DNA of 32,000 nt from Candidatus Thalassarchaeaceae archaeon (GTDB taxonomy: Archaea > Thermoplasmatota > Poseidoniia > Poseidoniales > Thalassarchaeaceae). Of the stretch, positions 1 to 32,000 are shown piece after piece (the stretch's first letter is position 1; each line of letters begins with the position of its first letter). The notes beneath the pieces are model-generated. The model saw nothing but the letters and a program-made list of their open reading frames with translations. It was not told the DNA's origin and ran no database searches. A program made the position numbers and the translations under genes. The stretch is from assembly GCA_045568075.1 (NCBI GenBank), contig JBJLBP010000001.1:1410001-1442000 (forward strand), in the 5' to 3' direction.

Positions 1-2
1 TG

Positions 3-299
3 GTGGTTCCAGAGAAGGAAAACTGGAGGCATGTCTTCGACCTCACGCGTTTCAAGGAGCGCCCTCAGAAATTGGACCCAAGCACCTATCGAAAACGCGT
101 GCAACAAGCACTATTCACTAAGGTCAGAGTACATTACGACCTAACTAGAGATCAGATGGCTATCAAACCGCCAGCTGAAATCCAGACGATGATTGGAGAT
201 CCCCGACTCGTCGAACTGGCATATAGTCAGAGCAGAAAATACACTCCCCAAGAATTGCGACAGCTGATGGTTGCGATTCGACGTTGGGGTAAGAACTGA
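3..299 (+). CDS. hypothetical protein, C-terminal fragment (gene probably starts upstream of the window)
   Basis: Frame-3 ORF runs from the first bases of the window to TGA at 297-299. The listed first codon is GTG at 3-5, so it is probably internal. I recognise no family motif. Confidence 0.4.
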   Translation: MVPEKENWRHVFDLTRFKERPQKLDPSTYRKRVQQALFTKVRVHYDLTRDQMAIKPPAEIQTMIGDPRLVELAYSQSRKYTPQELRQLMVAIRRWGKN

Positions 300-322
300 A
301 GAAAAAAAATGGAGAGAAAAAA

Positions 323-1330
323 ATGACTGAAGAAAAAGCAGCGACTAAGAAGAAGGCCGCAGGCGGTACAAAGAAGGTGAGCGATAAGCTCGCTGCCGTC
401 GGTGCGATCGGACAAGCGATCGGTACCGAAGTGCAGAAGGTGATCATTGGAAAGAGCCACGTTATCGACAATGTGATGATCAACATCCTGTCCAACGGTA
501 ACCTCCTGTTCGAAGATTACCCTGGCCTTGCAAAGACCCTAATGACGAATACGTTCGCCGATGCTCTCGGCTGCGACTTCAAGCGTGTACAATTCACGCC
601 TGACTTGTTGCCAGCGGACATCACTGGAACGAATATCTACGATGCGAAGAAGGGAGAATTCTCCTTCAAGCCTGGACCGATATTCTGCAACCTGCTCCTG
701 TCTGACGAGATTAACCGTGCGCCACCGAAGACGCAAGCGGCTCTGCTCGAAGCCATGCAGGAGTACCAAGTGACCATCGGAACCGTCACCCACAAACTCC
801 CAGCACCGTTCCTTACAATGGCGACACAGAACCCTGTCGAACAGGAAGGTACCTACCCACTACCAGAAGCTCAACTTGACCGATTCATGTTCAAGATGAG
901 CGTTGGTTACCCAGACCGTGCGGATGAGGACGAGATCCTCGCTCGACGTATCGCCCGAAAGAAGGACGCAGTCGAAGTCGAGGTCATCACTGACCCAGCC
1001 CGTGTGGTAGCAATGCAGCAAGCCATCGAGGATGTTTACGTCGACCCCGCTGTACGCATGTACATGGTCGAGATTGTCTCGAGAACCCGTGAAGATCCAC
1101 GTGTCCTCGTAGGTTCCTCACCACGTGGTTCACAGGCTCTACTGAAGACGAGCCGATCCGCAGCAGCAATGCGCGGACGAGACTTCGTCACACCGGACGA
1201 TGTGAAGTCGATTGCAACCCTCGCGGTTGCTCACCGATTGATCCTCAAGCCCGAGCACCAAATCAAGGGACTCGAGAATGACGAAGTCATCTCGGACATC
1301 CTGCGCCAGGTGCCAGTGCCAACGGTGTGA
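323..1330 (+). CDS. MoxR-family AAA+ ATPase
   Basis: Walker A variant YPGLAKT, Walker B LLLSDEINRAPPKTQAALLEAMQE, ATQNPVEQEGTYPLPEAQLDRF, and the C-terminal SPRGSQALLKTSRSAAAMRGRDFVTPDDV lid typical of MoxR. ATG start follows an A-rich leader. Confidence 0.92.
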   Translation: MTEEKAATKKKAAGGTKKVSDKLAAVGAIGQAIGTEVQKVIIGKSHVIDNVMINILSNGNLLFEDYPGLAKTLMTNTFADALGCDFKRVQFTPDLLPADITGTNIYDAKKGEFSFKPGPIFCNLLLSDEINRAPPKTQAALLEAMQEYQVTIGTVTHKLPAPFLTMATQNPVEQEGTYPLPEAQLDRFMFKMSVGYPDRADEDEILARRIARKKDAVEVEVITDPARVVAMQQAIEDVYVDPAVRMYMVEIVSRTREDPRVLVGSSPRGSQALLKTSRSAAAMRGRDFVTPDDVKSIATLAVAHRLILKPEHQIKGLENDEVISDILRQVPVPTV

Positions 1331-1354
1331 GACTGAAGGACTGACTGAACATAA

Positions 1355-1362
1355 GGAGGTGA
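1355..1362 (+). promoter_or_regulatory. Shine-Dalgarno-like ribosome binding site (GGAGGTGA) for the DUF58 gene
   Basis: GGAGGTGA lies 6 nt upstream of the ATG at 1369, in the 38-nt gap after the MoxR stop. Confidence 0.6.
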
Positions 1363-1368
1363 GAGCCA

Positions 1369-2685
1369 ATGGCATGGAGCAGGAAATCAGCCATGTTCGC
1401 AGCGCTGGCGATAGCGTTGTACCTGCTCGGGCTGGTGCTGAGAAATCAGCAACTGGTCACCGTTGCCGTAGTTCTACTCTCTTTCCTGACCTATGCGGCC
1501 TTCCGCACTACTCACGCCGATGTCGCTTCTAGCGGCAGGCGTCTAGAAGATGCGGAAGCAGATGCAGGCATCCAGTTACAATCGATTGTCGCTATGCGAA
1601 AACTCTCATCAGCGAGAGTTTTCGAAGACGGCGAAATCGACGTTGTTCTCAGAATCCAGAACCGATCAAATCTCTCCAAGGTTCTGGAAGTGAGAGATAG
1701 GGTGCCAGAAGTCATGCGAATCAAGAAGGGTGCAAATTACGTCTTGATGGAACTCGGAGGTCGTAAAGAGACCGAGATTTCCTACACTATCGAGGCCCCT
1801 CTCCGTGGATTCTACACGATTGGACCTGTCTGCGTACGTGTACAGGATGCATTCGGTCTATTCCACAACGAGCGTGAGATTCACCTGTACGATGATTTCC
1901 TCGTCTTCCCAAAGATGGAGGATATCAAGGACGCACTCATCAAGAGTCGCGTTCCAAAGATCTTCACCGGTGCGGTCAACATTCGTAATCCAGGTGAAGG
2001 AACGAATTTCTACAACCTGCGCGAGTACATCCCAGGAGACCCGATGAAGAAGGTCAACTGGAAGGCATGGGCTCGCTCTGGAAAAATGATGGTCAACGAA
2101 TTCGAGCGCGATGCCGTCTCCGATATCATTCTGATTATCGACAGTCGGTCGGTCAGCGAGACCGGTCCCGTGAGTAGAAACTCACTGGTTTACAGCACGA
2201 GAGCGGCTGCTAGTTTAGCTCAGTATTTCCTCTCTCGAAGAGACTCTGTTGGCCTCGTGACTTATGGTGACGAAATCGTCTCCATCGACCGCGATACAGG
2301 CAAGAAGCAGCTCTACGTGATTCTAACCAAGCTCGCAGGTGCGATGGCGAAAGGAAACACTCCGCTCAAGGTTGTCACCAATCGAATTCTGCCGCATATC
2401 AATCGAGGCAGCCCGATCATCATTCTGAGCCCTCTCGAAGACGACCCCACCGTCATGGATGCGGTACGAGACCTGAGGGCTCGAAACTTCGACGTGACAA
2501 TTCTCTCACCATCGAGTCTCGAATTCGAATTCGATGCTCGCAGACTCGATCGAACCGGATACGAGGTGCTCAAGACCGAGCGAGATATTCTAATCAGTGA
2601 ACTACGAGGTCTTGGTGCAAATGTGATGGATTGGGAGCCTGACATGATGTTGGTTACCGCTCTTGCAGGAGCACGTGGATTCTGA
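1369..2685 (+). CDS. DUF58 domain protein with vWA-like fold, the usual MoxR partner, N-terminally membrane anchored
   Basis: DUF58 signature REYIPGDPMKKVNWKAWARSGKMMVNEFERD, followed by IILIIDSRSVS (DxSxS MIDAS-like). Two N-terminal hydrophobic helices. Sits directly downstream of MoxR. Confidence 0.88.
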   Translation: MAWSRKSAMFAALAIALYLLGLVLRNQQLVTVAVVLLSFLTYAAFRTTHADVASSGRRLEDAEADAGIQLQSIVAMRKLSSARVFEDGEIDVVLRIQNRSNLSKVLEVRDRVPEVMRIKKGANYVLMELGGRKETEISYTIEAPLRGFYTIGPVCVRVQDAFGLFHNEREIHLYDDFLVFPKMEDIKDALIKSRVPKIFTGAVNIRNPGEGTNFYNLREYIPGDPMKKVNWKAWARSGKMMVNEFERDAVSDIILIIDSRSVSETGPVSRNSLVYSTRAAASLAQYFLSRRDSVGLVTYGDEIVSIDRDTGKKQLYVILTKLAGAMAKGNTPLKVVTNRILPHINRGSPIIILSPLEDDPTVMDAVRDLRARNFDVTILSPSSLEFEFDARRLDRTGYEVLKTERDILISELRGLGANVMDWEPDMMLVTALAGARGF

Positions 2686-2692
2686 GGAGGTG
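2686..2692 (+). promoter_or_regulatory. Shine-Dalgarno-like ribosome binding site (GGAGGTG) for the membrane protein gene
   Basis: GGAGGTG lies 6 nt upstream of the ATG at 2699, immediately after the DUF58 stop. Confidence 0.55.
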
Positions 2693-2698
2693 TGAGAA

Positions 2699-3634
2699 AT
2701 GGCAGACGAGATCAAGACGGAAGGAGCCAGCGACACTTCGCATCTTTACGAGAGTAAGGTCATCCGCTCATCGGCTCCAAGTCGAAAGAAAGCGGCTGGA
2801 CGTCTGAAGTCCAGCACCGAGATTCCTCGTGATGCGATTCCAGAGATACATGTTCCATCCTGGATTGAATCATTCTTTGGAGGACCAATTGTCGCAACGA
2901 CGAAGTTCCTACCTGCAAATAACACAGTCTCGATGCTTCAGATGTCTTCAGCTGTGGTACTTTTCGCCCTATCTCTCCTCACTCTTGCGTTCACCCCAGT
3001 ATCAGGTACAGCTTGGTTCACTATCGCCAATTTGATTGGGATCCCAATCATTGGCGGAATCATACACATACTCATCATGGTAGTAGGCGCGATAGGTGGA
3101 TTCTACGGAATTTTCCAGCGTGATCAAAGAGCATTGTTGGTGTCCTATGTCGCCATGCTCGTAGTCACTCTGCGCTTCGCAGGAAGCAAAGTCGAATTCG
3201 GATTCAGCTTCCTACCTGAAGGCGAAATTTTACAGAAGATTCTGCTAATCGCATACGCGGTCTTCTTGGTGATGTACTTCGAATTGACAAGCGGTATCAT
3301 TCGCTTTTCTATGCTAGACACCTCGATTCGCACCGGTGAGGTCTATGTTATGGGTGAAGGGAAAATCATTCGTCAATATCACCGAGCACTGGCAATTACT
3401 CCAATAGTCGCGGCTTTGGTAGCTCTGCTCACCCTTCTCATCAACCTCATCGTTCCTGGAATTGTTGGTATCTTCGATAGTGTGCAGGCAGCTAGATTGA
3501 GTGAATCTGTTGAACTGACCAGTGTCTACGGTGTCGCGATGGGTACCGCATTTGTGTTTACAATAGTCGCCGCGGCCTTCGCGATTAATCTGCCTCTGCG
3601 GATTCAGCAAATGCAAGAAAGTCGCAACAACTAG
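2699..3634 (+). CDS. polytopic membrane protein of unknown function, third gene of the MoxR/DUF58 operon
   Basis: 311 aa with a ~60-aa polar N-terminus followed by about 7 hydrophobic helices. Strong RBS and 13-nt spacing from the DUF58 gene. No recognisable catalytic motif. Confidence 0.6.
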   Translation: MADEIKTEGASDTSHLYESKVIRSSAPSRKKAAGRLKSSTEIPRDAIPEIHVPSWIESFFGGPIVATTKFLPANNTVSMLQMSSAVVLFALSLLTLAFTPVSGTAWFTIANLIGIPIIGGIIHILIMVVGAIGGFYGIFQRDQRALLVSYVAMLVVTLRFAGSKVEFGFSFLPEGEILQKILLIAYAVFLVMYFELTSGIIRFSMLDTSIRTGEVYVMGEGKIIRQYHRALAITPIVAALVALLTLLINLIVPGIVGIFDSVQAARLSESVELTSVYGVAMGTAFVFTIVAAAFAINLPLRIQQMQESRNN

Positions 3635-3643
3635 GCGAATCGA

Positions 3644-4756
3644 TTACTCGGACTGCTCTACTCCGAGGTAGCCACCAATCATCCCGAGGTCGGCAAGGAC
3701 GAGCCTTGCGATGGACTCGACTACAGGCACTGCTCGAGGACCAAGCACTGGGTCATGGCGTCCTGGGACCTTCAGGGGTCTCTGATCGCCGCTAGGAAGG
3801 TGAAGTGTGGATTGCTCGCGAGCGATACTACTGGGTGGCTTGAAATGGACTATGATACGCATTGGAGCGCCTGTTGAACGGCCGCCCAGAGCACCATCTG
3901 CGCTGGCATCTTCCGCTCCACTCAAAACGGGTTGATCTCCGTTAAGATGCCAAGCATCATTGTGTTCAGAGCCGCGCATCCTAGATGCTTCTGTCCCGCG
4001 CGAGAATTCAACAGCGCGCGCACCTGGAATCGCCATCATGCCTCGTGCGAGTGCAGGCTCAAGACCATCGAACCATGGCTCGCCTAGCCCAAGCGGCAAA
4101 CCTTCGATGATACATTCGACGCTTGAGCCAATTGAATCTTGATCTAACCTAATTTCCTCGATGAGTGAAGAGAACATCTCACTCGTATCCTCATCTCGGC
4201 AGTTGAGTCGAGCCATCGTCGAATCTTCGGGTAATACAGAATCGCGGTCCAATCCGAATAGTGGAGCTGCAACAAGATCTCCGACACTATGCAGATGAGC
4301 CTCGACTCTCCAGCCAGCCTCGCTCAGCAAACCTCGTAGCTGGCTGGCAGCAGAAACCAAACCATAGGTCAGGCGGGCCGACTGTGAACCGCCACCACGA
4401 AGATCAGAGGCACCACCTGAACGAATCTGTTCAGTCAAATCCGCATGTCCGGGGCGTGGCTGGTCAGGGAGGAAGTTGTAGTCCTTTGAACGTGCATCGG
4501 AATTCCATGTCAGAAGTAGAATTGGCCAACCGGTCGCTTTACCTTCGTGAACTCCAGAAATAATCTCACATTCATCACTCTCCGCACGAGTACTCAATCC
4601 CTTTCGGCCCGGCTTACGCCTCTCAATATCATCTCTCAATACGTCGATATCAATCTCAGTTCCAGCAGGAATTCCCTCAACGAGAGCCCCCACACCTCGA
4701 CCGTGGCTTTCGCCGAAAAGTGTCACACGAACCGAGTCGCCGAGTCGCATTCCCAT
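3644..4756 (-). CDS. aroC: chorismate synthase
   Basis: N-terminal VTLFGESHGRGVGALVEGIPAG plus RPGHAD and SARLT-type blocks. The ORF-track start is 4810, but the ATG at 4754-4756 (MGMRLGDSVRVTLFGESHG) fits the family N-terminus. It also begins 2 nt after the upstream gene's stop codon (4759-4761). Confidence 0.9.
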   Translation of the reverse strand: MGMRLGDSVRVTLFGESHGRGVGALVEGIPAGTEIDIDVLRDDIERRKPGRKGLSTRAESDECEIISGVHEGKATGWPILLLTWNSDARSKDYNFLPDQPRPGHADLTEQIRSGGASDLRGGGSQSARLTYGLVSAASQLRGLLSEAGWRVEAHLHSVGDLVAAPLFGLDRDSVLPEDSTMARLNCRDEDTSEMFSSLIEEIRLDQDSIGSSVECIIEGLPLGLGEPWFDGLEPALARGMMAIPGARAVEFSRGTEASRMRGSEHNDAWHLNGDQPVLSGAEDASADGALGGRSTGAPMRIIVHFKPPSSIAREQSTLHLPSGDQRPLKVPGRHDPVLGPRAVPVVESIARLVLADLGMIGGYLGVEQSE

Positions 4757-4758
4757 GG

Positions 4759-5613
4759 TTAAGTCACGACCTCGAACTTTTGATCGATCGACATTCGAGT
4801 TCGAATCCAATTCAACTCTCTTATGTCAAGAAATTGTGATAATTTGTCGGCCTGATTAGCATCAGCCAAAACGACGATTGCAGGCCCAGAACCCGTGATT
4901 GCAGCCGGACAATCGGTCTCAATCTCGATATCTTCACACAAACGAGTTGCCTCGTCGTCTCCCAACACCTCAGCCACCAGTTGACCATTGAGTCGGAACG
5001 CCTCAAGTGACCTATCTGTGCGGAGCATCCTAACGACATCTTCGAAGTGGCCCCGACGGTCGTGGAACTCAGCAATATTGACCTCAGCCTTGGGCTGATT
5101 ACGGATTACGATAAACACCTCTTTCATAGGAACAATGACAGATTCTGAGAGCGGTTCTACGATATCAGTCGCAGCGACCAACCAAGGAATTGACCTATCC
5201 GAGGAGACGGTTATGTCATCGATTGCTTCGGTGATGCTTACTCCAGCAGCAAGTTGGACTGATGAGAGAAGATTGTTGCACATCGCCGCACTCATATCTG
5301 TTTCAGTCGCATCACAAAGAGCCCTTTGGGCTGCGACTAAGAGAGCTGTACTGGACTTCAGTCCCATCCCTATGGGGATCTCTGACTTGACTACCCAACC
5401 TAGCTTTCCTTGAGGAAGTGAGAGGTTACGGCTACTCCATCCCTCGAGTAGAAGATCCAAGAGTCTTGATTCATCTTCTGGAATCGGTGTAGGAACATCA
5501 GTCAACATGACTGTCGTTACCAATTCAATTGGCACTGCGCAACCAGTGCCACAGCCAGCTGCGTGGAGGAAACTGATGCCGGCGCAGCCATGGCCGATAC
5601 CGTGGACCTTCAT
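4759..5613 (-). CDS. shikimate kinase, archaeal GHMP-kinase type
   Basis: GHMP motif EIPIGMGLKSSTALLVAA and C-terminal AAITGSGPAIVVLAD. Size (284 aa) and position between DHQ synthase II and aroC match the archaeal enzyme (MJ1440-like, recalled from memory). ATGA start/stop overlap with the upstream gene. Confidence 0.75.
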   Translation of the reverse strand: MKVHGIGHGCAGISFLHAAGCGTGCAVPIELVTTVMLTDVPTPIPEDESRLLDLLLEGWSSRNLSLPQGKLGWVVKSEIPIGMGLKSSTALLVAAQRALCDATETDMSAAMCNNLLSSVQLAAGVSITEAIDDITVSSDRSIPWLVAATDIVEPLSESVIVPMKEVFIVIRNQPKAEVNIAEFHDRRGHFEDVVRMLRTDRSLEAFRLNGQLVAEVLGDDEATRLCEDIEIETDCPAAITGSGPAIVVLADANQADKLSQFLDIRELNWIRTRMSIDQKFEVVT

Positions 5614-6554
5614 CGCTCGTTCATCTCCCCTGCGACCTTGCGTCCGACATGTCGCATGCCGGTCGTTGTGCGAACCATAATCCGGTCACCAGCCTGTAAT
5701 GAGGTGACGCTTAGTGTGCCGTTTTCATCGATGAATCGGACTGTCTCTGCCTGTTGGGCAAGGACTTGGCCCAATCTCTCATCGATTTCAAAACGAACGA
5801 GAAGAAATGGGCGACGCTCAATTTTGAGACGACCGATAGAGGCGGGGCGAATAGCCCCGCTGGAATCTGTGATGGCGACCGCGTCACCCGCTTCGAGTTC
5901 ACTGAGATAACGAGTTGAGCCGTCCGCCATCAGGCAGTAAGCATGGACGGCTCCAGCATTGATGCGGAATGGACGAGAGGGGACAAATTCGGAAGGAACC
6001 GTCTCGCCATGAATCAGAACGAGGGCATTAGCTGAGGAACCGATGAGCATGCCCTCACCGAGGGCGAGCCGCTCAGTAAGATCGACGCAGACGCGCTCGC
6101 CAACCCCGCCGGACTCGATAGAAGTCACATCGGCAAGTAACAATTCGACGACCGCAGTGGGTTCCTCAGAATTTTGCGAATTACGCTCTCCTAAGACCGT
6201 TTTAGCGGCAGCCCACAATTCCTTATCTGCAGGCAGAAGCAGCGCATCCACTCCATGTTGCAAAGCGAAGGCGGCTCCATTCAGATCAACAGCCTTCGAT
6301 ATCGCAGCAGCCACGCGAGTTCCACTTCCAGCGGCTGCCGCAACGATGTTCTCCAGTGGGATCATCGTCCAATCCGAACATCGAACCAGAATCCAATCGA
6401 TCATCCCGACTAGAGAAAGAGCCTCATCTTGACCACGATGGTCATCCAAGTGAACAACAGCGACGTCAGCAGCCTCGCCAATCCAAATACGATCAGCATG
6501 ACCAGTAAGACTCGAGGAATCCTCACCCTCAAGCCATAATTCCACGCAAATCAC
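5610..6554 (-). CDS. aroB': 3-dehydroquinate synthase II (archaeal type)
   Basis: C-terminal block AGDAVAITDSSGAIRPASIGRLKIERRPFLLV resembles the conserved GRvKIErRP region of the archaeal DHQS-II family. Adjacent to and translationally coupled (GTGA overlap, GTG start) with the ADH synthase gene. Confidence 0.72.
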   Translation of the reverse strand: MICVELWLEGEDSSSLTGHADRIWIGEAADVAVVHLDDHRGQDEALSLVGMIDWILVRCSDWTMIPLENIVAAAAGSGTRVAAAISKAVDLNGAAFALQHGVDALLLPADKELWAAAKTVLGERNSQNSEEPTAVVELLLADVTSIESGGVGERVCVDLTERLALGEGMLIGSSANALVLIHGETVPSEFVPSRPFRINAGAVHAYCLMADGSTRYLSELEAGDAVAITDSSGAIRPASIGRLKIERRPFLLVRFEIDERLGQVLAQQAETVRFIDENGTLSVTSLQAGDRIMVRTTTGMRHVGRKVAGEMNER

Positions 6555-7345
6555 CCCAATAGAGCAGCCGCTTCGGCCGCGCTCAAACCATCGTGAACCA
6601 CTGCACGCAGCGCCCGAACGCGAGCGGCTGGATTATCCGATGAGAATACCTGACGGCCCATGCAAACTCCGCCGCCACCGGCAGCAATCGCCTGCTCAAC
6701 CACACTCAGAACATCGGTGAACGAGCCACCTTCCGGCCCACCCGCCATTAGCACAGGAATCGGTACTGTAGCACAGACCTTTGCGAAAGAGTCCGCATCG
6801 CCCGTCCAAGGTACTTTGACAACGTCACAACCGAGTTCCCAAGCCACACGTGCAGCATGAGCAACCCCCCCAGTTACATCGTCATCGGCAACCACAAGAT
6901 TCGCACCACGAGGGTAAATCATACCCAAAACAGGCATCCCGAGAGCGATCGCCTCGCCGGTCAATTCGCCCATTTCGGCGAGCATTTCTGGTTCGGCTTC
7001 ATCGCCAAGATTCACCTGAGCCGAACATCCACTAGCACCGCGAAATAAGCACTCATCAGCGGTGGCCACACGAACCTTCTCTCCAGCGCGTGCACCGCCA
7101 TGAACCGTAGAAACTGAGACATGACAGATGAAGCCATTCCAGCCTGTTCTCTCAAAGTGATGGCTGAGCGTACCCTTCTGCAAAACCAGCGCATCCGCAC
7201 CGCCTTCGATGCAGGCATCGACGACCTCGTCCATCCTTTCAAGTCCCTTTTCAGGGTATGAGGAAATGCCGTGGTCCATTGGAATCCACACTCCTCGACC
7301 GTCTGGGAGCAGGCGGGCGAGCCTCTCGAACTGCGTCTCTGCCAT
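6551..7345 (-). CDS. aroA': 2-amino-3,7-dideoxy-D-threo-hept-6-ulosonate (ADH) synthase, DhnA-type class I aldolase
   Basis: DhnA/class-I aldolase blocks IPMDHG, DALVLQKG and CDVVKVPWTGD (Schiff-base Lys region). Context with DHQS-II favours ADH synthase over archaeal FBP aldolase. The 32-codon ORF-track extension (7346-7441) is unlike the family, so I start at the ATG at 7343-7345 (MAETQFERL). Confidence 0.72.
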   Translation of the reverse strand: MAETQFERLARLLPDGRGVWIPMDHGISSYPEKGLERMDEVVDACIEGGADALVLQKGTLSHHFERTGWNGFICHVSVSTVHGGARAGEKVRVATADECLFRGASGCSAQVNLGDEAEPEMLAEMGELTGEAIALGMPVLGMIYPRGANLVVADDDVTGGVAHAARVAWELGCDVVKVPWTGDADSFAKVCATVPIPVLMAGGPEGGSFTDVLSVVEQAIAAGGGGVCMGRQVFSSDNPAARVRALRAVVHDGLSAAEAAALLG

Positions 7346-7456
7346 GGGAATCCGCCTGCGCTCTCTCACTTGAAAGGATGCGTTTCGTAAAACTGCAATA
7401 ATTATCCGCTCCCATAGGGAGCGGGGGCAAATATATCTCAATAATTAGCCATTGAA

Positions 7457-8752
7457 TTAACTAATTGCCCCCGCAGCAATTAGGAATATCAATAGTCCAA
7501 TTGTCATTACAAATGCCACCCCATGGAATATCACTTCAATGAAAATTTTCAGACTATTTTCCTCAATTTTGTCGTATGGGAATAATTTGTAGATAGCATC
7601 GCTTCCACCCTTGATTCCAAAAAATACCCTAGCGAATCTTGCCCGTCGAACTATTTCGAAGCAGACCATTACTGCAATCATGACGAAGATTGTGCCAATC
7701 ACCATTCCAGAATAGTATCCCACGCCAATAGCACCCAAGATAGCTATCGGAAGGAAGGTCAAGTGCATGTGAACGATGTAGGTTGGATATACAGCCTCAT
7801 TGAGGTAAGATAGCCATTTGTTCGGTTTATTCAACAACTTGGAAGACCAACTGAAAATCAGTAAACACCAGAACCAGGCGTGAAAGGATTGCAAAAATGA
7901 GGCAATTGTTGCAGTGCTCGAGAAGGCTGCATAACCACGATCAACCCAACCCCCTTCCATTACCAAAGGAATCTCACTACTTTCATTCATGATGAACCAA
8001 ATTATTGCCAATATTGGAGTGATAATGGTAACCGGGATGCGTACAGAATCCAAGGCTGGGAAGTATTCTTCCCTAGCAGAAATCAACAAGAATCCGAATA
8101 AGAAGTAAATCATGTATCGAGGAAATTCCCACCACATACCTACTTCACCAAAATGCCATGGTTTGAACAAGATTCCATTCAAGGCTAGAATAAGAGGCGG
8201 TAGCAGCAAAATTCCGAGGCCCCACTTAGCCCGTAAAATCGAACGAACAAGACGCAAGACTAAGCCATCTGGATTGTTTCTCACATGGGTGAATAATGGA
8301 GTCAATAGAACGGAGTAAATCAGTAGATTATAGATGAACCAAAGGTGCCCATAAGGCATATCGTCTGCACCTGGAAATATTGTGAACAACAGTATAGTTT
8401 TCTCTCCGAATTCAAAAATACCGAACCAGAGAATGTAGACTCCGAAGAGAAGAGGGAGACCCAATCTTGTGCCTCTTTCTCGGATATATTGTTGCCAAGA
8501 GCGTCTCCGGAAAGCGAATGCTGTACCCATACCTGAAATCACGAATAGGGCGGCTAGTCTCCATTGGTGCATGACTGAAATTACAACGAATAATGGTAGA
8601 TTGAATAATTCCATTGAACTATTCTCGCCGTCAAGTTGGCCCAAAGAGAATACAGCATAATGGAACCAAATTAGCAGAGCAAATAGTATCACTCTGAGCC
8701 AATCTATGTCATGACGACGGATTGGTTTACTGAGATTTTGAGACTCTTGCAT
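7457..8752 (-). CDS. acyltransferase family 3 (OafA/OpgC-like) integral membrane protein
   Basis: N-terminal RRHDIDWLRVILFALLIWFHYA (acyltransferase-3 D/H motif) and about 10 predicted helices. ATG start. Markedly AT-rich compared with the aro operon next to it. Confidence 0.75.
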   Translation of the reverse strand: MQESQNLSKPIRRHDIDWLRVILFALLIWFHYAVFSLGQLDGENSSMELFNLPLFVVISVMHQWRLAALFVISGMGTAFAFRRRSWQQYIRERGTRLGLPLLFGVYILWFGIFEFGEKTILLFTIFPGADDMPYGHLWFIYNLLIYSVLLTPLFTHVRNNPDGLVLRLVRSILRAKWGLGILLLPPLILALNGILFKPWHFGEVGMWWEFPRYMIYFLFGFLLISAREEYFPALDSVRIPVTIITPILAIIWFIMNESSEIPLVMEGGWVDRGYAAFSSTATIASFLQSFHAWFWCLLIFSWSSKLLNKPNKWLSYLNEAVYPTYIVHMHLTFLPIAILGAIGVGYYSGMVIGTIFVMIAVMVCFEIVRRARFARVFFGIKGGSDAIYKLFPYDKIEENSLKIFIEVIFHGVAFVMTIGLLIFLIAAGAIS

Positions 8753-8770
8753 TAGGAATCCTCTAGAAAA

Positions 8771-9550
8771 TTAGAATTTGAAGTCAATGATTAGCGGCGC
8801 GTGATCCGAGCAATCTAAGCCCGCTTGCCGATTTACCTCTGCAGATTCAAAGGCAGTAAATGCAGCATCGTTGGCTAGGACGTAATCGATACGCCAACCT
8901 CTGTCGAGGGCCCTCGCTTGACCTCGATTTGACCACCAAGTGTAGGGGCCCTTGCGCTCGCCGAAGTGAATTCGATGCAAATCGTGCCAGCCGCTTGCGA
9001 GGAAGCGGCTGAACCATTCTCGCTCATGAGCTAGGAAGCCCGATGTCATCCGATTCCCACTCGGATTCCAAATATCGTCCTCGGTGTGTGCAATGTTGAG
9101 ATCTCCGACGAGGACGACTGGTTCGGGTGAGGAGAGGTACTGCTTCGCCCAGACAAGTAAATCCTCCAACCACTGATCTTTGTAGGCCTGTCTTGCTGGC
9201 CCAGAACCGCCATTTGGTAGGTAGATGTTGATACAGGTAAGAGAACCACACTTGGTGACCAGCACCCTTCCCTCAGAATCATCAGGGTCTAGTTTTGTGT
9301 CTATTCCACGAGTGATTACTTCCATCCCTATACGTGAAAATGAGGCGACTCCTGAATAGCCCTTTTTCTCAGCTGGATGCCATACAACTTCGTGACCTGT
9401 GGGTAATTCCCAATCCTTGGGTAATTGCTCAGGAAGTGCCCTAACTTCTTGCAGAAGCCAAATATCTGCATCGATCTCCTCAATCCAATCATCCAATCCC
9501 TTTCGGATTGCTGCTCGTATACCATTTAGATTCCAAGACACTACTCTCAT
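8771..9550 (-). CDS. xth: exodeoxyribonuclease III (AP endonuclease, EEP family)
   Basis: MRVVSWNLNGIRAA, WLLQEVRA, VLVGDLNIAH, WRIDYVL, DHAPLIIDF. The ORF-track start at 9568 is TTG; the ATG at 9548-9550 gives the canonical MRVVSWN N-terminus. Confidence 0.92.
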   Translation of the reverse strand: MRVVSWNLNGIRAAIRKGLDDWIEEIDADIWLLQEVRALPEQLPKDWELPTGHEVVWHPAEKKGYSGVASFSRIGMEVITRGIDTKLDPDDSEGRVLVTKCGSLTCINIYLPNGGSGPARQAYKDQWLEDLLVWAKQYLSSPEPVVLVGDLNIAHTEDDIWNPSGNRMTSGFLAHEREWFSRFLASGWHDLHRIHFGERKGPYTWWSNRGQARALDRGWRIDYVLANDAAFTAFESAEVNRQAGLDCSDHAPLIIDFKF

Positions 9551-9564
9551 CAAATCACCAGTAA

Positions 9565-12015
9565 TCAATTAGAGAAATCTTTGACCTTTTCAACAAGGTC
9601 CATTCTGTAAACTCTCCACATGCCAAGCGGGGTCAATGCAACTGAAATAAACAACACAAGCCCTACCAAATAAGACGAAATTAATGGGTCTGCATTCACC
9701 TTGAAATAAAATGACCATTGAACTAATTGGCTAATCATCCACTGAGTCCCCAATATCGAAAATATAGCCCCAAGAACTCCTCCTATCAAACCGATAGCGA
9801 AGTGCTCTCCTAACATCATTGAGCCTATTCGTTTGATAGGAGCGCCTAGAACTCTTAGAGTTGCTAATTCCAAATCTCTCTCAGCTAAATTAATGATCAA
9901 GGTGTTGAACAAAACAACGATTGCAATTACAATCCCTAGAAACTGAATAGCAATGAAGAAGGCTTGCTGTTGTTCCATCAGAGATTCCATTGCATCGATT
10001 GTTTCTTGTTTGTCGATTATACCTATTGACATATCTCCTAAATCGGTGGTTTGACCAAACCCATCTGGATAAGAAAGTAAGACCGAGGTTGCTTCTAAAT
10101 CGACCTCTACTGCCAAATCAGCCCGATGGAAGTAAACTGTTCGAGCGATTTCTCCCTCTGTTATTCCTACAATTTTGAAGTCTACTGCTTGAGAACCAAA
10201 TCGTATTGTCTGAACCTCACCAACACCCCAACCAAGGAAGTGTTGTATCCCTTCGTCAACAAGAGCTTCCGGAGGGTCAGTCCCCTCGCTTGGAAGGCTT
10301 CCTTCAACCAAATTGAGGGTCTGCATAGCCTCATTGCCAGAGGTTGAGAATACGTCTAAGCCCATTGTAACCAACTGTCGAGAGTCACCATCAGGGCTAG
10401 CTGGCATTGTAAGGAGTAATTCATAATCGAGCGCGTTTTCATCCGCCCATTCTGTAATCGCATCTTCCATTCCGGGGAAGACGATGGCTTGTTGATCCCA
10501 ATTCGAATTTTCACCCGCGTTACCTAGGAATAGGTCTTCCATAGAATCCATCATGAAGAGCATGGAACCTAAAATCAACATCGAAAGACCAACTGCGAAG
10601 AAAGTGAATACCAATCGAATCGGTTTTCGAGTGCTAGAACGTATAGTCAATCCAATAGTCGTAGGAAGGCGAGATGTGAATTTTTGGATAGTCTTTGAAG
10701 AAAGTTTGACCTCGTGTTGACCTCGAAGAACTTTCAGAGGATCTAGATTCGCGGCCTGCCACGCAGGCCAGATTCCCGAGAACATTACCAATAACATGGT
10801 AATCGCAGATATTTCTAGTATCGATGAATTAACCGTTGAGCCACCTATCGCTGGAATTCCAAAAACCGTTTCGTATACAGATTCCATCGCCGGTGCTCCG
10901 AGGAAGATTCCTCCAAGGATTCCCAGAATTGTTCCATATAGACCGATTACAGCGGGAGCAAGGATGTAGGAAGGCATAATTGCTGAGCGGGGAATTCCTA
11001 GAGTGCGAAGTATTGCAATCTCTCTGGCTTGAGACTGTATTAGTCGCTGCAAACTCAGGAAAATTGTAATCCCTGCTACAATAACCAACATTCCAGTAAT
11101 TACTGGATAAGTCTTCATCGCACCCTCTGCATCGGCTCTCAAGAACTCTACAGATTCCACTCCCGAACGGTCGTAAACAATCGTCGAGGCGTCAATATCG
11201 GTAACAGTAATTAACATCGAATCGATGATCCCAGCCAATTCTTCACCTTCATTATCATCAGTAGATTGAAGGTCATAATCGGGACTACCTAAGATGTCAA
11301 TCAGAAGCATGTTTGAGGAGCCTGAAGAAACATTAGCCAGTGATTCAAGACCCTCAGAGGTTAGGTAACCAGTGGCGAATTTACCAGATTCTGCTGGCAC
11401 AATTGAACCAGGTGCTGCGAAGTATAGATGCATCGGATGATAGCCAAATCCGACGATTGTGAAATTCATTTTTCCTTGACCTGCTCCAATACTGATTGTA
11501 TCACCTAATTCGACTCCCAATCCGTCAACAGCGTGAGCGTCTAGTACAATCTCATTTGATTCAACAGCAAGACGGCCATTACAACAAGAATCTTCAGGCA
11601 TCCAAACACGGTCTACGTATCCTTCATCGATACCGTGCCAAACTGCTGTAACTAATCTCTGAGATCCGTCCTCTTCTGTATCGAATAGTAATCCATCGAG
11701 AATTAAACGAGGTTCACATTCAACCATTGGTAAATCTGCATCAGACCATTGTAGCGATATTTCTTCACACAGGGTATCTGACTCTGAAGATTCCCAAACT
11801 CCTCTGGGGTTCTCAACCCAAACATCTGCTAGATTGACACCCTCTTCTGAATCTTCGTAGATATCAGAATACATGTTTGTAGTCATATGTGCATAATGCC
11901 CGAAGGCAATTCCGGACATTACCCCGACCATGATAATCAAAACTACAGCGACAAGCCGCAGTTTACTACGCCAAAGGCTTCGGAAAAGCCTCCTTGTGAG
12001 TAACGTCTTCAACAA
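9565..12015 (-). CDS. ABC transporter permease, MacB/FtsX type with duplicated FtsX domains and two large extracytoplasmic domains
   Basis: N-terminal RSLWRSKLRL plus TM1, then a ~270-aa external domain, then FtsX block 1 (REIAILRTLGIPRSAI). This is followed by TM, a second external domain and FtsX block 2 (RDLELATLRVLGAPIKRI). TTG start 7 nt downstream of the ATPase stop; no in-frame ATG lies nearby. Confidence 0.85.
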   Translation of the reverse strand: MLKTLLTRRLFRSLWRSKLRLVAVVLIIMVGVMSGIAFGHYAHMTTNMYSDIYEDSEEGVNLADVWVENPRGVWESSESDTLCEEISLQWSDADLPMVECEPRLILDGLLFDTEEDGSQRLVTAVWHGIDEGYVDRVWMPEDSCCNGRLAVESNEIVLDAHAVDGLGVELGDTISIGAGQGKMNFTIVGFGYHPMHLYFAAPGSIVPAESGKFATGYLTSEGLESLANVSSGSSNMLLIDILGSPDYDLQSTDDNEGEELAGIIDSMLITVTDIDASTIVYDRSGVESVEFLRADAEGAMKTYPVITGMLVIVAGITIFLSLQRLIQSQAREIAILRTLGIPRSAIMPSYILAPAVIGLYGTILGILGGIFLGAPAMESVYETVFGIPAIGGSTVNSSILEISAITMLLVMFSGIWPAWQAANLDPLKVLRGQHEVKLSSKTIQKFTSRLPTTIGLTIRSSTRKPIRLVFTFFAVGLSMLILGSMLFMMDSMEDLFLGNAGENSNWDQQAIVFPGMEDAITEWADENALDYELLLTMPASPDGDSRQLVTMGLDVFSTSGNEAMQTLNLVEGSLPSEGTDPPEALVDEGIQHFLGWGVGEVQTIRFGSQAVDFKIVGITEGEIARTVYFHRADLAVEVDLEATSVLLSYPDGFGQTTDLGDMSIGIIDKQETIDAMESLMEQQQAFFIAIQFLGIVIAIVVLFNTLIINLAERDLELATLRVLGAPIKRIGSMMLGEHFAIGLIGGVLGAIFSILGTQWMISQLVQWSFYFKVNADPLISSYLVGLVLFISVALTPLGMWRVYRMDLVEKVKDFSN

Positions 12016-12021
12016 ATCACC

Positions 12022-12702
12022 TCAAGCATCTTGGTCAGTGATTACAATCCCGCTATCCAATCTGATCACTCTAGTTGCATATCTTATCAGAGACTCATCA
12101 TGAGTGACAAAAACCGTGGTTATTCCTTCGGCTTCACATGCCTTGACAAGGACCTCCATAACCATCGAAGAAGTCTTTGTGTCAAGATTTCCAGTCAATT
12201 CATCTCCAAGTAATAATTTTGGTTTCTTAGCTAAACTTCTTGCAATCGCAACTCGCTGTTGCTGACCTCCGCTAATCTCCGTAGGGAAGCGATCGACTTC
12301 TGCCTCTAGGCCAACCAAGGCGAGTAACTCACGAGCTCTCTTCTCATCTCTTCCGCCAGCCAACTCCTGAATCAATAGGATATTTTCTAGCACTGTTAAG
12401 TCTTGTAATAGATTGAAAAATTGGAAAACATAGCCAATATTTTCTCGTCGAAATGTAGTCATTTCTTCGGGAGCATTTCGAGGCACTTCTTTACCTTCGA
12501 AAGAGTATGTACCAGCAGTAGGGCTATCTAATGCAGCTATACAATTTAGCAGAGTGGTCTTACCAGAACCTGAGGGACCTAGGAGAATAATTCGTTCTCC
12601 TTCCTTAACCTCTAAATCTACTCCATCAAGAGCCTTGACAGTCCCAGAGACCATCTCGTAATACCGCTTCATATCATTGATTGTAAGCAAGGTGACCACC
12701 AT
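12022..12702 (-). CDS. ABC transporter ATP-binding protein (MacB/LolD-like)
   Basis: Walker A GPSGSGKTTLLN, Q-loop, signature ISGGQQQRVAIARSLA, Walker B LLLGDELTGNLD, H-loop VFVTHD. The ORF-track start at 12723 is TTG; I prefer the ATG at 12700-12702. Confidence 0.92.
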   Translation of the reverse strand: MVVTLLTINDMKRYYEMVSGTVKALDGVDLEVKEGERIILLGPSGSGKTTLLNCIAALDSPTAGTYSFEGKEVPRNAPEEMTTFRRENIGYVFQFFNLLQDLTVLENILLIQELAGGRDEKRARELLALVGLEAEVDRFPTEISGGQQQRVAIARSLAKKPKLLLGDELTGNLDTKTSSMVMEVLVKACEAEGITTVFVTHDESLIRYATRVIRLDSGIVITDQDA

Positions 12703-12743
12703 CTGAACCACTACGTGGTTCAATCGCTGGCGGCCTCACCTAA

Positions 12744-14858
12744 TCAATCTGCGGCACCTGCAAAGAAAGCCATCGAGCTGCGGAACAATTCCTCACGACG
12801 CTTCCGCTTATTCTTCCTCACATGCATTATCGTGAAGGCAACAGCGAGTAATATCACGAATGGAATGAACGCCTCTGCATGATACCTCTCCATGAATTCG
12901 ATAATGCCACGTGCAGTATATGCCCAAGTCAACGAAGCCGCGGTTCCGCCGAATAGGCAAGCTGCCAGAACACGTTGGAAGCGCATCCGTGCGACCAAAC
13001 CTAGCATCGCACCGACCAGTACGCCGCTTGCCATGAATGGAATCCAAACGAAAACAATCAGAAACCAAAAGCCATATTTTTCGATCCGCGTCTGATTTTT
13101 GTGAGCTACATATTCGACGCTCGACAAAATATCGCCCATGAATGGATTCTGCAGTAAAGCACCTGTGATTCCACCTTGTTTGGCGACCAGCGCCTCACCT
13201 ACCAATTCCTCTTCATCACTTTCGGACAATATTCCTTTAATTCTTGAACGGAATATTCCATCTTCCAAATCAGGCTGCTCAACTCTACCAGCCATCGCTT
13301 GATCCGAAAGTGTTGCCTTCTCATTTCTAGCACTAACAACTAGCACTCTACCTCCAAGATGAGGTTCGAGGGCGATTTTTAGATGAGCATGTAAATCATT
13401 CTGGAGATCGGTAAATGTTGGCTTGAAAAAGAAATATGAGAATCGTATTACTGGTTGGTATATTACACGCACAAATACTGCATCTTCATCCGCTAAAACA
13501 GCAGTTCCATAATCAACAAGATTGTGCTTTTTGAACCAACGATTGAGGCTTGTCTGAGCGGCTGCCTCAAGCCATCCATAGGCACTCATTTCTGCGAAGA
13601 AAGCAGAGTAATCCTCCATTGGATTAATTGGAGAATTCATCGGAAGGAAGGAGAGAGGTGCTCCTTCGTGAGCCTCGTGGATTCCGTCGTCGACACAAAT
13701 AATCTTCATTTGAAGTGGCCGCATTTCACCAAAGATAGCGAATTCTTCGAGTAAGCTACGAGTCAATTGAGCGCGGATATCCGCAGGCTGATCGATGGTT
13801 GTCGAAAAGGTGGTGTAAGGGATTAATACATCGATTGATATCGGCCTCTGCTGCATCTTTATTTGCTCAAAATCGATGTCGATACGAAGCTGTTTTCGAG
13901 ATTTACCAAGAGTTCGATGTATCAGACGACGAAGCTGGTCTTTGTTGAGCAAATCGTCTGAATCTCTGTGGTACATCTTGTGCATCAATGGATATTGGAC
14001 ACATAGGAAAAACAAGGACATGCCCAGAGAGACCATCGCCATCCACCAAGCAGGGATGCCAGCATTGCCACCCGTTAGCATCGCTGCCTCGCGTCCACCG
14101 ACCCACTCAGCACCCATCATGATCCAGCCCCATTCACCGAGACCCTCGATGCTCCAACACGAACGAGGGTCGACATCGTGGACCTCGACCTCTTGCTTGA
14201 TATCAGAGCTGAACGGACCACTCGAATGAGAAGAAACCTCGATTCCTACCTCCTTGTAATCGATTGCGTCGTCTACTCCGATAAGCGCGGCCAATTCAGA
14301 TTGGTCGAGAGACTCAATTTCGTCATCAGTGATTACTTTCCAAATGAGAACGGTGGTGTTGTAGTATCCATCTTCAAGCTCGGATGGATCAAATGACAAT
14401 TGTTGGTCACCTAATCCTCCTTTCAGATGGACCTGTTCCGAAAGATTGGACATCTCGAATACGATGCCTATGACTGTCTGAGCATCGGGATCGACATTGT
14501 AGGAATCGGCCTTCAGCAGATGATCATCGGCCGAGAAGAAGATGTTGAACCAAACTTGACCCTCTCGGTCAACGCACTCTTCACCGGGGTCAAGCGGTGT
14601 GGAAGAGAGGGTCTTGTCGACTACAATTGAATCGGCGGCAATCCATCCTGAGGACATCACGAAGACGCCTCCAAAGAATATCGTACCGATGATTAAACCG
14701 GCGACGAGAGTGTAATCCTCGAAGGCGCCGCGAAAGAAGCGCTTGTCTCCCTCACGGCGAGCCCTGATGAGGTCCAGCTCTCTGTCAAGGCTGTCCTTCT
14801 CGGACTCATCAGGCAAGACTGCCGCGGTCACGAACGAGGCAGGTATTGACCGGGCCAT
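12744..14858 (-). CDS. large multi-domain membrane protein of unknown function with a C-terminal 'small multidrug export' (COG2426/Sm_multidrug_ex)-like module
   Basis: About 704 aa: TM anchor near aa 50-75, external region, a TM pair (aa ~245-300), a ~300-aa soluble region and C-terminal helices. The C-terminal sequence IEKYGFWFLIVFVWIPFMASGVLVGAMLGLVARMRFQRVLAACLFGG matches the recalled KyG..lalFvaIPLPgTGaWTGal pattern. ATG at 14856-14858 is the second codon of the ORF-track TTG start. Confidence 0.6.
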   Translation of the reverse strand: MARSIPASFVTAAVLPDESEKDSLDRELDLIRARREGDKRFFRGAFEDYTLVAGLIIGTIFFGGVFVMSSGWIAADSIVVDKTLSSTPLDPGEECVDREGQVWFNIFFSADDHLLKADSYNVDPDAQTVIGIVFEMSNLSEQVHLKGGLGDQQLSFDPSELEDGYYNTTVLIWKVITDDEIESLDQSELAALIGVDDAIDYKEVGIEVSSHSSGPFSSDIKQEVEVHDVDPRSCWSIEGLGEWGWIMMGAEWVGGREAAMLTGGNAGIPAWWMAMVSLGMSLFFLCVQYPLMHKMYHRDSDDLLNKDQLRRLIHRTLGKSRKQLRIDIDFEQIKMQQRPISIDVLIPYTTFSTTIDQPADIRAQLTRSLLEEFAIFGEMRPLQMKIICVDDGIHEAHEGAPLSFLPMNSPINPMEDYSAFFAEMSAYGWLEAAAQTSLNRWFKKHNLVDYGTAVLADEDAVFVRVIYQPVIRFSYFFFKPTFTDLQNDLHAHLKIALEPHLGGRVLVVSARNEKATLSDQAMAGRVEQPDLEDGIFRSRIKGILSESDEEELVGEALVAKQGGITGALLQNPFMGDILSSVEYVAHKNQTRIEKYGFWFLIVFVWIPFMASGVLVGAMLGLVARMRFQRVLAACLFGGTAASLTWAYTARGIIEFMERYHAEAFIPFVILLAVAFTIMHVRKNKRKRREELFRSSMAFFAGAAD

Positions 14859-14880
14859 CAACCCGTCGGTCCTCGCGGGC

Positions 14881-14897
14881 GAGTTCCTACGGAACTC
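14881..14897 (-). terminator. 7-bp perfect hairpin (GAGTTCC-TAC-GGAACTC) between two co-directional genes
   Basis: Perfect inverted repeat read directly from the sequence, 24 nt downstream of the stop of the 14921-17356 gene. There is no clear U-tract, so function is uncertain. Confidence 0.25.
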
Positions 14898-14920
14898 GAA
14901 AGGGGGTTTTCATTACCGGT

Positions 14921-17356
14921 TCAATCTCTGCGACCTGCCATAGCAGCGCCTAGCAAACCAATCGTCACCATCAGCGCGCCGAAGCCAGGTAGCATCTCAG
15001 CAGTTGCGAACGATTCGGAAGTGTACTGGTCGGCCCAAGTGTCGTACAGTTCGACCTGGACGTCTGGCCAGAGATTGTCAATGACCAAGATATCCATATC
15101 TGAAATCAAGCCATCACCGTCGTAGTCTAGGTACTCATAGGTGAATACGTACTCAGTAAGTGCGGGATCGACCGTAGCTGAGCCCTCAGTAAGTCCGTTT
15201 GAGGCGGCAACCGTGCAGTTCGAGATAGGGGGCTCGTTGCCCTCCTCGTCAGGCTCACCGCAATCGAAAAGGAACCTGACCTCGAAGTCCGAGATAGGAG
15301 CGTTCAGAGTCTGGCCCATGACCATCATGGTGACTCGGAATGGTTCGTCGTTTCCTCCTTCACCGTCGCCATCATCGTCCTCATCAGACATGATTTCATC
15401 CCACATTTCAGTGAACTCGTAGATGTCGAGGCCGTCGCTGTCATCGTAGTCGTACATGTCCATCGTGTAAACGAGACCGTTGAAGTTATCTTCATCGATA
15501 ATGTCACCAGTAGAGTTGGAGAAGTCGGCCCACTCAGAGGGAGTGACCTGCCCATCACCGTCAGTGTTCATCCATTCGAAGACTTCGTCGGCAGACGGAT
15601 CGTCACCATCGCCTTCGTCATCGCCAAACATTTGCGTAAATTCGTCGAGGTTCAACAGGTCGTCCCCATCGGTATCACCGTAGGAGAACCAGGTGGCCGT
15701 TTCCTCCTCTTCGTCGCTGGACATAGGTTCCTCCCCGTTCTGCTCCCTGTCGTTGTTGAGGAAATCGATGAGTTCCTGCAGGCTCACATAGCCGTCGTCG
15801 TTTGTGTCCATGTAGTCCATCATCTGCTCAGGATTCTCATCACCACCATCGGGTAGCATGTCTACGATGCCGTCGACGAAACACTGCATCTCGTCGATGT
15901 CGATCAAGTCGTTGACGTCATAGTCGCAATCATCGAACAGGATTGTGACCTCGTCGTAGTCGAGTTCGGGGTTTTCTGGATTGGATTCCCAGGCGTCCTG
16001 GAACTCCTGGTAGCTCATGTAGCCGTCACCATCGGTGTCTACGTCCTCCATGGCCTCTTCGGGGGTTGGGGGGCCATCGTCGCCTTCATCGTCGCCATCG
16101 TCGCCATCGTCGCCTTCATCGCGATCGTCTGATCCCGACCACTCATCTCCTCCAGATTCCCACTCGTAGGACTCGCTTTGTCCGAAGTCGTCAGTGCAAT
16201 GCCAGCCGTCATCCTCGTGGTCCTCACAGTAATACCACCAAGTGTCCCAATCTTCATCATCTTGTGATTCCTTACACCACCAAACGGTTTCCTCGTCGCC
16301 TGAGTTTCCATTCCACTCGCAATAGCCGCTCCAGTAATCCTGCCAAGAGACGTCGTTTTCATCACGGTCATCGTCGCCATCGTCGCCATCGTCACCATCG
16401 TCGCCATCGTCCCAGTTGTCCTCGGGCATACCATCAATGTGGAAATTGATTGGTATCGAGGTCCTTGGTAGAGTGTCATCGACCTCGATGACTACGGCGT
16501 CTCCCCACATCACTGTGTAACTGATTGAAGAGCTGGCAGAGCCGTTGTCGGTGGAGATATCGTAGGACATGAGGTCCTTGTTTTCGTCGATCAAGATGGC
16601 GATGGAAGTGGTGTGTTCGGTATCGTTGGTGTATTCGAGGGTCATTTTCTGCACCCCAGTCTCACCCACATAAGTGATCACAGGCTCGGTATCGGCAGGC
16701 ATCTCGCTGGACAGGTCGCTAATATCACCCGTCGGCAGATTGAGTCCCATCTCGTCTCCGGCATCGCCTGCATCAGACGCACTCACCAGTGAGGAGATGG
16801 TTTCCATCACATTGGGGGTCGCATCCCTAGTCTGGTACGAGCCCATTCCAGCGCCGTCGCCTGCCATCATCCCGCCCACGGAGTAGTGGACGTTGACGAG
16901 TTCACCAACCTGAACCTGAGTGTACTCGTAGGTCATGAAAGGCACCATCGACATGCCCATCTTTACGTAAACCGAATCGGTATCCAAATCGGCCATCACC
17001 ATCTCCTCAATGGTCGTGTCCATCTGCATGTTCATGTCGCTATTCCACTCGCTTGTCGTGATTAACATCGAGTAACCTGCTTGAGGGATGGTGTCGAGCA
17101 TCTCATCTATCTCCATCTGCTCGGTCATGGCGGTCATGAAGGCCTCCATCGAGGCTAGGTAGATACATTCGCCCAACAGTTCCGCAGTGGCGTTATCGTC
17201 GTAATTTTCGGCGTTCTCGTCCATGCATCCGAGGATGTCGTCGACGATTTCCTCGATTTCGGGGCTAGTAGTACATCCAGCCAATGGGGTTGCGATTAAA
17301 ATTAGGCTGGCAAGTATAGCATATGCTCGGGTCATCGAACTTACAAGATAACGCAT
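14921..17356 (-). CDS. extremely acidic secreted calcium-binding (EF-hand repeat) lipoprotein with PGF-CTERM archaeal sorting signal
   Basis: N-terminal signal with lipobox (ILASLILIATPLAGC). At least six canonical 12-residue EF-hand loops (DTDGDGYMSYQE, DTNDDGYVSLQE, DTDGDDLLNLDE, NTDGDGQVTPSE, DYDDSDGLDIYE, DYDGDGLISDMD). GDD low-complexity tracts. C-terminus LPGFGALMVTIGLLGAAMAGRRD has the form PGF + TM helix + basic tail. Confidence 0.8.
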   Translation of the reverse strand: MRYLVSSMTRAYAILASLILIATPLAGCTTSPEIEEIVDDILGCMDENAENYDDNATAELLGECIYLASMEAFMTAMTEQMEIDEMLDTIPQAGYSMLITTSEWNSDMNMQMDTTIEEMVMADLDTDSVYVKMGMSMVPFMTYEYTQVQVGELVNVHYSVGGMMAGDGAGMGSYQTRDATPNVMETISSLVSASDAGDAGDEMGLNLPTGDISDLSSEMPADTEPVITYVGETGVQKMTLEYTNDTEHTTSIAILIDENKDLMSYDISTDNGSASSSISYTVMWGDAVVIEVDDTLPRTSIPINFHIDGMPEDNWDDGDDGDDGDDGDDDRDENDVSWQDYWSGYCEWNGNSGDEETVWWCKESQDDEDWDTWWYYCEDHEDDGWHCTDDFGQSESYEWESGGDEWSGSDDRDEGDDGDDGDDEGDDGPPTPEEAMEDVDTDGDGYMSYQEFQDAWESNPENPELDYDEVTILFDDCDYDVNDLIDIDEMQCFVDGIVDMLPDGGDENPEQMMDYMDTNDDGYVSLQELIDFLNNDREQNGEEPMSSDEEEETATWFSYGDTDGDDLLNLDEFTQMFGDDEGDGDDPSADEVFEWMNTDGDGQVTPSEWADFSNSTGDIIDEDNFNGLVYTMDMYDYDDSDGLDIYEFTEMWDEIMSDEDDDGDGEGGNDEPFRVTMMVMGQTLNAPISDFEVRFLFDCGEPDEEGNEPPISNCTVAASNGLTEGSATVDPALTEYVFTYEYLDYDGDGLISDMDILVIDNLWPDVQVELYDTWADQYTSESFATAEMLPGFGALMVTIGLLGAAMAGRRD
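16076..16129. repeat. 9-nt periodic microsatellite-like tract (ATCGTCGCC)n encoding GDD repeats
   Basis: atcgtcgcc units, interrupted by ttc, read directly; they encode DDGDDGDDEGDDG on the minus strand. Confidence 0.8.
16370..16411. repeat. second (ATCGTCGCC)n tract encoding DDGDDGDDGDDGDD
   Basis: Four and a half tandem 9-nt units with one G-to-A variant, read directly. Confidence 0.8.
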
Positions 17357-17395
17357 TGGCCTTTAATCTGATGCAGGCGTAGGGACCTGTTTGAC

Positions 17396-18613
17396 CTACC
17401 AATTTCCAGTCAAATCATTCCACATCAAGTGGGCTAGAGCGTCCATACCTGTTTGCATGCCAGACTCAAGCCCGTTGCGCCCACCTGCCAATTGGTAGAG
17501 AATATCGACGCGGTCGGTGGGCGCGTGCTTGGGGGATTGTTCGCAAGTGTCATCTTCCTCCTGAACGAACTCGTGCATTCCCCTCATCCAAGTCGCTGGC
17601 CAACCGCGTGAAATGAAATTGAAGTGATCTGAATTACCTTTGGTGTCGTCGAGCACGACAACCCATTCCTCTGGATAGTCGAGCTCGTCGTGAAGGACGT
17701 TGTTCAACCGCGCCTGCAGCGCGGTGGCCTCCTCACGCATATCATCCGTCACATTCGTTCCGCGATCTTCGTAATAGGACCAGTCATCGACCGGGGAAGT
17801 GAACAGGTAGAGGTAGAAATAGTCCTCATCGCAGCCGCTCAGTTGGCTGATAAGTTGGGTTTCGACAGGCCAATTTAGTCCGTACATGTCGAGGTTGATG
17901 TATGTTGCAATCTCAACCCCTTCGGGTAGATTGGTCACGAACGTCTCGCTCCCATAACCGGCTCCTTCGGGAGAACCTTGACCTTGCCATTCCTCGTAAT
18001 CCCAAGTCGCGAACTTCCAGGTGTGCTGCGGTGTTCCACCCCATTCTTGCATCAGTCGAGCGAGTTCGAGGACCGAGGCTGTTCCAGTTGCATCGTCGTA
18101 AGCACCCTCGGAGGTGCAGCCGGGGTACTCGACTCCAATGATGATTTGTTGTGAGTAGCAGATTGCATCGTAATGACCGCCGACAACTATCCACGAATCT
18201 GGGTCGAGACCCTCGTAAGTTGCGATGTAATTTTGGCAATCTTCGCATAGTTGCGTTGTGAAATTTTGGATCTCCACCTCGTATCCAAGGTCTTCGAATC
18301 GGAATTGGATGAAGTCGCCGGCATTGGAGTGGGCGACGGTGTCTATCTTGCGATAACCGAAATCCGCGAGAGTTTCGATGTCGTCGACGACGCGGGCCGC
18401 TTCGGGCATCGATGGTGGCGGCCCAGTTGGTAGTGGTTCTAATTCATCTGAATTGGTTAGCGCGGAGCTTACCGAATTGACGCCGGCGATTGCAGCAAAG
18501 AGCACAAGCAGGACTGCAAGAATTGCTCCGCCGGCGAGGGCGGGCCGAGGGATGTCTTCGAGCAACTCATGGCCCGCGATATCATCCAACAGCGAATCAA
18601 GTCTGTCTCGCAC
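17396..18613 (-). CDS. M28-family zinc aminopeptidase, membrane-anchored or secreted
   Basis: M28 metal-ligand blocks VVGGHYDA, GAYDDATGTASVLELARLM, YEEWQGQGS and NSDHFNFISRGWPA. N-terminal signal-anchor helix (ILAVLLVLFAAIAGV). GTG start; no ATG precedes the anchor. Confidence 0.82.
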   Translation of the reverse strand: MRDRLDSLLDDIAGHELLEDIPRPALAGGAILAVLLVLFAAIAGVNSVSSALTNSDELEPLPTGPPPSMPEAARVVDDIETLADFGYRKIDTVAHSNAGDFIQFRFEDLGYEVEIQNFTTQLCEDCQNYIATYEGLDPDSWIVVGGHYDAICYSQQIIIGVEYPGCTSEGAYDDATGTASVLELARLMQEWGGTPQHTWKFATWDYEEWQGQGSPEGAGYGSETFVTNLPEGVEIATYINLDMYGLNWPVETQLISQLSGCDEDYFYLYLFTSPVDDWSYYEDRGTNVTDDMREEATALQARLNNVLHDELDYPEEWVVVLDDTKGNSDHFNFISRGWPATWMRGMHEFVQEEDDTCEQSPKHAPTDRVDILYQLAGGRNGLESGMQTGMDALAHLMWNDLTGNW

Positions 18614-18669
18614 TGATTCGTCTGTAATCGACTGGATGCAAAGACTTGACTCATAGATTGAAGAAGATT

Positions 18670-18754
18670 TGGTGCAGGAGGTAGGATTCGAACCTACGAA
18701 GCACTACGCACTGGGACCTAAACCCAGCCCCTTTGACCGCTCGGGTACCCCTGC
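18670..18754 (-). tRNA. tRNA-Leu (anticodon UAG), type II with long variable arm, CCA encoded
   Basis: The reverse complement GCAGGGGTACCCGAGCGGTCAAAGGGGCTGGGTTTAGGTCCCAGTGCGTAGTGCTTCGTAGGTTCGAATCCTACCTCCTGCACCA folds by hand. Acceptor stem is 7 bp (one G-U), D stem 3 bp with a GG loop. Anticodon stem CTGGG/CCCAG carries loop TT-TAG-GT. The variable region is 13 nt and the T arm is GTAGG-TTCGAAT-CCTAC. Confidence 0.93.
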
Positions 18755-18857
18755 TTGAACCTCGGGCGCTGCGCGCACATCAAGAATCCAGCGGAAGCCA
18801 GTTCTGTCCCCATAGGGTCTTAACAGGAGCATCCGGCGAGAGGAATTTGGGGTGCAC

Positions 18858-19868
18858 ATGTCTCGCATTGGCGTTCTTGGTTTGGGTAATTGGGGCACCG
18901 CGCTAGCCAAGGTTTGGTGCGAGGATGGCCACAACGTGACAGGTTGGACTATCGAGCAGGAAGTGTATGAGTCGTTAATGACGACGAATATCAACGAAAA
19001 ATATCTGCCCGAGTATGAAATTCCTAGGCTCGATGTGACAATGGAAATGTCGGACATAACCGACACCTGTGAAATCCTTGTTCTGGCTCTTCCAAGTGGT
19101 GTTATTCTCTCCGTGGTCAACGACCTAATCCCTTTGCTACGCCCCTCGCACGTGTTGCTTGATCTCGCCAAAGGATTGGCGCCGACAACCGAGAGTGAAT
19201 CGGGAATGATCTCGCAAGAGATTGAGGCTCGACTGACAGCGGCTGGGAAGGCAAATCCGGTTGTAATTCTAACCGGCCCGACAATCGCTCCAGAGGTTGC
19301 TCGTGGAGTGATGACAACTGCGATTGTCGCGTGTCATGACAGGTCGGTTGCTAATCGAATTTCTGAGAGGTTGTCGACTGAAAGCCTAGTGCTGACGGCA
19401 ACCGATGATATCGATGGGGCCGAGTTGTGGGGCGCCTACAAGAATACGGTAGCTCTTGCTTGTGGACTTGTGGATGGACTTCGTGGAGGCATTGGCGGTG
19501 ACAATCTCAAGGCCGCGTTGGTTCTTGCTGGATTCTCGGAGGGTATCAAACTCCTCGAAGCAATGGGGGCTGAGGCTTCTACCGCCTTTGGCCCGGCCGG
19601 TATTGGTGATCTCTACGTGACTGCTACGAGTCCGCGCTCTCGTAATCGAACTCTAGGTGAGAAACTCGGTTCTGGTAAGTCGCTGGAAGAGTCTCTCGGT
19701 GAGATGCACATGGTTGCTGAGGGAGTTCGAGCAAATCGAATGTTCCTCAATCGTGCACGGCGACTCGACATCCAGGTTCCCTTCCTGAGTGCGCTGGGTG
19801 ACTTACTTGCTGGCGAAGCCGAGGTAGGCGAGGCTGTCCGCAGAATGGTCGAGTCTTACGAATCCTGA
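18858..19868 (+). CDS. gpsA: NAD(P)H-dependent sn-glycerol-3-phosphate dehydrogenase (bacterial GpsA type)
   Basis: Rossmann motif IGVLGLGNWGTALA, NEKYLP, LTGPTIAPEVARG, WGAYKNTVALACGL, GDLYVTATSPRSRNRTLGEKLG, AEGV. The ORF-track start at 18852 is GTG; the ATG at 18858 gives MSRIGVLG. Confidence 0.92.
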   Translation: MSRIGVLGLGNWGTALAKVWCEDGHNVTGWTIEQEVYESLMTTNINEKYLPEYEIPRLDVTMEMSDITDTCEILVLALPSGVILSVVNDLIPLLRPSHVLLDLAKGLAPTTESESGMISQEIEARLTAAGKANPVVILTGPTIAPEVARGVMTTAIVACHDRSVANRISERLSTESLVLTATDDIDGAELWGAYKNTVALACGLVDGLRGGIGGDNLKAALVLAGFSEGIKLLEAMGAEASTAFGPAGIGDLYVTATSPRSRNRTLGEKLGSGKSLEESLGEMHMVAEGVRANRMFLNRARRLDIQVPFLSALGDLLAGEAEVGEAVRRMVESYES

Positions 19869-19892
19869 TTTGGATCTGAGAGATATGGTTCT

Positions 19893-19920
19893 CCGGATGG
19901 CTGGTTTCCCAGCCACCCGG
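19893..19920. terminator. 12-bp stem-loop (CCGGATGGCTGG-TTTC-CCAGCCACCCGG) between convergent gpsA and rhodopsin genes
   Basis: 11 of 12 positions pair with a 4-nt loop. It lies 25 nt after the gpsA stop and 40 nt after the rhodopsin stop, so it could act in both directions. Confidence 0.4.
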
Positions 19921-19959
19921 ATTACGTAATTCCGTTCTTCTTACCGCTATTTTCGGAAA

Positions 19960-20826
19960 TCAAGCCATCATTGCGGTTGCCTTCTTGGCACCCATCCATG
20001 CTACGACACCGAATCCAATCTTGTTGATCATATCAGCGATGTTGTAGAGCACAGCCATGGTCTCCTGATTGACGCTTTCAGAGATTGCAACCTCTGGGCT
20101 GAACAGGTAACCGATTGGGTAGATTAGCCATCCGACGCAGATGAACCAGCGTAGAGCGTTGGTGCTCCACATTAGCTCTGGCGCGATAGCGTTGTTGTCA
20201 ACCCCAAGTCCTGAGGTCCACGGGGTTCCTGTGGCAACGATGATCATTGCCCATCCCATTCCGCCCAGGGCGAGAGCGAGATACGCGTTCATCATTCCAG
20301 ACTCACCAGCGTAGCCGAAGCCAATCATGATTAGAGCACCTAGGAAGCAAATTGCGGTGAATCCCATGCCTGCGAACTTTGTATCGGTTATCGCGTCCTT
20401 GCCGACAAGAGACGGGAACTTCAGTGCCATCAGAGGCACTGTGATAATCCAGTCCATGTATCGGTACTCTATACTGACCAAATTGTGGTCGATATACACG
20501 CCGCGCATGTAGTAGTAGTGCATTGCAGCGATACCAACGATGAGTGCAGAAATGGTCATGGTCGTGCGGAATTGAGGTGCAACGCTGTTCCTCTCAACTA
20601 GGAAGAAAACGAATGCCGCACCCATGGCAATGTATCCGACGAAGAAGGTGAAGAAGGTCAGCATCCCAAGGTTATCATATCCCTTGGTGGCTGGGTTCAC
20701 GGTCTCAGCAGACACAGATTGTGTGACAATCAATGCTAGGCAGGTAATGGCCATAGCCATGGCAGTCGTTCTTGGGCTAATTTTGGGATTGGGAAAATCC
20801 ATGTGTGTCGTGAGTAATATTTGCAT
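19960..20826 (-). CDS. proteorhodopsin-family microbial rhodopsin (light-driven pump)
   Basis: Helix C is YRYMDWIITVPLMALKF (compare PR RYIDWLLTVPLLICEF). Helix B His lies in AAMHYYYMRGVY. Helix G is YNIADMINKIGFG with the retinal Schiff-base Lys. Seven hydrophobic helices. The true start may be the internal ATG giving the signal-like MAMAITCLALIVTQSVSAE (near 20760). Confidence 0.9.
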   Translation of the reverse strand: MQILLTTHMDFPNPKISPRTTAMAMAITCLALIVTQSVSAETVNPATKGYDNLGMLTFFTFFVGYIAMGAAFVFFLVERNSVAPQFRTTMTISALIVGIAAMHYYYMRGVYIDHNLVSIEYRYMDWIITVPLMALKFPSLVGKDAITDTKFAGMGFTAICFLGALIMIGFGYAGESGMMNAYLALALGGMGWAMIIVATGTPWTSGLGVDNNAIAPELMWSTNALRWFICVGWLIYPIGYLFSPEVAISESVNQETMAVLYNIADMINKIGFGVVAWMGAKKATAMMA

Positions 20827-20867
20827 ATAAATCAGTGTTTGAGCCTAGGAATACTTCTTCCTAAATC

Positions 20868-20896
20868 TCAAATTTTTGCATAAAAGGGAAATTTGA
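20868..20896. promoter_or_regulatory. 8-bp perfect inverted repeat (TCAAATTT-N13-AAATTTGA) spanning a TATA-like TTTTATGC element upstream of the rhodopsin gene
   Basis: Read directly in the AT-rich 160-bp divergent intergenic region. On the minus strand the spacer reads CCCTTTTATGCAA, roughly 50-60 nt upstream of the ATG at 20826. Confidence 0.3.
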
Positions 20897-20986
20897 AACT
20901 TTTTTGGTTGACGAACAAGAATAGGTCAGAAAGTAGTCGCTTTCCTGCCTAACTTCGCGGAATGTTTGATGGCCTGACGTTGGCAC

Positions 20987-21229
20987 ATGGGAGCGAGCGA
21001 GATGGCGGCGGCTGACCTGAACGAGTTCGAAATACGCCTGCTGAAATGGTTGGCGGCTTCGGATTTTGAGGAGGTGCCGTGGTCGACCAAACGCGCGGCT
21101 GATGCCTTCAAGGTCAATGAGAACGAAGTCTATGAGGCTCTATCTGCCCTCACCGTTAAAGTTCCACATAATATCCACATTTACTACGAAGATGCTGCTA
21201 TTCGCATCGTTGCTGATGATGATATCTGA
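20987..21229 (+). CDS. small acidic hypothetical protein (80 aa), possibly winged-helix-like
   Basis: ATG-initiated ORF diverging from the rhodopsin gene. Its composition is coding-like and it is preferred over the overlapping antisense 63-aa ORF. No motif recognised. Confidence 0.4.
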   Translation: MGASEMAAADLNEFEIRLLKWLAASDFEEVPWSTKRAADAFKVNENEVYEALSALTVKVPHNIHIYYEDAAIRIVADDDI

Positions 21230-21259
21230 TCTCAAAATGACCCTCAAAGATAACGGCGC

Positions 21260-22195
21260 TCAATCTAACGATTCAGAAGATTCCGTTCCAACAGGGTCAC
21301 GCATGAGTAGAATATCTCGCCATCGCGGACGTGGAAGATTCGATGTATCATCGATAAATCCGCGCCGGACAATCAGTGATATTTGATCGATAATCACCAC
21401 GACCACGAACATGACGACAATCAATGCAAGTACCTTGTCGTAGAGTTGGAAAGGTGTCAGATAGTGATTCATGTACCATCCAATTCCACCTGCTCCAACC
21501 AAACCGATGACCGAACCGTGCCGGACGTTATACTCGAACATGAACAGCATTTGGCTGATCAGCGCATTACTGGCTTCTGGGATGGCGAAGAAGCGCGCGA
21601 CCTGCCAGCGCGGTAGACCCATGGCACGCGCTACTTCGAGAGGTTCCTTACTGACTCCCTCAAGTGCTTCATACTGCATTTTTCCAAGGTAACCAACGGT
21701 GTACATTGTCATGGCGAGAACGCCTGCGAGGGGACCGATTCCAACGACAATAACGAAAATTAGAGCCCAGATTAGCGATGGTAAAACACGCATCGCAGCG
21801 AGGACTTGCCTCATCGATTGAGATAGCCAATAAGGTGAGAGATTGGAAGCGGCCATCGCTGCGAGAGGAAGAGAAAGAAGCATGCCGAATACTGTCGCGA
21901 GAAATGCGATTTCAAGAGTCTGGGTCATACCTACGACGGCTGGACTACAGAGAATATCAGACTCAAAGGTGCAAGGCGGATATGTCCATCCTGCGCGCTC
22001 GGTGAGGACCGTGAAATCCGGAGGAAGTGCCTCTGATCCCAGCTTCTTGAGATTGCTCCAGCCATCGAGTAGTTTCCAGATTGTAATCTGTAAATGATTG
22101 GTTATCAATAGTGTGACGATACTGAGAACGACTGCGGTTCTCAGAATCGGTCGCTGTGAAATTTGACGTAGGGTGTTGGAGAATCTTTCGCTCAC
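21260..22195 (-). CDS. phnE: ABC importer permease, PhnE family
   Basis: PhnE-like N-terminal block MTQTLEIAFLATVFGMLLSLPLAAMAASNLSP and an EAA loop (YEALEGVSKEPLEVARAMGLPRWQVARFFAIPEA). GTG start in a GTGA overlap with the ATPase stop. The symbol denotes the family only; the substrate is questioned in the findings. Confidence 0.8.
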   Translation of the reverse strand: MSERFSNTLRQISQRPILRTAVVLSIVTLLITNHLQITIWKLLDGWSNLKKLGSEALPPDFTVLTERAGWTYPPCTFESDILCSPAVVGMTQTLEIAFLATVFGMLLSLPLAAMAASNLSPYWLSQSMRQVLAAMRVLPSLIWALIFVIVVGIGPLAGVLAMTMYTVGYLGKMQYEALEGVSKEPLEVARAMGLPRWQVARFFAIPEASNALISQMLFMFEYNVRHGSVIGLVGAGGIGWYMNHYLTPFQLYDKVLALIVVMFVVVVIIDQISLIVRRGFIDDTSNLPRPRWRDILLMRDPVGTESSESLD

Positions 22196-22959
22196 GCCGA
22201 GCCCTCCGCGATTACTGGAAGATTGGACGAAGTATCCTCATCCTCATCGAATGGGATGAGACGTCGGCCTCTCAATTGGTAGACGCGGTCACAGAATGTC
22301 TTGGCTCTGACAGGATTGTGATCGACAATGAGAATCGCCATTCTGTGGTCTTCAGCCATGTGGCGGAAGAGGTCGATGATACCTCTTGCAGTCTCAGCAT
22401 CAAGTTCGCCGAGACACTCATCGGCGAGAAGCAAATCAGGTTCTTGCAGCATCGCGCGCGCGATAGCAACGCGTCGCTGCTGCCCACCAGATAGTCGGTT
22501 CACAGATTCGAGGGTCTTCTCTGCGAGTCCGACCTCCTCGATTACTGCGCGAGTCTCCTCACGCATCCGCTTGCTCGGTAGAGAGAATGCGGTCTGTAGG
22601 AAGCTGGCTTCGGCCAGTGCGCCCATCAATACATTGTATCCCACGGTCTGATGCTGGACGAGGCCAAGTCTTTGTGGAATCAGACCGATTGCACCTTTGT
22701 CTGCTCGGGTTTCTGCTGTGCAACAGCATTCAACCGAGCCCCCCAGTGGGCGAACGAGTCCTGCGGCAGTACGTAGCAGAGTAGTTTTACCGATGCCAGA
22801 CCTACCGGTCAGCCCAACGATTTCGCCCGCTCGAATTGTGAGGTCAACCCCCTCGATTAGAGGTGATAAAACATCGAAGCCGATGGTAGCATCGGCAAGG
22901 CGAAGGCGGACGGGGTTCAGATCTTTGACCGTCATCTCACCCACCTTCTCCATGCTCAC
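22192..22959 (-). CDS. phnC: ABC importer ATP-binding protein, PhnC family
   Basis: Walker A GRSGIGKTTLLR, PhnC-like GLIPQRLGLVQHQTVGYNVLMGAL, signature LSGGQQRRVAIARAM, Walker B LLLADECLGELD. GTG start in a GTGA overlap with the binding-protein stop; the alternative ATG is at 22953. Confidence 0.88.
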   Translation of the reverse strand: MSMEKVGEMTVKDLNPVRLRLADATIGFDVLSPLIEGVDLTIRAGEIVGLTGRSGIGKTTLLRTAAGLVRPLGGSVECCCTAETRADKGAIGLIPQRLGLVQHQTVGYNVLMGALAEASFLQTAFSLPSKRMREETRAVIEEVGLAEKTLESVNRLSGGQQRRVAIARAMLQEPDLLLADECLGELDAETARGIIDLFRHMAEDHRMAILIVDHNPVRAKTFCDRVYQLRGRRLIPFDEDEDTSSNLPVIAEGSA

Positions 22960-23939
22960 TCGTCGTACTTCTCATCAAAGTAGGCTGCGATGCCCGGAAT
23001 AGCCCCAATCGCATCGCTATACGAACCGAGATGGCCCTCAGTAGTCACCTCAGATATTCCAGGTGTGTTGAGGACTCCATCAAGGATCTCAGCGCCGCCC
23101 TCGGCGGTATTCAGTGTGAGAAATGCCTCGACAATCACGTCGATCTTCTCCTGACTGGTGGTCTCCGTATTGACCATAACAGGGTGGCTTGGGACCTGCC
23201 CGAAGGCCGGTTCAAGAGGCCGGTACTGGTCTCGCTCAAGGCACCAATCGTTTCCTTCGCAGTGGTCTTCGTATGAGGTCGTCTTACCAAATGCGACATC
23301 ACCTACTCCCTCGGTCATGCAGCGGAAGGCCCCGCTGTAGCTGTAGTAGAGGTCGCCGCTCTCAGGAATCGAAGCGTTTCCGAAGTGCTCCTCGATGGTT
23401 GTGCGCAGTGAGGAAATGTCATCAGCATCACCGCTAACATCGACGATGCCATTGTTGATCATGTATCCCATCGGCATCAACATTCCAGCCGACTTGAGCC
23501 ATCCAGTGTGGCAGGAGTCCTTGCCCTCGAGGTCTTCGAGAGACTGTATGTCAGAGTCAGCGAGCACCCATGCCTGTGCTGTGTAGGATGTGGTTCCATC
23601 GCTCTTCTGGTCGGCAAGAATGGCAGAGAAGTCGTGCTGTTGCCAAGCAATCCAAGCTGCACCTCCGTCAAGGAATGCGATATCTGCGTGGCCGAAGCGG
23701 AGAGCTTCGATAGCTGCGATATTCGAGTTAATTGGATAGAGTTCAACCGCATATCCTGACTGAGCGGCGATGAAATCAGCGAGAGTCTGAGGGTTCGCAG
23801 ATGGATTATCGTAATCATCCTGCGTCTTGAAGGCGATCCGGATTACCTTCTCGTCTTCATCTGATTCAAGGCAACCAGCCATACTTGCGCTCAAAATGAG
23901 AGTTACAAGTAAAGCATTCAACATCGTTTTCGATTTCAT
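22956..23939 (-). CDS. transferrin-family (single-lobe) substrate-binding lipoprotein of the PhnC/PhnE-type ABC importer
   Basis: Lipoprotein signal MKSKTMLNALLVTLILSASMAGC, with the ATG at 23937-23939 (the ORF-track start at 23954 is TTG). Blocks HADIAFLDGGAAW, TSYTAQAWVLADS, SCHTGWLKSAGMLMPMGY, YYSYSGAFRCMTEGVGDVAFGK and RDQYRPL...VPSHPVMV align with the human transferrin N-lobe, including the Fe ligands D, Y, Y and H. Confidence 0.8.
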   Translation of the reverse strand: MKSKTMLNALLVTLILSASMAGCLESDEDEKVIRIAFKTQDDYDNPSANPQTLADFIAAQSGYAVELYPINSNIAAIEALRFGHADIAFLDGGAAWIAWQQHDFSAILADQKSDGTTSYTAQAWVLADSDIQSLEDLEGKDSCHTGWLKSAGMLMPMGYMINNGIVDVSGDADDISSLRTTIEEHFGNASIPESGDLYYSYSGAFRCMTEGVGDVAFGKTTSYEDHCEGNDWCLERDQYRPLEPAFGQVPSHPVMVNTETTSQEKIDVIVEAFLTLNTAEGGAEILDGVLNTPGISEVTTEGHLGSYSDAIGAIPGIAAYFDEKYDE

Positions 23940-23995
23940 TCTATTCACTCCCAATGGTTCTGACGAAGATCTCTTCGAGTCGGCGACCGCCCATA

Positions 23996-24021
23996 ATGAT
24001 ATATATTTTAGGGGACCCTAA
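23996..24021. promoter_or_regulatory. TATA-like AT tract (ATGATATATATTTTA) abutting the palindrome TTAGGG-GA-CCCTAA in a divergent intergenic region
   Basis: Read directly. It lies about 55-80 nt upstream of the binding-protein start (23939) on the minus strand and about 100-125 nt upstream of the ATG at 24123 on the plus strand. Confidence 0.3.
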
Positions 24022-24122
24022 ACCTCGAACATTACGGCACACTGTGAGCCTACTCTTATACAAAAATGACTTCTGACTTGTAGCCGATACCCATATCGTG
24101 CGAGAACCCCCGCGTAGGCGCA

Positions 24123-24284
24123 ATGACTCGTGGCGGAGTACTACGACTCGCGGCCCTCCTTGCGATGTTCGCCATGGTCACCTCGTGGATTCCAATGAGT
24201 GTGCCTAGTGACCAATTAGAGCAATTTGACGAGCGTCGGGAACAACTCGGTGGAGACGGAGCCGACGCTCGAAGAACAATGTAG
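24123..24284 (+). other. 53-codon ORF encoding only a signal-peptide-like sequence, probably the frame-displaced N-terminus of the following surface protein
   Basis: Hand translation gives MTRGGVLRLAALLAMFAMVTSWIPMSVPSDQLEQFDERREQLGGDGADARRTM*. It is in a different frame from, and overlaps by 59 nt, the 24226-26121 ORF, which has no signal peptide of its own. Confidence 0.5.
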
Positions 24285-26121
24285 CTCAATCACATTCGAA
24301 GATATGTTCGAATATTCGAGGGGAATCTTCGACATAGAGGTTGCAAGCGATTGGAATTCTGCCCAAGTGACAGCAGTTGCTTGGGTTAATGGAAGCCTTG
24401 CCGACGATGTAAGAGCGAGTTTGGACACGTATGTAGCAGCGGTATATCCCAGTGGGGACGATGGATGGATCTCCACAGACGAGAGAGAGGGGGTTCGAGC
24501 AATCGCCTCTGAGTGTGTTGAACACACGCTGACACGAATGGGAATGCGCGACGGTAGTCCACACCGTGGAGGAGATGGAACCGACTGGAAGAACATCTCA
24601 TGGACTGAAAATGATGTTCTGGTTGAGGAGTGGAATTTGGTGCCTCTACGACATTCAGAAATCAGAGATTGTACAGGATTCGGAAGTAGCAGCGACTGCG
24701 TCGAGGTTCCTGTCGCTCCAGACAGCGATCGTGATTGTGACGAAGATGTCGATGCATCTGCTAACGTTGACGAATGCCGAATGATGCTTTGGCTCAATGC
24801 TACACTCACAATCTCGAATATTGATGACCCCAGTGAATTCACATTGGCTTTCAACGCCTCTAACATGTCTAATGTCGAATACCACATCAAATTCCCTGTG
24901 ACTGAGGGGCTCCGCCTCGATATGTGGGAAGAATGCGAGGGGCGAGATGTCGAGGTGGAGACTGGTGATTATGCCGGTATTGCACCGCTTCGCGGGAGTT
25001 GCGTCGGTGATGGATCGAGCACCTATGAATTAGTCGAGAATGACGATGGTAGCCTGACCTATTCCTTCTACCCTCATATGCCGCAATGGCCGTCTGGTGA
25101 GGATTTGTTCGCCGATTTCACCACGGCACCGATTCCAGTGGATAATCCTCCACAATGGACTGATGATGCTCCTGACGATGAATCATGGTTCCCACGCGCG
25201 AGCGGGGGAGCACAGGTCATAGCCAACTGGAATGATATCCAGAATTGGTTCGTCGACGAGGCCGGAACCGCCTCGCTCGAGGTCAGTTGCCGAGGCGACG
25301 AGGGGCTCATGATAACCTACGAGGATCGAGAGATTTCGATGGATGTCCCTCGTGGTGAAGCCGGCGAAGTGACTTGCGAAGGAATAGACCGATCCGGCCA
25401 GTCCTCAGGTAATAGGACATGGAGTGTCGGTGTTCCGTTCCAGATTTCTAGCTCATCTATGGATCTAGCCGACCCTCATCCAATCACACTCAGCCCTACT
25501 TCAGGGTGGCCTGCTCTGAACGTAGAGGTCGGATTCACGTCCGAGCATGATAAGGCCGGAACTTACTCTGGACCTTACTCTCTATACATGTCCGAAATCA
25601 CCGCAGATGTCGCTGCAACCAGCACCGTTCCAGGTCCAGCCTATGTTGCGATTCGAGTGACAGGAGATGGTGTTTACACTATGGAAGCAATTTATGATCT
25701 TGGAATAGAAAAGGCTAGCAGAGCCCCAGTAATGACTGTGAATAGTGAGGGATGGGACAGCGACTCATGGATGATGAGCGGACAATTCTCAGACCCCGAT
25801 GGAGAGGAGGTGACGTTTACTTTGATGATAGATGGATCATCTGTTGGAAACATCGCTGTCAATGGAAATACCTGGTCTACTCCGACTATCGACTTCTCGG
25901 TCTGGGCTGAAGGAACTCACACGGTCGAAGTGACTGGTTGTGATGTCTCAGGTATGTGCACCAGCCAACAGCGAGTGGTGGATAACTCGCACCTATTCGT
26001 CGAACCTGAGCCTGAACCAGATGCGCCAAGCGAATCATCCTCTAGATTGCCTGCGATGGGATTGCCTGGGCTGATTCTCGCAGCATCTGCCGCACTCATA
26101 TACTCGGGCCGACGCGCCTGA
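24226..26121 (+). CDS. large acidic cell-surface protein with C-terminal Pro/Glu linker, PGF-like (PGL) hydrophobic anchor and basic tail; 5' end uncertain (possible frameshift)
   Basis: 631-aa ORF whose listed start is TTG; the frame opens only at 24220, after TAG at 24217-24219. Ig-like C-terminal region. It ends EPEPEPDAPSESSSRLPAMGLPGLILAASAALIYSGRRA. No enzymatic motif recognised. Confidence 0.7.
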   Translation: MTSVGNNSVETEPTLEEQCSSITFEDMFEYSRGIFDIEVASDWNSAQVTAVAWVNGSLADDVRASLDTYVAAVYPSGDDGWISTDEREGVRAIASECVEHTLTRMGMRDGSPHRGGDGTDWKNISWTENDVLVEEWNLVPLRHSEIRDCTGFGSSSDCVEVPVAPDSDRDCDEDVDASANVDECRMMLWLNATLTISNIDDPSEFTLAFNASNMSNVEYHIKFPVTEGLRLDMWEECEGRDVEVETGDYAGIAPLRGSCVGDGSSTYELVENDDGSLTYSFYPHMPQWPSGEDLFADFTTAPIPVDNPPQWTDDAPDDESWFPRASGGAQVIANWNDIQNWFVDEAGTASLEVSCRGDEGLMITYEDREISMDVPRGEAGEVTCEGIDRSGQSSGNRTWSVGVPFQISSSSMDLADPHPITLSPTSGWPALNVEVGFTSEHDKAGTYSGPYSLYMSEITADVAATSTVPGPAYVAIRVTGDGVYTMEAIYDLGIEKASRAPVMTVNSEGWDSDSWMMSGQFSDPDGEEVTFTLMIDGSSVGNIAVNGNTWSTPTIDFSVWAEGTHTVEVTGCDVSGMCTSQQRVVDNSHLFVEPEPEPDAPSESSSRLPAMGLPGLILAASAALIYSGRRA

Positions 26122-26125
26122 GGCC

Positions 26126-27244
26126 ATGAGCTTCTCCGGTACGGTCGAGAAGGAGTCCTATGAGGGCGGCCTGATGGTCGCATTCGAGGGTCGGGCACCG
26201 CGTCTCGGTGCAACACTTCGCGTCATTGGTGGGAAGCCGATTGGGCGCGTGAATACTGTCATTGGTGCCGTCGATCGCGCTCTCATTCACATTCATCCTT
26301 TGGCAGAAGGAATCGAGGCCTCGAGCGCTGTCGGTTCTCCTGTTGAAATCGCTCCGCGCGAGCGTCGCGAGCGCTCCGACCGAGGCCGTGGTGGCTACGA
26401 CCGCCGCGACAATAGCCGAGGCCGAGATGGTGGGGGATTCCAGCGTCGTGACGGTCGAAGTAATGACCGAGGGAACAATCGAGGAGGAAATCGCGGTGGC
26501 GATTGGGATTGTCCGAAGTGCAATAACAACAATTTCTCATTCCGCGACAAATGCAACCGTTGTGAGGCTGAGCGCCCAAGCGGTGGTGGAAATTCCCGTG
26601 GCGGTGACCGCGGAGGCTACCGAGGTGGCGACAGGCGAGACAATCGTGGTGGTAACCGACGCGATAATCGCGGAGGAGACCGTGGAGGAAATCGCGGAGG
26701 GGATTGGGATTGCCCTAAGTGCAAGAACAACAACTTCGCATTCCGTAACAAGTGCAACCGTTGTGAGGCTGAGCGCCCAAGCGGTGGTGGAAATTCCCGT
26801 GGCGGTGACCGCGGAGGCTACCGAGGTGGCGACAGGCGAGACAATCGTGGCGGAGACCGACGCGATAATCGCGGAGGAGACCGTGGAGGGAATAGCGGCG
26901 GAGATTGGGATTGCCCTAAGTGCAAGAACAACAACTTCGCATTCCGTGACAAGTGCAACCGCTGTCAAGCAAATCGTCCGAGCGGAGGTGGCTCCAGTGG
27001 TGGAGGTAACCGAGGCGGCTCACGCGACGGTGGAAACCGCAGTGGGAACAACCGTGGTGGATACCGTGGACGCGACTCGGGAGGAAGTGACCGCAGAGGT
27101 CCAAAATCCTCTGATTCACGCGATGGTGGCGGCCGAGGAAGAGCTCCCGGAAGCAGCAGCCGACCGCGCCGATCTGGATTCAGAGGCACAGGTCGTGGCG
27201 GCTTCCGTGGCAACCGACCAGGCCGAGGCAGCGGTCGACGTTGA
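26126..27244 (+). CDS. Gar1-like (H/ACA RNP) core fused to an RGG/GAR-rich region with three RanBP2-type zinc fingers
   Basis: aa 1-80 follow the archaeal Gar1 pattern (G.V......GGLMV.....AP.LG..L.....KPIGRVNTVIGAV...LIHIHP......VGSPVEI). Three exact matches to W-x-C-x2-C-x3-N-x6-C-x2-C occur at aa 127, 194 and 261 (for example WDCPKCNNNNFSFRDKCNRC). The remainder is RGG/RDN-rich and ends RGGFRGNRPGRGSGRR. Confidence 0.7.
   Translation: MSFSGTVEKESYEGGLMVAFEGRAPRLGATLRVIGGKPIGRVNTVIGAVDRALIHIHPLAEGIEASSAVGSPVEIAPRERRERSDRGRGGYDRRDNSRGRDGGGFQRRDGRSNDRGNNRGGNRGGDWDCPKCNNNNFSFRDKCNRCEAERPSGGGNSRGGDRGGYRGGDRRDNRGGNRRDNRGGDRGGNRGGDWDCPKCKNNNFAFRNKCNRCEAERPSGGGNSRGGDRGGYRGGDRRDNRGGDRRDNRGGDRGGNSGGDWDCPKCKNNNFAFRDKCNRCQANRPSGGGSSGGGNRGGSRDGGNRSGNNRGGYRGRDSGGSDRRGPKSSDSRDGGGRGRAPGSSSRPRRSGFRGTGRGGFRGNRPGRGSGRR
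26475..26985 (+). repeat. 201-bp in-frame tandem repeat, about 2.5 copies (one RanBP2 finger plus RGG linker per unit)
   Basis: The marker gattgggatt recurs at 26501, 26702 and 26903, exactly 201 bp apart. By manual alignment copies 1 and 2 share a perfectly identical run at 26553-26649 and 26754-26850. Confidence 0.9.
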
Positions 27245-27291
27245 GTCAGCCTCACCCCAGCATTCATCTCGTCTTCTCGTGAGCAGTGCCT

Positions 27292-28368
27292 ATGGCGCGA
27301 AGCGCGGAGATGCTCTGGATCGACGTGCTTGAGCACGAAGAATCGGGTGAGCGCGAGGAAGCCCTCGAACTCGCCCGCCACATTACTCGACTAGACCCCG
27401 ACCATGCAGCTGCTTGGAAGATGGTCGCGCGCATGACACTCCCTCCTTCGAGGCGCGGGAAAAGCGAGATGCCAACACTGGCACAGGCTGCGAGCGCGCT
27501 CGGGGCACTACGCCAAGTCGTCAAACTCGAACCCAACGACCGAGATTCTTGGATTCTCGGTGGAATCCTCCTTGTCGATCACCTCGGAATGCTCGAAGAA
27601 GCGTTGGTCTGGTGGCAGGAGCGTCGAGCGGTTGAACCGACAGAGGTTACACCTTTGGTAGAGCAGATTGCGATTCTTGTACGATTAGGTATGTACACAC
27701 GAGCTGGAGAATTGCTTGAAATTCTCTTCAGTCCTGAGATGGAATCACCTGATAACCGTCAATTAGTGAAGATGGATCAGGTTCGAAAAATGGTCGAAAA
27801 GGCTGCGAAAATGGAGAAAGATGAGGTTTTCCGTCCACAAAATCCAGAACACCCCCGATGGGAAATTATTGAGCGTATGAAGGGTCGAAAACCGCTTTCT
27901 GAGACGTTTTTTCTGTTCACTTTCGTCGCCCCTATTGTCTTCCTAATAGGAACTGTCGCGATGCAGTTAATCGGTCAGTCGAAATATGGATTTTTGTTGG
28001 TTTTCATCATCATACTCGGTCTTTTCATGCTGGTTAGTCGAATGGGTTCTGGACTCCTCCACACACTCAATAGACACGCCTTAGACCTTGACCGAGCGCT
28101 CGACGTAGAAGCAACTGCAGGGAAGTTATGCGTGCCTGAGGACATTCGTGGTAGTAAGCTGTATGAGCACCTACTCGGGAATCGGCCTGAAGCTTTTCGA
28201 GAGCGACATCTGAAGATTGTTGAAGCGGATGAGAATCTTGTTGTAAAGTGGCGGCCGAATATGCCAAATTTTGCAGTTGAGGCTGAGTGGTGGGATAATT
28301 CTGATGATTCTGACGAAGATGATTCTGAGAGTGACGAGCCCATCGAGTTAGATGGCCTCGAGGATTAA
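27292..28368 (+). CDS. hypothetical membrane protein with TPR-like helical N-terminus, two TM helices and an acidic C-terminal tail
   Basis: The ATG at 27292 is preferred over the ORF-track GTG at 27286. The N-terminal ~190 aa are helical repeat-like (EEALELARHITRLDPDHAAAWKMVARM). Hydrophobic helices FFLFTFVAPIVFLIGTVAMQLIG and FLLVFIIILGLFMLV. C-terminal tail NSDDSDEDDSESDEP. Confidence 0.55.
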   Translation: MARSAEMLWIDVLEHEESGEREEALELARHITRLDPDHAAAWKMVARMTLPPSRRGKSEMPTLAQAASALGALRQVVKLEPNDRDSWILGGILLVDHLGMLEEALVWWQERRAVEPTEVTPLVEQIAILVRLGMYTRAGELLEILFSPEMESPDNRQLVKMDQVRKMVEKAAKMEKDEVFRPQNPEHPRWEIIERMKGRKPLSETFFLFTFVAPIVFLIGTVAMQLIGQSKYGFLLVFIIILGLFMLVSRMGSGLLHTLNRHALDLDRALDVEATAGKLCVPEDIRGSKLYEHLLGNRPEAFRERHLKIVEADENLVVKWRPNMPNFAVEAEWWDNSDDSDEDDSESDEPIELDGLED

Positions 28369-28370
28369 TC

Positions 28371-29636
28371 TCATGTGCCGGCTGAGTAATCGTTCAGATA
28401 ACTCAATTGTTCGGCTGTGAGACTATCGATGCTGACCCCTTCTGCGGCGAGTTTGAGTGCCGCTAATTCGCTGTCCTGCTCGGCACTAATGTCGTAAACG
28501 ATATTGTCGTAATCCTTGCCTTCTGCCGCTAGGCGACAAAGGGCTAGGAATTGGTTAGCGAATGACATGTCCATGACTTCACTCGGGTGACCTTCGGCGG
28601 CTGCTAGATTGACGAGGCGTCCGCGAGCAAGGAGGTGGATGGTGCGGCCACCAGAGAGTTCGAATGCCTCGTTATTCTCACGGATTGTGTAAACGCGAGA
28701 GGCGCGCTGCTCAAGATCGGGTATGTTGATTTCGCAGTCATAATGGCCCGTATTACAGATGATTGCGCCTTCCTTCATCGAATCGAAGTGACGACCAACA
28801 AGGACGTCCTTCATTCCAGTCGCAGTGCAGAATACGTCACCAATGGCTGCGGCATCATCCATTTTCATCACTCGGAATCCATCCATCACAGCCTTGAGAG
28901 CGGGAAGTGGGTCAACCTCGGTGATGACAACGTTTGCACCCATTCCACGAGCACGGTTTGCCAAGCCCCTGCCGCAGTGACCGTAACCTGCGACCACGAA
29001 TGTCTTGCCAGCTAGTAGCACGCTCGTCGCTCGAATAATTCCGTCAAGAGTCGACTGGCCAGTTCCATGGACATTGTCGAAATCCCACTTGGTCGAGGCG
29101 TCGTTAACTGCGATTACAGGGTAACGAAGCTCTCCCGCCTCGCCCATGGCTCGTAGTCGATGGACGCCAGTAGTCGTCTCCTCAGTTCCTCCAATGACTC
29201 CTTCAGCGAGTTCGGGATATTCTGCGTGTACTCGATAGATGAGATCCGCACCATCATCGAGAGTAAGGGTCGGCTTGAAATCGAGAGTGCTATCTATTGA
29301 TTGGTAGAACTCCTCGTTATTCTGTCCATACCAAGCGTAGACACTGTATCCCTCAGCAGCAAGCCAAGCAGCCACCTCATCTTGGGTCGAGAGTGGATTG
29401 CAGCCAGACCAAGAGACCTCAGCACCTGCTGCTTCGATGGTCTCGATCAGAACCGCCGTCTCCTTGGTAACGTGTAGACAACCAGCCACTCGTTGGCCGG
29501 CGAGTGGCTGATCTTTCTCCGCCTGGGCGCGCAATGCAGCGAGAGCGGGCATTCTGCTTCGCGCCCATGCGACCTTCAGACCTCCAGACTCTGCAAGTGA
29601 AAGGTCTGCCACAGTATAGCGCTCACCAGCGTCCAT
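28371..29636 (-). CDS. ahcY: adenosylhomocysteinase (S-adenosyl-L-homocysteine hydrolase)
   Basis: LHVTKETAVLIETI, DDGADL, TEETTTGV, NAD-binding VAGYGHCGRGLANRARGMGANVVITEVDP, GHYDCEI, NLAAAEGHPSEVMDMSFANQ. ATG at 29634-29636 (the ORF-track start at 29642 is GTG). Confidence 0.95.
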   Translation of the reverse strand: MDAGERYTVADLSLAESGGLKVAWARSRMPALAALRAQAEKDQPLAGQRVAGCLHVTKETAVLIETIEAAGAEVSWSGCNPLSTQDEVAAWLAAEGYSVYAWYGQNNEEFYQSIDSTLDFKPTLTLDDGADLIYRVHAEYPELAEGVIGGTEETTTGVHRLRAMGEAGELRYPVIAVNDASTKWDFDNVHGTGQSTLDGIIRATSVLLAGKTFVVAGYGHCGRGLANRARGMGANVVITEVDPLPALKAVMDGFRVMKMDDAAAIGDVFCTATGMKDVLVGRHFDSMKEGAIICNTGHYDCEINIPDLEQRASRVYTIRENNEAFELSGGRTIHLLARGRLVNLAAAEGHPSEVMDMSFANQFLALCRLAAEGKDYDNIVYDISAEQDSELAALKLAAEGVSIDSLTAEQLSYLNDYSAGT

Positions 29637-29676
29637 GTTCACCGGCGGTCACCGCCGGGTCTTCAAGGTGCGGCTT

Positions 29677-29699
29677 AGCAACCCCCTTTTGGGGCTGCT
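29677..29699 (-). terminator. stem-loop AGCAACCCC-CTTTT-GGGGCTGCT downstream of the giant surface-protein gene
   Basis: 8 of 9 positions pair. It lies 23 nt after the stop at 29722-29724 on the minus strand. A second 7-bp perfect hairpin (CCGGCGG-TCA-CCGCCGG, 29642-29658) sits just upstream of the ahcY ATG. Confidence 0.3.
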
Positions 29700-29721
29700 C
29701 AATTTTGCATTCACCTATCGC

Positions 29722-32000
29722 TTAATTGCCGCCGCCTTGGCCTTGCTGGGCGTAATAGGCTGCGTAGTATTGCTCGGCATACTGTCGAGCAGTCGCTTCA
29801 TCGTAGCCTTGTCCAACCATCTGTTGAACATAGGCTTCTACTGGATCCATCTGTTCGACGCCGCCGAATTGCTCGACAGTGTCTCCGGCATCCTCACCCT
29901 TTCCGCGACCGCGTAGAACCAGAGTCACACCGACAATTGCAAGAATCGCGATGACTCCAATCGCTGCGAACATAATCATCTGCGTGTTACCGCTTTCCTC
30001 AGTACAACCGTCCGCACTTGGATTCAGTACGCATGGATCGCTCGGACGTGGTAGCAAGTCGATGGAGAACGAATTATCGATAGTGTATCGGGAACCATCA
30101 CCCTCGACAATTCTCCAGTAAACCGTGACCTGTACACCTGTGGTCTCCGAGTAGAGATCCGCGATGTTCAGTGTCAGAGTGAATGAGTCACCATCACCGA
30201 GTGCTGTGGCTCCTGTCGAATTGTACTTTCCAAGAGCCTTCTGAGTCGCCTTTGGTGAAGGAGTCAAATCAAGCGTAGTCTCTACGAGAGCGACTTCGAT
30301 CTTCACACCATTCTCGGCTCCGGAGTTGACGACGCCGTTGATTGTGACGAGATCTTCCTTCTGAGAATCAGTGGAGCGCGGTGATGTAATCTCAACCATT
30401 GGTGGGTCATCACCGAAGTCCTCGCCGACGATGATGAAGTACATCCTCGCCTTCTCGGATTGCTTACCGGCTCTGTCGTAAACGATGAGCTCAAGTCGAA
30501 TCTGATTCTCTAGAGTGCCGTCGCTGGTCATGTTGCGGAAGACGTAATTCCACATATCTCCGCCTGCTGCATCAGGCACCTGATACTCATGACCCTCAAG
30601 TGTTGGACTTGAGGAATCGACAGGATAGTCGAAGAAGACTCGATACTCGAACATCTCGATTCCTCGCTCACCTTCGGGCGCGTCAGCATCGCTGCTGGCC
30701 GATGAATCGAATGAGAGACTGATGTCTCCACTATCGGTTAGCCTTACGCGATAAATTGGCCAATCGACTCCACCGACAGTCTTGGTTCCGTCCTGAGTCA
30801 AGTATTCATCCGTGATATCATTCTCGACTAATTGCAAGTCCGCAGTAGGTCTGAATTCATCAGCCAGAGTGTCGTCGGTTACCAGATTGATGTACGTGAT
30901 TCGAGTGTGACCCTCATCATCGTGGAGATATAGAGTTAGGAGCCACTCGGCACCGATTCTACATCCAGTGTTGGAACTGCTGTCTCCGACACAGAAGCTT
31001 CCCAGTGTTGGGATACTTGGGCTAGTCTGGCGGATGTGACTAATCTCACCATAATCGATGAGCTCGCCCTGCCATCCAGTGACGGTCTCATTCATGTCAG
31101 TAGCTTCGAGAGTCCAATCCGCCGTGATACTCGGTCCAATTGATGCATCAGCGGTCAGGAAGGAGAAGTCAAGGTCTGAATTCGACTTGATGTACATCGT
31201 TGCGTAGGCACCGGTCACAGTGTCGATCGAAGGTGCCTCCTCGTTGATAGTCAAATCAAATCCATCACCAGCGATACCGAAGCTCGTTGGATATGGAGTG
31301 ACGTGGTAACTCAACATATTGGAGAGCAGAGGCATCGAGGTTCCGCCTAATGGCTGTGAGAAGCTCGGGTTCTCAACATCGAGAGTGGTGACAATCATTC
31401 CACCTGCTCCGCGGTTACAGATTGAGAGGAGAGACTGAGTATCGAATGACTCGCTTCGCATCAACGTGTGGAAAGTGCCCATTGGGTCACTTATTCGACC
31501 ACCACACACCTGTGGGATTTGGTCGAACTGCACCTGTGCGGTATCTAATCCAGCGAGTGCTACGTAAGAGCCGCCGTGCACACCTGCAAAGGCGGCTACG
31601 TTGACATTCTCGAGCAATGGATGGTAAGCATCGACGACGACGAGGTCCTCGTTGGTCACCGTGTTATTCCATTGATTCCTCATTGCAATATCCATACCGA
31701 ATGGTAGTCTATTGGGTTGGTACTCGTTGCGGTAAGGGCCGAGGTGAATCTGTAAAGTTCCACCGTTCACCATGTAAGCCTCTAGGACTTCGGTGACCGA
31801 AAGACCGTCCGAATCACGAGTTGCAGAGAGTGTCTCGTAATACTCTCCATAGACCACGTTGTAGTCCGTTTGCCAAGGCATGAGGATCTTATCATAGTGG
31901 TCAAGCCAGTTCTCGGTAGCATAGCGCTCCCAGTCATCAATCATCAATTGGGTGTAAGACATACCCATTGATTCGAGGTCCTGCTTTACGCGTTGTAGGC
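29722..32000 (-). CDS. giant cell-surface protein, 5'-truncated by the window edge, with single C-terminal TM helix and a 63-aa Q/Y/A-rich cytoplasmic tail
   Basis: The reading frame stays open from 31968 to the window edge (...LQRVKQDLES-MGMSYTQ by hand translation), and there is no signal peptide at the listed Met. The extracellular part is long and beta-rich. TM helix MIMFAAIGVIAILAIVGVTLVL. Tail ends YDEATARQYAEQYYAAYYAQQGQGGGN. Confidence 0.7.
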   Translation of the reverse strand, partial: LQRVKQDLESMGMSYTQLMIDDWERYATENWLDHYDKILMPWQTDYNVVYGEYYETLSATRDSDGLSVTEVLEAYMVNGGTLQIHLGPYRNEYQPNRLPFGMDIAMRNQWNNTVTNEDLVVVDAYHPLLENVNVAAFAGVHGGSYVALAGLDTAQVQFDQIPQVCGGRISDPMGTFHTLMRSESFDTQSLLSICNRGAGGMIVTTLDVENPSFSQPLGGTSMPLLSNMLSYHVTPYPTSFGIAGDGFDLTINEEAPSIDTVTGAYATMYIKSNSDLDFSFLTADASIGPSITADWTLEATDMNETVTGWQGELIDYGEISHIRQTSPSIPTLGSFCVGDSSSNTGCRIGAEWLLTLYLHDDEGHTRITYINLVTDDTLADEFRPTADLQLVENDITDEYLTQDGTKTVGGVDWPIYRVRLTDSGDISLSFDSSASSDADAPEGERGIEMFEYRVFFDYPVDSSSPTLEGHEYQVPDAAGGDMWNYVFRNMTSDGTLENQIRLELIVYDRAGKQSEKARMYFIIVGEDFGDDPPMVEITSPRSTDSQKEDLVTINGVVNSGAENGVKIEVALVETTLDLTPSPKATQKALGKYNSTGATALGDGDSFTLTLNIADLYSETTGVQVTVYWRIVEGDGSRYTIDNSFSIDLLPRPSDPCVLNPSADGCTEESGNTQMIMFAAIGVIAILAIVGVTLVLRGRGKGEDAGDTVEQFGGVEQMDPVEAYVQQMVGQGYDEATARQYAEQYYAAYYAQQGQGGGN

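Follow-up and report, generated by a model that had tools for sequence, protein, structure and literature searches.

The 32-kb window, the whole stretch of archaeal DNA that we analyzed, contains on its + strand a gene (26126 to 27244) whose 372-aa product joins an 82-aa beta-barrel to three RanBP2-type zinc fingers and to linkers, about 200 aa in total, that are predicted to be disordered. The explanation that fits best, and that we consider likely, is that the gene encodes Gar1 in a Marine Group II archaeon (Thalassarchaeaceae, Poseidoniales), as the orthologue of other Gar1 genes, and that the tail of the protein tethers RNA. The reading frame begins with ATG and ends with TGA, which is included in the coordinates. 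The full-length AF2 model contains four confident modules, with pLDDT below 50 everywhere between them. One protein in the public collection (P0037) differs from the window's protein at one of 372 residues, and the N-terminal residues MSFSG are kept among homologues. Automatic annotation divides this one orthologue among three names ("zinc finger protein", "hypothetical protein" and "rRNA processing protein Gar1"). Overlapping open reading frames in alternative frames, at 26262-27332 (+), 26537-26968 (-) and 26965-27381 (-), are by-products of the repeat codons and not real genes.

The N-terminal barrel is a Gar1 core

We assigned the N-terminal domain (aa 1-82; 26126 to 26371, + strand) using its AF2 model, Foldseek, family profiles and hhalign. 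The model has six strands and a pLDDT of 90.2. When it was compared with the PDB, ranks 1-13 were all chains of H/ACA RNPs. Archaeal Gar1 came first, and eukaryotic Gar1 chains were among ranks 4-13. The best match was Pyrococcus furiosus Gar1 (2ey4_D; TM 0.79/0.84, rmsd 2.2 A). The Gar1-like domain of Naf1 and translation-factor barrels scored far below Gar1, and a Naf1-like identity was rejected because Naf1 chains were about 1000-fold worse than Gar1 in the Foldseek comparison.

For a single sequence the resemblance to Gar1 is weak, and it becomes significant with family profiles and the structure model. The barrel scored 13.4 bits against PF04410 (cutoff 29.3, E = 0.07) and 15.4 bits against the NCBIfam Gar1 equivalog NF009632 (cutoff 107, E = 0.017). 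Gar1 was nevertheless its top or only match in both the Pfam and NCBIfam libraries. A phmmer search of the PDB with the N-domain alone returned no Gar1, only a spurious match to uL22m at E = 1. A narrow profile built from Thalassarchaeaceae (A1) placed Gar1 chains in the top four positions, but at E = 0.27-0.59. The broader family profile (A2) was needed for significance. Its match to P. furiosus Gar1 (2hvy_B) spans 70 of 84 positions with E = 3.9e-5, and three further Gar1 chains follow at E <= 4.3e-4. PF04410 was matched by 22 of 24 family members and was the sole Pfam family matched by more than one of them. Comparing the barrel family with canonical Gar1 by hhalign gave an end-to-end alignment (81 columns, 98.9% probability, E = 2.4e-17), an E-value that is not fully independent because the canonical set came from matches of the same profile. 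Searching 1.84 billion representatives with A2 recovered 142 proteins in all. The weak end of this list consists of canonical Gar1 proteins of 75-99 aa, of which PF04410 matched nine of ten tested (seven above its cutoff). Members of the family were independently named "rRNA processing protein Gar1" by JGI. The barrel also carries the Gar1 signature block G-x-V-x-x-V-x-G...P...H/Y-V, together with a lineage-specific SHEGGLL motif. We conclude that the barrel is Gar1 by fold and homology. The first-pass annotation had recognized a Gar1 core in the first 80 or so residues and proposed PF04410 as the check. The core is upheld by Foldseek, the A2 profile and hhalign, through family-profile and fold tests rather than the curated single-sequence cutoffs.

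The same annotation described archaeal Gar1 proteins as normally consisting of the core only. This is not strictly so, as a short basic tail, 5-25 aa long, is found on many canonical archaeal Gar1 proteins. Archaeal Gar1 (P. furiosus; PDB 2EY4, 2HVY, 2RFK, 3MQK) shares the barrel fold (TM ~0.8, rmsd 2.2 A) and is homologous end to end, with an N-terminal core and a basic C-terminal tail after it in both cases. The two differ in that identity is only about 23%, and in that the tail here is 292 aa, RGG-rich and equipped with three zinc fingers, whereas theirs range from a few residues to about 25. In Poseidoniales, the tail seems to be an enlarged form of the short basic one on other archaeal Gar1 proteins.

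We surveyed 83 related loci, taking 10 kb to either side in each genome. The upstream neighbour (24226 to 26121, + strand) encodes a 631-aa protein with a probable C-terminal membrane anchor and no Pfam match. The gar1 ATG lies 4 nt past its stop codon, with the same 4-nt spacing in two other loci (L001, L002), and the two genes are probably co-transcribed. Downstream lies a gene for a TPR protein (27286 to 28368, + strand; PF13428). Homologues of the upstream and downstream genes are present in 79 and 70 of the 83 loci, respectively. These neighbours flank not only the window's gene but also the short form without fingers and the Poseidoniaceae-type form. An apparent duplicate in one MAG (L059/L060) represents redundant contigs of the same locus. 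This syntenic gene is standard throughout the order Poseidoniales and is probably its Gar1 orthologue.

Finger number varies from 0 to 4 among these orthologues by lineage, and the Arg/Gly-rich tail is nearly always present. Fingers occur in both families, Poseidoniaceae and Thalassarchaeaceae. In the genome-collection survey, which used profile A1 and covers Thalassarchaeaceae, 31 of 67 species lack them; fingers are therefore dispensable for whatever the core does. Fingerless orthologues (P0020, 151 aa) occupy the same locus, have a barrel about 65% identical to ours and carry a similarly basic Arg/Gly/Lys tail, but they contain no cysteines or fingers and their tail is only about 70-90 aa. 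The architecture had been put forward as one not known from any archaeon. It is no one-off, being order-wide and in public databases, and our literature searches found no published description for Gar1 with Poseidoniales or for zf-RanBP/PF00641 with Marine Group II.

RanBP2-type fingers in an Arg/Gly-rich tail

The three zinc fingers lie on the + strand at 26495 to 26584 (aa 124-153; Cys129, 132, 143, 146), 26696 to 26785 (aa 191-220; Cys196, 199, 210, 213) and 26897 to 26986 (aa 258-287; Cys263, 266, 277, 280), and are spaced exactly 67 aa apart. Each had been reported as an exact match to the RanBP2 consensus, and a pattern search and Pfam agree. W-x-C-x2-C-x3-N-x6-C-x2-C occurs at aa 127-146, 194-213 and 261-280 (WDCPKCNNNNFSFRDKCNRC, WDCPKCKNNNFAFRNKCNRC and WDCPKCKNNNFAFRDKCNRC, in order). 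PF00641 (Zn_ribbon_RanBP) matches three stretches with 97.6 bits (E = 2.2e-28, cutoff 27), the best being finger 2 (aa 192-219), and is the sole Pfam family above cutoff on the full-length protein. A single finger alone scores 42.6 bits against the same cutoff. These scores place the finger match far beyond chance. AF2 modelled every finger confidently as short beta-hairpins, with 10-residue block-mean pLDDT of about 72-95 for finger 1, 86-90 for finger 2 and about 72-94 for finger 3.

Among solved structures, finger 2 comes closest to the RNA-bound finger of FUS (6g99_B, E = 2.1e-8), followed in the PDB ranking by Nup153 and then ZNF265/ZRANB2. The likeness to FET and ZRANB2 fingers lying between RGG boxes had been noted with a FUS sequence as reference; alignment to 6g99_B showed that sequence to be correct, and the contact positions bear out the likeness. 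All three fingers have D, N, F, F, R and N at the positions of FUS D425, N435, F438, W440, R441 and N445, whose roles in RNA contact are described for FUS and ZRANB2 (PMC12344763, PMC6384913). The contact residues of the subclass comprise an Asp that precedes the Trp, an Asn, an aromatic residue for stacking, an Arg, and an Asn ahead of the final CxxC. Among 211 unique family fingers, the equivalents of D425, N435, F438, R441 and N445, five positions that the search pattern does not force, are conserved at 100, 96, 97, 100 and 95%. The W440 equivalent is F, W or R across the family. The whole four-Cys pattern is present in all 293 family fingers, with CxxC as the first knuckle in each. Judged by these conserved contact residues, the fingers are of the single-stranded-RNA-binding subclass (ZRANB2/FUS type, to which EWS, TAF15 and RBM5/10 also belong) and are predicted to read GGU-like triplets.

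The sequence around the fingers is disordered by prediction (pLDDT below 50 in every segment). Linker 1 (aa 83-123; 26372 to 26494, + strand) is the RG/RGG sequence RSDRGRGGYDRRDNSRGRDGGGFQRRDGRSNDRGNNRGGNR. Linker 2 (aa 154-190; 26585 to 26695, + strand), GGNSRGGDRGGYRGGDRRDNRGGNRRDNRGGDRGGNR, and linker 3 (aa 221-257; 26786 to 26896, + strand) are RGG sequences that differ at two residues. The Gly/Ser/Arg-rich C-terminal tail (aa 288-372; 26987 to 27241, + strand) ends with RGGFRGNRPGRGSGRR, the last residues of the protein being GRGGFRGNRPGRGSGRR. The extension of about 290 Arg/Gly-rich residues that had been described counts to 292 aa (residues 81-372), is rich in RGG/RG and ends at its C-terminus as described. 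It contains 78 G, 65 R, 34 N, 30 D and 24 S, has a net charge of +39 and holds 19 RGG and 28 RG motifs; its 200 non-finger residues are 34% G and 28% R. Clustered RGG/RG repeats thus lie within a region of predicted disorder, as in a GAR/RGG domain. Most spacers between RGG motifs are Asp, Asn or Ser and a few are Tyr or Phe, and RGGFRG is confined to the C-terminus.

We compared this arrangement with known RNA-binding proteins. In eukaryotes, the Gar1 core has a GAR domain before and after it, with Phe/Ser spacers. Eukaryotic Gar1 (yeast Gar1p, human GAR1) shares the core and the Gly/Arg-rich (RGG) low-complexity sequence, but here the RGG sequence is C-terminal only, has Asp/Asn/Tyr spacers (RGGDRGG, DRRDNRGG) and includes embedded fingers. 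The arginine methylation and nucleolar targeting of the eukaryotic protein have no known counterpart here, and no methyltransferase gene lies within the 32-kb window. FET proteins (FUS, EWS, TAF15) share an RNA-binding-subclass RanBP2-type finger with RGG boxes around it, and five of six side-chain contact positions of the FUS finger are identical here, the sixth being aromatic. Unlike FET proteins, ours has no SYGQ-rich domain and no RRM (Pfam lists no RRM family on the full-length protein), its N-terminus is a Gar1 barrel, and it has three fingers instead of one. It is not a FET family member, and the likeness is limited to the RGG-ZnF-RGG module. ZRANB2 (ZNF265) also has multiple fingers of the same subclass, with the Asp, Asn, aromatic, Arg, Asn contact pattern conserved. 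Its Trp and Arg-Arg correspond to Phe and Phe-Arg here, a FUS-like variant, and it carries an SR domain where ours has the Gar1 core. The tandem RanBP2 fingers of ZRANB2 read GGU in single-stranded RNA, a property predicted for our protein from residue conservation.

Alternative accounts of the gene and the origin of its fingers

The repeat structure of the gene bears on whether the architecture is real. A tandem repeat at 26483 to 26965 (TRF score 840; no strand) consists of 2.4 copies, at 93% identity, of a 201-bp unit that encodes a single finger together with a single linker (67 aa in all), and a map of identity at offset 201 shows about 120 identical bases in one run. The window's gene has three fingers because this unit was recently duplicated in tandem. 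Short-read assembly handles such repeats poorly, frameshifted and truncated database entries exist (P0002, P0029), and a near-identical two-finger version is known that equals P0037 less exactly one 67-aa unit (P0038). These points would suit an architecture produced by contamination from a eukaryote, by chimerism of the contig or by wrong assembly of the repeat, which we regard as extremely improbable, as the barrel and fingers share one frame in the same archaeal neighbourhood in more than 100 independent MAGs or single-cell genomes. Contamination and chimerism are rejected on this replication and the archaeal context, and the copy number of two versus three alone could be an assembly issue. 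A more substantial alternative, still improbable, is that the protein is a neo-functionalised, Gar1-derived paralogue outside the H/ACA RNP, an FET-like RNA binder, with a separate canonical gar1 serving Cbf5. This would account for the divergent barrel that falls under the Pfam and NCBIfam cutoffs, for the SHEGGLL motif confined to the lineage and for conserved neighbours that encode a surface protein and a TPR protein and no RNA-processing genes. H/ACA partners are also absent nearby: the 32-kb window contains no cbf5, nop10 or L7Ae gene, and Rfam finds no H/ACA RNA in it, only a tRNA-Leu. However, gar1 and cbf5 are not generally known to form a cluster in archaea. The barrel matches canonical Gar1 end to end with the signature block kept, there is one conserved locus order-wide, and no surveyed MAG has a second family member. 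The nearest canonical-type Gar1 proteins could not be linked to Poseidoniales; a homology search with one of them (P0260) found only three proteins, whose contigs do not exceed about 1 kb. No Gar1-Cbf5 contact residues are named in PMC4551948.

The fingers themselves admit a different reading, in which they bind protein (as NZF fingers bind ubiquitin, or Nup153/RanBP2 fingers bind Ran) and recruit a partner protein in place of RNA. Most characterised RanBP2-type fingers among the PDB matches are protein binders (Nup153, RanBP2, TAB2/3, TRABID), with Nup153 at ranks third and fourth. We consider this reading very unlikely: the fingers have neither the Leu/Val-Val dipeptide that follows the second Cys in the Nup153 alignments nor the Thr-Phe dipeptide typical of NZF ubiquitin binders, every FUS/ZRANB2 RNA-contact position is kept at 95-100%, the top PDB match is an RNA-bound finger, and RGG linkers surround the fingers. 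Where the fingers came from is independent of what they do. They may have been born in archaea, or the RGG-finger cassette may have been transferred from a eukaryote before the Poseidoniaceae/Thalassarchaeaceae split, which we view as possible but less likely than not. Known RanBP2-type fingers are overwhelmingly eukaryotic. The match to FUS extends to a flanking Arg at -3 and Pro-x-Gly after the finger, the RGG-ZnF-RGG order mirrors FET proteins, and both families of Poseidoniales carry fingers. No other gene with fingers was found in 752 kb of Poseidoniales DNA, all of it drawn from this single neighbourhood, sampled again and again. Against transfer, the tail matches neighbouring genes in GC3 and codon usage, though an old transfer would have ameliorated; the invariant CxxC first knuckle differs from Cx4C in FUS; a 30-aa domain is too short for reliable phylogeny; and no donor emerged. 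Since the tail is RG-rich even in orthologues without fingers, that part of it needs no transfer.

A putative RNA tether on an H/ACA enzyme

Gar1 (PF04410, COG3277) is a subunit of the H/ACA pseudouridylation RNP that docks on the catalytic subunit Cbf5. In characterised archaea it governs product release and makes no contact with the guide RNA. Its role in characterised systems is exerted at the Cbf5 thumb loop, and the RGG domains of eukaryotic Gar1 are thought to be accessory RNA binders (PMC8096250). Most likely, the protein described here is the H/ACA Gar1 of its lineage, with a tail that would act as a multivalent tether for single-stranded RNA. In this model, the short basic C-terminal tail would have grown in the Poseidoniales lineage into a long disordered Arg/Gly-rich domain, into which one to four RanBP2-type fingers would have been inserted. 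The barrel would fix the protein to Cbf5-Nop10, and the protein could affect pseudouridylation. The fingers would bind zinc and RNA and read GGU-like triplets, and the RGG linkers would supply additional non-specific RNA affinity. Such a beads-on-a-string tail would capture single-stranded (pre-)rRNA or another RNA substrate, or keep it close to the enzyme, and the tail may also chaperone RNA folding or favour clustering. A stronger version, which we think unlikely, is a nucleolus-style scaffold, evolved independently or acquired anciently, in which arrays of GGU-reading fingers and RGG linkers on Gar1 cluster or condense H/ACA RNPs on nascent rRNA in an RNA-dependent manner. If true, it would mean that an archaeon has a membraneless ribosome-modification compartment made from the parts of nucleoli and FET granules, and that finger copy number evolves fast through repeat slippage.

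RGG/GAR domains on Gar1 and fibrillarin have been called eukaryote-specific and linked to the nucleus or nucleolus (PMC8096250, PMC7194090), and a published survey that ran HMMs on 148 archaeal and 212 bacterial proteomes detected no GAR-type regions whatsoever (PMC7608942). In the planktonic archaea that are most abundant in the surface ocean, Gar1 has an RGG-rich tail, which in many lineages also bears fingers of the FUS/ZRANB2 type. Low-complexity RNA-binding modules of the RGG/finger kind are thus not tied to possessing a nucleus. Orthologues with 0 to 4 fingers provide a natural series on finger/RGG valency in an H/ACA enzyme. The family also offers a concrete case in which RanBP2-type RNA-binding fingers either passed from one domain of life to the other, archaea and eukaryotes, or had two separate origins.

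Architecture of the window protein and identity of its barrel

The gene at 26126-27244 (+) is a real ORF whose 372-aa product differs at a single residue from P0037, a homologue in the public collection. The first-pass annotation described three RanBP2-type fingers within a long Arg/Gly-rich extension of the core, and both features were borne out. Three segments of the protein fit the RanBP2 consensus W-x-C-x2-C-x3-N-x6-C-x2-C, their Trp at residues 127, 194 and 261 giving a finger-to-finger spacing of exactly 67 aa. The HMM check with the Pfam family PF00641 returned three stretches (97.6 bits, E = 2.2e-28), and one finger by itself reaches 42.6 bits, the cutoff being 27. In residues 81-372, 27% of positions are Gly and 22% Arg, and this stretch contains 19 RGG and 28 RG motifs and carries a net charge of +39; Gly and Arg reach 34% and 28% in the 200 residues of linkers and tail outside the fingers. 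No other RGG-rich ORF was found within the window. Long alternative-frame ORFs at 26262-27332 (+), 26537-26968 (-) and 26965-27381 (-) overlap the RGG/finger region; we rejected them as genes and regard them as by-products of G/C-rich repeat codons. A full-length AlphaFold model, made with 51 homologues as input, is confident in four modules, namely the barrel (aa 1-82) and three fingers (approximately aa 124-153, 191-220 and 258-287; 10-residue block mean pLDDT of about 72-95). The linkers and tail (aa 83-123, 154-190, 221-257 and 288-372) have pLDDT < 50. The predicted architecture is that of beads on a string.

Matches of this protein sequence alone to Gar1 families were marginal, both for PF04410 (E = 0.07; 13.4 bits, cutoff 29.3) and for the NCBIfam Gar1 equivalog (E = 0.017), and a single-sequence phmmer search of the N-terminus against the PDB found no match. 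AlphaFold predicted a six-stranded barrel for aa 1-81 (pLDDT 90.2), and its top Foldseek match in the PDB was Pyrococcus furiosus Gar1 (2ey4_D; E = 1.3e-4, TM 0.79/0.84, rmsd 2.2 A across 78 columns). The first 13 Foldseek PDB matches were all Gar1-length chains from structures of H/ACA RNPs or the telomerase H/ACA lobe. We rejected a Naf1-like identity; Foldseek scores for Naf1 and translation-factor barrels lay orders of magnitude below those for Gar1.

Profile searches gave the same answer. Profile A2, built from the N-domains of 24 diverse family members, matched P. furiosus Gar1 among solved structures (E = 3.9e-5) and three further Gar1 chains (E <= 4.3e-4). The PF04410 check of aa 1-80 fell short for the single sequence; 22 of the 24 A2 members matched this family individually (best E = 6.2e-5), and no other Pfam family was matched by more than one of them. 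Searching 1.84 billion representative proteins with A2 found 142, and the weak end of this list (E 1e-7 to 1e-3) consisted of 75-99-aa proteins aligned end to end. Nine of ten weak-end matches tested also matched PF04410, seven above its cutoff. Aligning the Poseidoniales profile to these canonical Gar1 proteins with hhalign gave 98.9% probability and E = 2.4e-17 over 81 columns, the canonical set having been picked from matches to the same profile. The JGI pipeline had independently named family members 'rRNA processing protein Gar1'. Because comparisons of structure, of profile with structures, of profile with all proteins and of profile with profile converge, we conclude from predicted fold and profile homology that the barrel, though divergent, is a true Gar1 domain, as first suggested.

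Subclass of the zinc fingers

The solved structure closest to the window fingers is the RNA-bound FUS zinc finger (6g99_B, E = 2.1e-8), followed by Nup153 and ZNF265/ZRANB2. FUS recognizes GGU through D425, N435, F438, W440, R441 and N445 together with the flanking R422 (PMC12344763). The corresponding ZRANB2 residues are D4, N14, a stacking Trp, R19, R20 and N24, and in the FUS/EWS variant an aromatic residue replaces R19 (PMC6384913). All three window fingers carry D, N, F, F, R and N at the FUS contact positions and Arg at -3. Among 211 unique family fingers, the five contact positions that the search pattern does not fix are 100, 96, 97, 100 and 95% conserved, and the sixth is Phe, Trp or Arg. 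The window fingers lack the Leu/Val-Val motif behind the second Cys that is seen in Nup153 alignments. They also lack the Thr-Phe motif of ubiquitin-binding NZF fingers. With the contact residues conserved and both of these motifs missing, the fingers belong, by every available sequence criterion, to the single-stranded-RNA-binding subclass, in keeping with the proposed likeness to FUS and ZRANB2. By fold and profile homology the protein is a Gar1, and the PF00641 fingers that it carries are genuine and of the FUS/ZRANB2 subclass. It is not a FET protein, as a search with its full length put no Pfam family but PF00641 above cutoff and listed no RRM family.

One locus with a varying tail

The 120 full-length homologues listed all derive from MAGs of Poseidoniales or Thermoplasmatota; each has the barrel, and all but one have 1-4 fingers. 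A scan of species-representative genomes confirmed 103 loci, of which 80 were retained. These are all Marine Group II except for one from a MAG labelled Gammaproteobacteria (L082, PBUF01000091.1), a Marine Group II gar1 locus with the usual neighbours that is probably binning contamination. Two loci from one MAG (L059 and L060, ERP001736_co1_109) are contigs covering the same gar1 locus. We rejected paralogy here and treat them as redundant strain contigs, since upstream gene identity is equal.

Finger number was tabulated for complete ORFs from 67 species: 31 have none (median 164 aa), 15 have one (278 aa), 15 have two (256 aa) and six have three (297 aa). Finger number tracks the N-domain subgroups. 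The nearest named genome, 'Candidatus Thalassarchaeaceae archaeon cluster2-bin.113' (L008, JAQXEV010000012.1; neighbour proteins 93-97% identical), encodes a 379-aa orthologue with three fingers. An Arg/Gly(/Lys)-rich tail is present in nearly all 67 ORFs; a truncated ORF of 43 aa and a few fingerless ones that are long and atypical in composition depart from this, and none is a bare core of ~80 aa. The view that archaeal Gar1 is normally core only needs amending: canonical proteins often end in a short Lys/Arg tail. The Poseidoniales tail thus appears to have grown out of an ancestral short basic one.

The genes for a fingerless homologue (P0020) and a Poseidoniaceae-type two-finger homologue (P0115) lie in the gene neighbourhood seen in the window. 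It runs from glycerol-3-phosphate dehydrogenase through a phosphonate-type ABC transporter, a conserved protein of 630-670 aa, gar1, a TPR protein and (AdoHcy hydrolase) to a giant FG-GAP protein. The upstream neighbour is kept in 79 of 83 loci and the downstream neighbour in 70 of 83; most loci without one have a contig end within the flank. With neighbourhood and flanking genes conserved, the fingerless, two-finger and window forms are positional orthologues, and the evolving part is the tail. In the window, the upstream gene (24226-26121, +) encodes 631 aa that match no Pfam family and end in a hydrophobic anchor (...LPGLILAASAALIYSGRRA), and 4 nt separate its stop codon from the gar1 ATG. 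The conserved downstream TPR protein (27286-28368, +) is predicted to have membrane segments, and its C-terminus is very acidic (...DNSDDSDEDDSESDEPIELDGLED). Some entries in the databases (P0216, P0176 and P0181) have the Gar1 domain deep inside a longer product; P0216 looks like a read-through fusion, since its N-terminal part resembles the 631-aa upstream protein.

No cbf5, nop10, L7Ae, arginine methyltransferase or H/ACA RNA was found within the 32-kb window. S-adenosylhomocysteine hydrolase (28371-29642, -) lies two genes downstream of gar1 and is near gar1 in 39 of 83 related loci, which is probably coincidental housekeeping synteny with no link to arginine methylation. This hydrolase, the phosphonate-type ABC transporter, a rhodopsin and an archaeal-type 3-dehydroquinate synthase II are Marine Group II hallmarks. 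The bacteriorhodopsin-like gene (19960-20826, -), between the glycerol-3-phosphate dehydrogenase and transporter genes, looks like a lineage-specific insertion because three related loci (L001-L003) have a small 75-83-aa ORF there instead. The window also encodes an 811-aa EF-hand protein (14921-17356, -) with several pairs of calcium-binding EF-hands (EF-hand_7, _6, _1) and a remainder without Pfam match, and a common paired module of a MoxR-type AAA+ ATPase (AAA_3) followed by a DUF58 gene (323-2685, +).

Tandem Repeats Finder identified a repeat at 26483-26965 with a 201-bp unit (67 aa, finger plus linker), 2.4 copies and 93% identity, and the offset-201 identity map contains a run of ~120 identical bases. 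The third window finger stems from recent expansion. The two-finger homologue P0038 differs from the three-finger P0037 by one Asp-to-Glu change and by lacking exactly one 67-aa unit (aa 142-208 of the protein encoded in the window). Either near-identical populations truly differ in copy number, or assembly from short reads collapsed the 201-bp repeat. Two other database entries, P0002 and P0029, translate the gar1 gene with a frameshift, indicating that the repeat is error-prone in assemblies. The tail has a GC3 of 0.50 and the Arg/Gly codon choice of neighbouring genes, and so its composition gives no hint of recent acquisition from a foreign source.

Proposed role of the tail

In the archaeal H/ACA RNPs that have been characterised, Gar1 binds Cbf5 without contacting the guide RNA and controls product release by toggling the thumb loop; the RGG domains of yeast Gar1 modulate RNP dynamics and appear to contact substrate RNA (PMC8096250). 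The Poseidoniales barrel would keep the canonical Gar1 role, and the tail may add multivalent affinity for single-stranded RNA, with fingers binding GGU-type triplets and RGG linkers making non-specific RNA contacts. Such a tail could keep Cbf5-Nop10-Gar1 close to rRNA that is nascent or unfolded, or to other substrates, as a tether whose valency is adjusted through repeat gain and loss. The fingers are accessory and dispensable for core function, given that about half of Thalassarchaeaceae species are fingerless.

RGG/GAR domains on Gar1 and fibrillarin are eukaryote-specific in the literature (PMC8096250, PMC7194090), and a study that ran HMMs over 148 archaeal and 212 bacterial proteomes reported finding no prokaryotic GAR-type regions (PMC7608942). 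The first-pass annotation knew this architecture from no archaeon, and in the literature searched we found no paper tying Gar1 or zf-RanBP to Marine Group II. The family's sequences are already public under inconsistent automatic names. We found no earlier description of this lineage-wide elaboration of an H/ACA subunit, which parallels eukaryotic nucleolar and FET-type modules.
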